55,677 nt of DNA from positions 1-55,677 of IMG/VR virus record IMGVR_UViG_3300046786_000284, one strand, 5' to 3'. This DNA is from a virus (Duplodnaviria; Caudoviricetes). Below the pieces are notes generated by a model. The model saw only the letters and a list, made by a program, of their open reading frames with translations, had not been told where the DNA came from and did no database searches. The position numbers and the translations under genes were made by a program. Below are positions 1-55,677 of this stretch, piece after piece; within the stretch, counting starts at the first letter, position 1, and every line of letters starts with the position of its first letter.

Positions 1-1176
1 CCCAGTACTACTCCTGGACCTGCAAGTACTACCGGAACATCTAAGCCTGGAATGACTTCGGCGCAACAAGCCGCATCACAAGCACGTGGTCAACGTGAAA
101 CAAATCAAAACTTGAATAATTACGTTCAAGGTGCTGCCAAAGCTTTAAACACTGCAACAGACAAGAATCAAAAAATTCAATTGACTAAAGAACTAGTCAA
201 TTACATGGCTGACCGCAAAGATTATCCTGAGTGGGGCAACGCTGTAGCTACTGTACAACAAGTAATTAAGAAGGGCGGAACTGATCCTAACTTTGCAAAT
301 GCCGCTCTTGCTAAATTGAAGTCAGGTCAGACAATGGCTGAATCATGGCAAATGTATTGGATCAATAAGCTTTTAGAAGCAGTTGATTTAACATGGGGTG
401 ACTTAGGCCTAACAGTTCTAAAAGAATCTAAAGGTACAAAGTTCAAGATTGTTGAGACCAAATACTACAAGCTAAACAAAATCTTTGAAAGCATGATGTA
501 TGAAGCTGAAGCTGAAAGCATCCAAAGCTGGTTTAAGCGTTGGTTAGCTCAGTATATGAAGGGTGTAGATTTATCTGATCCTAAGACTGCGGCGCAAATC
601 GACCAGTACATCAACGCTATTCAACAATCATACAAGAAAGATAAGGGTAAGGCTGCATTAAATCAATTAGCCAATGCCGCATTCTCATTATCATATAGTA
701 ATAAAGGCACACCTGGTACTGCAGGAGCAGCCGCAGCCAATACACAACCTGCTGCCGCAGACACTGGATCGAATGGTGGTCCGCTAGCAAGATTAACAGG
801 CGGTGGCAATACAACAGGTTCAACTGAGCCATCAGCTACTGGTGCAGTCGAACCATCAACTGCAACAACACCAGCAAAAGCAGATGCTACTGCACCTGCT
901 CCGCAAGGACAGACTACTGGTGGAAATCAAAATGCAAATCAGTTGATTACTGTAGCGAAGAATGCATTGCAGAAACTACAAAAGGTTGACCCGGCTGCAT
1001 ACTCTGCATTTATCAAAGAGTTAACTGGTCAAAAGGCTCCAGCTGGAGTACCGACAGACAAGCCTAAAGCAGAATTTGATGCCCCTCCTAAGCCAACTAC
1101 AGCACCTTCAACTACACCAGCTGGCGCAACTGTGACAGCGGAAAGCAGAAAAGCTAAACCATTTAAGAAATGGTAA
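1..1176 (+). CDS. Hypothetical Ala/Thr/Pro-rich protein, 5'-truncated; probable internal head protein
   Basis: Frame is open from base 1 (PSTTPGPASTTGTSKPG-M), so the true start is upstream of the window. Low-complexity linkers and many hydrophobic-x-Glu motifs (MAES, LLEA, LKES, IFES, TAES). Confidence 0.6.
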   Translation, partial: PSTTPGPASTTGTSKPGMTSAQQAASQARGQRETNQNLNNYVQGAAKALNTATDKNQKIQLTKELVNYMADRKDYPEWGNAVATVQQVIKKGGTDPNFANAALAKLKSGQTMAESWQMYWINKLLEAVDLTWGDLGLTVLKESKGTKFKIVETKYYKLNKIFESMMYEAEAESIQSWFKRWLAQYMKGVDLSDPKTAAQIDQYINAIQQSYKKDKGKAALNQLANAAFSLSYSNKGTPGTAGAAAANTQPAAADTGSNGGPLARLTGGGNTTGSTEPSATGAVEPSTATTPAKADATAPAPQGQTTGGNQNANQLITVAKNALQKLQKVDPAAYSAFIKELTGQKAPAGVPTDKPKAEFDAPPKPTTAPSTTPAGATVTAESRKAKPFKKW

Positions 1177-1178
1177 TT

Positions 1179-2378
1179 ATGAATCTATCTGAATCATTAT
1201 CATCATTAAAGCAAAAGCTTGATAAGATTGATGTAATAACAGAAGCGAAGGGTCACTTAGACCACCCTGAAGATTTGATCTTTTTAGATGGATCATTGGG
1301 TGGTAATCGTGCTATTCAAGCTTCAATTGATACAATTAAGAACCCAAGCACTGTTACTATCAAATGGGACGGATATCCTGCATTGATTTTTGGTCGTGGT
1401 ACTAACGGTAAGTTCAGTATCATGGACAAGCATATGTTCAATAAGAAAGACGGAACAGGTCGTAATGTATACAGTCCTGAAATGTTTGTTCAATATGACC
1501 AAGCACGAGGTGTAGACCGTTCAGGATTACATTCATTAATACAAGAAATATGGCCGGGTCTAGAAAAAGCAGACAAAAGTAAAGGCTACTATTGGGGAGA
1601 CTTACTGTTTAGTCAACCTTTAGAAGCACAACATGGTGTCTATACATTCAGAGCTAACCCAAACGGTATAACATATACTGTAGAAGTTGACAGCGATGTT
1701 GGTAAATTCTTAACCGGCAAAACAGCTGGTATAGTAGTGCACCAATTCATTCCGCCTACTGCGGCAACTACTGATGAAGCAACCCCGTTACCGGGTACAA
1801 TAGGTTCATTAAAGAACAATAGCAATGTTGCTATCGTTCCTGCAAAGATGCCAATCACCCCTAAACTTAAAGCTAACCCTGATTTAATTCGTGCGGCAAA
1901 ACAAAGTGTAAGAGCGAACGGAAAGAAGATTGATGAATTCTTTAGTAAAGCTCCTCAAGCTAAAGGTCCGTTCATAATGTTGTTCACAACATATATTAAC
2001 AAAAGAATTGTTTCTGGAAATCTGAATGACTTAGTTGATGGTTTCTTAGCGTACATTGCTACAAGACCCATGTCAGAAGCAATGAAGGGTAAATTACTAG
2101 GTTATAACACAGTCGATCCTAAGACTAACAAAGAAGTACATACTCCTGGTTACTTAGACGGAAACAAGTCTACACTTACAGCATTGTTTCAAACTTGGAT
2201 AGACCTGTATAACTTAAAGATGAACATCGTAGAGCAACTAAACAAGGCTGCTGAAACTAGTCCTGTTAAAGGATTCTTGCAAGATGGAACACAGACTCAA
2301 GAGGGATTTGTTTCTAATGGCTTGAAGTTTGTAGATAGAATGGGCTTTAGTCGTCAAAACTTAGCCGGACAACGTTGA
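1179..2378 (+). CDS. Conserved T4-like phage protein (DUF6267-like) with ligase/capping-type nucleotidyltransferase motifs
   Basis: HLDHPED, TIKWDG (motif I KxDG-like), WGDLLF, QEGFV (motif IV-like) and LKFVDR (motif V-like). Likely start is the ATG at 1179, just after the upstream stop. Confidence 0.6.
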   Translation: MNLSESLSSLKQKLDKIDVITEAKGHLDHPEDLIFLDGSLGGNRAIQASIDTIKNPSTVTIKWDGYPALIFGRGTNGKFSIMDKHMFNKKDGTGRNVYSPEMFVQYDQARGVDRSGLHSLIQEIWPGLEKADKSKGYYWGDLLFSQPLEAQHGVYTFRANPNGITYTVEVDSDVGKFLTGKTAGIVVHQFIPPTAATTDEATPLPGTIGSLKNNSNVAIVPAKMPITPKLKANPDLIRAAKQSVRANGKKIDEFFSKAPQAKGPFIMLFTTYINKRIVSGNLNDLVDGFLAYIATRPMSEAMKGKLLGYNTVDPKTNKEVHTPGYLDGNKSTLTALFQTWIDLYNLKMNIVEQLNKAAETSPVKGFLQDGTQTQEGFVSNGLKFVDRMGFSRQNLAGQR

Positions 2379-2414
2379 TTTTAGTACCCAAAACCAGTAT
2401 TTTTTTATACCAGG

Positions 2415-2422
2415 CATAAATA
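2415..2422 (+). promoter_or_regulatory. T4-late-like promoter (CATAAATA)
   Basis: Matches the xATAAATA box that recurs upstream of structural genes. Followed by a TGAATC/GATTCA hairpin and an AAAGGA SD. Confidence 0.55.
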
Positions 2423-2467
2423 TATACATGAATCTATATGATTCAAACTATTTAAAGGAATATTAAA

Positions 2468-2833
2468 ATGGCACAATTTACACGTGTAAACGGCGACTAT
2501 CTACCGTTGATTAACTATGATGCAGACTCATACACAAACTCTGGCGTTAACGCAGTTACTTCCGCAGTTACTGTTCAACCTCAAGGTCCTAAGTTAGACT
2601 TCTTCACTATCGAATTCACTGGCGCTGTAACTACAACTCAGTTCAACACAGCTATCCAAACAATTCAACAATTAGCTACAATTTATTTGTATGAGTACAC
2701 AGATACAACTGACGACACATTAGCAATTGCTGTGTATCCAGTTGGTGCTTGGACAACTACAACTCTTGACACTGCTTTGACAGCGGCTGTTGAGGCTGTA
2801 ACTGTTACAGCTTCTGCTACATTCACTGGTTAA
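2468..2833 (+). CDS. Small Thr/Ala-rich putative virion protein
   Basis: Strong SD (AAAGGAA), late box upstream, own terminator downstream. Confidence 0.55.
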   Translation: MAQFTRVNGDYLPLINYDADSYTNSGVNAVTSAVTVQPQGPKLDFFTIEFTGAVTTTQFNTAIQTIQQLATIYLYEYTDTTDDTLAIAVYPVGAWTTTTLDTALTAAVEAVTVTASATFTG

Positions 2834-2851
2834 TTTTAACTTAATCAAAAC

Positions 2852-2879
2852 AACCCGAGATTTATTCTCGGGTTTTTTT
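2852..2879 (+). terminator. Rho-independent terminator
   Basis: AACCCGAGA-TTTAT-TCTCGGGTT followed by a T tract. Confidence 0.85.
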
Positions 2880-2893
2880 ACCTCTCTAAATAG

Positions 2894-3355
2894 ATGATGA
2901 GTTTTAAATTGGCATGCTATACATTGTTTGATATTACCCCTACCGGTGTAATGAACAGGCATAAGCCTAGTCCTGACGAGAATATGGATGCATGGCTGCA
3001 CAAACGAAATACCCAATGCAATTTTGACACCATTGTGCAAGCAATCTCACTAAGATCACAACCCGATATAACTAACCCCGTGACTAAAACATTAATACGT
3101 TTTGACGAGTTTACTGACTTTGGATTTTTATTTGAACAACAAGATGATGAGACTTATCCATGTTGGGCGTTTGAATTTGATATTCAACATGCTAGTGTAT
3201 TCAATGACGGCATCACTGATTTGGGAGCATTGTATACTGATTGCGATGGGGTTCCTATGATTAAGTGCGATACTGAGTGGGATAAATTGCCTGCATTTTT
3301 AGATACTAGCTCAGAATTGCGTAACATATATTTTAAGGTAATATCAAATGATTGA
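2894..3355 (+). CDS. Hypothetical protein
   Basis: 153-aa ORF directly after a CTAAATA box; start may be the second ATG (2897). Confidence 0.7.
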   Translation: MMSFKLACYTLFDITPTGVMNRHKPSPDENMDAWLHKRNTQCNFDTIVQAISLRSQPDITNPVTKTLIRFDEFTDFGFLFEQQDDETYPCWAFEFDIQHASVFNDGITDLGALYTDCDGVPMIKCDTEWDKLPAFLDTSSELRNIYFKVISND

Positions 3356-3821
3356 TAATCGAACACTAGAGAAGATAGAAAAGTTCATTCCTAAATCATA
3401 CATAAAAGATTTAGAAGATGTTATTGTTTATCAAAATGAAGACGGATCATATGAGTTATTCAATAAATACAAGATAGAGAAATCGTCTGAGAACGAATAC
3501 AACGTATATGTATGGGGTATTAGCAGTCTGACATTTTACTCATTGAAGAACGCAGTCACTTGGTGTACATATGATAAGAGAAACAACGTACTAGACTCAG
3601 ATAGGATACATCATTTAGATTCAGGATTAGTCAGAATTGAAGCGATGATAGAACAACATCAGCGTCTAGTTAAAAAAGCTAATAATCCGGAGTCTAGATT
3701 GATTTATCTAGCTAAATTAACTGAAGAAAAACTCCAAAAAAAGCAAATGATTTCAGAAATGAGCACATATATTAATCAGTCTAAGCTTTGGCAAACGCAA
3801 AGATTTAACAGAAAACCCTAA
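3348..3821 (+). CDS. Hypothetical protein
   Basis: 157-aa ORF overlapping the upstream stop; coiled-coil-like C-terminus. Confidence 0.7.
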   Translation: MIDNRTLEKIEKFIPKSYIKDLEDVIVYQNEDGSYELFNKYKIEKSSENEYNVYVWGISSLTFYSLKNAVTWCTYDKRNNVLDSDRIHHLDSGLVRIEAMIEQHQRLVKKANNPESRLIYLAKLTEEKLQKKQMISEMSTYINQSKLWQTQRFNRKP

Positions 3822-3868
3822 CAATAATACAAAAAAGATAAATACTACATATTAGTCTGGAACAAACT

Positions 3869-4585
3869 ATGAAATTAAACGAACTTGATAACAACCCCAT
3901 TTTAAATGCTCAGAAAGCTTTAAGAGAACAATACGAACAACCCTTCAAGGTTGAAGGTATGACAATGTCCTCTACTAGAAACATGCTACAGAAAGTACGC
4001 GGATTGATTAGTGAAACTAAACAAGCCCCTGATTTCTACAGAAAGCAAACAAGCCCTGCGTACATGAAAATGGTTTTTATGGAGCAAGCATTGGTACATC
4101 ATTTTAATGATTTACGCAATAGACCACAACCTCGCATCGTATTTGAAAACGAAGAAGTTGAAAAGTCACAAGTTGTTCTTGCGGCTCAAGACTTAGTTGA
4201 TTCAGTACAAAAGATGCTTGAACAAGTAGGTCAGATGCAAGTCAAAGAACTACCTGCTCTAGTGTCTAGCATTGAATCTGAAATCGGTGTCAATGAAGCA
4301 CAGCAATATGACCAAGAAGTAACACAAGCACTTGATGGATTAAGCGCAGCCTTGAAGGAAGCGTTTGGTGGATTGAAGACTGCATTGGGTACAGTAACTG
4401 GTCAAGGTGGTGGAGACTTTGGTGTCGGCGCTCCTGATGCTGGATTAGATGCAACTGTAGCAGATGCAGGTATGGATGCTATGGCTGGTGCTGAAGCTAT
4501 TCCAGCAGATGTAGGTGCAGAGCCTATGCCAGCAGAAGAGCCTGAACCAGAACCAGTTGCAGGCGCAGGCAGAGCAAAGCGTTAA
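3869..4585 (+). CDS. Hypothetical helical protein with acidic tail; possible prohead core/internal protein
   Basis: GATAAATA at 3837-3844; N-terminus MKLNE; acidic Pro/Ala/Glu tail. Confidence 0.55.
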   Translation: MKLNELDNNPILNAQKALREQYEQPFKVEGMTMSSTRNMLQKVRGLISETKQAPDFYRKQTSPAYMKMVFMEQALVHHFNDLRNRPQPRIVFENEEVEKSQVVLAAQDLVDSVQKMLEQVGQMQVKELPALVSSIESEIGVNEAQQYDQEVTQALDGLSAALKEAFGGLKTALGTVTGQGGGDFGVGAPDAGLDATVADAGMDAMAGAEAIPADVGAEPMPAEEPEPEPVAGAGRAKR

Positions 4586-4588
4586 TCA

Positions 4589-4909
4589 ATGCGCTTATTT
4601 GAGTTAGACGGTCCTGATCCTCTGCTTACAAAAATTGTAACAGTTAGCGATCAACTAAAGTCTTTGGTGGATAAAGGTTCCGCCAAAGACTGGACTCTTG
4701 ACCAACTCATTTCTTACTTTCAAAAGTATGATGTCTCCCTTGATAAAAAAGACATGTACAGCATGATTAAGAAGCCACCATTAAAAGATGTTATTAGTAA
4801 CATTCAAGGTGACAAGGTTATATTTAAAGGCTCTGAACCTGAAGCATCTCCTGATACAGATACTAATCAGAATGTAGTAAGTCAAATGGCTCACAACGCA
4901 ATGAAGTAA
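4589..4909 (+). CDS. Hypothetical protein
   Basis: 106-aa ORF with N-terminus MRLFE; TAATG overlap with the next gene. Confidence 0.65.
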   Translation: MRLFELDGPDPLLTKIVTVSDQLKSLVDKGSAKDWTLDQLISYFQKYDVSLDKKDMYSMIKKPPLKDVISNIQGDKVIFKGSEPEASPDTDTNQNVVSQMAHNAMK

Positions 4910-5229
4910 TGATTACTCTTACTGATAAAGCAAACAAAAAAGTACAACAAACAATTGCCAAGCGTGGCAAAGGCATAGGAATCAGAATAGGCGTCAAAAC
5001 GACAGGCTGTTCTGGTTTAGCCTATGTGCTAGAGTATGTTGACAATCCCAATCCCGAAGATATTCGTATAGACTGTGAAGGCTGTAGTTTATTTGTAGAC
5101 CCTAAAAGCTGTGCATATATACAGAACATGACTATTGATTATGTTCGTAACGGATTGAATGAAGGTTTTGAGTTCAGTAATCCAAACGAACGTGATAGAT
5201 GTGGTTGTGGAGAAAGTTTTAGAGTATAA
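4909..5229 (+). CDS. iscA: Fe-S cluster assembly A-type carrier IscA (HesB family)
   Basis: GVKTTGCSGLAY and C-terminal CGCGESF signatures. Confidence 0.95.
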   Translation: MITLTDKANKKVQQTIAKRGKGIGIRIGVKTTGCSGLAYVLEYVDNPNPEDIRIDCEGCSLFVDPKSCAYIQNMTIDYVRNGLNEGFEFSNPNERDRCGCGESFRV

Positions 5230-5603
5230 TGGCTTATTCAGAAAAAGTTGTAGATCACTATGAGAATCCACGAAATGTGGGTAAGTTTGAAATAGATGAT
5301 ACCATTGGTACAGGTATGGTTGGTGCCCCTGCATGTGGGGACGTAATGAAATTACAAATAAAAGTAGAAGATGGAGTAATAACAGATGCCAGATTCAAAA
5401 CATACGGCTGTGGATCAGCCATTGCAAGCAGTAGCCTCGTCACAGAATGGGTCAAAGGAAAAACGCTTGACCAAGCACGAGAAATTACTAATAGCACAAT
5501 TGCTGAAGAACTTGCCCTCCCACCGGTTAAAATACATTGTAGCATACTTGCAGAAGATGCTATAAAAGCCGCAGTCGATGATTATAGAAAAAAACACGAA
5601 TGA
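5229..5603 (+). CDS. iscU: Fe-S cluster scaffold IscU
   Basis: YSEKVVDHYENPRNVG, GAPACGDVM, FKTYGCGSAIASSS, LPPVKIHCS (HscA-binding LPPVK). Confidence 0.97.
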   Translation: MAYSEKVVDHYENPRNVGKFEIDDTIGTGMVGAPACGDVMKLQIKVEDGVITDARFKTYGCGSAIASSSLVTEWVKGKTLDQAREITNSTIAEELALPPVKIHCSILAEDAIKAAVDDYRKKHE

Positions 5604-6367
5604 CAAGTATTACTCACTTGGTAGTCAATGGTTGTAGCTGGACCTATTGCCAAGGTCTAGAAAATCCAGCAAGAGATGGTTGGCCGGCACTGCTAGCAAA
5701 AAAGTTAGGTGTGCAAGTTGTTAACTTAGCGGTAAGAGGTTGTGGTAACGACAGTATTGCTAGAAGAACACATGAGTATGTGTATGAGAATCTTCCTACT
5801 AACAGCAAACCTTTATTCATTATAGCATGGAGCCAATATTGGAGACGAGAAGCATGGCAAAACGAATTTTTAGGTTGTGATAATTATAATGACTACGCAC
5901 CAGTTAGCTTCCCAGATGGCAATCCGCAAAACAACATAGAACGTGCTATGCTAGATAATTGGAGTTATCTAGATTTCTATAGAAGAACATACTTGTATAA
6001 GTTATCTCTAATGAACTTGTTCAAATCACATGATATAACTTATCTAATGACAGATTACGCATCAACACCTCATGAGGATAAAGAAACTGTCCGTAAGATA
6101 CACCGTAGATTCCCCAATATGGTTAATACATGTGTTAATAACCCTAATAATATTAAACCGTTTCATCAGATAACAACAAACTTTAAACCATTACCGTGCG
6201 GTCATGATGATTTGGAAGCACAAGTGGCATTAGCAGATTATACATACAGTGAACTCATTAGACGATATGATAGGCCTAAGGTAATAAGAGGGGAATATTT
6301 AACCCTAAAAAACTTTACGCTATCAGAAAACCCTGATACACGAGACAATCAAACAGATTGGCGTTAA
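5600..6367 (+). CDS. SGNH/GDSL-hydrolase-like protein
   Basis: VVNGCSWT (GDS-like block I), NLAxxGCGND (block II-like) and a C-terminal PCGH histidine. Confidence 0.5.
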   Translation: MTSITHLVVNGCSWTYCQGLENPARDGWPALLAKKLGVQVVNLAVRGCGNDSIARRTHEYVYENLPTNSKPLFIIAWSQYWRREAWQNEFLGCDNYNDYAPVSFPDGNPQNNIERAMLDNWSYLDFYRRTYLYKLSLMNLFKSHDITYLMTDYASTPHEDKETVRKIHRRFPNMVNTCVNNPNNIKPFHQITTNFKPLPCGHDDLEAQVALADYTYSELIRRYDRPKVIRGEYLTLKNFTLSENPDTRDNQTDWR

Positions 6368-6376
6368 CCATAATGT

Positions 6377-6405
6377 TTGTAATGTGCATAATTTAGTGTT
6401 ATAAT
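6377..6405 (+). promoter_or_regulatory. sigma70-type promoter, apparently leaderless
   Basis: TTGTAA-N17-TATAAT with extended -10 TG; ATG lies 6 nt after the -10 box with no SD. Confidence 0.7.
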
Positions 6406-6411
6406 TAGTAT

Positions 6412-7098
6412 ATGTACATACCAGACAAATATAACTATGTTCCTATGTCTAGGGTTGAGATAGATGGTAAACGCCGCTATGCTACACCCGATGGCGAGAA
6501 ACTCCCAAGCGTCACTACTATTTTAGATGCAACTAAATCAGAAGAATCAAAGCAAGCATTACAGAACTGGCGCAACCGCGTAGGACATGTTAAGGCACAA
6601 GCAATTACTACTGAAGCCGCAGGTCGTGGAACACGAATGCATAAGTGGTTAGAAAACTACATTAAAACAGGAGAAACAGGTGAGCCCGGAAGCAATCCAT
6701 ATAGCAAGCAAAGCCATCAAATGGCACACTCTATCATCACTCAAGGACTCGTTAATTGCACCGAATACTGGGGCACAGAAGTTCCTCTCTATTTTCCTAA
6801 AGTATATGCCGGAACAACTGACTTGGTTGGCGTTCACAGTGGTAGCCCAGCTATCATGGATCACAAACAAGCTAACAAGCTAAAAAAGCGTGAATGGATT
6901 GATGACTACTTTGTTCAGTTAGCAGCCTACGCTAATGCACACAATGAAGTACACGGCACTGACATTCGTAAGGGTGTTATTTTCATGTGTACTCAAGACA
7001 ATATCTATCAAGAATTCATCATCGAGGGTAGTGAATTTGAAAAATACTCTGATATGTGGTTCAAACGTGTAGAACAATACTACTTACAGTTCATCTAA
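6412..7098 (+). CDS. PD-(D/E)XK (RecB-like) exonuclease
   Basis: LPSVTTIL, RGTRMH, EVPLY, YAGTTDLV, IMDHK, QLAAYA. Confidence 0.85.
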   Translation: MYIPDKYNYVPMSRVEIDGKRRYATPDGEKLPSVTTILDATKSEESKQALQNWRNRVGHVKAQAITTEAAGRGTRMHKWLENYIKTGETGEPGSNPYSKQSHQMAHSIITQGLVNCTEYWGTEVPLYFPKVYAGTTDLVGVHSGSPAIMDHKQANKLKKREWIDDYFVQLAAYANAHNEVHGTDIRKGVIFMCTQDNIYQEFIIEGSEFEKYSDMWFKRVEQYYLQFI

Positions 7099-7116
7099 CG
7101 TATTGGTCGGGATTAT

Positions 7117-7154
7117 GATAAATAAGTGTAAATCTTTTAAAGAATACACTTATG
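7117..7154 (+). promoter_or_regulatory. Late promoter overlapping a hairpin that covers the start codon
   Basis: GATAAATA at 7117-7124; ATAAGTGTA (7122-7130) is complementary to TACACTTAT (7145-7153), which includes the AT of the ATG. Confidence 0.6.
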
Positions 7155-9428
7155 GCTATAGTACAAATCTCGAAAATCCAACAAAGATCCGGTAATCTAG
7201 TAGACCTCCCACAGCTTGATGAAGCTGAAATGGGTTGGGCTTCTGATGCCAAGCGACTCTTTATTGGTAAAACAACGCCGAATGAAAACGTTGAAGTATT
7301 AACTTCTTACTCTAACATCAGTTTCAGTCAAGTTGACGGATCATTTGGCAATTTAGATATCTCTAATGCAGTAGTCACAGGTCAAGTGATGGCTTATGAT
7401 AAGGTATCTAATACTTGGATCAATACAGGCGGTAATGCATTAGATCCTGGAAACGCATCATATTTTTCAAATAGTCCGATACACTTAGGAAACGTTGCTA
7501 ACGTTAAAATAGGTGGCGGTGCTATTGGTTATGTACTTGAAACTGACGGTCAAGGTAACTTATCTTGGACTAGTAAGGGTACACTTAGAGCAAACATTTT
7601 AGGTATTACACACGATACTGGTAATGCCAACATTATTCTAGTAACAGTAGCTAATACTACTCCCTATACAAATGGTACTGCTATTACTATCAGCGGTGCT
7701 AATGGTGTTTCGAACACAGTTGTTAACGGCAATACATTCTATGTCAAGGTTGCAAGTGACTTTGCTACTTCTGGTAATGTCAGATTATATTCTGACGTAT
7801 CGTTGACCACTGCGGCAACAAGCACAAACATATCATATACTAACTCTCCAAATGCGTTAGCAATAACTTCATTAGGAAGTTCAGGAGCTGCCGCAGCCGG
7901 TGGTTCAAATACAACAATACAGTTCAACAACAATAACATCTTAGACGGTGATGCTGATTTTACGTATAACTTCAGTACCAATCTATTGACATTGAATGGT
8001 AATGCAAACGTAGCAAACTTAAATTCAAGCGGTGTCGTGACAGCGGCAAATTTAGTATCTAACATTGCTACCGGAACTCCCCCATTAACAGTTACAAGTA
8101 CAACACGTGTAAGTAACTTAAGTGTTGCTTACTCTAACGTTAGTGACTTTGGTGTAACGACAGTTCAAACGACAGGTTCGTTCTTCCCGGTGTTTGTGAA
8201 CTCTAGTGCTACTGGTAATAGGGCATTAGCCGCAAATGCTAATTTAGGATTCAATGCGGCTACTGGTAATCTATCAGCAACTATATTGAATGCTAACGGG
8301 GCAATTGCAGCCGGAACAACTGTAACTGCAACAGGAAACGTAACTGGTTCTAATCTGTTAACAGCGGGTAACGTAACTGCAAGTAGATTAATTTCTAACG
8401 TAGCTACTGGTACTGCTCCACTAACAGTCACAAGTACAACACGTGTAAGTAATTTAAGTGTTGACTATGCTAACGTCAGTGACTTTGGTGTTGTAACTGC
8501 ACAGACAACAGGTACATACTATCCAACTTTCGTAAGTTCTAGTACAACAGGCAACAAAGCATTAAGTGCTAATAGCACCTTCAGTGCTAACTTAGCAAAC
8601 GGTGCATTGATTGCAACTACGTTTGTAGGAGCATTATCAGGCGCAGCCACTAGCGCAACTACAGCAGGTACAGTAACAACTGCGGCACAAGGTAACATCA
8701 CTAGTGTTGGCACATTAACAAGTTTGGGTGTTAACGGCACGATAACTGCTGTTGCAGTTACCGCTAACACAGGTGTGTTTACGGGTAACGGCAGCGGGTT
8801 AAGTGCTATAGCAGGTGCTAACGTAACGGGTACTGTAGCTAATGCAACATATGCAGTGAGTGCTGGTACAGCAGGTACTGTAACTACTGCGGCTCAACCA
8901 AATATTACAAGCGTAAGTACATCATTCACTAGCTTGACGTTTGCTAATGCTCAAACTATCAGTGGCAATAACATGTCATTGACAACCGGAGCAAATACAA
9001 ATGCAGGTACTATTACCGGTAACTGGTCACTAAGTACTGGTTCTAAATTACAAGCAACATATGCTGACTTGGCAGAATACTATGAAGCAGACGCAGAATA
9101 TGAGCCAGGTACTGTTTTAGCATTTGGTGGTGATAAAGAAGTTACAATTGCAGAAGATGGAACTACTAGGGTAGCAGGTGTTGTATCAACTGATCCTGCG
9201 TATGCAATGAACGCAAAATGCCCGGGTATTGCAGTTGCTCTTGCCCTTCAAGGTCGTGTACCAACTAAAGTACGTGGTGTAATTCGTAAGGGCGATATGA
9301 TGGTTAGTGCAGGTAATGGATTTGCAAGACCATGGAACAACCCAGCGATGGGAACAGTTATCGGCAAAGCATTAGAAGACTTTGACGGTGTCGAGGGCAT
9401 CATTGAAGTTGCCGTCGGAAGATTATAA
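7152..9428 (+). CDS. Tail fibre/spike-like protein with C-terminal autoproteolytic-chaperone-like domain
   Basis: Gly/Asn/Thr/Ala beta-repeats. C-terminal YADLAEYY...GVVSTDPAY...ALQGRVP...GTVIGKAL domain, shared with 28943..32563. Confidence 0.75.
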   Translation: MAIVQISKIQQRSGNLVDLPQLDEAEMGWASDAKRLFIGKTTPNENVEVLTSYSNISFSQVDGSFGNLDISNAVVTGQVMAYDKVSNTWINTGGNALDPGNASYFSNSPIHLGNVANVKIGGGAIGYVLETDGQGNLSWTSKGTLRANILGITHDTGNANIILVTVANTTPYTNGTAITISGANGVSNTVVNGNTFYVKVASDFATSGNVRLYSDVSLTTAATSTNISYTNSPNALAITSLGSSGAAAAGGSNTTIQFNNNNILDGDADFTYNFSTNLLTLNGNANVANLNSSGVVTAANLVSNIATGTPPLTVTSTTRVSNLSVAYSNVSDFGVTTVQTTGSFFPVFVNSSATGNRALAANANLGFNAATGNLSATILNANGAIAAGTTVTATGNVTGSNLLTAGNVTASRLISNVATGTAPLTVTSTTRVSNLSVDYANVSDFGVVTAQTTGTYYPTFVSSSTTGNKALSANSTFSANLANGALIATTFVGALSGAATSATTAGTVTTAAQGNITSVGTLTSLGVNGTITAVAVTANTGVFTGNGSGLSAIAGANVTGTVANATYAVSAGTAGTVTTAAQPNITSVSTSFTSLTFANAQTISGNNMSLTTGANTNAGTITGNWSLSTGSKLQATYADLAEYYEADAEYEPGTVLAFGGDKEVTIAEDGTTRVAGVVSTDPAYAMNAKCPGIAVALALQGRVPTKVRGVIRKGDMMVSAGNGFARPWNNPAMGTVIGKALEDFDGVEGIIEVAVGRL

Positions 9429-9441
9429 TTAGGAAAACAAA

Positions 9442-9729
9442 ATGGCATCAGCAATTTATACAGCAAACAGTACAAGTCAATTAACAACAGTCGCTACCAC
9501 TGACAAAGTTCGTATTGCTACAACAACTTCAGCAATTGCTATTGCTGTTGGTAACTCAAGCGTAACAGCTAACTTAACAGCATGTGAAATTATTCCTGCT
9601 AACACAGTAGACAATAGTTTTATTGTTGGTCAGGGTAACTATATAGCATATATTAATGTTGCAGGTACAGCAGGCGCATTCAGCATTACTGGTTTAGGTG
9701 CAACTCATGCTACCACCGGTACTGAATAA
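9442..9729 (+). CDS. Small putative virion protein
   Basis: AGGA SD; Thr/Ala-rich beta-type composition. Confidence 0.6.
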   Translation: MASAIYTANSTSQLTTVATTDKVRIATTTSAIAIAVGNSSVTANLTACEIIPANTVDNSFIVGQGNYIAYINVAGTAGAFSITGLGATHATTGTE

Positions 9730-9740
9730 TACATCTTATA

Positions 9741-9815
9741 GATAAATATATCATACACTCTTAATTCTGAGAGTTTATGCAGTACCCACTGCGTAGCGGC
9801 TAGAACCCGCAACTC
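9741..9815 (+). promoter_or_regulatory. Late promoter plus structured 5' leader (candidate cis-regulatory RNA)
   Basis: GATAAATA at 9741-9748; stems TATGCAGT/ACTGCGTA and GCGG/CCGC, closed by GAGTT/AACTC or alternatively ACTCTTA/TGAGAGT. Confidence 0.55.
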
Positions 9816-9832
9816 ATTAAAAGGAAAATCAA

Positions 9833-11206
9833 ATGGGACGTCCTCTAAAAATAGCGAAAGCTCAAGCAATTTTAACAGTAACTAACACTACTGCTACAAC
9901 AAACATCGTTACAGTTTCTCAAACATTAGCTGATTACGGCATCATCGCAGGTATGCCTTTCGTACCTAGCATTACAACTGGTACAAACTTAGTTGCTGGT
10001 ACAACATATTATGTTTTACAAGTAACAGGTGCATCAACATTCACTGTTTCTGCAACACAATTAAGTGCTAACCCAACATACACTTCGGTTACATTGACTA
10101 CAGGCACAACTGCATCTGCGTTGTCTGTAGGTATTGTTGATTCTGGTTTCATCAATCCAGATGGTTCGAATACAGCTACTAACTCTACTACATACGGTGT
10201 AGTTGGTGGTAACACAGGTATCTACGGTTCACAAGTTCTATGTAATGTAGCATTTGGTGTTAACGGCACAGGTACTGTATTTGCTGCCACAAGTAGCAAC
10301 GTTGTAGTTGGTCTAGGTACTGACTTTGCTAACCTAGCAACTGGCACTCGCTTGTTTGCAATTGATGCAAGTAACAACGTAAATCTATTAGGTACAGGTA
10401 CATCTACAAAAGGTAATTTGACTGTTGCTGTTGCTAACACAACTGCTACTGGTAACGTTATCGGTACAAGTGGTAATGCACAAACATTAACATTAGATAC
10501 ACCAGTTACATTTGATGCTAACACAGGTGGATTAACAACAGGTACAACATACTTTGTTAAGACAATCGCTAACGCCGCGGCATTCACTGTAGCATTGACA
10601 CGTGGTGGTGCACCAGTAGCATTGACTAATGGTACAGATACAGCTAATGCTGTTCAGAACCGTGTTGTTTTAGGTGCAGTTTCTGCTTCTAATGCATCAG
10701 GTCCAACTGGTCTAGGTGATCCATTCATTCAAGCTCTTCCAGAAGCCGGTTACATTGTTCGTCAAAAAGGCAAAACAAAGTATCTAGTTCAAGGTGGTAC
10801 AACAGGTATCTTAGCACAAGCATATACTGCTAACGTTGCTAATACAGCATTGACACCAAATACAATGTCTATCATTTCTACGAATGCCGCATCTGGTACA
10901 AACTACATTTCTTCATTGAATGATTATCAATCTGAAGTGTTCCCTGCTACAGTTGCTGATGGTTCATTGACTATTGGTTCTGTATACACAATTTACAGTT
11001 CAGGTAATACTGCATGGACATCATATGGTGCATCAAGTAACATCACTGGTGTAACATTCACTGCTACATCAGCAGGTGGTAGTGGTACAGGTCTTGCTGT
11101 ATTGGCTAACGTTAACCCAGATGTTATTGCGACATTCGGTACAGCTTATGCGGCAAATACATACGGTGGTCAACCTAACCCAATCGTAACTATTAACAAC
11201 GCTTAA
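9833..11206 (+). CDS. Putative virion structural protein (MGRPLK N-terminus)
   Basis: Late box and strong SD; two copies of a P-x-x-F...G-L-x-x-G-T-T-Y-Y/F-V module; GYIVRQKGKTKYLV. Confidence 0.6.
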   Translation: MGRPLKIAKAQAILTVTNTTATTNIVTVSQTLADYGIIAGMPFVPSITTGTNLVAGTTYYVLQVTGASTFTVSATQLSANPTYTSVTLTTGTTASALSVGIVDSGFINPDGSNTATNSTTYGVVGGNTGIYGSQVLCNVAFGVNGTGTVFAATSSNVVVGLGTDFANLATGTRLFAIDASNNVNLLGTGTSTKGNLTVAVANTTATGNVIGTSGNAQTLTLDTPVTFDANTGGLTTGTTYFVKTIANAAAFTVALTRGGAPVALTNGTDTANAVQNRVVLGAVSASNASGPTGLGDPFIQALPEAGYIVRQKGKTKYLVQGGTTGILAQAYTANVANTALTPNTMSIISTNAASGTNYISSLNDYQSEVFPATVADGSLTIGSVYTIYSSGNTAWTSYGASSNITGVTFTATSAGGSGTGLAVLANVNPDVIATFGTAYAANTYGGQPNPIVTINNA

Positions 11207-11208
11207 TC

Positions 11209-11520
11209 ATGGCAACAGGTAGAACTATTAAAATGCCTAAAACTGAAACAGATATCGCCGTACTTCAAGTTCAAGTTAAAAACATTGAACAAGATGTCAG
11301 CGATATCAAGACTAGTTTGAAAGAGATGCATGTTGAATTAGTACATAACGCAGATGAGACACGAAAAATGTTGAAAGAAATGCGTGAGGAAGATACTACT
11401 GCACACAAAGAACTAGCCTCTAAAATTTCTGCATTAGAAAAGTGGAGATGGATGTTGATGGGCGCTGGCATAGTTCTAGGTTCATTAGGATTCGATATGG
11501 TAGCAAAACTACTGAAATAA
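11209..11520 (+). CDS. Coiled-coil protein with C-terminal TM helix; holin/XhlA-like candidate
   Basis: Heptad coiled coil followed by LEKWRWMLMGAGIVLGSLG. Confidence 0.5.
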   Translation: MATGRTIKMPKTETDIAVLQVQVKNIEQDVSDIKTSLKEMHVELVHNADETRKMLKEMREEDTTAHKELASKISALEKWRWMLMGAGIVLGSLGFDMVAKLLK

Positions 11521-11548
11521 AAAAAAGACAGCTTAGGCTGTCTTTTTT
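11521..11548. terminator. Bidirectional intrinsic terminator
   Basis: AAAAAAGACAGC-TTAG-GCTGTCTTTTTT between convergent genes; the Nudix stop codon lies in the loop. Confidence 0.85.
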
Positions 11549-11949
11549 GTTAGTGCTTCTAGTTTCTCTTGTACAACATCAAAGTTCACTGTGCTGAACA
11601 ATCCTGGATGTAATGGTTTAGGATATTGTCCTTCACCTACCCAAGCATAACCACAATGTTCTTCATTTAATATGGGTGCAAATTCTTCATCTACCTCACA
11701 GAAGAACGTATGATATGTAAACGAGTGGTTAACGAATTTTTGAATAGGGATTAGTTTTGCTTTTTTTGGGAAGTGTTTAAGTTCTTCCTCACATTCTCTA
11801 GCAATACCCTCAAGTAGTGTTTCACCTTCTTCTATCTTTCCACCTGGAATCCCCCAGTTACCTGGGTTCTTACTATCAGTGCGTAATAGATAGAGGTATC
11901 TTTTTGTGTTGACACAATAAAAGAATACCCCTGCGGATGTGTTGCTCAT
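11533..11949 (-). CDS. Nudix hydrolase
   Basis: Nudix box GGKIEEGETLLEGIARECEEEL. Start re-assigned to ATG 11949 (MSNTSAG), 5 nt after GATAAATG. Confidence 0.9.
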   Translation of the reverse strand: MSNTSAGVFFYCVNTKRYLYLLRTDSKNPGNWGIPGGKIEEGETLLEGIARECEEELKHFPKKAKLIPIQKFVNHSFTYHTFFCEVDEEFAPILNEEHCGYAWVGEGQYPKPLHPGLFSTVNFDVVQEKLEALTKKTA

Positions 11950-11966
11950 ACTATCATTTATCCCTA

Positions 11967-13337
11967 TTAGATAACGATAGAATAATCTCCCTGATCGTAC
12001 CAACCTTCATATGATTTCATCCACATAGAATCAGTGAAACGATATTGTACGTTAGTGGTTAGGTTAGTAACATACTCTACAGATGTAGCTGTCTGACTAT
12101 CAAACGCAACTTCCCATGAATTGGTATCAGTGCTATATTCAACAATGTCATTTGCGTTTGCTACTAGACTACCCCATGCAACAGTAGAATCACCTTCAGA
12201 ACCAATAGACTCAACTATCAAATATCTACGACCATTAACTGGTCCCGGTAATCCTGCATTAGGACCTACTAATAGAGGGTTAATAACGCTGTCAACTGGA
12301 TCGAGTGTATTTTGTGGTAATGTATCAGGGTCGATGTTGAATATCAATAGTCTGTCATCAACTGGATCTGGAACAATAGTACCTACGATCTCAGTAGTCA
12401 TAAATGGATTTTGTAACCATATTTGACTAATGCCAGGACGCAATGTCCCGTATACGTTTAATAAACTAGTCCAATACAAGCTTGTATTAGGTGCTGCCGG
12501 CATATCTAAATCTTCATTAGGGGGATTGAATGCTTCATTTGCGGGTAGCAATTGTAAACTATTGCCAATGAGTAATAGTTTGTATCCATATGGTGTAATC
12601 TTTTGACGAGTACCTAACAACAAGTCATCATCTTGAATGTCATCAATCGCTTTGCCTTTATAAATGCTAGCAATAATCTTTTCAATAACACCCATCTTTT
12701 TCAACTTGCTACTTGTGCTCAACCATATTGGTATGTAGAACTTCCATGACATAACATCAATTGGGTTACCTGTTCCTTGCGGAATACTACGACTAGTAAA
12801 TGTAAGACCATCTTGATACACAACGCTCAAGCTTGTCCAGTCAATAAAGTTATCAGTAGATTGAATCTCTAATGATGGATTAAACAATGTTCCTAACTGC
12901 TCAATCAGTTCTAATTTTTGATTATAGTTAGTAGTCCAAAAGTCAACTGTCAAACGCAATGTGTATGGTACAGGCATTAGTCGTTCGATAGTAAATGCTT
13001 GACCTTGCACTTGTTCATACTGCTGTGTCTCTGGATTATATGCACGTTGTCGCACATTGATTCTATCAATAAATGTAGGATCTTGTGTTCTGCGCTGATC
13101 GTATTCTAATGCAGTGATATAATATGTAATCATCGGTGCACTAGGCAAATTACTAGCACTATTGTTAGCTAAGATAGTAGCCGCTTGTCTGCTACTATCA
13201 CCGTACATTATTGGTACACGAACTAAGATATCATTACCTGCAGGATCTTTACCTTTAGTAACTTGCCAATTGCTGAAGATACGTGCAAATTGTAATAAGA
13301 ATCTGCGTATCTGATTATCGTAAAAAAATTGTGCCAT
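11967..13337 (-). CDS. T4 gp15-like tail terminator/sheath stabilizer with C-terminal extension
   Basis: FFYDNQIRRFLLQFARIF, RVPIMYG, MPVPYTL, ELIEQLGTLFNPS fit the gp15 family. Confidence 0.8.
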   Translation of the reverse strand: MAQFFYDNQIRRFLLQFARIFSNWQVTKGKDPAGNDILVRVPIMYGDSSRQAATILANNSASNLPSAPMITYYITALEYDQRRTQDPTFIDRINVRQRAYNPETQQYEQVQGQAFTIERLMPVPYTLRLTVDFWTTNYNQKLELIEQLGTLFNPSLEIQSTDNFIDWTSLSVVYQDGLTFTSRSIPQGTGNPIDVMSWKFYIPIWLSTSSKLKKMGVIEKIIASIYKGKAIDDIQDDDLLLGTRQKITPYGYKLLLIGNSLQLLPANEAFNPPNEDLDMPAAPNTSLYWTSLLNVYGTLRPGISQIWLQNPFMTTEIVGTIVPDPVDDRLLIFNIDPDTLPQNTLDPVDSVINPLLVGPNAGLPGPVNGRRYLIVESIGSEGDSTVAWGSLVANANDIVEYSTDTNSWEVAFDSQTATSVEYVTNLTTNVQYRFTDSMWMKSYEGWYDQGDYSIVI

Positions 13338-15058
13338 TATAGATTAGTTCTCGGTGGTATAGCATCGGGTGCTAAAGTTAATATACTTGACAATGGCTGT
13401 GCTTGAGGTACAGTTGTGCCACTGGTTAATACAGTTGATTGCTCATTATTTATGAAGCCTGACAACTGTGACTTATTTGTTGCGTCAAATGATGTATCTG
13501 TTCTGACGTTCTTAGATACACGAACCCAAAGTTTGCCATCCCAGCGATATAGTAATTGAGGGAAGTAATCAATTCGTAAGAAGTAGTCACCTACTTGAGG
13601 ATTCTGAGGGAATGCAATACCAGCACCTGTCGGGAACCCGTTAGGAGCTTGATCTGTTCCAGTCAAATAACCCGTAGTATAACCAAACGATCTTGGGCTA
13701 CTACGTGCAATATATTGATATGCAGGGTCACAATCTGCTCTAAAGTCCATTTGTGTAGAAACAGTGCCTGTAAAGCCAGGAGCTGTTGGATCTTGGTCAG
13801 CTGTTGCATATGTGTTGTCAGCAGTACCATATGGACCGGTGATGGTACCTAAAGATTGTGCTATAACAATACGATCACCTTGTAATGGACCAGAACCACT
13901 ACCAATTGCTTCTGGTGCAAGCTCTATACTTTCTAAGCTCATTTGCACAAATGCGTCAATTGGATCAGCAGAGAAATCAGAGTCGGCTGTCATATCCCAT
14001 ATGCTTTTTATAGCGGCTTTAGGAATACGAATTACTGGACTAGGATTCTTGTACTTAGGGTTACGCATCATAGCGACTGTACCAGTGACTGTAATTGGTG
14101 CACCGTTTGAGTTAGTATTGATGTTAACCGGTGGAGCAGGTTGATTGTTCTTACCGGATGGTGTGTTGTTCTCAGAGAACTCACCATATGTAGGAACAAT
14201 ATACAATTGGCTTTGATCGTAACCTGCTTTTGGTAGATTGCGTTTTGCCTCGTCCAAATTAGCATCGTTAATCGCAATATTCTTATTGTATGTAGAAAGA
14301 ATATCTTTAAGATTTTGTTCCTCAGTTAACTGCCAATATGTTTCATCAGGTGGATGTGTGCCTGCCGGCACATCAGTTATACTAGTATAATTCTTATCAC
14401 CGTAACTGATAATATATCCTGAAGGATACGGTCTATCTTTATCCCATAATCCAAGATAGTTATCTTGATTAATCGGTTCTTGTAAAATCTGACTAAATTC
14501 TTGACTATCAACTAATGGTTCACATTTAATACGCCATAAATGAGGCATCCAAGTAGGACTAAAACCTTCACTTGCATAATTGCCATCAGTAACTTGGTAG
14601 AATCTCTTTAATGCAGTAGGAATAGTTTCTTTTAATGGATTATAATCTAACAAGTGTGGTAATTCAATAACATCACCAACCATTAATTTACGACCAACTA
14701 AGTCAATCATGTCATTATAGTGAACTGTGATGAAAATAATATCGTTGCTTAGGAATAAACCAAATTGGCTTAAATCAAAATCTAAATTCTGTACATTATA
14801 GTGACCACGCAATCTATAAATGTTTGGGTCATATGTTCTATCTCTATTCTCTAAGAACAATAAATCCTGAATATTAGTTGGGCTTAATTCAGCATATTCA
14901 GGTTGTGTATAATCATTTGACGGGCCTTGATCGGTTGGCCCTAAATATTTATGGACATACAGGTCTGTTGCACCTGCAGTAAACATTTGCGAAATGGTTT
15001 TGTCAAAAAAACGATAATCATTCGTTTTATTAGGGCGGTAAAGGGATAATCTTGGCAT
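13337..15058 (-). CDS. T4 gp14-like neck/head-closure protein with insertions
   Basis: LSQFGLF, GDVIELPH, wRIKCEP core; adjacent to the gp15-like gene; internal CBM-like segment. Confidence 0.7.
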   Translation of the reverse strand: MPRLSLYRPNKTNDYRFFDKTISQMFTAGATDLYVHKYLGPTDQGPSNDYTQPEYAELSPTNIQDLLFLENRDRTYDPNIYRLRGHYNVQNLDFDLSQFGLFLSNDIIFITVHYNDMIDLVGRKLMVGDVIELPHLLDYNPLKETIPTALKRFYQVTDGNYASEGFSPTWMPHLWRIKCEPLVDSQEFSQILQEPINQDNYLGLWDKDRPYPSGYIISYGDKNYTSITDVPAGTHPPDETYWQLTEEQNLKDILSTYNKNIAINDANLDEAKRNLPKAGYDQSQLYIVPTYGEFSENNTPSGKNNQPAPPVNINTNSNGAPITVTGTVAMMRNPKYKNPSPVIRIPKAAIKSIWDMTADSDFSADPIDAFVQMSLESIELAPEAIGSGSGPLQGDRIVIAQSLGTITGPYGTADNTYATADQDPTAPGFTGTVSTQMDFRADCDPAYQYIARSSPRSFGYTTGYLTGTDQAPNGFPTGAGIAFPQNPQVGDYFLRIDYFPQLLYRWDGKLWVRVSKNVRTDTSFDATNKSQLSGFINNEQSTVLTSGTTVPQAQPLSSILTLAPDAIPPRTNL

Positions 15059-15063
15059 ATACT

Positions 15064-15071
15064 TATTTATC
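15064..15071 (-). promoter_or_regulatory. Late promoter for the neck operon
   Basis: GATAAATA on the minus strand, 5 nt before ATG 15058. Confidence 0.65.
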
Positions 15072-15088
15072 GCTACATGCCCAAGAAC

Positions 15089-15117
15089 TTGACAATATAT
15101 AGATGTTGTGTTATACT
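15089..15117 (+). promoter_or_regulatory. Strong sigma70-type early promoter
   Basis: TTGACA-N17-TATACT with extended -10 TG; AAGGAG SD downstream. Confidence 0.85.
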
Positions 15118-15144
15118 TGATAAATCATTGTAAAGGAGCACCTC

Positions 15145-16332
15145 ATGGCTACACGTAAACGCAATACAGAAGATCATTCACAAGTCAAAGCATTGAACCC
15201 AAAAAACCCTGATACTAAGTATATGGGTGACGAACCACTGTATGTCATTCAGCCTCCCAATGAGGGTCGTATTTCAGCACTTTCTAATGGTTTCAGTTGG
15301 TATAACTGGTTTTACAGTAAGAAAGATGCAAAAGAACTCATGTGTCAGTTCTTAGAATTAAACAAGCGCACACAAGAAGCCAAAACAATGCGAAAAGTCG
15401 CTGATGGTGAGTTTGTCAATACTTACTGTTGGCTTGCACGTATGAAGTTGCGTGGATTGGAAACTACTGAAACCGAAGAAACAAAACTTGAAAATGAAAT
15501 TTCTCGTCTATTGAAGACACACACTGCACCTGAAGCTAAAGAAGCTAGCGCAACTGGTGGTGCGAAGAAAGAAGCGGTAGTGGTTGAAGTGTCTCGTCCA
15601 AACATTCAGGACATTCTGCGTGACAAGGCAAAAGATGCCGCAGGTGAACTTGAAGGTGTGTTTGATGAATTTGTTACTGAAGGTAAAACAAAGACAAAGA
15701 CAATGGATGTTGTCGCTAAATTTAATGTGATGCCACAACACATTAGTTTGATTTCTGATGTTTGGAAGAAGAAACAAACTGAATTTGCAGACTTGCAGGA
15801 GGGCAAAGACAAGCAATTAATTGAGGGCTATAGTCACCTCAACAAGATTCAGGTTAGAAATACTGTAAAATTCATTGAACAAGTATTGACTGATTTGAAC
15901 GCATACATTAGTGTCAAGAAAGCAAGCAAGGCACCTCGTCAGCGCAAAGCAGTGCCTGTTGAAAAGATTGTGGCTAAATTGAAATACTTGAAAGTGTTTA
16001 AAGATGTTGCCGCAAAACTTGACTTGGTGTCTATCAGTCCTGTAAAATTACATGGTGCAAGTGAAGCATGGGCATATGATACTGCAAAGCGCAAACTGCA
16101 TCACTATATTGCCGATGACTATAGCAAAACATTTACTGTAAAAGGTAATACACTATTGGGCTTTGATACAACTAAGTCCGAAGTTAAAACTCTGCGTAAG
16201 CCGAGTGAACAAATTAAAGAAGTTATGGGAAGCAAGCCCGCGGCTCGTAAGTACTTTAGTGATATTAAAGCAGTTGCAACAACACCAAATGGACGCTTTA
16301 ATGAAAGCATGATTATTTTGAAAGCATTTTAA
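15145..16332 (+). CDS. Conserved hypothetical (early) protein
   Basis: 395-aa Lys-rich ORF with a good SD; C-terminal VKGNTLLGFD...KTLRKP...GRFNE...ILKAF resembles conserved T4-like phage proteins; function not recognised. Confidence 0.7.
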   Translation: MATRKRNTEDHSQVKALNPKNPDTKYMGDEPLYVIQPPNEGRISALSNGFSWYNWFYSKKDAKELMCQFLELNKRTQEAKTMRKVADGEFVNTYCWLARMKLRGLETTETEETKLENEISRLLKTHTAPEAKEASATGGAKKEAVVVEVSRPNIQDILRDKAKDAAGELEGVFDEFVTEGKTKTKTMDVVAKFNVMPQHISLISDVWKKKQTEFADLQEGKDKQLIEGYSHLNKIQVRNTVKFIEQVLTDLNAYISVKKASKAPRQRKAVPVEKIVAKLKYLKVFKDVAAKLDLVSISPVKLHGASEAWAYDTAKRKLHHYIADDYSKTFTVKGNTLLGFDTTKSEVKTLRKPSEQIKEVMGSKPAARKYFSDIKAVATTPNGRFNESMIILKAF

Positions 16333-16769
16333 TGAGTAATATTGATTTAAACAAATACAAAGATTTTGTAGAAGCTGTAACCAGCAAAGCAAGCAATGAC
16401 TTGACTACATTCCATAATCGTTTAGACGATTTAGATAGTAATTATGATCCAACGACTGGGGTAGCAGGTCCTGATATTAACGTACCTTTGCTACTTACAG
16501 CTTGTCTAGGATTAGCGGCTGAGGGTGGCGAGTTTATCGAAGTGCCCAAGAAAATCTTTTTTCAAGGTAAACCACTGACCGATGCTGAGGTCTTTCACTT
16601 GAAACGTGAGCTAGGGGATGTCATGTGGTATTGGATCAATGCTTGTCGTGCTTTGAATCTTGATCCAAACGAAGTCATTGACGAAAATGTGCGTAAATTA
16701 GAAAACCGTTATCCCGGTGGTAAGTTTGATGCACACTATTCAGAAAATCGCAAAGAAGGCGATATCTGA
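16332..16769 (+). CDS. MazG-like nucleotide pyrophosphohydrolase
   Basis: GLAAEGGEFIE, RELGDVMWY, ENVRKLENRYP. Confidence 0.85.
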   Translation: MSNIDLNKYKDFVEAVTSKASNDLTTFHNRLDDLDSNYDPTTGVAGPDINVPLLLTACLGLAAEGGEFIEVPKKIFFQGKPLTDAEVFHLKRELGDVMWYWINACRALNLDPNEVIDENVRKLENRYPGGKFDAHYSENRKEGDI

Positions 16770-16789
16770 GCGTTAATGGGGCAGCCTAT

Positions 16790-16981
16790 TTGCAACACGG
16801 TGTTGCTAGAAAGATCATAGTGTCTCCTTGGCGTAAGTGGTTCGCATGGCGCCCCGTAACTGTACACGGTAATAGAGTTTGGCTCAAGACCGTGTACCGA
16901 CGCAAAATAAACACATATGTTGACATGGAAGATTGGGCTAGATATGAGTATGGCACCATCTTTGATGTGTTGACAGAATAA
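16790..16981 (+). CDS. Small hypothetical phage protein
   Basis: WRKWFAWRPV...VWLKTVYRR pattern typical of small phage ORFs; start (TTG) uncertain. Confidence 0.55.
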   Translation: MQHGVARKIIVSPWRKWFAWRPVTVHGNRVWLKTVYRRKINTYVDMEDWARYEYGTIFDVLTE

Positions 16982-17350
16982 TTGGTCAATAGGTTCCGCT
17001 ACCTGGAAATGCGGCGAAACTCCGTCCTCATCGTGTAGTGACGGTAGAAGCGAGACCATCGCAAATTTATGGGACTACCCTTGGATGCTTTAAACGCCTC
17101 ACCTCTGCTGAGTAACGTTTCCCATATCTTAATAGTTGTACGTTTGCCAGGTCATAGTAATTGCGATAGAGGGCCTGGGCTGTGTAGAGATTCCTGATGA
17201 ATATTTTCTCTACTACAACAGCGAATACGGAAAAGTCCCTTCATGGGTCGGTGCGACATAGACAATCCTCCACTATAATCTTTTAATTCATCATCGCCTA
17301 TAGTTCCTCAAGAATGTTTTTTGGCTTGTAGATTTTATATCTACTCGCCA
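16982..17350 (+). ncRNA. Candidate large structured non-coding RNA
   Basis: About 400-nt gap without a credible ORF in an otherwise tightly packed genome; many complementary helices (see findings). Strand inferred from flanking transcription. Confidence 0.5.
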
Positions 17351-17409
17351 TTGCCTAAGAATATCTAAACAACTATTTCCGATAAATAATACATAATAGG
17401 TAACTACAC

Positions 17410-18195
17410 ATGGCAATCAACATTCTTTCTACACCAAATGGATTAACCCTAGACGAATTAAAACAAACACTGTTTCAGAACATTAGATTCCGTTTAGGTG
17501 ATGGTATTATTGATCTGGAATTAGATCCCGAGCACTACGAAGCCGCATATAATTATGCCATTAAGGTATATCGTCAACGTGCTCAAAATGCAACCGCGGA
17601 ATCATATACATTAATGACTGTGATTAAGAACGTGGATACATACACACTACCTCAGGAATTCATTAATGTCCGCTGTTTATATCGTAGAACAGTTGGATTA
17701 GAAACTGGTCCCGGTTCTAGTTCATTTGATCCGTTCAGTAGTGCTATCTTAAACACTTATCTACTAAACTATAACAATGCAGGTGGTATGGCAACATATG
17801 ATTTTTATGCAGGTTATGTTGAATTAGCCGCACGTATGTTTGGTGGCTATGTAGTCTACACATTTGACCCCGTTACTAAAGTACTGCGTATTGTTAGAGA
17901 CCCTAAAGGTACTGGTGAGAGGGTACTTATTTGGGCCGACGTCCAACGTACAGAAGAAGTATTGTTACAAGATCCGGGCGCTGGTGTTTGGATTGGTGAC
18001 TTTATAATAGCAATTCTCAAAGGCATCATTGGTGAAGCCCGTGAAAAATTTTCTACAATCGCAGGCCCAGGTGGCGGCACTAGTCTAAACGGTACTGCAA
18101 TGAAGGCAGAATCTAAAGCCGCTCAAGAAGCATTGATTGATGAACTCAAACGCTATGTAGATTACAGTCAACCATTAACATGGGTTCAAGGGTAA
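17410..18195 (+). CDS. T4 gp13-like neck protein (head-tail adaptor)
   Basis: RLGDGIIDLEL, YTLPQEFINV, GEAREKF...PGGGTSLNG; GATAAATA at 17381-17388. Confidence 0.85.
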   Translation: MAINILSTPNGLTLDELKQTLFQNIRFRLGDGIIDLELDPEHYEAAYNYAIKVYRQRAQNATAESYTLMTVIKNVDTYTLPQEFINVRCLYRRTVGLETGPGSSSFDPFSSAILNTYLLNYNNAGGMATYDFYAGYVELAARMFGGYVVYTFDPVTKVLRIVRDPKGTGERVLIWADVQRTEEVLLQDPGAGVWIGDFIIAILKGIIGEAREKFSTIAGPGGGTSLNGTAMKAESKAAQEALIDELKRYVDYSQPLTWVQG

Positions 18196-18203
18196 ACTAA
18201 CAC

Positions 18204-18232
18204 TTTACTTTTTCACACTCCTGTCATATACT
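18204..18232 (+). promoter_or_regulatory. sigma70-type promoter
   Basis: TTTACT-N17-TATACT, then an AGGAG SD. Confidence 0.55.
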
Positions 18233-18255
18233 AAGTATCTGATAGGAGTTTCCAT

Positions 18256-18888
18256 ATGATTATAGGCGTAACCGGCTTTATTGGTAGCGGCAAAGACACA
18301 GTAGCTGATTATCTTTGTACGTTTCATGGGTTTAAAAGAGTAAGTTTTGCGGCGTCATTGAAAGATGCAGTCAGTTCAATTTTTGGTTGGGACCGAGAGC
18401 TATTAGAAGGCTCTACCAAGACTAGTAGAGAATGGCGAGAACAAGTTGATCCGTGGTGGAGTGAACGTTTGGGAATGGACATCACACCTAGATGGGTTCT
18501 ACAATATTGGGGCACGGAGGTCTGTCGCAATGGATTTCATAAAGATATTTGGGTCGCCAGTGTAGAGAACAAACTAAGACAAAGCAAAGACAACATTGTT
18601 ATTACTGATTGCCGTTTTGCAAATGAAGTCAATTCATTAAAGAATGTAGGTGGAATCACAATGCGTGTAGAACGTGGAGAAAAACCAGAGTGGTACGAGG
18701 CCGCAGTATCATTCAATAAAGGTGAGAGGGGTAATATGACTTGGGCACTAAGCAGGTCAAAATTAGAGCAACACGGGGTTCATGCTAGTGAGTATTCCAG
18801 TGTTGGATTAAACTACGACTATTATATTGATAACAACAGTTCTATTGACGACTTGCATAATCAAATAAAGTCAATAGTCAACCTTTAA
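18256..18888 (+). CDS. Deoxynucleoside monophosphate kinase (T4 gp1-like)
   Basis: GFIGSGKDT P-loop, TPRWVLQYWGTE, VITDCRF, HASE. Confidence 0.92.
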   Translation: MIIGVTGFIGSGKDTVADYLCTFHGFKRVSFAASLKDAVSSIFGWDRELLEGSTKTSREWREQVDPWWSERLGMDITPRWVLQYWGTEVCRNGFHKDIWVASVENKLRQSKDNIVITDCRFANEVNSLKNVGGITMRVERGEKPEWYEAAVSFNKGERGNMTWALSRSKLEQHGVHASEYSSVGLNYDYYIDNNSSIDDLHNQIKSIVNL

Positions 18889-19224
18889 ATCCCCTCTTTT
18901 CCAGTTAACTTCTTTCTTCTTAACTACTTCAACGCAGTTGAGACATATAGAACGTAGATTAGATTGTAGAATATTTTCTAAATCACCGTCTATATGAAAT
19001 ACAGTTATCTGTGAGGTGAAGATGCTCTTAAAGCCACATAAATCACATGTGGCTTTTTTCTTATAGCCACTCTTGGTCCAGTTAGCCTTGCGTGGCTTTT
19101 TCTTTTCCTTCTTTCTACCACACTCATCACACATACTACGGTAATGCGTAACATTGTTCTTTACGTAGTTTACAGCGCAAAAGTTTTTATTACAGTGTTG
19201 GCAAATTGGTCTATTTAACGGCAT
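18871..19224 (-). CDS. Zn-finger protein with degenerate HNH motif
   Basis: Four CxxC pairs; FHIDGD...NLRSICLNCV; GCTAAATA 4 nt before the ATG. Confidence 0.65.
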   Translation of the reverse strand: MPLNRPICQHCNKNFCAVNYVKNNVTHYRSMCDECGRKKEKKKPRKANWTKSGYKKKATCDLCGFKSIFTSQITVFHIDGDLENILQSNLRSICLNCVEVVKKKEVNWKRGDLKVDY

Positions 19225-19347
19225 AATCTATTTAGCTGAAAAGACCTTCGAAGGCACCGTTAACCATCCTTTTTTAGTTATTTTAATAAATAATACTATG
19301 CATTAGGGTTGTAACCCTCAAAATTTTACATAAAAGGAAAATATAAA

Positions 19348-22300
19348 ATGGCATTAACATCACCAGGCGTAGAAGTCACGATAATTGACCAAAGTCAGTA
19401 CTTACCAGCCCCAACTAGTTCTGTCCCATTAGTAATCTTAGCAACAGCACAGAACAAAGCTGACGCTAGTGGTACAGGTGTAGCGCAAGCTACGACCGCG
19501 GCAAACGCAAATAAACTTTATCAAGTTACGAGTCAACGTGATTTGGTTACCCTCTACGGTACACCGTTCTTCTATACTACTACGAATGGTACACCAATTC
19601 AAGGTTATGAATTAAACGAATATGGTCTATTGGCTGCTTACAGCTTATTGGGCGTCACTAATCGTTGCTACGTTCTACGTGCTGACATTGACTTGGCTAG
19701 CTTAGTCGGTCAAACAGGTCGCCCAGTAGGATCACCTACTAATGGAACTTGGTGGTTAGACACTACAACTTCTACATGGGGTATTTTTGAATTCAATGCA
19801 ACTACTGGTAAATTCGTAGAGCAACTACCAATCGTTATCACTAGTCCTACTAATTTGTCAGGTGGATATCCATTGAGTAGCATCGGTAATATCGGTGACT
19901 ATGCAGTGAATGCAATTGAAATTGATACTGTACCTTCAAGCTTAAGTGGAAAACAATTCTTCTATAAGACTACAGCTAATCAATGGACATTCTTAGGTTC
20001 TAATGCTTGGTTGGGTGACATTCCAACTATCACTGGTGCAAATGCGCCTACATCATTGAGCGCAGGAGATACATTCACTCTTAACATTAACGGTGGATTT
20101 AGTACAACTATCGCAGTTCCAGCATCAACTAATAATACAGTAGCAGGTGTTGCGGCAGCTATCAATGCATTAGACTATGCCCCTATCTCAGCGGCAGTTC
20201 GTGATAGCAAACTATGCATCTTCTCTAAACTAAGTTTAGGTATTGCTAACCCATATATTAGAGTTGTATCAGGAACAGGAACAGTTCTAAGTGATTTGGG
20301 AATTGACGTTGGATATTATTATCAAACTGGCTTATCATGGGGCACATCAGCAGAAATGCCATTATGGACATCAAGTCAACAATATCCTCGCCCTACAGGT
20401 TCTATTTGGATGAAAATGGGTACTGCAGGAAGCGGTTTTAATCAAGTAGTATCACAATATAATGCTACTACTGCTTCATGGGTTGCAAAAAATGTAGGTA
20501 ACTATGTTTCTGATGCGGCAGCTAATAATTCACTAGACCCTACAGGCGGTCAACTAATACCAGCTAATACAGTATACGCACAGTATTTGTTCAATGGTAG
20601 CTTTAGATCAAGTCCGATTTATCTATGGGCACGTAGTGCAACGGGACCAACAGTAGTTACTGGAAATGATTCAACACCTACATTTAGTGGTCCATACACA
20701 TTGTATGTAAACATTTCAACTCCAGGTTCTGATTCATTGTCATCAGCATATACTGTAACATTTAATTCTTCATATACGGCAGCAGGTTTCTGTACTGCTT
20801 GGTCAGCGGCTAATATTCCGTTCACACAAGCATCAGTTACGACTGACGGAGCAATTCAAATTGTTCATACCGAAGGTGGTGAAATTGTTATCAGTGATAT
20901 CAATACAACAACAGGTATAAGCAATGGTTTCTTAGCGGCAGCAGGATTTGTAGCTGGAACTACAACTGGTTGCAAGACTGGCCCATCAGTTGCATTGGCA
21001 TTTACTCCTGCTCAAGCAGGAACACAACCAGATACATCAGGTACAGGTTTAGTGCCAAACGTTGTTACTGTTAATGGAGTTTATGTAGTTAATGCTACAT
21101 CATTTGTAGCCGCAGGTAGCGGTTATGCAGTAGGTGATACTGTTAAGTTCTTGGGAACACAATTAGGCGGTTCAACTCCTGCTAATGACTTGGTAGTAAC
21201 AGTAACAGCAGTTAGCACTGGTGCAGTAACAGGTGTAGCTTATTATGATGGTACAGCCCCAGCAAACTATGCTACTCAATTGTCAAATTGGGTTGATTTC
21301 ACATATACTGCTAATGAAGGTGCACCCAACGTAGCCCCTGCGAATAATACAAACTGGTTCTACAGTGTAGTTGACCAAGTTGACATTATGGTTAACTATA
21401 ACGGACAGTGGAATGGTTATGGTAATTTGAACTATGATAGTTCAGGATTCCCTACAGCAACTGGTTCAAACTCAACTGATCCAGCTGGTCCGATTATCAG
21501 TGCTAGCACACCAACAACACAATCAACTGGCGCGTCATTAGAATACGGTGATTTGTGGATCAGTACTGCTAACCTAGAAGATTATCCAGTTATCAGTCGT
21601 TGGGAAAGTGTTAATGGTACAGATCAGTGGGTTCTGTTAGATAATGCAGATCAAACTAGTTCTAGCGGTGTATTGTTTGCTGATGCTCGTTGGGCTCCAA
21701 GTGGTTCAGTAAATCCAGCAGATGATCCTATTCCGACAATCGTTTCTCTATTATCAAGTGATTACTTAGATTTAGACGCTCCTGAATCATCATTGTATCC
21801 AAATGGTATGTTGTTGTTTAACACACGCCGTTCAGGTTACAACGTTAAGCAGTATCGTGTGAACTATTTTAACTCTACTACATTCCCAGATCAAAGTCTA
21901 CCTTCAGAGACAGATGCATGGGTATCAGTAAGTGGATTACAATCTAACGGTTCACCTTACATGGGTCGTAAAGCACAACGTGCTATGGTTGTTGAAGCAT
22001 TGCGTTCAGCATGTGACACAAACTTAGCAATTCGTGATGAAGATAACTTCTTCAACTTGATGGCTTCTCCTAACTATCCAGAAATGCAACCTAACATGGT
22101 TGTGTTGAATGCTGATCGTGGTGAGACAGGTTATATCATTGGTGATACTCCATTAGGATTAGCTGATGATGCTACTCTAATTCAAGCATGGGCTACTAAT
22201 GCCGCAGGTGCAACAAGTACAGGCGAAGAAGGTTTAGTAACTCGTAACACATACTTAGGTTTGTTCTATCCAAGTGGTATTGCTCCAGACTTAAGTGGTA

Positions 22301-22908
22301 ACTTAGTTGCTGTCCCTGCATCACATATGATGTTGCGTACATTCTTGCGTAATGACACTGTTTCTTATCCATGGTTAGCGGCAGCTGGTACACGTAGAGG
22401 TAACATTGACAATGCTACAAACATTGGTTACTTGAATCGTACAACAGGTGAGTTCCAGACAATTAAAACACGTGTTGGTATTCGTGATGTATTGTACATC
22501 AACTTTATCAACCCATTAGTGTTCTTCACTGGTATTGGCTTATTGAACTATGGTAACAAGACAAGTTATAACTCTAGCTCTGCTTTAGACAGAACTAACG
22601 TAGCTCGTCTAATTGCTTATATCCGTCGTCAATTGACATTAGCTTGCAGACCATTCGTGTTTGAACCTAATGATGCATTGACACGTAATCAAATCGCTGG
22701 TGTTGTTGAAACATTACTAGTTGATTTAGTTGCTAAACGCGGTCTATACGATTACTTGGTTGTTTGTGACGAAAGTAACAACACACCAGCTCGTATTGAT
22801 AGAAATGAATTGTGGATTGATGTTGCAGTTGAGCCTGTTAAGGCAGCTGAATTCATCTATGTCCCGGTTCGTATTATGAACACTGGCGAATTATCGGCAG
22901 CGGGATAA
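19348..22908 (+). CDS. Tail sheath protein (T4 gp18-like), enlarged
   Basis: LTSPGVEVTIID, YPWLAAAGTRRG, INPLVFF, DRTNVARL, FEPND, VCDESNNTPARIDRNEL, PVKAAEFIY. Confidence 0.95.
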   Translation: MALTSPGVEVTIIDQSQYLPAPTSSVPLVILATAQNKADASGTGVAQATTAANANKLYQVTSQRDLVTLYGTPFFYTTTNGTPIQGYELNEYGLLAAYSLLGVTNRCYVLRADIDLASLVGQTGRPVGSPTNGTWWLDTTTSTWGIFEFNATTGKFVEQLPIVITSPTNLSGGYPLSSIGNIGDYAVNAIEIDTVPSSLSGKQFFYKTTANQWTFLGSNAWLGDIPTITGANAPTSLSAGDTFTLNINGGFSTTIAVPASTNNTVAGVAAAINALDYAPISAAVRDSKLCIFSKLSLGIANPYIRVVSGTGTVLSDLGIDVGYYYQTGLSWGTSAEMPLWTSSQQYPRPTGSIWMKMGTAGSGFNQVVSQYNATTASWVAKNVGNYVSDAAANNSLDPTGGQLIPANTVYAQYLFNGSFRSSPIYLWARSATGPTVVTGNDSTPTFSGPYTLYVNISTPGSDSLSSAYTVTFNSSYTAAGFCTAWSAANIPFTQASVTTDGAIQIVHTEGGEIVISDINTTTGISNGFLAAAGFVAGTTTGCKTGPSVALAFTPAQAGTQPDTSGTGLVPNVVTVNGVYVVNATSFVAAGSGYAVGDTVKFLGTQLGGSTPANDLVVTVTAVSTGAVTGVAYYDGTAPANYATQLSNWVDFTYTANEGAPNVAPANNTNWFYSVVDQVDIMVNYNGQWNGYGNLNYDSSGFPTATGSNSTDPAGPIISASTPTTQSTGASLEYGDLWISTANLEDYPVISRWESVNGTDQWVLLDNADQTSSSGVLFADARWAPSGSVNPADDPIPTIVSLLSSDYLDLDAPESSLYPNGMLLFNTRRSGYNVKQYRVNYFNSTTFPDQSLPSETDAWVSVSGLQSNGSPYMGRKAQRAMVVEALRSACDTNLAIRDEDNFFNLMASPNYPEMQPNMVVLNADRGETGYIIGDTPLGLADDATLIQAWATNAAGATSTGEEGLVTRNTYLGLFYPSGIAPDLSGNLVAVPASHMMLRTFLRNDTVSYPWLAAAGTRRGNIDNATNIGYLNRTTGEFQTIKTRVGIRDVLYINFINPLVFFTGIGLLNYGNKTSYNSSSALDRTNVARLIAYIRRQLTLACRPFVFEPNDALTRNQIAGVVETLLVDLVAKRGLYDYLVVCDESNNTPARIDRNELWIDVAVEPVKAAEFIYVPVRIMNTGELSAAG

Positions 22909-22914
22909 AGAGAA

Positions 22915-22939
22915 ATTGGGTACTCAATGAGTACCCAAT
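22915..22939. repeat. Perfect inverted repeat between sheath and tube genes
   Basis: ATTGGGTACTCA-A-TGAGTACCCAAT with no U tract; late box GATAAATA follows at 22948-22955. Confidence 0.8.
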
Positions 22940-22977
22940 CTAATATAGATAAATAATATTAACAGGAGAAACAAAAA

Positions 22978-23616
22978 ATGGCAACAGCCTCACAATCATT
23001 GTTCAACATGACCGTAGCGTCAGACAACGCAGGTGGAAACCAAGGCTTGTTGATGCCCAAACTACAATATCGTTTTAGAGTAAACTTCTTAAACTTTGGT
23101 GCTAGCGCATCTAGCGTGGAATTAACAAAACAAGTTATTGATTGCTCACGTCCTAACGTGACTTTCGCTGAGATTACATTACCAGTATACAACTCAACAT
23201 TGTATCTTGCAGGTAAGCATACTTGGAACCCAATGACAGTTAACGTCAGAGATGACGCATCTGGTACAGTGTCTAAGTTAGTTGGACAACAATTACAAAA
23301 GCAAATGGACTTTGTTGAGCAAGCATCTGCGGCTACTGGTCAAGATTATAAGTTCCAAACGAACATTGAAATCTTAGACGGTGGTAATGGAGCGGCAGCC
23401 CCTACAGTCCTCGAAACATGGGAACTATACGGTTGCTTCTTACAGACAGCTAACTATAATACATTGAACTACGGTACTAACGAAGCAGTAACAATCGCAA
23501 TGACATTACGCTTTGATAACGCAATTCAGTCACCATTAGCATCAGGCGTAGGCGCAAGCGTAGGTCGTGCATTAGGTGGCGCAACTGTCACGGGTATTGG
23601 CGCAGGTCAAGGTTAA
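22978..23616 (+). CDS. Tail tube protein (T4 gp19-like)
   Basis: Directly after the sheath; PKLQYRFRV, RPNV, YLAGKHTW, WELYGCF, LRFDNA. Confidence 0.9.
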   Translation: MATASQSLFNMTVASDNAGGNQGLLMPKLQYRFRVNFLNFGASASSVELTKQVIDCSRPNVTFAEITLPVYNSTLYLAGKHTWNPMTVNVRDDASGTVSKLVGQQLQKQMDFVEQASAATGQDYKFQTNIEILDGGNGAAAPTVLETWELYGCFLQTANYNTLNYGTNEAVTIAMTLRFDNAIQSPLASGVGASVGRALGGATVTGIGAGQG

Positions 23617-23638
23617 TAGATTTTAAATCTAGTATAAC

Positions 23639-24826
23639 ATGGCTGGATTTTTTCAAACCCAACTTAATGCCGCTGCCGGAACTTTTTTCGGCAGCGACTA
23701 CCTACGTGACCAACAGCATGCGGCAAAGATTTTTCAACCAAATGCATATGCGTATGCACCTAAGTTTAAATTTTTGTTTCATGTATATTTTGACATTAAC
23801 CGAGAAGCATATCCGTTAAATGTAGAAACAGGTGCAAACTTTGGTCTAGCAGTTAAAACAGTAAAACTACCATCATTCAATTTTTCAACAACTGAATTAA
23901 ATCAGTATAACAGAAAACGTCTAGTACAAACTAAAATAAAATATGACCCTATAGATATTACATTTCATGATGATAATGGAAATGTGATTCGAAATCTATG
24001 GCAAGCATATTTTACATATTACTATGCAGATAGTACAAAACCTAAAGTAGTGTTTGCGGGATCTAGAGGTGGACAACCTCAAGCCGGCGCAACGTCTGCT
24101 AATTATAACACTAGAAATCAATATTCACCTTCTATATCAGGAGATGATAATTGGGGTTATATAGGTGAGACTAGTACACCGTCAGGTCCTAACTCTGCAA
24201 AATTACCTTTCTTTAAAAATATTACTATATTTGGTTTTAATCAGCATAACTTTGTAGCATATACATTGATTAACCCTATATTAAGTAGAGCAGGTCATGA
24301 TACATACAGTTATGCTGATGGTGGCGGTACTATGGAAATGTCTATGGGTATCGAATATGAAACTGTGGTATACAATCAGGGTGCATTAGATGGAAAATCT
24401 CCAAGTAATATAGTTACTGGATTTGGTCTTGATAGTTCATATGACAGAACATTAAGTCCTATAGCTCGTCCAGGATCAAATGGTAGCATATTAGGTCCAA
24501 ATGGTCTAGTCGATGGTGTTGGTGGTGCAATCAATGATTTAGCTAATGGTAATATATTAGGTGCTATACAAAAAGCAGGCACAACATATAATACATTTAA
24601 GAATGGTAATCTAAAAGCAATTGCTAAAGCTGAACTCACACAAGGCATAAGTAAAGTATTAGTATCAGGGGCAGCCTCAGCGGGCAGAGCACTTACAGTA
24701 AATACACCTATATATGGGTCTAGTCCTACATATTCAGGAACTGCAGGTACTCCGTCAGGCTCTGCAACTACACCTTCAACTATAGGAAATAATCCTTATG
24801 CCGGTCGTCAATTAGGTGGCCCATAA
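23639..24826 (+). CDS. Tube-fold baseplate protein (gp48/gp54-like tube initiator)
   Basis: PKFKFLFHV, VKLPS, NQYNRKR, YDPIDITFHDD are tube-paralog motifs; position after the tube gene. Confidence 0.65.
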   Translation: MAGFFQTQLNAAAGTFFGSDYLRDQQHAAKIFQPNAYAYAPKFKFLFHVYFDINREAYPLNVETGANFGLAVKTVKLPSFNFSTTELNQYNRKRLVQTKIKYDPIDITFHDDNGNVIRNLWQAYFTYYYADSTKPKVVFAGSRGGQPQAGATSANYNTRNQYSPSISGDDNWGYIGETSTPSGPNSAKLPFFKNITIFGFNQHNFVAYTLINPILSRAGHDTYSYADGGGTMEMSMGIEYETVVYNQGALDGKSPSNIVTGFGLDSSYDRTLSPIARPGSNGSILGPNGLVDGVGGAINDLANGNILGAIQKAGTTYNTFKNGNLKAIAKAELTQGISKVLVSGAASAGRALTVNTPIYGSSPTYSGTAGTPSGSATTPSTIGNNPYAGRQLGGP

Positions 24827-24842
24827 GGTTCAGGAGAACATA

Positions 24843-25205
24843 ATGGCAAACATATTAGACGGACGTACATCGTTAGACCAGACAGTTAGAATTTTTGATT
24901 CTTTTTATGCATTTGACTTGCGAGTCAATGCTAGTGAATACGACATTGTACACGGGTATTTTTTATCAGTTTGTGAAACTAGAAATATTGCTGATAATTT
25001 CACAGCAGTCTTGTTTAGAATTTCACAAGAAACTGGTATTCCTACATTAGACCTGTTAGGCGCTGTTAAAGGTACTGATAATCAATTACAAATGAATCAA
25101 GTAATTAACTATTACCTCAATAGTTTTAAGTCTAAGACTTCATTGTATGGTGTAAGCATAGTCCCCCAACCAAACATACCAGTTGCTAGAAACATAGTAT
25201 TATAA
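24843..25205 (+). CDS. Hypothetical protein
   Basis: Start re-assigned to ATG 24843, after an AGGAG SD. Confidence 0.65.
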   Translation: MANILDGRTSLDQTVRIFDSFYAFDLRVNASEYDIVHGYFLSVCETRNIADNFTAVLFRISQETGIPTLDLLGAVKGTDNQLQMNQVINYYLNSFKSKTSLYGVSIVPQPNIPVARNIVL

Positions 25206-25206
25206 T

Positions 25207-25644
25207 ATGGCACGTTTTGCGCAGGGCATCTATATTCCCAAAAATGCTAAAAAATATATAGGTAAAAATAGACCTAGATATCGCAGTGGATGGGAACTAA
25301 CGTTTATGACGTTCTGCGACTCAAATAATCATGTATTGTATTGGGCTAGCGAATCATTGATTGTTCCCTATCGTCACCCCTTTACAGGTAAACCAACGAA
25401 TTATATTCCTGACTTCTTTGTAGTTTATCAAAACAAATTTGGTAAACAAATAGCAGAAGTTGTAGAAATCAAGCCCAAGAAGCAAAGTATCATTGAAAGC
25501 AAAGTAGCTAACGCTAAAGATAGAATGGTAGTTGCTATCAATCATGCTAAGTGGCAAGCTGCCGCAGCCTACTGTAAAGCACAAGGTTTTACATTTAGGG
25601 TCATTACAGAAGATGACCTTTTCTACAATGGTAGAAACAGGTAA
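25207..25644 (+). CDS. Head completion nuclease (T4 gp4-like, TnsA-type)
   Basis: YRSGWE, WASE, YIPDF, EIKP, NHAKWQAA, FRVITE. Confidence 0.9.
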   Translation: MARFAQGIYIPKNAKKYIGKNRPRYRSGWELTFMTFCDSNNHVLYWASESLIVPYRHPFTGKPTNYIPDFFVVYQNKFGKQIAEVVEIKPKKQSIIESKVANAKDRMVVAINHAKWQAAAAYCKAQGFTFRVITEDDLFYNGRNR

Positions 25645-25655
25645 CTAAATACTGT

Positions 25656-26138
25656 ATGACCAAAAAACTTCAAGAACTTTTTGAACTTCCTCAAGATGCT
25701 ATAGATGAGTTAGCTATACCTATTCCAGAACATGCTCAGGAAGTAACAACAGAAGCACTAGATACATTAGAAAAAATAGAAAATGCACTTCCTCAAGTTC
25801 GTGGATTAGATGCCGCTGACGGAGAAATGGATGAATTGGCTGCGATGGCCACTAGCAGTTATAAAGATTTAGTTGACTTGGGAATGCAAGTTGATAGTCG
25901 TTTTGCTAGTGAAATCTTCAATGCGGCTAGTAGTATGCTTGGACATGCTATTACTGCTAAGACAGCGAAAATTAACAAAAAGTTAAAAATGCTTGATTTG
26001 CAGTTAAAGAAAGCACAATTAGATCGGAAAATGGCAGAAAAGACTGAAGAAGTCGAGTCAACACCTCTAGGTGATGGTAAAGTATTAGACCGTAACGAGT
26101 TACTGAAAATGTTGAGCCCCAAAACTGATGAGAAATGA
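25656..26138 (+). CDS. Probable terminase small subunit (gp16-like)
   Basis: Helical; SRFASEIFNAASSML...KMLDLQLKK and a terminal RNELLKML resemble T4-type TerS; follows the gp4-like gene. Confidence 0.55.
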   Translation: MTKKLQELFELPQDAIDELAIPIPEHAQEVTTEALDTLEKIENALPQVRGLDAADGEMDELAAMATSSYKDLVDLGMQVDSRFASEIFNAASSMLGHAITAKTAKINKKLKMLDLQLKKAQLDRKMAEKTEEVESTPLGDGKVLDRNELLKMLSPKTDEK

Positions 26139-26163
26139 TAAATACAAGATACAGGAATAAGAA

Positions 26164-26787
26164 ATGAGAAGCCTTAAACAATACATTACCGAAAGTGTAA
26201 AATCATACAATTACACTATCAAAATTGCAGGTGATTTGGATAAGAACTTTTTAGATATGTTCAAATACAATCTAAACAAGTTTGACCCCATTAAAATTAG
26301 TGATCCAATCACTACACCTATTCAGAAAGACCCTTATGGTTTTCCTAACCTATCAAATCAGTCTATTACAATTATTAAGGCTGACTTTAGATATCCAGCA
26401 ACAGAACCAATGATTCAACAGATTGCTCAATTGTTGGGGTACAATGTTAACATGGTCAGAGTAATCACTAGTGATTTCAATGATAGTATTAACAATGAAG
26501 CAGAAGGATATGCAAATGAAATGCAACACTCACCTGTTCTTACACATGAAGAAATGGAAGAACAACCGGGTGCTAAAGAAGCTAACAAAGCTTACGGTCA
26601 ATCATATCTACCTAGTATTCAAACTCAAGCTAAGGGATCACAAATTGATATACCTTATGCAGGTGATAAGACAAAGGATTCGTTTGATCCATTCAAGCCA
26701 TACTTGGATGATGCTAAATTAGGAAAGCAAAGTCCTATGAGCAAAATCACACGACCACCGATGCCAGCAACTGGCGCAAGAAAATAA
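26164..26787 (+). CDS. Hypothetical protein with capsid-targeting-like N-terminus
   Basis: MRSLKQYITE-S resembles T4 internal-protein CTS; GATAAATA at 26137-26144. Confidence 0.6.
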   Translation: MRSLKQYITESVKSYNYTIKIAGDLDKNFLDMFKYNLNKFDPIKISDPITTPIQKDPYGFPNLSNQSITIIKADFRYPATEPMIQQIAQLLGYNVNMVRVITSDFNDSINNEAEGYANEMQHSPVLTHEEMEEQPGAKEANKAYGQSYLPSIQTQAKGSQIDIPYAGDKTKDSFDPFKPYLDDAKLGKQSPMSKITRPPMPATGARK

Positions 26788-26805
26788 TTCAAAGGAATAA
26801 TTGAA

Positions 26806-28845
26806 ATGAATTTAAAAGACATGCTAGCAAAAATGAGCCAGTTAAGCGAGGCTACAGAAAAGACTAAGACTGGTATCAAGCACACTGCTGAACCAGGTGG
26901 ATATGGTCGTAAAGATGACGAAGACGATGAAGGCAAAAAAGTTAAATCTGATGCCCCTAAAAAAGGTCGTGGTCGTCCTAAGAAAGATGCAGACGAAACA
27001 GGTGAAGTTAAGAAGTATGACTTCAGTGCGTTCGGTGGCACAGGTAAAGACATTAAGTTGAAGCCATGGGACAAGAAGAAGACTACTAAACATAGTCTTA
27101 AAGACTGGATTGAAACAGTAGATCAAAATATGATTGCTGAAGCTGAACAGATTGAAATCAAACCAGCGACTCAGACAAAGACTCAAGTTATACAACAAGG
27201 CAGTAAGACTCTAGGTACAGTTAACAACCCACAATTAGCACAACAGATTAAACAATCTATTGGTAAAGGTGAAATGTCATTGAATCCAGATGGTCAAGCA
27301 ATGGCTGAAGGTGATGACGACTACTCTGCTAAGAAAGCGGCAGCTGGTAAAGATATTGGCAAACCAGGTAAGAACTTTGCTAAAATTGTTAAGAGTTCTG
27401 GCGGCGGCGAAAAAGGTAAACGTATTGCAGGCGCGCTTCTTGCAAAACTACGCGGTTTAAAAGAAGCTGATATCCCAGTACATGATGGTGATATGGGTGC
27501 AGGTTTAGGCGCAGGTCGTAGCCAACAATTTGAAGCTAAGAAACCAGATGCTAACAAGAATAACATCCCTGATTATGCTGAAGATGGCAAGGGTAAAAAT
27601 GACTTGAAGAAAAAGAAAGTTAAAGAAGGTTTAGCGCAGAACTTGCAAGCCGCTAGATTAGCAGGTAAATCACATGGTTTAAAAGGTCATTCACATTGTG
27701 GCAATAACTATGATGATATGGAAGAAGCACGTATGTATCATGAAGGATACAAAGAAGGCTTAGACGAGTGCTATGGAATGGGTAGTATGTTAGAGACTGA
27801 AATGCCAGCAACAGTACCTGGTATGGCAGATGCCGCAGAGCCAGCAATGGATGAGGGCAACGCATTTACAGCCGCATTAAATCGTACACCATCAGGTGGT
27901 AAGTTTAGTGTCGGTGGCCGTACATTTACTGACCATTCTTCAATTGAAGAAACAGGTAGCATGTTTGAATCATGGGATAACGAATTAAGCAATTTACTTA
28001 ATGAGTACACAGAAATTCAAGAAGGTATGACTGTATCTATTTCTAAAGGTCAACAAGGTTCTCCTGATTCAGTATCAGTATCAGCACAAGATCAAGAAGC
28101 TGAACAATTATTATCAATAATCAAATCAGCAGGCTTAGGCTTGTTTGGTGGTGATGATGCGCCTGGTATGCAACAGCAGCCCCATGCACCTGAAGCAATG
28201 ACAGTTGACGTTGATGGTCAAGAAGGTTCTACTGATATTGATGTAGTAGATGACCATGATGGTATGATGGACTTAATTAGAAAAGTTACAGGCGCCGCAG
28301 GTCAACCTGACGTAGTAGCTATTGGTGGTGACGATGAAGGCCATAACAGTGATTATGAAGACGAAGAAGGTCATTCAGATCACGACCATGAAGAAACTGA
28401 TGAAGCAACATGTGAATCATGCGGTTGCGTTCACGAAGGTGATTGCGCTCCAGAAGGCGACAAAGAAATGGTAGATGAAGTTGAGTCAGAAGACCAACAA
28501 GAATTTGAAGTTTCTGAAGATAACGCTCCTGATTCAGGTGCAGCCGAAACTACAGCAGATGAAAATGCAGAAGCGTCAGAAGATCAAGCATTAGCTACAG
28601 TAGACGCCGCACAAGACGAAGAACCAGTTAATGAGTGGGCTAATGATGCAGGAGATAATGCTAAAGATTTTGATGACGAATCATTCCAGACTGATATGGA
28701 CTTTATGACTAAAGTTATTTCTGGTGGTTTGAATAAAGAAAAATCAACTGGTCAAACAACAATTCCTGTTGTTGCTAGTCAATTAGGACGTCAAGTAGCA
28801 CATGAATCAGTTAACGATTGGAAGAAGTTAGCAGGTATTAAGTGA
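26806..28845 (+). CDS. Large basic-then-acidic putative internal head/core protein with AT-hook
   Basis: KKGRGRPKK AT-hook-like motif; many hydrophobic-x-Glu motifs; very acidic C-terminal half. Confidence 0.6.
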   Translation: MNLKDMLAKMSQLSEATEKTKTGIKHTAEPGGYGRKDDEDDEGKKVKSDAPKKGRGRPKKDADETGEVKKYDFSAFGGTGKDIKLKPWDKKKTTKHSLKDWIETVDQNMIAEAEQIEIKPATQTKTQVIQQGSKTLGTVNNPQLAQQIKQSIGKGEMSLNPDGQAMAEGDDDYSAKKAAAGKDIGKPGKNFAKIVKSSGGGEKGKRIAGALLAKLRGLKEADIPVHDGDMGAGLGAGRSQQFEAKKPDANKNNIPDYAEDGKGKNDLKKKKVKEGLAQNLQAARLAGKSHGLKGHSHCGNNYDDMEEARMYHEGYKEGLDECYGMGSMLETEMPATVPGMADAAEPAMDEGNAFTAALNRTPSGGKFSVGGRTFTDHSSIEETGSMFESWDNELSNLLNEYTEIQEGMTVSISKGQQGSPDSVSVSAQDQEAEQLLSIIKSAGLGLFGGDDAPGMQQQPHAPEAMTVDVDGQEGSTDIDVVDDHDGMMDLIRKVTGAAGQPDVVAIGGDDEGHNSDYEDEEGHSDHDHEETDEATCESCGCVHEGDCAPEGDKEMVDEVESEDQQEFEVSEDNAPDSGAAETTADENAEASEDQALATVDAAQDEEPVNEWANDAGDNAKDFDDESFQTDMDFMTKVISGGLNKEKSTGQTTIPVVASQLGRQVAHESVNDWKKLAGIK

Positions 28846-28860
28846 TAATATAATCACATT

Positions 28861-28892
28861 AAAAATACCCGGCAATTGTCGGGTATTTTTTT
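28861..28892. terminator. Intrinsic terminator (bidirectional type)
   Basis: AAAAATACCCGGC-AATT-GTCGGGTATTTTTTT. Confidence 0.85.
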
Positions 28893-28942
28893 GGCTACTC
28901 GTTTATCCGAAAACGATAAATACTTGATAAGGTGATATAGAT

Positions 28943-31900
28943 ATGGCTCAAAGAAATATAGATTTTGGCACATTCCCTGACGATCCACAAGCTGATGCGA
29001 TAAGAACGGCATTTCAAAAAGTACAAGAAAACTTTACTGAAGTATATGCTGGTGTTGAAGGCGCATCCGTTTCTTCTGTCAATAGGACTCCGGGTGCTGG
29101 TATAACAGTTAGTTCCCCAACCGGTAACGTTATCGTTACTGCAAACATTGCGTGTGTTCAAGTACACACTAGTACTTTAAGTATAGGTCGTGATAGTAAC
29201 GGTGCTCAAGACACTAGTATTACAGCATCTTCTCAGACACTATGGGTTGACTTACCAGCTAACATTGCAAACGTTTCAAACATTAACTTGTCAGGATATG
29301 CTACTGCTGTAGGTAATGTAACAGGTGGAAACTTAGTTACTGGTGGACAAGTAGTTGCTACAGGTAATGTAACAGGTGGAAACTTAGTTACTGGTGGACA
29401 AGTAGTTGCTACAGGTAATGTAACAGGTGGCAATATAATAACAACTGGTACATTCTCTGTTACCGGTAATGCTAACGTTGGTAACTTGGGTGCAAGTGGT
29501 TTAATAGTGGCAACTGGTAATATAACTGGTGGAAACTTAGTTACTGCTGGTCGTTTGTCTGCAACAGGAAATGCTAACGTAGGAAATATTGGTGCAGTAT
29601 CAGGGGTATTGACGGGAACATTAAGTGTAACCGGTAATGCAAATACAGGTAATCTTGGCACCACTAGTATTCTTGCTAGTGCTAATATAACAGCCCCGCA
29701 ACTAATATCAAATGTAGCAGTTGGTACTGCGCCACTGGTAGTTACGAGTACGACAGTAGTTCCTAACTTATATGTTTCACGTGCCAACGTTGCTGATTTT
29801 GTAAATGCAACCTTAGTATCTACTGGTACATTCTACCCGCTATTAGCTAATGCAACATCCGGCAACATTGCTGAATCAGCAAATGCTAACTTATCATTTA
29901 ATGCGGCTAATGGTGCATTGACTGCTACTACATTTGTTGGCGCATTGTCAGGTGTAGCAACGAGTGCTACTACTGCAGGTACAGTAACTACTGCGGCACA
30001 ACCAAATATTACTAGTGTTGGTACATTAACAAGTTTAGGTGTAAATGGAACTATAACAGCCGTTGCAGTTACTGCTAACACCGGTATCTTTACAGGCAAT
30101 GGTGCCGGCCTAACACAACTAGCAGGTGCTAATGTAACAGGTACGGTTGCTAATGCAACATATGCACTAAGTGCAGGTACAGCAGGTACTGTAACAACTA
30201 ATGCACAGCCTAACATTACAAGTGTTGGCACATTAACTGGATTAACATCTACTGGTACTGTAAATACTGCTAGTGCAAGTAATGTAACATTAGGTCCTAT
30301 TGCCAATATTCATATCTCCGGCGGGTCATTAGGCTACACCATTAAAACTGACGGTGCAGGTAATTTGTCATGGGGTGTCGATACTGCGGCAGCAGGTGGT
30401 GGCAACACTGAAATTCAATTCAACGATGCTGGTGTATTAAATGGTAGTGCTAACTATACATTTGATAAAAGTACCAATCAATTAACCGTTAACGGTAATC
30501 TACAATCAGCTAATGCAAACTTAGGTAACGCAGTTACTGCTAATTATTTTACAGGTAACTTTTATGGTAGAGCTAACACCGCTAACACTGTATTGATTGC
30601 CGCGCAACCTAACATCACTAGCTTAGGAACATTGACTTCATTAACTGTCAGTGGTGGTACAGCTAATTTAGGTAATGTTGCTAACGTAAAAATCTTAGGT
30701 GGTTCAGGATATCTATACAACGACTCATCTAATAATTTAACATATCAAAGTGTAGTAACGCAGACTATTCCTGGTGCAGCCAATTCATTGTTATATAGTA
30801 GTGGATCTAATAACGTTGTTGCTAGTGGCAATATCAAATTTAATGATCCTCAATTAGATATAACTGGTACATTAAACGTAACAGGCAATGCTAACGTAGG
30901 AAACATTGGTGCTACAAATATCGTAGGAACATTGTCCACTGCGGCTCAACCTAATATTACTAGTGTAGGAACATTGGCGGGATTGACTGTTAGCTCTGTT
31001 GGATTAATTGTAGCAGGCGGTGGTAACATTAACGGTGGCAACATTACTGCGACCGGTATATTTTCTGGCAATGGTTCTAGTTTAAGTCAACTAGCAGGTG
31101 CTAATGTAACAGGTACTGTTGCAAATGCAACATATGCTGTAAGTGCTGGGAGTGCAGGAAGTGCAACTACAGCAGGTACTGTAACAACTAATGCACAGCC
31201 CAACATTACGTCAGTTGGCACACTCACAAGTTTGGGTGTGAACGGAACAGTTACCGCAGTCGCAGTTACTGCAAACACAGGTGTGTTTACAGGTAATGGT
31301 AGTGGGTTGAGTGCTATAGCAGGTGCTAATGTAACAGGTACTGTTGCAAATGCAACATATGCAGTGAGTGCGGGATCTGCTACAAGTGCAACAAATGCAG
31401 CCGCATTATTGACAACATTAACAACTACTGGAACTGCATACATCCCATTCATCAGTGGTACAGCTAATGGTAACTATGCACATCTATCCAATGCTAACTT
31501 CTCTGCTAACTTAGCAAATGGAGCGATTACGGCCACAACATTCGTTGGTGCATTGAGTGGTGCGGCTACAAGTGCAACAAATGCAGCCGCATTATTGACA
31601 ACATTAACAACTACTGGAACTGCATACATCCCATTCATCAGTGGTACAGCTAATGGTAACTATGCACATCTATCCAACGCAAGTTTTTCAGCTAACTTAG
31701 CAAATGGCGCTATTACTGCTACCACATTCGTTGGTTCATTGAGTGGTACTGCAAGCCTAGCAACGTATGCAACAACAGCTAATGCTGTAGCTGGTGCGAA
31801 TGTCAGCGGTGCAGTTTCATATGCAACAACAGCTAATGCTGTAGCTGGTGCGAATGTCAGCGGTGCAGTTTCATATGCAACAACAGCTAATGCTGTAGCT

Positions 31901-32563
31901 GGTGCGAATGTCAGCGGTACAGTAGCCAATGCAACATACGCAACCTCTGCAGGTAGTGCAACTACTGCAACTACTGCAGGTACAGTAACTACTGCGGCTC
32001 AACCTAATATTACTAGTGTTGGTACACTGACTGGTTTAACATTATCTGGTACATTAACAGGTGCAGTGCAAATTGGTACAGGTACAGCTACACACTACGG
32101 TACTACGTTAACAACCGGTGCAAATACAACAGCAGGTACTATTACAGGCAATTGGTCATTAAGTACAGGTTCACAACTACGTGCTACATATGCTGACTTA
32201 GCAGAATATTATGCAGGTGATGCAAATATAGAACCTGGTACTGTTGTTGAATTTGGTGGCACTCAAGAAGTACAGATTTGTGATTCATATATGAGTAAAT
32301 TAGTTGCAGGTATTGTTACTACAAATCCAGCATACATAATGAATACTGATATTGATTGTGAATACCCAATTGCAATTGCATTACAAGGAAGAATACCTGC
32401 AAAAGTACTAGGTCCAGTCAAGCGAGGTGATATGATGGTTAGTGCAAACAATGGATATGCAGTTTCTTGCAACTCACCTAATATAGGAACAGTACTAGGA
32501 AAAGCGTTGACTGATTTCAACGGTGAAATCGGTATAATAGAAATTATGGTAGGAAGAACGTAA
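28943..32563 (+). CDS. Long tail fibre-like protein
   Basis: N-terminal IDFGTFPDDPQADAIRTAFQKVQENFTEVY resembles T4 baseplate/fibre attachment N-termini; GNVTGGN and AQPNITSVGTL repeats; C-terminal YADLAEYY domain; GATAAATA at 28915-28922. Confidence 0.8.
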   Translation: MAQRNIDFGTFPDDPQADAIRTAFQKVQENFTEVYAGVEGASVSSVNRTPGAGITVSSPTGNVIVTANIACVQVHTSTLSIGRDSNGAQDTSITASSQTLWVDLPANIANVSNINLSGYATAVGNVTGGNLVTGGQVVATGNVTGGNLVTGGQVVATGNVTGGNIITTGTFSVTGNANVGNLGASGLIVATGNITGGNLVTAGRLSATGNANVGNIGAVSGVLTGTLSVTGNANTGNLGTTSILASANITAPQLISNVAVGTAPLVVTSTTVVPNLYVSRANVADFVNATLVSTGTFYPLLANATSGNIAESANANLSFNAANGALTATTFVGALSGVATSATTAGTVTTAAQPNITSVGTLTSLGVNGTITAVAVTANTGIFTGNGAGLTQLAGANVTGTVANATYALSAGTAGTVTTNAQPNITSVGTLTGLTSTGTVNTASASNVTLGPIANIHISGGSLGYTIKTDGAGNLSWGVDTAAAGGGNTEIQFNDAGVLNGSANYTFDKSTNQLTVNGNLQSANANLGNAVTANYFTGNFYGRANTANTVLIAAQPNITSLGTLTSLTVSGGTANLGNVANVKILGGSGYLYNDSSNNLTYQSVVTQTIPGAANSLLYSSGSNNVVASGNIKFNDPQLDITGTLNVTGNANVGNIGATNIVGTLSTAAQPNITSVGTLAGLTVSSVGLIVAGGGNINGGNITATGIFSGNGSSLSQLAGANVTGTVANATYAVSAGSAGSATTAGTVTTNAQPNITSVGTLTSLGVNGTVTAVAVTANTGVFTGNGSGLSAIAGANVTGTVANATYAVSAGSATSATNAAALLTTLTTTGTAYIPFISGTANGNYAHLSNANFSANLANGAITATTFVGALSGAATSATNAAALLTTLTTTGTAYIPFISGTANGNYAHLSNASFSANLANGAITATTFVGSLSGTASLATYATTANAVAGANVSGAVSYATTANAVAGANVSGAVSYATTANAVAGANVSGTVANATYATSAGSATTATTAGTVTTAAQPNITSVGTLTGLTLSGTLTGAVQIGTGTATHYGTTLTTGANTTAGTITGNWSLSTGSQLRATYADLAEYYAGDANIEPGTVVEFGGTQEVQICDSYMSKLVAGIVTTNPAYIMNTDIDCEYPIAIALQGRIPAKVLGPVKRGDMMVSANNGYAVSCNSPNIGTVLGKALTDFNGEIGIIEIMVGRT
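29311..29430 (+). repeat. Exact 51-bp tandem repeat (about 2.3 copies) in fibre gene
   Basis: AGGTAATGTAACAGGTGGAAACTTAGTTACTGGTGGACAAGTAGTTGCTAC at 29311 and 29362, partial copy at 29413. Confidence 0.9.
31379..31677 (+). repeat. 113-bp exact direct repeat, 186-bp period, in fibre gene
   Basis: 31379-31491 is identical to 31565-31677 (ATSATNAAALLTTLTTTGTAYIPFISGTANGNYAHLS). Confidence 0.9.
31766..31918 (+). repeat. Exact 54-bp tandem repeat (about 2.8 copies) in fibre gene
   Basis: Units start at 31766, 31820 and 31874 and encode YATTANAVAGANVSGAVS. Confidence 0.9.
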
Positions 32564-32564
32564 T

Positions 32565-33188
32565 ATGGTAACTTTAGAATTATTACAGGCAATGTGCCCA
32601 AAGACAAAACGCTCTATATTAGAGGGTTATGTAGAGCCACTAAACACAGTAGCAGAATACTATGAGATGTTTGATAATCCAAAACGTGTTGCTGGCTTCT
32701 TAGCACAAGTAGCACATGAATCAGGTGGATTCAATGCTGTCATTGAAAATTTAAACTATTCAGCGAAGGGTTTAACCGGTACTTTTAAAAAGTACTTCCC
32801 TACAGAAGAATCAGCAAGACCATATGAACGTAAGCCAGAGATGATTGCCAATCGTGTTTATGCTAATCGTATGAAGAACGGCGATGAAGCAAGCGGTGAT
32901 GGTTTTAGATTCAGAGGTCGTGGATTGATTCAATTGACCGGGCGTGACAACTATACTAAATTTGCAGAAGCATTAGATATGAGTATTGAAGATACTATCA
33001 GATACTTAGAGACACCAAATGGTGCTGTCGCAAGTGCTGGTTGGTTTTGGGACAATAATAAACTAAATCAGTTTTGTGACAGAGATGACTTTGTTACATT
33101 AACAAAACGTATCAACGGTGGTACAATTGGATTAGCAGATAGACAACATCACTATCACTTAGCACTAGAACATTTAGGCGCACATTAA
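32565..33188 (+). CDS. Glycoside hydrolase family 19 endolysin
   Basis: LAQVAHESGGF, ENLNYS, FRGRGLIQLTGRDNY, SAGWFW, TKRINGG. Confidence 0.92.
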   Translation: MVTLELLQAMCPKTKRSILEGYVEPLNTVAEYYEMFDNPKRVAGFLAQVAHESGGFNAVIENLNYSAKGLTGTFKKYFPTEESARPYERKPEMIANRVYANRMKNGDEASGDGFRFRGRGLIQLTGRDNYTKFAEALDMSIEDTIRYLETPNGAVASAGWFWDNNKLNQFCDRDDFVTLTKRINGGTIGLADRQHHYHLALEHLGAH

Positions 33189-33189
33189 T

Positions 33190-35703
33190 ATGGCACAACC
33201 AGTTTGGAATACATCAGCCGGAACAATAGGTAGTTTTCCTGCATTAGTTCCTATGGCGTATAATCTGTCAGCTTCTGCGGTACTTCCGGGTACGACAATA
33301 ACATATACGCTTATAAGTGGAAATCTTCCACCAGGTCTTACTATAGGTTTAGACGGCTTCATATCCGGAATTCCAAATTTAGTAGTAGTTGATACGACTA
33401 GCGTTTTTACTGTTAGAGCAACTGATAATCTTAATAGTTTGCGAGATAGAACATTCTCTATAAGAGTTTCAGGAGTAGCTACACCACAATTTACTACACC
33501 AGACGGATCATTATTAAGTACACAGGATAGTTTGTGGATAGAATTACCTATAGAATATAGCAATCCTGATCCAAACAATATAATACGTGTAGAACTCAAA
33601 GAAGGGTTGCTACCACCAGGCCTAGAAATTAATGATAGTGGTATAATAAGAGGGTACCCATCCCCTCCTATCAACGGCGTAACTTTGCCTGTAGTTACTA
33701 CAGGTGCAACTACAACAGATACTTCTAATGCTATTACTTGCCTAAGTACAGTTGGATTTACTGTAGGAAGACCTGTGTTGTTTTCCGGGACAACTTTTGG
33801 TGGACTAACAACTACACTAACATATTACATTAAGAGTATTATCAACGCAACGTCATTCACAGTTAGTACTACGCAAAACGGTCCGGTATATAGTTTGAAT
33901 AATGATAATGGATATATGCTTGTAACTCTGCCATCAGTTAGCGCAGGACAGCCAACCATTAGAACATACGCATTTGTGTTAGAGTTAATAAGTCCATTAG
34001 GTGGTGATACTTCATCATATTCTATTACAGTTATTAATCAAAACACACCTGTAAGCCAAGCTGGTCCAGGTAACTTACCAAATACTAGAGTACCTACAGT
34101 GTTAAACACTAGACCACAAACATTCGTTATTCCATCTACTAATGCGTACTATGGTTATTATTTAATACCTCCGCCTAATAGCAGTGAACTCACTACACCA
34201 CCTAGTACTCCTGTTTTTATTGGTACAATATTGAGTGGTAATTATTTTGCTTTCAAGATAATTGGGTATGATTTTGACGGCAGTAATTTAACATATTCTT
34301 TCTCTGGTCTTCCTGCAGGGTTAACAGGTGATAGTAGTACAGGGTGGCTAACGGGAACACCAACATTAGCATCTGCTGGTATAAGTCAATTTACATTTAG
34401 TGTTGCAGTATACAAAGCAACCAATCCATCTCTTTCTAGTGCATATTATAATTTTGCATATAATTTAACAAATGATATAAATGGAGTTGTATTGTGGACT
34501 ACTCCTTCCGATTTAGGAACAATATTCAATGGTACAATTAGTACATTGAGTGTCGTTGCAGTATCGGACGTAGATTTGTCATATAGAGTAACTGATGGAA
34601 GTCTTCCACCTAATCTTGTTTTGCTTGAGAACGGTGAGATAACTGGTTATGTTGCAGATCAACCAACTAGTGCTATATTAGAGCAAGGTGATACTACTGA
34701 ATTTACATTTACAATTGAAGCATATTCAACATTGTATCCTGTTATCGCATCATCAAAAACATTTACAGTAACAGTACTACAACAATACAGTCAACCAACT
34801 GATATTTTATATATTAAAGCGGCTCCTAGTATTGCAGACAGAGTTATTATTGATACATTATTAAATGATGATGCTTTGATTCCACCTGCTGATTTATATA
34901 GACCCGATGATGTGTACTTTGGTAAGGCTTCTAGTGTCATATATGAACACGCATATGGTATATATGCAAGTGACATAGATGAATACTTAGCCGCGGTTAC
35001 TAAGAATCACTATTGGAGAAACATTACCTTAGGTGAGATAAAAACTGCTGTCGCAAAAAACAACGCCGGTGATATCGTTTATGAAGTAGTATATAGTGAA
35101 GTAATTGATAATCTAGTAAACCCTAAAGGAATCAGTATACAAAGTGAGATTTACTGGCCAAGACCAATTGATTTAGGATTAGGACCTTGGTATACTAGTG
35201 TAACTAACGTGTTTACAAGTTACGAATCTATATTAGGTCAAGAATACTATACAAGCTTGACACCGGGTTATGCTAGAATACTATACCCAAATAGTTTGTA
35301 CAACATGCGTAACAGAGTTGCTACTGTGTTGGGTCAAGAATATGATTCTACACTGTTACCATTATGGATGACAAGTCAACAGCCAAATGGTAGCACATTG
35401 GGTTACACACAAGCTTGGGTAATATGCTACACTAAGCCCGGCAAGTCAGCGGCAATAAAAGATAATATAGAGAATAATTGGGTAGACCCGATTGGTAGAA
35501 ATTATGTACTGAACCAAATCAATTTTAGAATTGATAGATTCACTGTCGATAAGAGTGCAACATACAACTATGACAAAGCGACTACTCCACCTAGTTGGAC
35601 AGGCTTACCTAGCGCAAGCCCTGTCCCTAGCCCATTGGATAGTAAAGATTTCTATGTATTGTTCCCTAGACAAACAATTTTACCCGACGAATCACAGTAC
35701 TAA
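33190..35703 (+). CDS. Ig-like (He_PIG-type) repeat virion/baseplate protein
   Basis: Repeated GxLPPGL...GxIxG...FTV/FTI motifs in a structural-gene context. Confidence 0.7.
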   Translation: MAQPVWNTSAGTIGSFPALVPMAYNLSASAVLPGTTITYTLISGNLPPGLTIGLDGFISGIPNLVVVDTTSVFTVRATDNLNSLRDRTFSIRVSGVATPQFTTPDGSLLSTQDSLWIELPIEYSNPDPNNIIRVELKEGLLPPGLEINDSGIIRGYPSPPINGVTLPVVTTGATTTDTSNAITCLSTVGFTVGRPVLFSGTTFGGLTTTLTYYIKSIINATSFTVSTTQNGPVYSLNNDNGYMLVTLPSVSAGQPTIRTYAFVLELISPLGGDTSSYSITVINQNTPVSQAGPGNLPNTRVPTVLNTRPQTFVIPSTNAYYGYYLIPPPNSSELTTPPSTPVFIGTILSGNYFAFKIIGYDFDGSNLTYSFSGLPAGLTGDSSTGWLTGTPTLASAGISQFTFSVAVYKATNPSLSSAYYNFAYNLTNDINGVVLWTTPSDLGTIFNGTISTLSVVAVSDVDLSYRVTDGSLPPNLVLLENGEITGYVADQPTSAILEQGDTTEFTFTIEAYSTLYPVIASSKTFTVTVLQQYSQPTDILYIKAAPSIADRVIIDTLLNDDALIPPADLYRPDDVYFGKASSVIYEHAYGIYASDIDEYLAAVTKNHYWRNITLGEIKTAVAKNNAGDIVYEVVYSEVIDNLVNPKGISIQSEIYWPRPIDLGLGPWYTSVTNVFTSYESILGQEYYTSLTPGYARILYPNSLYNMRNRVATVLGQEYDSTLLPLWMTSQQPNGSTLGYTQAWVICYTKPGKSAAIKDNIENNWVDPIGRNYVLNQINFRIDRFTVDKSATYNYDKATTPPSWTGLPSASPVPSPLDSKDFYVLFPRQTILPDESQY

Positions 35704-35727
35704 ATATACATAATGGAATAAAAGCAA

Positions 35728-37005
35728 ATGAGCACAATTAACACAAACGGATTAAACGTAAACTATCCTGTACCCGGCGTCAATAATAACAGCCAAGGGT
35801 TCAGAGACAATTTTGCCACTATAAAAACTAACCTAGACGTTGCTGGTAATGAAATTACAGACTTACAGACAAACGTTGTATTGAAGTCTGCGTTACAAAA
35901 TTCAGTATTGAATAACGACATGGCTAATACATTAATTAGCAATGCATCTATTAGAGGATTTAGACACACTACTTATAATTTGGGTAATTCTTTATCAGGT
36001 ACCGTATTAGTAGATGTATCATTGGGTGATGTACAAATTGGTACAGTTACTGGTAATGTAGCATTTACATTTGGTAGCTGGGCACCTACAGGAACTCAAA
36101 GTAACGTAGAGCTACAATTAACAGTGAGTAACTCAAGCGCAGTTATTTCTTTCCCTGAACAAGTAGTACAGACTAATGATAATTATGGTACTACCTTATT
36201 AGAAAACTACGCCAACATAGCTAATGTACCAACTGTTACAGTACCGTACGGTGTTACTCAATTAGATTATATACTAAGTTCAACTGATTGCGGTGACACT
36301 ATTACTGTTACCCCGTACAACAGACCGTTTCAAACTACACAGATTGTACAACGTTTAGTTCCTCCTACTGGATTCCAAGGTGACGCTGTTGGTGCAATCG
36401 CAGTAGGGAATACATATAATCAATTGACTATTTCTAGTACTAATAGTGCAGATTATTTGACAACAGCAAACACATCACAGTTATACACAGACTTGCCGAT
36501 AGTGTTCACCGGTGTAACTATGGAAGCTAACATTACAATTGGCACAACCTATTATGTACGAAATGTAGTCTCTAGCACAACATTTACTGTTGCAACTTCT
36601 ATTGGTGGTGCTAATGTAAACTTAGCAGGTAATAGTAGTCCAACAAGTTCAATGTATGGTAATCCAGTAAGTTACTCATACGTATGTACTGATACATATG
36701 ACGCTACTACATATACTAGAAACGTATTGTCAACTACTGTAACTACAAACGTTGTTACGTTAAACAACACTACTAGTTTGGTAGTTAATGCGCCTATTAT
36801 CTTTACTGCTAATATAGGTGGTTTAGTTGCGGACACTATCTATTACATCAAATCAATTGCTAGTCCAAATATTACAGTTAGTCAATCTAGAACAAATGGA
36901 GTAGCCGATACAGTGGTTACATTATCTAGTGATACGACTGCAACAACTGCTACTATCTATGTAGGCAGTGACATTTGGAAAAGAATCGCTCTCTCAGCTT
37001 GGTAA
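35728..37005 (+). CDS. Putative virion structural (baseplate/fibre-associated) protein
   Basis: YPVPGVNNNSQGFRDNF N-terminus, two TxYY[VI] modules, WKRIALSAW C-terminus; ACTAAATA at 35699-35706. Confidence 0.65.
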   Translation: MSTINTNGLNVNYPVPGVNNNSQGFRDNFATIKTNLDVAGNEITDLQTNVVLKSALQNSVLNNDMANTLISNASIRGFRHTTYNLGNSLSGTVLVDVSLGDVQIGTVTGNVAFTFGSWAPTGTQSNVELQLTVSNSSAVISFPEQVVQTNDNYGTTLLENYANIANVPTVTVPYGVTQLDYILSSTDCGDTITVTPYNRPFQTTQIVQRLVPPTGFQGDAVGAIAVGNTYNQLTISSTNSADYLTTANTSQLYTDLPIVFTGVTMEANITIGTTYYVRNVVSSTTFTVATSIGGANVNLAGNSSPTSSMYGNPVSYSYVCTDTYDATTYTRNVLSTTVTTNVVTLNNTTSLVVNAPIIFTANIGGLVADTIYYIKSIASPNITVSQSRTNGVADTVVTLSSDTTATTATIYVGSDIWKRIALSAW

Positions 37006-37017
37006 TAAATAAAAAGG

Positions 37018-37245
37018 ATGACACATCCTTTTATAAACGACCTATCTGACAAGTCTTTAGAGGACTTACAAGAGACCATTTCTGGTCTAAACAAAAAACT
37101 TACCTTTGCTTATCGCATGGGTAACCAACCATTAATCCACCAATTACATATGGCATTAGACAGCTATAGGGTAGAGTACAGTAAAAAGATGGATGATCTA
37201 ATGAAGAAACAAACTTCACAAATTAACATTCAAAAGAGCGATTAA
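37018..37245 (+). CDS. Hypothetical protein
   Basis: 75-aa helical ORF after AATAAATA. Confidence 0.65.
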   Translation: MTHPFINDLSDKSLEDLQETISGLNKKLTFAYRMGNQPLIHQLHMALDSYRVEYSKKMDDLMKKQTSQINIQKSD

Positions 37246-37246
37246 T

Positions 37247-37840
37247 ATGAACACTAGAATAGAACGAGATTTTGATTTTCAAGCCGCAGTATACTTTGAA
37301 GATAGATTCATAATGAATACGTATTCTATATCATTGGGCATGATGGTAGCTACAGATTCTATAAGAGAACAAAATGTAGCAATGGATAGAATGACTTATT
37401 TTCTAACCGAATGTTTAGAAAGCTGTGTTTTCATCAAATCAACTGAAAAGAAAATTATTGAAAAGTATGTGGCAGCGGGTTTAAAGGTATCTACCTTACC
37501 TGAAGAACCATACGACCAAATCATCACAATGCTAACACTAATAAAATTAAACGCAATCACTGAAAAGCGTTTGAATATAACAGATATAAGACTTACATCT
37601 AAATTGAGTGATGGTGTTAGTTTCTGCTATGACGATGAAGATGTTTATGGTCCTTTTGAAGAATTGGGCTGGTGGCACGAGTCAGGTACATCAATCTCAG
37701 ACTTACATAAAGTCCAAAACAAAAAAGACAAAATTGTTAAATTGGTTAACAATACACACGATTGGAATGAATGTTCTCTTATGTGGAAAGAAAAGAACAC
37801 TAAATCATCCGAAATCGTCTTTATGACTGATGAAAAGTGA
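37247..37840 (+). CDS. Hypothetical protein
   Basis: 197-aa ORF, tightly packed. Confidence 0.7.
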   Translation: MNTRIERDFDFQAAVYFEDRFIMNTYSISLGMMVATDSIREQNVAMDRMTYFLTECLESCVFIKSTEKKIIEKYVAAGLKVSTLPEEPYDQIITMLTLIKLNAITEKRLNITDIRLTSKLSDGVSFCYDDEDVYGPFEELGWWHESGTSISDLHKVQNKKDKIVKLVNNTHDWNECSLMWKEKNTKSSEIVFMTDEK

Positions 37841-37849
37841 CCATATAGG

Positions 37850-37878
37850 TTGCATCTATTATCTAGATATGTTATCAT
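37850..37878 (+). promoter_or_regulatory. sigma70-type promoter, apparently leaderless
   Basis: TTGCAT-N17-TATCAT with TG extension; ATG 6 nt downstream, no SD. Confidence 0.6.
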
Positions 37879-37884
37879 CTCTAC

Positions 37885-38391
37885 ATGAGAACTGATATCT
37901 ATGGTCAACTTATTCTAACAGAGCATGATCTTTGCCACATCTTTTTACAAGACCCTACTAGAACAGTAAAGAATGCTTTTGTAGAAGAACACATTGAATT
38001 TAGTGGGTTCCTATCGGTAGAGAACATACCCAATCTCAAATTATATGATGAGGTAGGGTTATCTGTTACTGAATTTGACGAACAGTGCCAATCTAAATGG
38101 CACATGCCCAATGAATATCTTGAAATGGATATTGCTAAATGGATATTAGAACAATGCAAGTCTGAAGCAGAACTTCAACGTGCGGGTGAAGAACTATTAT
38201 TGTTTCAAGACAGAGACTTGTTCATTCTCTTAAAATATTTAAAATATCTAGTAGACACCATGCGTAAGAACAATATAGTATGGGGAGTTGGTCGAGGATC
38301 TAGTGTGGCTAGCTTTGTATTGTTTTTGATAGGGGTGCATAGAATAAATAGTTTGTATTACGACTTGTCCATTGACGAGTTTTTAAAATAA
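37885..38391 (+). CDS. DNA polymerase III alpha (DnaE)-like fragment
   Basis: YLVDTMRKNNIVWGVGRGSSVASFVLFLIGVHRINSLYYDLSIDEFL corresponds to DnaE GPGRGSAAGSLVAYxLGITxxDP...LLFERFL. Confidence 0.8.
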   Translation: MRTDIYGQLILTEHDLCHIFLQDPTRTVKNAFVEEHIEFSGFLSVENIPNLKLYDEVGLSVTEFDEQCQSKWHMPNEYLEMDIAKWILEQCKSEAELQRAGEELLLFQDRDLFILLKYLKYLVDTMRKNNIVWGVGRGSSVASFVLFLIGVHRINSLYYDLSIDEFLK

Positions 38392-38401
38392 GGAAAAAAT
38401 C

Positions 38402-38785
38402 ATGGCTACATTCAGAACAGCATTAGGTAAAACAGTCGATATGGCTGCGTTGCAAACTCGCAACGAGAGAGTACGAGCAGTAGGAAACATGGGAGTTAAC
38501 GCCCGAGGTGACACAATTGATGCATTTGGTAATATTGTAAAACCAATGACTGAAAAGGTTAACGAGAAATATTCAAAGACTGTGGGTAATCGTTCAGCAC
38601 AACCTCGTAAACCTGCACCACAGGCACAACGTTCTACTCCACCAGCACCCGCTCCTAAAGTAGACTTCAGTGAACTAAACGAAATTGAGCGTGAACTAGA
38701 AGAAAGCGCAGACGATGACATTGAGGTAGAAAAAATCAAGGCTGCGGAAATTAAGGCTTTGGAAACAAAAAAGGCTAAGAAATGA
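38402..38785 (+). CDS. Hypothetical protein
   Basis: AAGGA SD; RAVGNMGVNARGD motif; charged tail. Confidence 0.7.
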   Translation: MATFRTALGKTVDMAALQTRNERVRAVGNMGVNARGDTIDAFGNIVKPMTEKVNEKYSKTVGNRSAQPRKPAPQAQRSTPPAPAPKVDFSELNEIERELEESADDDIEVEKIKAAEIKALETKKAKK

Positions 38786-39159
38786 GCGAGTATAGTAAAC
38801 CAGCATTCAGTCCTACTAAAGTAGATAGTTTGAAATTCTTTCGAGACCATGTTATTGTATCTGAAATGAGTTTTGAAGATCGCATCACTAGTGGCGGTAT
38901 CATCTTAATGAATGATGATAAAAAGTCTGCTGGTATTCGACCACGATGGGCAAAGATTTATGGTCTAGGTCCAGATCAAGATGACCCTCAATATGAGATT
39001 GGTAAGTGGATTCTTATCAGTCATGGTCGTTGGACTCGTGGCATCACAGTTGAAACTCCTTTGGGTAAACAGACGTTGCGTAAAGTTGATCCTAAAGATA
39101 TACTACTAATATCAGATCAGCCGATGGTTGATGAAACAATGAGTACACAGGTATATTAA
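38782..39159 (+). CDS. groES: GroES-like co-chaperonin (cpn10/gp31-type)
   Basis: DHVIV, mobile loop RITSGGIIL, IYGLGP, terminal DILLI. Confidence 0.75.
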   Translation: MSEYSKPAFSPTKVDSLKFFRDHVIVSEMSFEDRITSGGIILMNDDKKSAGIRPRWAKIYGLGPDQDDPQYEIGKWILISHGRWTRGITVETPLGKQTLRKVDPKDILLISDQPMVDETMSTQVY

Positions 39160-39160
39160 T

Positions 39161-39484
39161 ATGAAATGGTTTTATAAATGGTTAGGTAATAAGATATCCT
39201 TTGCTAACAGCAACCAAGATATGATGGAAACTGAACCTGCAGGGGTCAATTTAATCGGAAGACCTAAGGCTCGCAGAATGGGAACTGTCAGAGAAAGCGA
39301 TGATTTGTCTACAGAACCTATTACGTTCAAAATGTTCAAAGCTAGCGGCGGCTGGGCAATTGAATTTAGACAATATGATAACAAAAATGATAGAGTAGAT
39401 ACTTCACTTTATGTTGTCAGCAACGAAGAAGAACTAGGCAAGCACATTTCACAAATCATTACTATGGAAGCACTAAAACGATGA
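39161..39484 (+). CDS. Hypothetical protein
   Basis: 107-aa ORF, coupled to its neighbours. Confidence 0.7.
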   Translation: MKWFYKWLGNKISFANSNQDMMETEPAGVNLIGRPKARRMGTVRESDDLSTEPITFKMFKASGGWAIEFRQYDNKNDRVDTSLYVVSNEEELGKHISQIITMEALKR

Positions 39485-40404
39485 AGAATCAACTATGGGT
39501 TGAAAAGTACAGACCAAGCTCTGTGGATGAGTATGTTTTCGTTGATGACCGTCAACGTCAACAAGTTAAACAATGGATTACAGACGAGTCTATTCCGCAC
39601 TTGTTATTGAGCGGTGATCCGGGCACAGGTAAAACAACTCTGGCAAAAGTTCTTATTAAAGAACTAGGTGTAGAAGAATACGATGTGTTAGAAATTAACG
39701 CTAGTCGTGAGAACGGTATTGATTTCTTGCGTGAGAAGATTAACGGGTTTGTGCAGACAATGCCCTTTGGTAAGTTCAAAGTTGTTTTGCTTGACGAAGC
39801 AGACTATCTAACACAGCCCTCACAAGCGGCATTGCGTAATGACATGGAAGCATATCATCAGACAGTTCGCTATATTCTTACTTGTAATTACCAGCATAAG
39901 ATTATCCCTGCACTTAAGAGCAGATGCCATGAATTTCATATCGCTAAAACAGATATGACAGAGTTTACAGCACGTGCGGCGACAGTATTGGTTACTGAGA
40001 ACGTAGAGTTTGATTTGGATACACTTGACAGTTATGTTCGTGCAACATATCCTGACTTGCGTAAATGCTTGAATCAACTACAAGTTAACAGTAACAGTGG
40101 AAAGTTGATAGCACCACAAGCACAAGGTTCTAGCGAACATGAACTATTGTTAACAGCAACATCTTTGTTCAAGAGTGGTAAAATCTTAGAAGGTCGTCAA
40201 CAGTTGATGCAATACATTGCAATGTATCCTACACGTATTGAAGACACCTATCGTTGGATGTACGATAATCTAGACTTATGGGGCAAATCGAATGAACAGC
40301 GTGATGCTAGTATCATTGTGATTCGTAATGGTCTAGCTAACTTGCCACTAGTGGGTATTCCCGAGATTAGTTTGGCAGCAACATTAGTGGAGTTAACATC
40401 ATGA
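39481..40404 (+). CDS. Sliding clamp loader AAA+ subunit (T4 gp44/RFC-small-like)
   Basis: LWVEKYRP, GDPGTGKTT, LEINAS, LLDEADYL, ALKSRC, DLRKCLN. Confidence 0.93.
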   Translation: MKNQLWVEKYRPSSVDEYVFVDDRQRQQVKQWITDESIPHLLLSGDPGTGKTTLAKVLIKELGVEEYDVLEINASRENGIDFLREKINGFVQTMPFGKFKVVLLDEADYLTQPSQAALRNDMEAYHQTVRYILTCNYQHKIIPALKSRCHEFHIAKTDMTEFTARAATVLVTENVEFDLDTLDSYVRATYPDLRKCLNQLQVNSNSGKLIAPQAQGSSEHELLLTATSLFKSGKILEGRQQLMQYIAMYPTRIEDTYRWMYDNLDLWGKSNEQRDASIIVIRNGLANLPLVGIPEISLAATLVELTS

Positions 40405-40664
40405 GATATTTAATGATTACTTTCATGCGTAAGCCTGGTGGCCAGATTGATGAGCAAATGACAGTAGCTAAGAAAATTCGACAGTCTGATATTCAGACTT
40501 GTAATGTAATTCTAGACTATGCTAAAAAGAAAGTTGAAAAGTGCGTTATTGAAGGTAAAGTAGTAGACACTGATTGGGACAAGATGCATACTTATTACAG
40601 TAAGGTATACCCAAACGTAATTGCACAGTTAGAAAAAGAAGCAGCCATTACTGCTAAAACATAA
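40401..40664 (+). CDS. Hypothetical protein
   Basis: 87-aa ORF with an ATGA overlap. Confidence 0.65.
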   Translation: MRYLMITFMRKPGGQIDEQMTVAKKIRQSDIQTCNVILDYAKKKVEKCVIEGKVVDTDWDKMHTYYSKVYPNVIAQLEKEAAITAKT

Positions 40665-40688
40665 AAAAGGGGCATTGCCCCTTTTTTT
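40663..40688. terminator. Bidirectional intrinsic terminator
   Basis: AAAAAAGGGGC-ATT-GCCCCTTTTTTT between convergent genes. Confidence 0.85.
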
Positions 40689-41484
40689 ATGAGTATAGTT
40701 TGAGGACATGCTCAATAATCTTGTGTCGTTGAACATCACGAATGTCGAACTTACAAGACTGTAGTCCAGGAATCACCCCCTTGTCTAGTCTCTTTAATAA
40801 ATCCATTAAGCCATTATCCGCTGTTTTGCGGTCTGTTTGCTCAATGTCCCCTGTAATAACTATCTTACTGCCTACCCCTATTCTAGTCATAATCATTTTT
40901 AATTGACTCGGGGTACAGTTCTGCGCCTCATCTAACACTATCCAGCTATGTTTGAAATTTCGTCCTCGACAAAATGCTAGAGGTGCTATTTCCACTATTT
41001 GTTCATCTAGCATGTGGGTGATTTCCGCGGCTGTATAATGCTCTCTAAGTACATCCAATAATGGTCTAGTCCATGGTTCCATTTTTTGATTAAGGTCACC
41101 AGGTAAGAATCCATGCTTTTCATCGTCTACACCCACTGCAGGTCGAGTCAAGATGATTCTATCACATTGTTGCGACTTCATTGCTTTAATTGCGGCTTGC
41201 ATAGCTAAGTATGTTTTACCCGTACCCGCAGGTCCTGAAACTACAACGATATCAGTGTTGTCATCTAACAATGATAAAATGTATTTTTCTTGATTTAGGG
41301 ATTTGGGGATTAGTTCAACAGGTTTTCTAGCTTTTGTTTTGCTTGGAATTGCTTGATTGAAATCAATGGTTTTAGATTCATGCATGTAGAACGTATTTGA
41401 TTGAGAGTTATGCTTTTTAGTCTGTGTGCTGTGTCGTGTATCCTGATTGGTAGTGCGAAGTGCGCTAGTTTTTCTTTTGCTCAA
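40687..41484 (-). CDS. phoH: PhoH-family ATPase
   Basis: GPAGTGKT, GFLPGDL, RGRNF, LDEAQN, ITGDIEQTD. Probable TTG start at 41484 after AAAGGAG (the track's ATG at 41520 is the alternative). Confidence 0.93.
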   Translation of the reverse strand: MSKRKTSALRTTNQDTRHSTQTKKHNSQSNTFYMHESKTIDFNQAIPSKTKARKPVELIPKSLNQEKYILSLLDDNTDIVVVSGPAGTGKTYLAMQAAIKAMKSQQCDRIILTRPAVGVDDEKHGFLPGDLNQKMEPWTRPLLDVLREHYTAAEITHMLDEQIVEIAPLAFCRGRNFKHSWIVLDEAQNCTPSQLKMIMTRIGVGSKIVITGDIEQTDRKTADNGLMDLLKRLDKGVIPGLQSCKFDIRDVQRHKIIEHVLKLYS

Positions 41485-41651
41485 GTGATTCTCCTTTGTA
41501 GAGCGTGAATGCTGTGACATTCAATGATATTTACAACCGTATTACAGTGTCGTAATAGCAGTGTTTTAACACAAAAATAATTGATAAATATTAGGCTAAG
41601 GTAAGCCGGAAATGATATTAGTCCTAATATTAGATAAAAGATAAATACAAC

Positions 41652-42266
41652 ATGAAGAATAAAACCGCGGACAATTTTTTTGATGACATTGACTTTGTTA
41701 GTGTGATAGATACGATTAAAGGTATCTATACTAGCGATGGGTCAATGAGCACATTATTGGACTTTGAGCGAGTTCTAGACGAAGCTGACCTTTATGCATT
41801 CCGTAATTGGATAAGCGGCGAATTAGTACAAGGTCCTGATGTGAGAAGATACACTGTATCATGTACTTTCATGTGGCCTTATAAGCTTATGCCCGATCCT
41901 AGAGGAGCAAAGCGTTTAGTGGCAATTGGATGTAAAGTTAGATTTGCGAAATCTAAGATTAAAGTTCCAGTTGAAATTGAGAACTATGACGATTATGTAC
42001 CAGGAACAAGATACCCAAAGATGACAGAAAGACCTATTTGGTTTGTGAACATAGTGATTCCTACAGAATTAATGAACGAGATTAAAGATGGATCTATTGA
42101 CTTAGCAGACCAAGACATTGATTTGCAGGAGCTTGATGATGCATATGAGGACGATCTAGATCAAGAAGGTACACAGGACGATAGCGCAGAAGGAGGCGCA
42201 AGTCCCGATTCAGGAATGGGTGCACCGACACCCGCACCAGGACCCGCACAACCACCGGTAGCATAA
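41652..42266 (+). CDS. Conserved hypothetical late protein
   Basis: GATAAATA 4 nt before the ATG; LLDFERVLD, MPDPRGAKRL; acidic tail. Confidence 0.7.
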   Translation: MKNKTADNFFDDIDFVSVIDTIKGIYTSDGSMSTLLDFERVLDEADLYAFRNWISGELVQGPDVRRYTVSCTFMWPYKLMPDPRGAKRLVAIGCKVRFAKSKIKVPVEIENYDDYVPGTRYPKMTERPIWFVNIVIPTELMNEIKDGSIDLADQDIDLQELDDAYEDDLDQEGTQDDSAEGGASPDSGMGAPTPAPGPAQPPVA

Positions 42267-42267
42267 T

Positions 42268-42825
42268 ATGACTAGAAAAATTATTAACGAAGGACTAGAC
42301 TATCAGGACTTAGTTGGTCAAATGAAACCTGTACTAACAGTGGATGAATATGCGGCTAAGATGGGTAAAGATAGCGATATTGTAACACTAGCTTTTATCA
42401 TGAACAGCGAAGCCGCTGGTAATGATATTGTAGATTGGTTTGAGCGTGGATACGATTTTGTATTAGATGCTAGTTTAGGTGAGGGTGAAATCGCCCCCGG
42501 CAAGTATATTGTATTTGTTGAAATGAACCGTAGAACCTCAGTCCCTTCAAGAATTATTGAATTATTAACAGATTTAGAAACACTAACAGATATCCCATTA
42601 AAAGACTGGACCATAGAAGTTGATGAAGAAGAATATGAACCTGACGAAAATATACTAAAACAGGTTGTTGTACTATCACCTCATGAATATCGTGAAGAAG
42701 AAGAAACTGAAGAAGCACAAGAAACAATGAACGAAATGCGTGAAAGAGCAGGAATTCAACCTAAGAACAACTTTAAAGAACAAGACAGCGAGATTAAAGC
42801 ATTTAAGGCAATGGCGGGGCTATAA
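42268..42825 (+). CDS. Hypothetical acidic protein
   Basis: N-terminus MTRKIINE-G; C-terminal MRERAGI/FKAMAGL motifs. Confidence 0.7.
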   Translation: MTRKIINEGLDYQDLVGQMKPVLTVDEYAAKMGKDSDIVTLAFIMNSEAAGNDIVDWFERGYDFVLDASLGEGEIAPGKYIVFVEMNRRTSVPSRIIELLTDLETLTDIPLKDWTIEVDEEEYEPDENILKQVVVLSPHEYREEEETEEAQETMNEMRERAGIQPKNNFKEQDSEIKAFKAMAGL

Positions 42826-42826
42826 T

Positions 42827-43438
42827 ATGAAAAGGTCTTTTATGAATTATGTTCAGGAATCTAACACGAAAATTGGTGGATATCCTGAATCTAACGTTAT
42901 CGAAACCATAAAAAAGAAACCTAAGATATCGGTAGCTCCTAGAGTTTTAGAACCTGAACCTTTACAAATCAATGAGGATATTGAACAATTTCAACCTCAT
43001 GTAGAAGTAGAACAAGTAGAAGAAGTTATAACCCCTGAAGCTATTGAACCTATTACAGAAAACTATCAGTCTACTAATGAAATCTTAGTTGAGACTTTTT
43101 CTCAAATGAAGGATTTTTTGATTGAACAGCAAAATACTCAAGCTGTAATGAGCAAAATGATGCTAGAATTAGTTGAAACTGTGAAAACTCAGAACTTGTT
43201 CATACATCAGAAATTTGACCAATTAGATGAATCAGCAATTGCTACTGCAAGAACATTAAAAGAAACAACTGATAAACTAGAAGCATTAATTGTACGTGAA
43301 ATAGCTATCCCCGCCCCAATTGTAAACGTTTCACTATCTGAGCAAAAAAAGATCATAAAAACGGTAAATAGGGATGCAAATGGGTTAATCAGTCAAATAA
43401 CTGAAGAAATTCAACAAACTGTATCTGAAGATAAATAA
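42827..43438 (+). CDS. Hypothetical coiled-coil protein heading an appendage module
   Basis: Start re-assigned to ATG 42827 (MKRSFMNYVQE-S); C-terminal KKIIKTVNRDANGLISQI. Confidence 0.6.
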   Translation: MKRSFMNYVQESNTKIGGYPESNVIETIKKKPKISVAPRVLEPEPLQINEDIEQFQPHVEVEQVEEVITPEAIEPITENYQSTNEILVETFSQMKDFLIEQQNTQAVMSKMMLELVETVKTQNLFIHQKFDQLDESAIATARTLKETTDKLEALIVREIAIPAPIVNVSLSEQKKIIKTVNRDANGLISQITEEIQQTVSEDK

Positions 43439-43460
43439 ATATATTATAGGATTTTAAATC

Positions 43461-43898
43461 ATGGCATTAGAAATTACAAATAACGGTGAGGCGATATTCT
43501 TAGCAAACATGCTAAAACAGCAAGCCGGTTACAATTATGACGTTAGACTCTTTTCGAACAACATTACCCCTTCACCAACAAGTGTCTCTGGTGACTTTGT
43601 TGAAGTTGACGGCGGTGGATACAGCTTACAAGGTCTAACTGCATCAACATGGGGTATCACAGGTACTAACCCAACAACAGCAAGTTATGGAGCTACGATT
43701 AGCTTTACATTTACTGGTGCACCAACGACTAATAGTGGTTATGTATATGGTTACTATGTAACAGTGCGTAGTGGTACAGATGCAGGTGTAACAGTTTGGG
43801 GTGACAGATTTACTAACGCACCAATTATTATTGCTAACAACGGCGATGAAATCCGTATTACAACAATGACACTTGGTTTGAATAACGCAACTGAATAA
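43461..43898 (+). CDS. Small beta-rich virion protein
   Basis: Late box at 43430-43437 and SD; VRLFSNN, EVDGGGY, VYGYYV. Confidence 0.6.
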   Translation: MALEITNNGEAIFLANMLKQQAGYNYDVRLFSNNITPSPTSVSGDFVEVDGGGYSLQGLTASTWGITGTNPTTASYGATISFTFTGAPTTNSGYVYGYYVTVRSGTDAGVTVWGDRFTNAPIIIANNGDEIRITTMTLGLNNATE

Positions 43899-43904
43899 TA
43901 GAAT

Positions 43905-44519
43905 ATGTCTTATATAATTGCAGACAGAGTTAAACAACAATCCTCTACTACAGGTACGGGTGCTATGACGTTGGGTTCCTCTGTAACAGGCTTTCAAGTA
44001 TTTTCTGCTGTATGTAGCAACGGTGATACATTTCATTACGCTATCGTTCATTTGACATTAGGAAGTTGGGAAACAGGATTAGGTACATATAACACCGGTG
44101 GTACCGTAAGTCGCAGTGTATTGACTAGTAGCAATAGCAACAATTTAGTTGACTTTGCCGCAGGCACTAAAGAAATCTTTATCACTCCGGTTGCTAGTAA
44201 CATTGTATTGAAGAACAACACAGGTGCAATCACACCCGGCGTTGTAAAAACAACTACTATTGATTTTGGTAATACTGCGTCTGGTGGCGGATCATTTAAT
44301 GTAACTGATACTGCCGCAACAACTGCAAGTGTTATTACTATTAGCCCTAGTGCTAGTACAGCTAACGGTGCTTACGGTGGTGATGAACTTGAAATGGACA
44401 ATTTTGAATGTTCTGCGTATTGTGCAACTAATGGTACTATTACTGTGCAAATTATACCTAGACCTAGTCCAGTATGGGGAAAACGAAACTTTAACTACAT
44501 CGTAGGATCAGGAATATAA
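43905..44519 (+). CDS. Putative fibre/appendage protein
   Basis: ADRVKQQSSTTGTG...WETGLGTY...LVDFAAGTKEIF N-terminal domain typical of phage fibre-associated proteins. Confidence 0.6.
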   Translation: MSYIIADRVKQQSSTTGTGAMTLGSSVTGFQVFSAVCSNGDTFHYAIVHLTLGSWETGLGTYNTGGTVSRSVLTSSNSNNLVDFAAGTKEIFITPVASNIVLKNNTGAITPGVVKTTTIDFGNTASGGGSFNVTDTAATTASVITISPSASTANGAYGGDELEMDNFECSAYCATNGTITVQIIPRPSPVWGKRNFNYIVGSGI

Positions 44520-44520
44520 A

Positions 44521-45189
44521 ATGGCAGTAATTCAATCAGCAACCACTACTGACATTCTAACAGTAGACCCGACAATGAAGTCATTCCGTACTAGCATGAA
44601 GCCGGATGAACTCACTGGCGACTTTCAAGTTAGTGCAATAACAGGCGCAATGACAGTTATTGCGGCTGCAGGCCCAGTATTTTCATTTAGATATGCACCG
44701 GGATTTGGACAATTATGTGTTGTAAAACGTATTTCTATTACAGCAACTGTTACAGCTGGATTTACAGCTGGACAACAACTAGGCTATGGTGTATTTGTCG
44801 CAAGAAACTTTTTAGCAAGTGATTCAGGTGGTACTGCATTAGCACCATTCACTGGTAGCAATCAAAAGATTCGCACTGCATTAAATTCATCAGGTGTTAC
44901 AGACTGTCGTATTTCAACTACCGGTGTACTCACCGCAGGTACTAGAACACTAGATACTCAACCATTAGGTCTGACATATGCATATGCGGCTACTACGACT
45001 GCCGGCACTATAATTAACAACGTACAGCTAATATCATATAACTTTAACGATTATCCGTTAGTTCTTCAGAACAACGAAGGTTTTGTTATAGCGAACCAAG
45101 TACTACAAGGTGCTGGCGGCACAGTTGGTTTAGTAGTTAACGTTGAGTGGTTCGAAACTGATGCATATAAAGCTTCAGTTAATAATTAA
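44521..45189 (+). CDS. Putative virion protein, paralog A
   Basis: Clearly paralogous to 45207..45860 (LTVDP, KPDELTG, FSFRYAPG, LTAGTRTLD, YPLVL, VNVEWFE). Confidence 0.65.
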   Translation: MAVIQSATTTDILTVDPTMKSFRTSMKPDELTGDFQVSAITGAMTVIAAAGPVFSFRYAPGFGQLCVVKRISITATVTAGFTAGQQLGYGVFVARNFLASDSGGTALAPFTGSNQKIRTALNSSGVTDCRISTTGVLTAGTRTLDTQPLGLTYAYAATTTAGTIINNVQLISYNFNDYPLVLQNNEGFVIANQVLQGAGGTVGLVVNVEWFETDAYKASVNN

Positions 45190-45206
45190 TTTTAAGGAAA
45201 AATAAA

Positions 45207-45860
45207 ATGGCATTAATTCAATCAGGCGCAGATTCAACACTACTAACAGTTGATCCGTCATTCAAGGCAGCACGTGTAGTTATCAAGCCAGATGAACTAA
45301 CAGGTGCTTATCAGTTATCTATGGCTTCAGGTGCATTGACTACCGTTGCCGCATCTACTGCTTCAGCAGGTACAGTGTTTTCATTCAGATATGCACCAGG
45401 CACGTCAAGCGTATGTGTGGTAAAACGTGTATCTGTTGGTTGGGTACAGACTACTGCATTCGGCGCCGCCCAACAAATGGGTCTTGGTTTGTATGTAGCA
45501 CGAAGTTTCTCTGGCGCTGATTCAGGTGGTACAGCGGCTACTTTAACAGGCAACAACCAAAAATATCGTACAAGTTTAGCAACAACTAGTGTAAGTAACA
45601 TCAACATGGCTACGACTGGTGCACTAACTGCCGGTACTAGAACGCTTGACGCTCAACCATTAGGATCAACATATTTTTGGGTTGGTGCAGTCGGTACTTC
45701 ATTGGTGCAAACAGACTTGTTGAGCTATGACCCAACTGACTATCCGTTAGTGTTGGCCAACCAAGAAGGCTTTACTATTCAGAACCAAATTTTGATGGGC
45801 GCCACTGGCGTAGGCACACTTATTGTCAACGTTGAATGGTTCGAAGCTACTAGTTATTAA
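45207..45860 (+). CDS. Putative virion protein, paralog B
   Basis: Paralog of the upstream gene; AAGGA SD. Confidence 0.65.
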   Translation: MALIQSGADSTLLTVDPSFKAARVVIKPDELTGAYQLSMASGALTTVAASTASAGTVFSFRYAPGTSSVCVVKRVSVGWVQTTAFGAAQQMGLGLYVARSFSGADSGGTAATLTGNNQKYRTSLATTSVSNINMATTGALTAGTRTLDAQPLGSTYFWVGAVGTSLVQTDLLSYDPTDYPLVLANQEGFTIQNQILMGATGVGTLIVNVEWFEATSY

Positions 45861-45882
45861 TTAGGACTCGCCGGAGTCTATT

Positions 45883-48800
45883 ATGGCAATTTATTCTGTC
45901 ACCACATCCGGCGTTTTACAGTTCGCTTATACTGGGTTGGGAAACCCAGTATCCACGTTAACCTCAGAGGGTATATCAACTAACGCACTTGCTAGTTCCC
46001 CTATAGCAGGCAACAACCCCAAGATATGGACAATAGGCCCACCTAACTATTTTACTAGTTCAGGTGGTTTAGTCGTTGTTGATTATAATGGTGGAACACA
46101 AAGTGGTTTATCGGCAAGTTCAATCGGCGAATACCCACTTAGTGGTATAGTAGACAACATTCCAGAGGTATATGTATATCTTGGATTTGTAACTGCGGCA
46201 GAAGAATCACATGGTAATCTAGTCATCACCGGTAACTCAACTGATATCTTGGTATACAACAGGACTACTGATGGTAATCTAATATTATCAGGCAACTCAG
46301 TATATTCATCATTACGAAATGAATTAACTGATGGCAATCTAGTATTATCAGGAAACTCAGTATATCCATCATTACGAAATGAATTAACTGATGGCAATCT
46401 ATTAATTAATACTACTGACGCTTACAGTATAAAATTAAAAGAAACTACTGCAGGTAATTTAGTTATAGACGGTACTGATTTTGTACAGAAGGTTTATAAC
46501 AAAACATCTAGCGGTAATTTAGTAATATCTACTTCATCAGTATCGCACATAACATTAAATGAATTATCTACTGGTAATTTAATTGTTGTTGATAAAGGCT
46601 ACAACACATTATACACCGGTGGCATTGCTGATAATCCTATAGCATCGTTCCCGATAGCGGCTGGCTCTAATAGTGCTACTGTAACTGAAGTTCAAATTTC
46701 ATTCTACGGTTCCGTCGAAAGTAATGGTAACTTAGTCATAACTCCTGTAGGTGAGTTTGTAGAATCATTATCTAACTCAGGTGTAATTGCGGGCGCTGCC
46801 CTTGCCGATCAAACGATTGGTGGCGGAATGGATACTATATTCCGTAGTACGGGATATCAAACTACGTTAGATTTCTTATCTAATGGCAATTTATTAATTT
46901 CAGGTTCTTCAGGATTTAATAACGATTACCAATCTAGTGGCAACTTACTGATATCAGGGACTGATGACGCCCACAGAGCATTGAGTTTCAATACTAGCGG
47001 TAATCTAGTTATCAATGGCTCAATATCTCAGTCTAGTTTACGAAATGAAGATACAAATGGCAATTTGGTAATAACTCCAATCGGTGAGTTTATAGAGCCA
47101 TTATCTGATTCAAGTGGTATAGCAGGCGCCGCAATCGCTGATATACCAATCGGTGGCGGCTCAGATACTACATATAGTCCTACTACGTATGAAGACTTGT
47201 GGATTGTAGAATCTTCTGGTAATTTATTAATTTCAGGTTACTCTGGTTTCAATAACGATTATACTTCTCAAGGTAATCTATTAATCTCAGGTACCACGGT
47301 GGTTGCAAGAGAACTTGATTTCTTGAGCAATGGTAATTTAGTTGTTACGGGTTCTTCATATCAGAATAGAACGATAGCAGAGTATAGTGATGGTAATTTA
47401 GTAATATCTGGAACAACAGACTTTAGTAATACGTTAGACTTCTTAAGTGATGGCAACTTGTTAATATCAGGCTCTGATATAGGAGTAAGAATATTAAACT
47501 TCATTACTACTGGTAATCTAGTAATGTCGGGTAATACTGTAGTTGCCAGAGAGCTAGACTTCTTAAGTCATGGTAATTTAGTAATTACTGGTACATACTC
47601 ACAGTCAAGTACATTTAACGAGGATAGCTCAGGTGATATAGTAGTAGATCCGTATGGTCAGTATACTGAGCCGTTGTCTGATTCAAGCGGTATAGCTGGT
47701 GCCGCAATCGCTGATATACCAATTGGTGGTGGTAAAGATACAAACTATTATTCAAGTCGTTATGAAGATATTTGGGCACCTGAATCAAATGGTAATTTAG
47801 TAATAACTGGTTACTCTGGTTTCAACAATGATTATCAGTCACGTGGTAATTTAGTAATATCAGGTACAACTGTAGTAGCAAGAGAACTAGATTTCTTATC
47901 AAGTGGTAATTTAGTCATCACTGGTTCAGACTCTCAGAACAGAACAATAGCCGAGTATAGCGACGGTAACTTAGTCATAGATCCAATCGGTGAGTTTATA
48001 GAGCCATTATCTGATTCAAGTGGTATAGCAGGTGCCGCAATTGCTGATATACCAATTGGCGGCGGCTCAGATACTACATATAGTCCTACTACATACGAAG
48101 ACTTGTGGAACGAAGATACTTCAGGTAATCTAACTCTTGTAGGTACCGACACACAGAATAGTTTAAGAACCGAACTAAGTCAGGGTAACTTAGTAGTCAA
48201 TGGTACTGACACACAGAGTAGTTTACGAAATGAAACTACTAATGGTAACTTAGTTATTATTGGTAACACAGTAACAGACAGAACACTAAACTTTGCTTCT
48301 AGTGGTGAGCTGTCATTCACACCCGTTGGCTGGAAGTCAACTGCTGATATCTCAGGTACAATTGCAGGCTCTGCAATGGCAACTACACCGATTGGTGGAG
48401 ACGAGATGGAGAACAACATTAGTGTTGTTCAAGTAAGTTATATCAGCGGTGGTACTTATTATCCTGGCAACGTAGCGTATACTGTAACTAATGGTAACTT
48501 ATTAATAACTGGTACAGACACGGTTGAACTAATTCATGCTGGCGAAGTAACTTCACAGGGTAACTTAGTAATTACAGGATCTACTGTATCTAGTGTTACT
48601 CAAATTAGTATTTCGTCAGGTGAGTTACTAATCAGTGGTAATTCTACTGTCAATTCAAGTGTAATCTATCCAGAAACAACTACCGGATTAGTATTGATAT
48701 CTGGTAATACTATATCTGAAACTACATACACATCAGACAGCAATGGTAATTTATTAATCAGTGGTTACTCTGGACAGGGTTACACATTCACAACATCTGG

Positions 48801-49293
48801 AAATCTACTGATATCGGGTACTACAGTCGTTGAATTCTTACCCGCAAATCTAAACATTCATACTAGCGGTAATCTTGTCATTAGCGGCAGTACTACTATT
48901 GAAGTTATCATTGTACCACCGATAACTAAACAGAATGCAGGTGGTTCGTATGTATTCGCAAGCTCATGGGATATATTAAAACCCTACTTCCCTGACGACA
49001 GACACATTCTCGGTTATGTTCGCGGAGAAACAGAAGAACAACCAAGAAGAAGAAAAATCAGCGGAAGTACAGGCTTCACTGTAATTAGAGGAACTCCTAA
49101 GACTCAACCTAAGTTTGGATTCTTAAAAGACATTGCTAATATAGAACCTAAACAGCAAGTAACATTAGTTCCTAAGGTTAACGAAAACAAGTTTCTAAAA
49201 CAGATTATGCTTGAGGACGAGATGTTGTTAAATGGATCATTGATATCAATAGATGACCCGGATGATGAGCTAGAACGAGAGTTAATGAGATAA
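45883..49293 (+). CDS. Long repeat protein (about 19-aa S/N-G-N-L-V/L-I-S/T-G units); putative filamentous appendage
   Basis: Dozens of GNLVISG-type repeats, eight G-I-A...P-I-G-G type inserts and a charged C-terminus. Confidence 0.65.
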   Translation: MAIYSVTTSGVLQFAYTGLGNPVSTLTSEGISTNALASSPIAGNNPKIWTIGPPNYFTSSGGLVVVDYNGGTQSGLSASSIGEYPLSGIVDNIPEVYVYLGFVTAAEESHGNLVITGNSTDILVYNRTTDGNLILSGNSVYSSLRNELTDGNLVLSGNSVYPSLRNELTDGNLLINTTDAYSIKLKETTAGNLVIDGTDFVQKVYNKTSSGNLVISTSSVSHITLNELSTGNLIVVDKGYNTLYTGGIADNPIASFPIAAGSNSATVTEVQISFYGSVESNGNLVITPVGEFVESLSNSGVIAGAALADQTIGGGMDTIFRSTGYQTTLDFLSNGNLLISGSSGFNNDYQSSGNLLISGTDDAHRALSFNTSGNLVINGSISQSSLRNEDTNGNLVITPIGEFIEPLSDSSGIAGAAIADIPIGGGSDTTYSPTTYEDLWIVESSGNLLISGYSGFNNDYTSQGNLLISGTTVVARELDFLSNGNLVVTGSSYQNRTIAEYSDGNLVISGTTDFSNTLDFLSDGNLLISGSDIGVRILNFITTGNLVMSGNTVVARELDFLSHGNLVITGTYSQSSTFNEDSSGDIVVDPYGQYTEPLSDSSGIAGAAIADIPIGGGKDTNYYSSRYEDIWAPESNGNLVITGYSGFNNDYQSRGNLVISGTTVVARELDFLSSGNLVITGSDSQNRTIAEYSDGNLVIDPIGEFIEPLSDSSGIAGAAIADIPIGGGSDTTYSPTTYEDLWNEDTSGNLTLVGTDTQNSLRTELSQGNLVVNGTDTQSSLRNETTNGNLVIIGNTVTDRTLNFASSGELSFTPVGWKSTADISGTIAGSAMATTPIGGDEMENNISVVQVSYISGGTYYPGNVAYTVTNGNLLITGTDTVELIHAGEVTSQGNLVITGSTVSSVTQISISSGELLISGNSTVNSSVIYPETTTGLVLISGNTISETTYTSDSNGNLLISGYSGQGYTFTTSGNLLISGTTVVEFLPANLNIHTSGNLVISGSTTIEVIIVPPITKQNAGGSYVFASSWDILKPYFPDDRHILGYVRGETEEQPRRRKISGSTGFTVIRGTPKTQPKFGFLKDIANIEPKQQVTLVPKVNENKFLKQIMLEDEMLLNGSLISIDDPDDELERELMR
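47076..48109 (+). repeat. Near-identical 128-bp internal duplication (906-bp spacing)
   Basis: 47076-47203 and 47982-48109 differ only at a few synonymous positions; a more diverged third copy lies near 47650-47770. Confidence 0.85.
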
Positions 49294-49314
49294 ATAACAA
49301 TAAAGGATAATAAA

Positions 49315-49935
49315 ATGGCAACTATTCTACCTAAGAAGGCTGGTTTTGAACAGCCCATGGCACTAGATGACGAGCACCACGAAGCATTAGCGGCAGACCC
49401 GGCAATTACAGCATTTCCACAAGGAAGCACATATGAACAATCAAGTACAGCACCCAACTCACAATTTGGGTCTTCAACATTTGGCGCACCTGCGTCAGGA
49501 GGCTTCGGGTCACCCGGTGGTTTTAGTTCATCAGGATCGTTCTCAAGCCCAAGCTTCAATCAACAATCAACACCAAGTTTCGGAAGCACACAGAATGTTA
49601 ATCAATCAACCGGAAGTCAACCTGTACTCACAGGTGCCGCCCCAACAAATGCTGCCAGTGGGGCAGATGTACTAGTAGCTAACGACAACACAGATTGGAT
49701 CAATAAGAAATGGCGTCCTGTTATGGGTTGGGTGTACATGTTAACATGTACTATGGACTTTGTTGTATTCCCAATTTTATGGTCATTGTTACAAGCACTA
49801 AGTAAAGGCAACGTAACTAGTCAATGGCAACCATTAACATTGCAAGGTGCTGGTTTGTACCACATCGCAATGGGTGCAGTTCTTGGTATTGCGGCTTATG
49901 GTCGTACTAAGGAAAAAATTGAGGGTAAATCATAA
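49315..49935 (+). CDS. Holin-like membrane protein (3TM gene-transfer-release type) with low-complexity N-terminus
   Basis: WINKKWRPVMGWVY...TM...MGAVLGIAAYGRTKEK; GATAAATA at 49289-49296. Confidence 0.65.
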   Translation: MATILPKKAGFEQPMALDDEHHEALAADPAITAFPQGSTYEQSSTAPNSQFGSSTFGAPASGGFGSPGGFSSSGSFSSPSFNQQSTPSFGSTQNVNQSTGSQPVLTGAAPTNAASGADVLVANDNTDWINKKWRPVMGWVYMLTCTMDFVVFPILWSLLQALSKGNVTSQWQPLTLQGAGLYHIAMGAVLGIAAYGRTKEKIEGKS

Positions 49936-49936
49936 G

Positions 49937-49965
49937 TTGACCTTATCTCTAAGGAGTGTTATAAT
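49937..49965 (+). promoter_or_regulatory. sigma70-type promoter, apparently leaderless
   Basis: TTGACC-N17-TATAAT with TG extension; ATG at 49971. Confidence 0.75.
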
Positions 49966-49970
49966 TGAGA

Positions 49971-50783
49971 ATGGACCATTATAATACGCTAGGTGTTTCA
50001 AAAACTGCTACACCTGATGAAATAAAAAAAGCATATCGTAAACTAGCAAGTAAGCATCACCCTGACAAGGGTGGTGATACTGCTACATTTCAAAAAATTC
50101 AAACAGCATACGATACGTTGATTGACCCGCAAAAGCGAAGTCAACACGACAATCCATCACATCACTTTCAAGACTTCGGTGGCAGTGGCTTCCCCGGAGG
50201 ATTTTCCTTTAACACAGGTGGAGGTGGATTTAATGATATCTTTGCTGAATTCTTTAAACAAGCAGGTCATCATCAACATCGCAGAGCTACACAAATATTC
50301 AGAACAGCAGTTGTTGTATCATTAGAGCAAGTGTATACTGGTGGAGAACAACTACTAAAGATACAATCTCCTACTGGACATGAAATGGTAAAGATTGAAA
50401 TCCCCAAGGGAGTTCAAGATGGTGCTCAAGTAAGAATTAATGAAGTACTTGACGGTGCTACTCTAATAGTAGAATTTAAAGTTCAGAAACACTTGAAGTT
50501 TGACAGAGTGGGTAACGATTTGTACTGCAATCAACCGATATCTGTACTAGATTTGATTGTGGGTACTGTCGTTGAATTTACTACTATTTCGGGTAAAAAG
50601 CTTGAAGTAACTATCCCTCCTCAAACACAACCACATATGCAAATGAAAATTGCAGGGCAAGGTATGCCCATTCAAGGATACAGTACGTATGGTGACCAAA
50701 TACTATTGTTAAAACCGTTCTTACCTGATAATATTGATGCATCTATCATTGATAGTATCAAGCAAGCTAAAGCCAAAAACTAA
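49971..50783 (+). CDS. dnaJ: DnaJ/CbpA-type J-domain chaperone (no Zn finger)
   Basis: J domain with HPD (KHHPDKGG), G/F-rich linker, DnaJ C-terminal domain, no CxxCxGxG repeats. Confidence 0.9.
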   Translation: MDHYNTLGVSKTATPDEIKKAYRKLASKHHPDKGGDTATFQKIQTAYDTLIDPQKRSQHDNPSHHFQDFGGSGFPGGFSFNTGGGGFNDIFAEFFKQAGHHQHRRATQIFRTAVVVSLEQVYTGGEQLLKIQSPTGHEMVKIEIPKGVQDGAQVRINEVLDGATLIVEFKVQKHLKFDRVGNDLYCNQPISVLDLIVGTVVEFTTISGKKLEVTIPPQTQPHMQMKIAGQGMPIQGYSTYGDQILLLKPFLPDNIDASIIDSIKQAKAKN

Positions 50784-50790
50784 GGAAACT

Positions 50791-53055
50791 ATGAATAATT
50801 CTCCAGAAATTGAATCAATTATTGAACAGGCAATTGAGTTTGCAAAAGTAAAGAAACACCAGTATTGTACTATTGAGCATCTATTGTATGCGTTAGTAAC
50901 ACATACCCCATTCAAAAAATGTCTAACATCTTTTGGTGTAGATGTTGAAAGCATGACAGAAGAAATTGATGGCTATATCAGTAATCTACATGCGATTGTA
51001 TCTAAGGACGATCCTGTCGTTCCTCGTAAAACAAATAGCCTTGAACGTGTAATGAACCGTTCAGTAACACAGGTCTTGTTCACTGGTCGCCGTCAAGTGT
51101 TGACCATTGACTTATATCTTTCTATTGCTAGTGAAGGTAATAGTCACGCACACTACTTCCTATTGAAGTACGGTGTCAACAAAAATGAATTTATTGCTCA
51201 TTGGCAAAAGACTTACAAGGGTGCAGATTACTCTACTAATCTCACTGAGAATCAAGCAGATGAAATCCTTGAAGAATACACTACTAACTTAACTAAATTA
51301 GCGAAAGACGGTAAGCTTGAACCATTGATCGGTCGAGTTAAAGAACTTGATGATATCGTTAACGTTCTTGCTAAACGATTCAAAGCAAACGTATTGATGG
51401 TCGGTGACCCGGGTGTAGGTAAGACTGCAATTGCAGAAGGTCTTGCATCATTGATTCAAGATGGCGATGCACCTGAATTCTTAAACGGTCATGAAGTTTA
51501 TAGTCTTGAAGTTGGCTCACTTCTTGCTGGATCTAAATACCGCGGCGACTTTGAAGAAAAAGTCAAAGCAGTACTTGACGCACTGAACACTAAGAAGAAA
51601 GCTATTCTGTTCATTGACGAAGCACATACTATGCAAGGTGCAGGATCAAGTAATAGCAGTGGTCCAGACTTTGCAAACATGATTAAGCCTGCGATTACTA
51701 AAGGCACACTGAAAGTTATAGCTAGCACCACATGGGAAGAGTACTACGAAAGTTTTGAGAAGGATCGTGCGTTGATGCGTAGATTCTATCGTGTAAGTAT
51801 TGATGAGCCTAGTCAAGACAGTACAATTCGTATCTTGTCAGGACTGAGTTCACGCCTAAATGATTTCCACAACGTTAATATTACTGAGGAAGCTATCAAA
51901 GCCGCAGTTGAGAGTTCTGCACGTTACATTCATGACCGCAAGAACCCTGACAAATCAATTGACTTGCTTGATGCGGCTTGTGCTAAACAACGTGTCGCAG
52001 GTAATCAAGGTGCAGTAATTACTAAAGAACTCGTGTTCGACCAAGTAGAAAGATTCACCGGCGTCCCTGCTGATAAATTAAGCGGAGATAACTTTGACCT
52101 TATCAATAATCTTGAAGTTAATATCAAGGGCAAGTTGTATGGTCAAGATGATACTGTTCAACAAGTGCTTGAACGTGTATATGTATCGTTCGCAGGTATC
52201 GGTAACGAAACTAAACCTACAGCAAGTTTCTTGTTCTTAGGCCCAACAGGTACAGGTAAAACAGAATTGGCTAAGTTGTTGAGTAAAAATCTTGACATGC
52301 CATTGTTGAAGTATGATATGAGTGAATATGGTGAGAAACATTCAGTATCAAGCTTGATCGGTCCGCCCCCTGGTTATGTTGGTTTCGGGGACAGTCAAGT
52401 TGGTGGAGGTCGATTGATTAGTGACTTGAGTAAGAATCCACATGCTATCATGTTGTTTGACGAAGTTGAGAAGGCTCATCCTGATATCTTCAACATCTTC
52501 TTGCAAATGCTTGACGAAGGTAAGATTACAGGTAGTAACGGCAAAGTCGTTAACTGTAAGAACACTATCATTATCATGACCAGTAACTTAGGTAGTGCTG
52601 ATAGCGAACGTGCAAACATTGGTTTCGGCAGCACTGAAAAGACCGGTGAAGATGACAAAGCACTTAAAGAATTCTTTAAGCCTGAATTCAGAAACCGTCT
52701 AGACTTGATTTGTAAATTCAATAAACTTGATATGCTTGCTATTAAGAAAATTGTTATTAAGTTTACAGATGATTTGAAAAAGAGTTTGGCAGAAAAGCAC
52801 AACATTACGTTGACTCTTTCTGAGCCTGTAGTTGAATATTTGGCTGAACAGGGTTATGATAAGAAGATGGGTGCTCGACCTCTTGGAAGGAAAGTTGACT
52901 CATTATTGCGTGTACCACTGAGTAAAAAGATTCTATTCCAACGAATCAAAAATGCTACTGTGCATGTAGTAATGAATGAAGGTGATATTGACTTTAATGT
53001 TGTACAAAAATCTACAGCTAGAATTGGTGAAGATGGGATTATTGAAATCAACTGA
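50791..53055 (+). CDS. clpA: ClpA-type Hsp100 AAA+ unfoldase
   Basis: Clp N domain, two Walker A motifs (GDPGVGKT, GPTGTGKT), KYRGDFEE and PPGYVG pore loops, IGF ClpP-docking loop, no ClpB M-domain. Start re-assigned to ATG 50791. Confidence 0.9.
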   Translation: MNNSPEIESIIEQAIEFAKVKKHQYCTIEHLLYALVTHTPFKKCLTSFGVDVESMTEEIDGYISNLHAIVSKDDPVVPRKTNSLERVMNRSVTQVLFTGRRQVLTIDLYLSIASEGNSHAHYFLLKYGVNKNEFIAHWQKTYKGADYSTNLTENQADEILEEYTTNLTKLAKDGKLEPLIGRVKELDDIVNVLAKRFKANVLMVGDPGVGKTAIAEGLASLIQDGDAPEFLNGHEVYSLEVGSLLAGSKYRGDFEEKVKAVLDALNTKKKAILFIDEAHTMQGAGSSNSSGPDFANMIKPAITKGTLKVIASTTWEEYYESFEKDRALMRRFYRVSIDEPSQDSTIRILSGLSSRLNDFHNVNITEEAIKAAVESSARYIHDRKNPDKSIDLLDAACAKQRVAGNQGAVITKELVFDQVERFTGVPADKLSGDNFDLINNLEVNIKGKLYGQDDTVQQVLERVYVSFAGIGNETKPTASFLFLGPTGTGKTELAKLLSKNLDMPLLKYDMSEYGEKHSVSSLIGPPPGYVGFGDSQVGGGRLISDLSKNPHAIMLFDEVEKAHPDIFNIFLQMLDEGKITGSNGKVVNCKNTIIIMTSNLGSADSERANIGFGSTEKTGEDDKALKEFFKPEFRNRLDLICKFNKLDMLAIKKIVIKFTDDLKKSLAEKHNITLTLSEPVVEYLAEQGYDKKMGARPLGRKVDSLLRVPLSKKILFQRIKNATVHVVMNEGDIDFNVVQKSTARIGEDGIIEIN

Positions 53056-53758
53056 TGATACGCCCGGTATTGATTATTATGAATACCGAGATAGTAATTA
53101 CTATAACAAGTATGAATTCCGCATGAGGGTTGAAATCCCTTGTGTGAGATACACGTGGTGGTGCAAAAAACCTGAGGACTTAGATACGAAACTTGCTGGC
53201 AAGGCTAAAAGTTACGGTAATATTCGAAAAGAAGACATTCAGACTGTAACTGATAATCTAGCCGCACTAAAAGCGATTGTTATCATTCAAACTACTAGAA
53301 AGAAACACAAAGACTTAGGTGTACGTATCGAAAGTGGAACTGTTGCTATTTTTAGCAATGATTTAAGTGTGTTGCAAGCATTAGAACCTATCATAGGAAC
53401 TCAATACAATTATAACTATACTCAAGTCAAAACTTCACAGTATGCAGGAGTCAAGCACTTTGTGAATGAACCTAAGCACAAGTATAGAGTCTACCTAAAA
53501 TCTAAACGAGTAGAAGATAGATTTAGAGAAGACTTTAATGATACTCTCAAACGACATACACAGTTGAATCCAAGTAGTGCATTAAAAATCTGGATGACTA
53601 AGGATTCAAAAAGATATGGAATTTGGACTTTCAGGTATACAAGTGCCGCTCACTTCATTGATTATGATGATGAGTCTACATTGAGCTATCTAGCATTAAT
53701 GCACGGAGAAGTACTGGGTAAGAAGTACAAATTAGAAAAGCGCCCGGAAGAAACTTAA
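53033..53758 (+). CDS. Hypothetical basic protein
   Basis: Likely start ATG 53033 (MGLLKSTD), overlapping the clpA end. Confidence 0.65.
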   Translation: MGLLKSTDDTPGIDYYEYRDSNYYNKYEFRMRVEIPCVRYTWWCKKPEDLDTKLAGKAKSYGNIRKEDIQTVTDNLAALKAIVIIQTTRKKHKDLGVRIESGTVAIFSNDLSVLQALEPIIGTQYNYNYTQVKTSQYAGVKHFVNEPKHKYRVYLKSKRVEDRFREDFNDTLKRHTQLNPSSALKIWMTKDSKRYGIWTFRYTSAAHFIDYDDESTLSYLALMHGEVLGKKYKLEKRPEET

Positions 53759-53761
53759 AAT

Positions 53762-53791
53762 GATAAATACTCTAATAAAATGGAGTATTTA
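53762..53791 (+). promoter_or_regulatory. Late promoter within an SD-sequestering inverted repeat
   Basis: GATAAATA at 53762-53769; TAAATACTC (53764-72) is complementary to GAGTATTTA (53783-91), which overlaps the GGAG SD. Confidence 0.65.
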
Positions 53792-53793
53792 CC

Positions 53794-53961
53794 ATGGCAA
53801 AGATCGTAGAAGACGTAATCGTCATCAAATTTAGTAAAATCGTTAAGGACAGTGAATCAGAAGTTTCTGGTATCGCTGGTTCCGACGTTCAAGCCGCACT
53901 TGAGCAAGTAGCACAGGAATTAGTCGGGGATGCAGTAGTAGTTGAAGTGGTGCAAGCATAA
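53794..53961 (+). CDS. 55-aa hypothetical protein (missing from the ORF track)
   Basis: MAKIVEDVIVIKFSKIVKDSESEVSGIAGSDVQAALEQVAQELVGDAVVVEVVQA; GGAG SD; TAATG overlap with the next gene. Confidence 0.75.
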   Translation: MAKIVEDVIVIKFSKIVKDSESEVSGIAGSDVQAALEQVAQELVGDAVVVEVVQA

Positions 53962-54347
53962 TGAGCCAAACTACCACACTTATACTGCTACCGCAGACCA
54001 CCTATATAAATCCAGGCAATGGTGCACCCTACACTGTAACTGGAAATAGTCAGCCGGCCGCAGCCTATTATCTAGGCAACAAAGACTTGCAAACTGTTAA
54101 TATAAACGTTACACAGTTAACAGGTAATATCGTTATAGAAGCAACACTAGCTAATCCACCTCAAGATAACAGCTGGTTTAAAGTTTATGAATTAGAAGCT
54201 AATGCAAACGCAACTCCTAATTCAGCACCTCAGTTAGCAAGTAACGCCAGTGTGTACACTAACGTTGAAGGTAACTTTGTATTTTTACGAGCAAAAATAG
54301 TAAACCTCAATAACGGTGGAGTAAACTTTGTAAAGTTAAGTTATTAA
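53961..54347 (+). CDS. Small beta-sandwich-like putative virion protein
   Basis: GNIVIEATL...WF...GNFVFLRAKI; late operon context. Confidence 0.6.
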   Translation: MSQTTTLILLPQTTYINPGNGAPYTVTGNSQPAAAYYLGNKDLQTVNINVTQLTGNIVIEATLANPPQDNSWFKVYELEANANATPNSAPQLASNASVYTNVEGNFVFLRAKIVNLNNGGVNFVKLSY

Positions 54348-54348
54348 T

Positions 54349-55677
54349 ATGAAACAGATTGTCATTATGCCGGGAGGCTTTCATCCATTTCACGCAGGTC
54401 ATGCCGCATTGTATCAAAGTGCAGTAAAAGCATTTCCTAACGCAGATGTGTATGTTGCGGCTACTAATGATACAAAGACAAGACCTTTTCCGTTTGCTAT
54501 TAAAGAGAAACTTGCTAAATTAGCTGGCGTTGCTCAAGGACATTTTATCCAAGTTAAAAGCCCTTTCAAATCAGAAGAAATTACAAGTCACTACAATCCT
54601 AACGAAGATGTATTAATCTTTGTTCGTAGTGAGAAAGACAAGACTGAACAACCTAAACCAGGTGGTACTAAGAAAGATGGTAGCCCAGCGTACTTTCAAC
54701 CATGGACCGGTAAGAATTTACAACCGTTCAGTAAACATGCATACATTGCATACTTGCCAACTGTAGAGTTTGGTCCTGGCATTAAAAGTGCTACAGAGAT
54801 TCGCAATGCATGGCCTAAATTAGATGACCGTCGCAAGACAGCAATGGTTATGAGTCTATATCCAGTAACACAGACGAACCCTAAACTTGCGGCTAACGTT
54901 GTCAAGATGTTAGACATTGGTATGGGTGAACACGTAGATGAAGGTATAGGTGGTGCTATTCAAGGCGGTATTGTCGGTGGCGCCGCGGGTGCTTTACTTG
55001 TTGGTCCTTTGGCCGCAATTGCCGGCGCATATTTGGGACCTATAGGATCAGCTTACTTGGCATACAAAGGCACTATTGCTTTGGGTACTGCTTTGGGAGC
55101 TTGGTGGCAATATACACATGAAGAACAATATAAAAAATATAAGAACAGAAATGTTTTTTCGGTCTATTTAAACGGTAATAAAGTGTCAAATGATAATCTA
55201 AATCATGACCAAGCCGCCGCAATGATTGCTAAACTTGCAAGCAAGGATCATAACCCTGATACTAATTATACTATTTTTGATAATGAAGCGGACAAAATAG
55301 TATGGAGATTTAAAGTCAGCGATGAAGAAGATGAAGAAGATTTGGCAGAAGGCTCACTAAACGAATTCGCACCTAGTGATAGCGGTGACAATGGTGAAGA
55401 AGATATATTGCTTAAATTTGCCCGTATGTGGTATAACGGTGATCTAGCTACTCAGCAAAAGATTGAGCAGGCATTAGAACGTTATGGTTGGGAAATTGGT
55501 GAACTAGAATCAGAAGAAGGTGGCGCATTTGTTATGCGAGCCGGAGACGAAAATGGTGACAGCTATATTGGCTTTTCTTCTGATGACTTGACAGAAGGTT
55601 TATCAGAAACATTAAATCGTAGAGATTTATTAAAGAAAGTTGCAGCCAGCGCATTGGGTGCCGCTGGTGTCAACGCT
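54349..55677 (+). CDS. HxGH (cytidylyl/adenylyl-transferase-like) multidomain protein, 3'-truncated (missing from the ORF track)
   Basis: Manual translation is open from ATG 54349 to the window end: MKQIVIMPGGFHPFHAGH...KSATEIRNAW, then a Gly-zipper segment and further domains. Confidence 0.85.
   Translation, partial: MKQIVIMPGGFHPFHAGHAALYQSAVKAFPNADVYVAATNDTKTRPFPFAIKEKLAKLAGVAQGHFIQVKSPFKSEEITSHYNPNEDVLIFVRSEKDKTEQPKPGGTKKDGSPAYFQPWTGKNLQPFSKHAYIAYLPTVEFGPGIKSATEIRNAWPKLDDRRKTAMVMSLYPVTQTNPKLAANVVKMLDIGMGEHVDEGIGGAIQGGIVGGAAGALLVGPLAAIAGAYLGPIGSAYLAYKGTIALGTALGAWWQYTHEEQYKKYKNRNVFSVYLNGNKVSNDNLNHDQAAAMIAKLASKDHNPDTNYTIFDNEADKIVWRFKVSDEEDEEDLAEGSLNEFAPSDSGDNGEEDILLKFARMWYNGDLATQQKIEQALERYGWEIGELESEEGGAFVMRAGDENGDSYIGFSSDDLTEGLSETLNRRDLLKKVAASALGAAGVNA

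Follow-up and report, generated by a model that had tools for sequence, protein, structure and literature searches.

An undescribed family of large, highly structured non-coding RNAs located just 5′ of late structural genes in uncultured freshwater phages

To our knowledge, large natural RNAs with multiple pseudoknots are rare, and almost all of them are remarkable (the ribosome, RNase P, self-splicing introns, RNA cages). The trp leader attenuator is built of four strands, the first and third alike and the second and fourth alike, with two exclusive pairings. The xrRNAs of flavivirus 3′ untranslated regions are resistant to exonuclease, with the 5′ end tucked into a pseudoknot, and in T4 the late promoter of gene e is contained in a hairpin; on early transcripts, which are longer, this hairpin hides the ribosome-binding site. 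Among phage-borne RNAs, GOLLD and ROOL, found in phages and prophages, are described in PMC12286853 as RNA-only multimeric cages in which one covariation contact, first read as tertiary, proved to be between chains; by the same account GOLLD is often longer than 800 nt, and both are often near tRNA islands. A screen of IMG/VR, described in PMC10690425, has yielded 10,006 candidate structured RNAs without names.

The stretch considered here, referred to as the window, is 55,677 nt of phage DNA, and its positions 16979–17365 (+ strand) are a member of an undescribed family of large, non-coding, highly structured phage RNAs. These limits are those of conservation in two alignments (A1 and A2): the 5′ limit is at or just past the stop codon of a 63-aa ORF, and on the 3′ side conservation stops where a direct repeat, R2, ends. 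With an nhmmer profile, 173 homologous loci were found in viral and metagenome contigs, 146 of them full length; among the full-length homologues 92 are distinct, at 58–91% identity, and RNA length in the family is ~385–480 nt. The carriers are many uncultured freshwater phages, in which the element lies just 5′ of late structural genes. Among deposited phage genomes (50,697 records), blastn in distant mode gave no match to the window element or to three divergent members, and matches to a wider stretch were limited to the MazG gene. Two pattern scans of prokaryote genomes gave 59 and 86 exact pattern matches, and none of the loci retrieved (0/59 and 0/80) fit the family profile; the 59 matches of the first scan are close to its own estimate of the chance expectation. 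Full-text literature searches turned up no account of an RNA that has these features or occupies this position, and parts of the element may be among the unnamed candidates of PMC10690425.

The initial annotation had placed the element in the largest ORF-poor gap of the window. This holds at ORF cut-offs of 60 or 80 aa, where the longest ORF-free stretch is 17060–17409 (350 nt), but not at 100 aa, where 9429–9832 is longer. The element is non-coding, since 53 of the 56 indel events in its alignment are not multiples of three. The longest stop-free stretches have medians of 43 codons on the + strand and 58.5 on the − strand, and a minus-strand ORF (16736–17059) that had been named as a possible explanation of the region is not open in any of 84 relatives. 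The RNA is assigned to the + strand because the alignment read in that sense has 326 G·U cells vs 87 A·C cells.

Comparative evidence for a structured RNA is decisive. A model of 94 base pairs was tested on 55 of the 92 distinct homologues, all 92 being used for the tests of individual helices given below. In the model 90.8% of cells are paired, vs 33.9–46.2% when the partners are slid by 1–3 columns; compensatory change is seen in 60 of the 94 pairs (22–39 in the slid controls); and the covariation score is 0.315 (0.054–0.080 in the slid controls), with 0 of 500 shuffles attaining any of the observed values. Single-sequence energy gives no support. The + strand folds at −91.0 kcal/mol, inside the shuffled distribution (−91.85 ± 5.46, z = 0.16; 55 of 100 shuffles fold as well or better), and the − strand has z = −1.56. 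This comparison, which the annotation had proposed along with that of related phage regions, is uninformative here, and would wrongly have spoken against a structured RNA. The energy result and the presence of short ORFs on both strands are what might be expected of an unremarkable spacer with chance helices or the remains of a gene, but such an origin is refuted by the covariation and indel data: there are 173 homologous loci, compensatory change is found in the majority of model pairs, indel lengths divisible by three are the rare exception, and none of the 84 relatives has the minus-strand ORF open.

Six of the nine helices listed in the annotation are borne out by the alignment, and are called P1, P3, P4, P6, P10/P10a, and P15 here (all features are on the + strand). 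P1, seen before as TGGTC/GACCA, joins 16982–87 to 17054–59, with 520/552 cells (94.2%) paired and compensatory change in 6/6 pairs. Its 3′ strand sits in the loop of a hairpin, P5 (17050–52 with 17060–62), so that the 5′ end of the RNA is tied into a pseudoknot. In the MAFFT alignment P5 is just 58% paired, its columns being out of register, and a per-sequence folding test was therefore used; by this test 87 of the 92 sequences have a P5 hairpin around P1's 3′ strand, and its stem occurs in more than 20 sequence variants. Downstream of P1's 5′ strand is a compact H-type pseudoknot in which S1 (16991–94 with 17001–04; 348/368 cells paired, 3/4 pairs covary) is interleaved with P3, the former CCGC/GCGG helix (16996–17000 with 17009 and 17011–14, U17010 bulged). 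All five pairs of P3 covary, and pair 17000/17009 occurs as TA, CG, TG, and GC. The P4 hairpin (17022–26 with 17040–44; CCGTC/GACGG) has 456/459 cells paired (99.3%) and 4/5 pairs covarying, and a possible short helix between 17045–47 and 17075–77 is 93.8% paired but near-invariant.

In the central part, P6 (17068–74 with 17120–26; TATGGGA/TCCCATA) has 643/644 cells paired (99.8%) and 7/7 pairs covarying, and encloses P7 (17093–96 with 17116–19; 364/368 cells paired) and P8 (17098–17101 with 17109–12; 4/4 pairs covary). A two-pair hairpin at 17078–84 was also considered and, as drawn, is unsupported by the 94-pair model test. The joiner J6/9 (17127–17146) is conserved and single-stranded. One of its bases, A17134, covaries with the P6 pair G17071–C17123 in the manner of a base triple (columns 17123/17134 are CA in 28 sequences and TG in 19), and many relatives have an extra hairpin past 17138 capped by a GNRA loop (GUAA, GCGA, GAAA, or GCAA), which is absent from the window. 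P9 (17147–53 with 17172–78; 642/643 cells paired, 6/7 pairs covary) holds the pair with the highest mutual information in the entire alignment, and its 18-nt loop, L9 (17154–71), is near-invariant. P10 (17179–82 with 17219–22; 368/368 cells paired) and P10a (17184–90 with 17207–13; 7/7 pairs covary) together make up the helix noted before as GCTGT..GTAGAGA/TCTCTAC..ACAGC. From L10, the loop of P10a, positions 17195–17201 pair with a bridge strand at 17287–93 to give pseudoknot PK-B, first detected by RNAalifold, with 643/644 cells paired and 6/7 pairs covarying (pair 17195/17293 is TA in 49 sequences, CG in 40, and TG in 3). A three-way junction at 17231–17284 comprises P12 (17231–35 with 17280–84; 5/5 pairs covary), P11 (17237–39 with 17245–47; 3/3 pairs covary), and P13 (17250–53 and 17255–56 with 17269–74; 546/552 cells paired), which has a conserved 12-nt loop.

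The other three helices of the annotation do not stand, each clashing with a better one: ATCGCAA/TTGCGAT is 64.6% paired, AGGG/CCCT 76.2%, and GTCG/CGAC 81.8%. The long-range pseudoknot proposed there, ACCTGG with CCAGGT, is 63.0% paired, and its strands have other partners (ACCT goes with AGGT at 16991–94, and CCAGGTC with 17172–78). Four other pseudoknots are supported: P1/P5, the H-type one at 16991–17014, PK-B, and PK-D, described below. In all, the fold comprises ~15 helices, with a minimum of four pseudoknots. By analogy with the inter-chain contact that PMC12286853 describes for cage RNAs, PK-B and PK-D may also be contacts between chains.

The 3′ domain has two pairings that share a strand. 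In PK-D, positions 17163–70 of L9 pair with strand d at 17340–48 (C17344 bulged), with 736/736 cells paired, and the helix probably extends to 17160 in L9 and to 17352 in strand d, with C17349 bulged. Support for PK-D consists of invariant strands plus just two covarying positions: pair 17164/17347 is CG in 82 sequences and TA in 10 with zero exceptions, and pair 17162/17350 is TA in 45 and AT in 44 with 3 exceptions. The P15 hairpin, listed in the annotation as GGC..GTAGAT/ATCTAC..GCC, joins strand b (17323–33) to strand d (17339–49); b varies and d is invariant, and all 57 distinct b strands remain complementary to d. The mean energy of the b/d duplex is −13.85 kcal/mol, vs −4.45 ± 2.18 for shuffled b strands, no shuffle attaining the observed value. 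P15 and PK-D are mutually exclusive, because both use strand d, and the presence of two exclusive, selected pairings suggests a switch. A pairing of L9 with strand c (17294–97) is a weaker alternative, with 354/368 cells paired and mismatches present, vs 736/736 for strand d.

Strand c (17293–98) and a direct repeat, R1 (17306–16), form repeat unit A (17293–17316), with an extra hairpin, P14, between them in many relatives; the second direct repeat, R2 (17354–17364), is the 3′ end of the conserved block. In any one sequence R1 and R2 share the same core, while from sequence to sequence the core differs, with at least 11 cores in all, and the two change in parallel (17311/17358 is AA in 48 sequences and GG in 7; 17315/17362 is TT in 49 and AA in 6). 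No partner for them was found, within the element or around it, among exact and G·U-tolerant complements within 700 nt, in base-by-base comparisons of close relatives with different repeats, or by duplex energies in the 5′ flank and 150 nt up- and downstream, where a sequence's own repeats do no better than foreign ones. A match in the window between R1/R2 and codons 5–6 of the downstream head-tail adaptor gene shows no covariation. Parallel change of this kind would be expected if the repeats were sites of one fast-evolving protein, i.e., iteron-like binding repeats flanking an inverted repeat in a replication origin or packaging site, and the A/T-rich stretch and inverted repeat between R1 and R2 could be read in the same way, as could the element's place where modules meet, which in one phage group is on the upstream side of the terminase gene. 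A role at the DNA level is nonetheless extremely unlikely, given covariation of the RNA type, G·U tolerance on one strand only, helices that are both nested and knotted, and the fact that strand d, between the repeats, covaries with L9 some 180 nt away.

Of the 80 closest loci, only 15 have the element. Where it is missing, MazG is mostly ~60 nt from the adaptor gene with an ordinary spacer between them, and this patchy presence, with clean empty loci, marks the element as a module. Upstream, a same-strand ORF ends within 150 nt in 77 of 80 representatives (median 15 nt; 23 within 3 nt), the neighbor being variable (MazG in some, the 63-aa ORF or another gene elsewhere). A stable hairpin immediately precedes the element in 27 representatives, and in many of these a U run makes it resemble an intrinsic terminator. 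The patchiness, the clean empty sites, the occurrence in two unrelated phage groups, the frequent position directly after terminator-like hairpins, the identical short repeats flanking a hairpin, and an exchange of the 3′ module between two close relatives (loci L020 and L051) could all point to a mobile or self-processing RNA, either an intron-like or transposon-associated ribozyme or a P15 hairpin released at R1 and R2. This is very unlikely, however: no match to group I or II introns or to any Rfam ribozyme model was obtained, no gene is interrupted by the element, and there is one copy at one position per genome fragment. Among its immediate neighbors there is no gene for a transposase, reverse transcriptase, or maturase, and the homing or HNH endonuclease genes found at three loci (L197, L198, and L171) are 0.6–5 kb from it, beside the terminase gene.

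Downstream, the head-tail adaptor gene comes next in 67 of 91 representatives, at a median gap of 36 nt, while 22 of the 91 are in unrelated phages, ~3.3 kb before genes for terminase, portal, and capsid. The gene neighbors thus differ between the two groups, and in both the element precedes late structural genes. In the divergent group, small ORFs of no recognized function lie between it and the late genes (of ten examined, nine have no PHROG family and one is a homing endonuclease). In the window, a hairpin outside the RNA fold (17373–77 with 17395–99, within a feature at 17373–17403) carries the motif GATAAATA in its loop (17381–88), which may be a T4-type late promoter on the basis of the consensus TATAAATA; the ribosome-binding site of the adaptor gene is in and past the 3′ arm. 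The same arrangement of hairpin, motif, and ribosome-binding site is found in 20 of 20 inspected loci without the RNA element, and ATAAAT lies between element and start codon in 57 of the 67 representatives.

This setting bears on whether the element acts in cis at the early/late border, controlling read-through transcripts (by termination, anti-termination, processing, or insulation) with P15/PK-D as a platform. Its fixed position relative to the late module, its place at the head of the terminase-portal-capsid block in the unrelated group, the variable upstream neighbor, and a two-state 3′ domain of the sort typical of regulatory RNAs are all in keeping with such a role. We consider it unlikely, since a late-promoter-like motif intervenes between element and gene, the gene's own small hairpin masks the ribosome-binding site even where there is no RNA element, no U run follows P15 and no terminator-like site was found, the divergent group has small ORFs and ~3 kb before any recognizable late gene, and 385 nt with four pseudoknots far exceeds known elements of this type. 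The position before late genes in two unrelated groups fits action in cis and stand-alone action equally.

As to how the RNA might be made, the annotation put it at the end of a sigma70-driven early operon, here regarded as putative; a scan of 16300–17900 gave three weak promoter-like sites, none of them near the RNA element or suited to drive it, and no terminator. Motifs resembling TATAAT or TATAAATA occur 5–13 nt upstream of some divergent members. The terminator-like hairpins before 27 representatives would stop read-through, which argues for a promoter of the element's own or for processing. Expression of the element is barely shown: one metatranscriptome contig of 173 nt covers 16976–17148 without differences, and so starts 6 nt before P1, in data limited to low-depth Logan contigs from three RNA runs with possible DNA carry-over, in which no contig falls on 17149–17928 (no proof of absence).

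Overall, a new RNA family whose members are stand-alone, processed RNAs with a conformational switch is the explanation that we consider likely, and its function is probably of that kind. The RNA would be made as the tail of an upstream same-strand transcript and trimmed to a stable, stand-alone form protected by its knotted 5′ end, which would then act as a ribozyme, RNP, or RNA-only assembly around the time of the early-to-late gene switch. It would not be a leader of the downstream gene, because the genes downstream differ between the two phage groups (adaptor gene in most, others in the 22 from unrelated phages) and a late-promoter-like motif intervenes; the same difference bears on any riboswitch or 5′ leader. 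The 3′ domain is proposed to be a four-strand, two-state switch, in which strand d either closes P15 with b or is captured by L9, with b mimicking L9 and c mimicking d, so that either of the identical repeats, R1 or R2, would be brought to the same place. What the repeats recognize would most likely be a nucleic acid from outside the element, a different one in different phages. Taken as a whole (processed tail, stand-alone action, 3′ switch, and reading of an outside partner by R1/R2), this mechanism is put forward tentatively. A more specific version, which we regard as doubtful, would make the RNA a catalytic or RNA-guided machine whose constant, multiply knotted core is joined to a switch presenting R1 and R2 in turn, as two copies of a single short, programmable guide, to a host or phage nucleic-acid target. 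The reaction would need RNA only and have two steps, as in cutting and joining or in sequential capture.

The family is of interest in several respects. It is abundant in uncultured freshwater phages and sits at the same functional border in two unrelated lineages; it has two directly testable features, the balanced four-strand switch and the co-changing short repeats with no visible partner; it offers structural biology a well-covarying target of cryo-EM size; and to phage biology it offers an RNA that may take part in the early-to-late transition.

Comparison with described RNA classes began from the annotation's view that the window encodes a large, multi-domain structured ncRNA that it could match to neither RNase P RNA nor tmRNA, which is upheld by covariation in 92 homologues and by the Rfam scan that it had called for. 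With the 4227 models of Rfam 15, the sole match in the full window at gathering thresholds is freshwater-2, at 9758–9835; for 16700–17500 at E ≤ 10 there are four matches of 11.7–17.7 bits, vs thresholds of 45–50, and eight divergent members (34,478 nt, E ≤ 5) gave one weak, unrelated match elsewhere. The element is taken to be a new class of large phage ncRNA. It resembles RNase P RNA and tmRNA in length (~350–400 nt) and in having several pseudoknots. No RNase P model, with conserved regions CR-I to CR-V and the P4 pseudoknot, is among the matches at E ≤ 10, and the P1 that RNase P RNA forms from its 5′ and 3′ ends is absent, the 5′ end (16982–87) pairing with 17054–59 instead; an RNase P-like run at 17229–39 is not conserved among relatives. 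ARAGORN, which for tmRNA bears on the tRNA-like domain and tag reading frame, found no tmRNA or tRNA gene in the window or in 51 loci (a set that includes L103, a chance pattern match and not a family member). The Rfam model of the group I intron core (P3–P9, with the guanosine site in P7) gave no match at E ≤ 10. The element is bounded by a stop codon on one side and by the promoter-like motif of the next gene on the other, and empty loci have a 60-nt spacer instead of joined exons. The group II models, which cover domains V and VI, likewise gave no match, and genes for a reverse transcriptase or maturase are absent from the element's surroundings as inspected.

GOLLD and ROOL are similar in being phage-borne, several hundred nt long, and rich in helices and pseudoknots, in having no known protein partner or function, and in having been found by covariation in environmental sequence. 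Their Rfam models do not match the element, which is shorter than GOLLD as described in PMC12286853 and, unlike both as described there, has no tRNA genes nearby (in the window and the 51 loci). The counterparts of the trp attenuator's four strands would be L9, c, b, and d, and the logic of such a device makes direct repeats change in parallel. The element differs in having no terminator U run after P15, in that its switch is joined to a large knotted core, and in that parallel change reaches R1 and R2, for which no partner is visible. Like an xrRNA, it would form the untranslated 3′ tail of a transcript that codes for protein farther upstream and has a 5′ end predicted, at the level of base pairs, to be held in a pseudoknot with a downstream loop (P1/P5), and the one contig from an RNA library begins just ahead of P1; there is no similarity in sequence or model, and the element is much larger. 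The closest parallel to T4 gene e is the hairpin at 17373–99, whose loop carries GATAAATA and whose 3′ arm contains the start of a ribosome-binding site region that continues past it. That likeness concerns the neighboring hairpin and not the RNA element itself, and by analogy it suggests that read-through transcripts carrying the RNA element would not express the adaptor gene.

The stretch at 16979..17365 (+), its limits set by conservation, encodes, on the + strand, a member of a new phage RNA family whose RNAs are large, non-coding, and multiply knotted. The element is flanked by two + strand genes. Upstream is a 63-aa ORF (16790-16981, +), preceded by a MazG-like pyrophosphatase gene (16332-16769). 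On the downstream side a 261-aa gene (17410-18195, +) comes first, with genes for a dNMP kinase and a tail sheath beyond it. The 261-aa gene, initially annotated as gp13-like, is without a Pfam family and matches PHROG 211 ("head-tail adaptor Ad2", E = 6.6e-24); it is called the adaptor gene here. The region had been described as ORF-poor, and 17060-17409 is indeed the longest part of the window free of ORFs of 60 aa or more.

At gathering thresholds, the only Rfam match in the window is a freshwater-2 RNA motif at 9758-9835 (+; 62.2 bits, threshold 49.9), which lies at the end of a 404-nt stretch (9429-9832) free of ORFs of 100 aa or more. There is none at the element, and in a permissive scan of 16700-17500 the four matches scored 11.7-17.7 bits, where the thresholds are 45-50. 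ARAGORN found no tRNA or tmRNA in the window. The + strand folds at -91.0 kcal/mol, against -91.85 +/- 5.46 for dinucleotide shuffles (z = 0.16; - strand, z = -1.56), so that by folding energy, a yardstick proposed in the initial annotation, the idea would have been dropped on this single sequence.

Relatives were sought in viral contigs through the adaptor protein, and the best 80 of 592 confirmed relatives were kept. In most of these 80 loci MazG lies ~60 nt from the adaptor gene, and 15 have a homolog of 16982-17400, at 79-85% identity; 1-nt indels and obvious compensatory changes were already visible in this first alignment. The family was enlarged by pattern scans with conserved motifs. 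In viral contigs, a 17-mer matched 83 stretches exactly, 75 of them homologous (locus L149 was confirmed separately), a 19-letter pattern matched 104 (with more divergent members among the 80 listed), and a pattern from loop L9 matched 78, with additional members; in metagenome contigs, a gapped pattern matched 58 stretches exactly, all 58 of which match the family profile. Overall, 173 of 451 loci examined have an nhmmer match, 146 of them full length, giving 92 distinct sequences including the window, to which family identity is 58-91%. Among prokaryotes (one genome per species, 185,579 species) two patterns gave 59 and 86 exact matches, but none of the loci retrieved (59 from the first scan, 80 of the 86 from the second) fits the profile. 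Searches of 50,697 deposited phage records by blastn with four queries gave no match. Some carriers at least seem to be jumbo phages, since the family or the adaptor gene is found on contigs of 250-364 kb (L106, L149, L143, L060, L401, L437), and the window, which is the entire record (a linear virus fragment of 55,677 nt), has a completeness estimate of 14.

The PHROG matches of the 63-aa ORF are all weak, and the families concerned are of unknown function. The ORF is a separate small gene family, gained and lost independently of the RNA. It occurs without the element in L030, L053, L054, L064, and L069, and the element occurs without it in L020; because each is found without the other, the element is a separable module. 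That it is a mobile or self-processing RNA is improbable.

RNAalifold on 36 sequences gave the first covarying helices and a long-range pairing between loop L10 and 17287-93 (pseudoknot PK-B), and the model was finished by eye from alignments and a mutual-information scan. Across 55 distinct sequences, 90.8% of cells in the 94-pair model are paired, against 33.9-46.2% with partners slid by 1-3 columns; compensatory changes are seen in 60 of the 94 pairs (22-39 with slid partners), and the covariation score is 0.315 (0.054-0.080). None of 500 shuffles reached any of these measures. In the 92 sequences, pairing is nearly complete in helices P6 (643/644 cells), P9 (642/643), P10 (368/368), P4 (456/459), and P13 (546/552) and in PK-B (643/644), while P1 is paired in 520/552, with all six of its pairs covarying. 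In 87 of the 92, the 3' strand of P1 is enclosed by a hairpin (P5) with a stem of 3 bp or longer, and the stem sequence takes more than 20 forms; P5 was misregistered in the MAFFT alignment and was tested by per-sequence folding. A17134, in the joiner after P6, covaries with the pair G17071-C17123 in the manner of a base triple, and GNRA loops cap optional hairpins in relatives. Of nine helices proposed from the sequence alone, those corresponding to P1, P3, P4, P6, P10/P10a, and P15 stand. The other three (17058-64/17161-67, AGGG/CCCT at 17170-17240, and GTCG/CGAC at 17247-57), with 64.6, 76.2, and 81.8% of cells paired, and the proposed pseudoknot 17001-06/17147-52, with 63.0%, lack support, and each collides with a helix paired in >94%.

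The RNA is assigned to the + strand by its accepted pairs, which include 326 G.U cells against 87 A.C cells; a DNA-level site is a very improbable reading. The region is non-coding: of 56 indel events among close relatives, 53 have lengths not divisible by three. The median longest stop-free stretch is 43 codons (+) or 58.5 codons (-), and a minus-strand ORF (16736..17059) that might have explained the region is open in 0 of 84 relatives. Chance or coding origin is excluded.

A same-strand ORF ends within 150 nt upstream of the element in 77 of 80 representatives (median 15 nt), and within 3 nt in 23 of them. A stable, often terminator-like hairpin is found immediately 5' of it in 27 representatives. 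In 67 of 91 representatives (two others among the 91 having too little downstream DNA to judge) the adaptor gene follows, a median of 36 nt past the profile end, and 57 of these 67 have ATAAAT between element and start codon. In the window, a hairpin at 17373-17403 (+) has GATAAATA in its loop and the adaptor ribosome-binding site in and after its 3' arm; a GATAAATA-loop hairpin with the site in the 3' arm is also kept where the element is missing, in 20 of 20 such loci (among L007-L074). We take GATAAATA near the adaptor gene to be a putative T4-type late promoter. In T4 gene e, a hairpin lets only late transcripts starting inside it be translated, and the adaptor hairpin resembles this; the putative promoter may be read as placed so that longer early transcripts would be untranslatable.

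The other 22 representatives are from phages sharing none of the window's neighboring genes. In L171 and L197 the element is ~3.3 kb before terminase large subunit, HNH endonuclease, portal, and capsid genes, and after it come a two-hairpin motif, which is conserved, and small ORFs that belong to no PHROG family. Two adjacent hairpins, 30-110 nt past the element, occur in L180, L424, L094, L101, L197, L199, L198, L203, L175, L171, and L088; the first has a GA / (G/A)AA internal loop, and no Rfam match was found for the motif in the scanned L175, L203, L088, and L149. The upstream same-strand ORF in this divergent group has a conserved lysine-/proline-rich C-terminal stretch, within the 130 nt before the element and ending at its 5' edge (L171, L175, L180, L198, L394, L397, L410, L428, L431, L446), and motifs resembling TATAAT or TATAAATA precede P1 by 5-13 nt in several members. 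What the two unrelated phage groups therefore share is a setting behind a gene on the same strand and ahead of the late structural block. ARAGORN found no tRNA genes near the element in the window and 51 loci. A cis-acting element controlling read-through at the early/late border is the main rival to an RNA acting in its own right, and we consider it unlikely.

Loop L9 (17163-70) and strand d of the 3' domain (17340-48, C17344 bulged) are complementary, pairing in 736 of 736 cells (pseudoknot PK-D). At 17164/17347 there are 82 C-G and 10 U-A sequences and no exception, and two different versions of d occur among the ten; at 17162/17350, 45 sequences have U-A, 44 have A-U, and three are exceptions. 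Hairpin P15 likewise uses strand d, as its 3' arm, and its 5' arm (strand b) has 57 versions, all complementary to the invariant d, some in shifted register (mean b/d duplex energy -13.85 kcal/mol, against -4.45 +/- 2.18 for shuffled b). Both complementarities are kept, so both pairings are under selection, and they are mutually exclusive. Strand b is similar to L9, and strand c (17293-98) to d, with L9/c a weaker alternative (354/368 cells). A four-strand, two-state switch is inferred. Alternatively, contacts between molecules could be involved, for which ROOL provides a precedent (PMC12286853).

Strands c and d are followed by direct repeats, R1 (17306-16, +) and R2 (17354-64, +), with cores the same within a sequence and different between sequences (at least 11 variants, the commonest in at least 52 sequences). 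L020 and L051, with an overall identity of 92% and almost no differences in the element's first 320 nt, differ all along the 3' module and downstream spacer (window 17298-17381), which looks like a recombinational swap of the module and places any R1/R2 partner outside the core. No complementary partner was found within 700 nt, and duplex energies of own and foreign R1/R2 combinations are equal. An outside nucleic-acid partner is our best guess for their parallel change.

Five freshwater DNA metagenomes contain 94-100% of sampled words of 14000-20000, and three RNA libraries 12-25%. One 173-nt RNA-library contig spans 16976-17148 with zero differences, starting 6 nt before P1, and others map to neighboring genes; these are low-depth contigs, with DNA carry-over possible, and are weak evidence of expression. 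A DNA run has co-existing alleles within the element, one of which, 17274 T>C, changes a P13 G.U to G-C. Freshwater DNA run X4 has a second allele (window 17254-17325) with seven substitutions and two 1-nt deletions, and a contig omitting 17369-17438 (spacer and first adaptor-gene codons; window 17368-17439), so related strains co-occur.

Tentatively, the element would be made on the upstream gene's transcript and then trimmed, leaving a stable RNA with its 5' end shielded by the P1/P5 knot; it might then work as an RNA itself around the early-to-late transition, the 3' switch exposing R1 or R2. No description of it was found in full-text literature searches, and the text of an IMG/VR screen (PMC10690425) does not mention the locus. 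We regard it as a new class, relevant mainly to RNA structure and phage biology. Among known RNAs, GOLLD and ROOL are the most similar in type; the element matches neither in Rfam, and differs from both in being smaller and in its position away from tRNAs.
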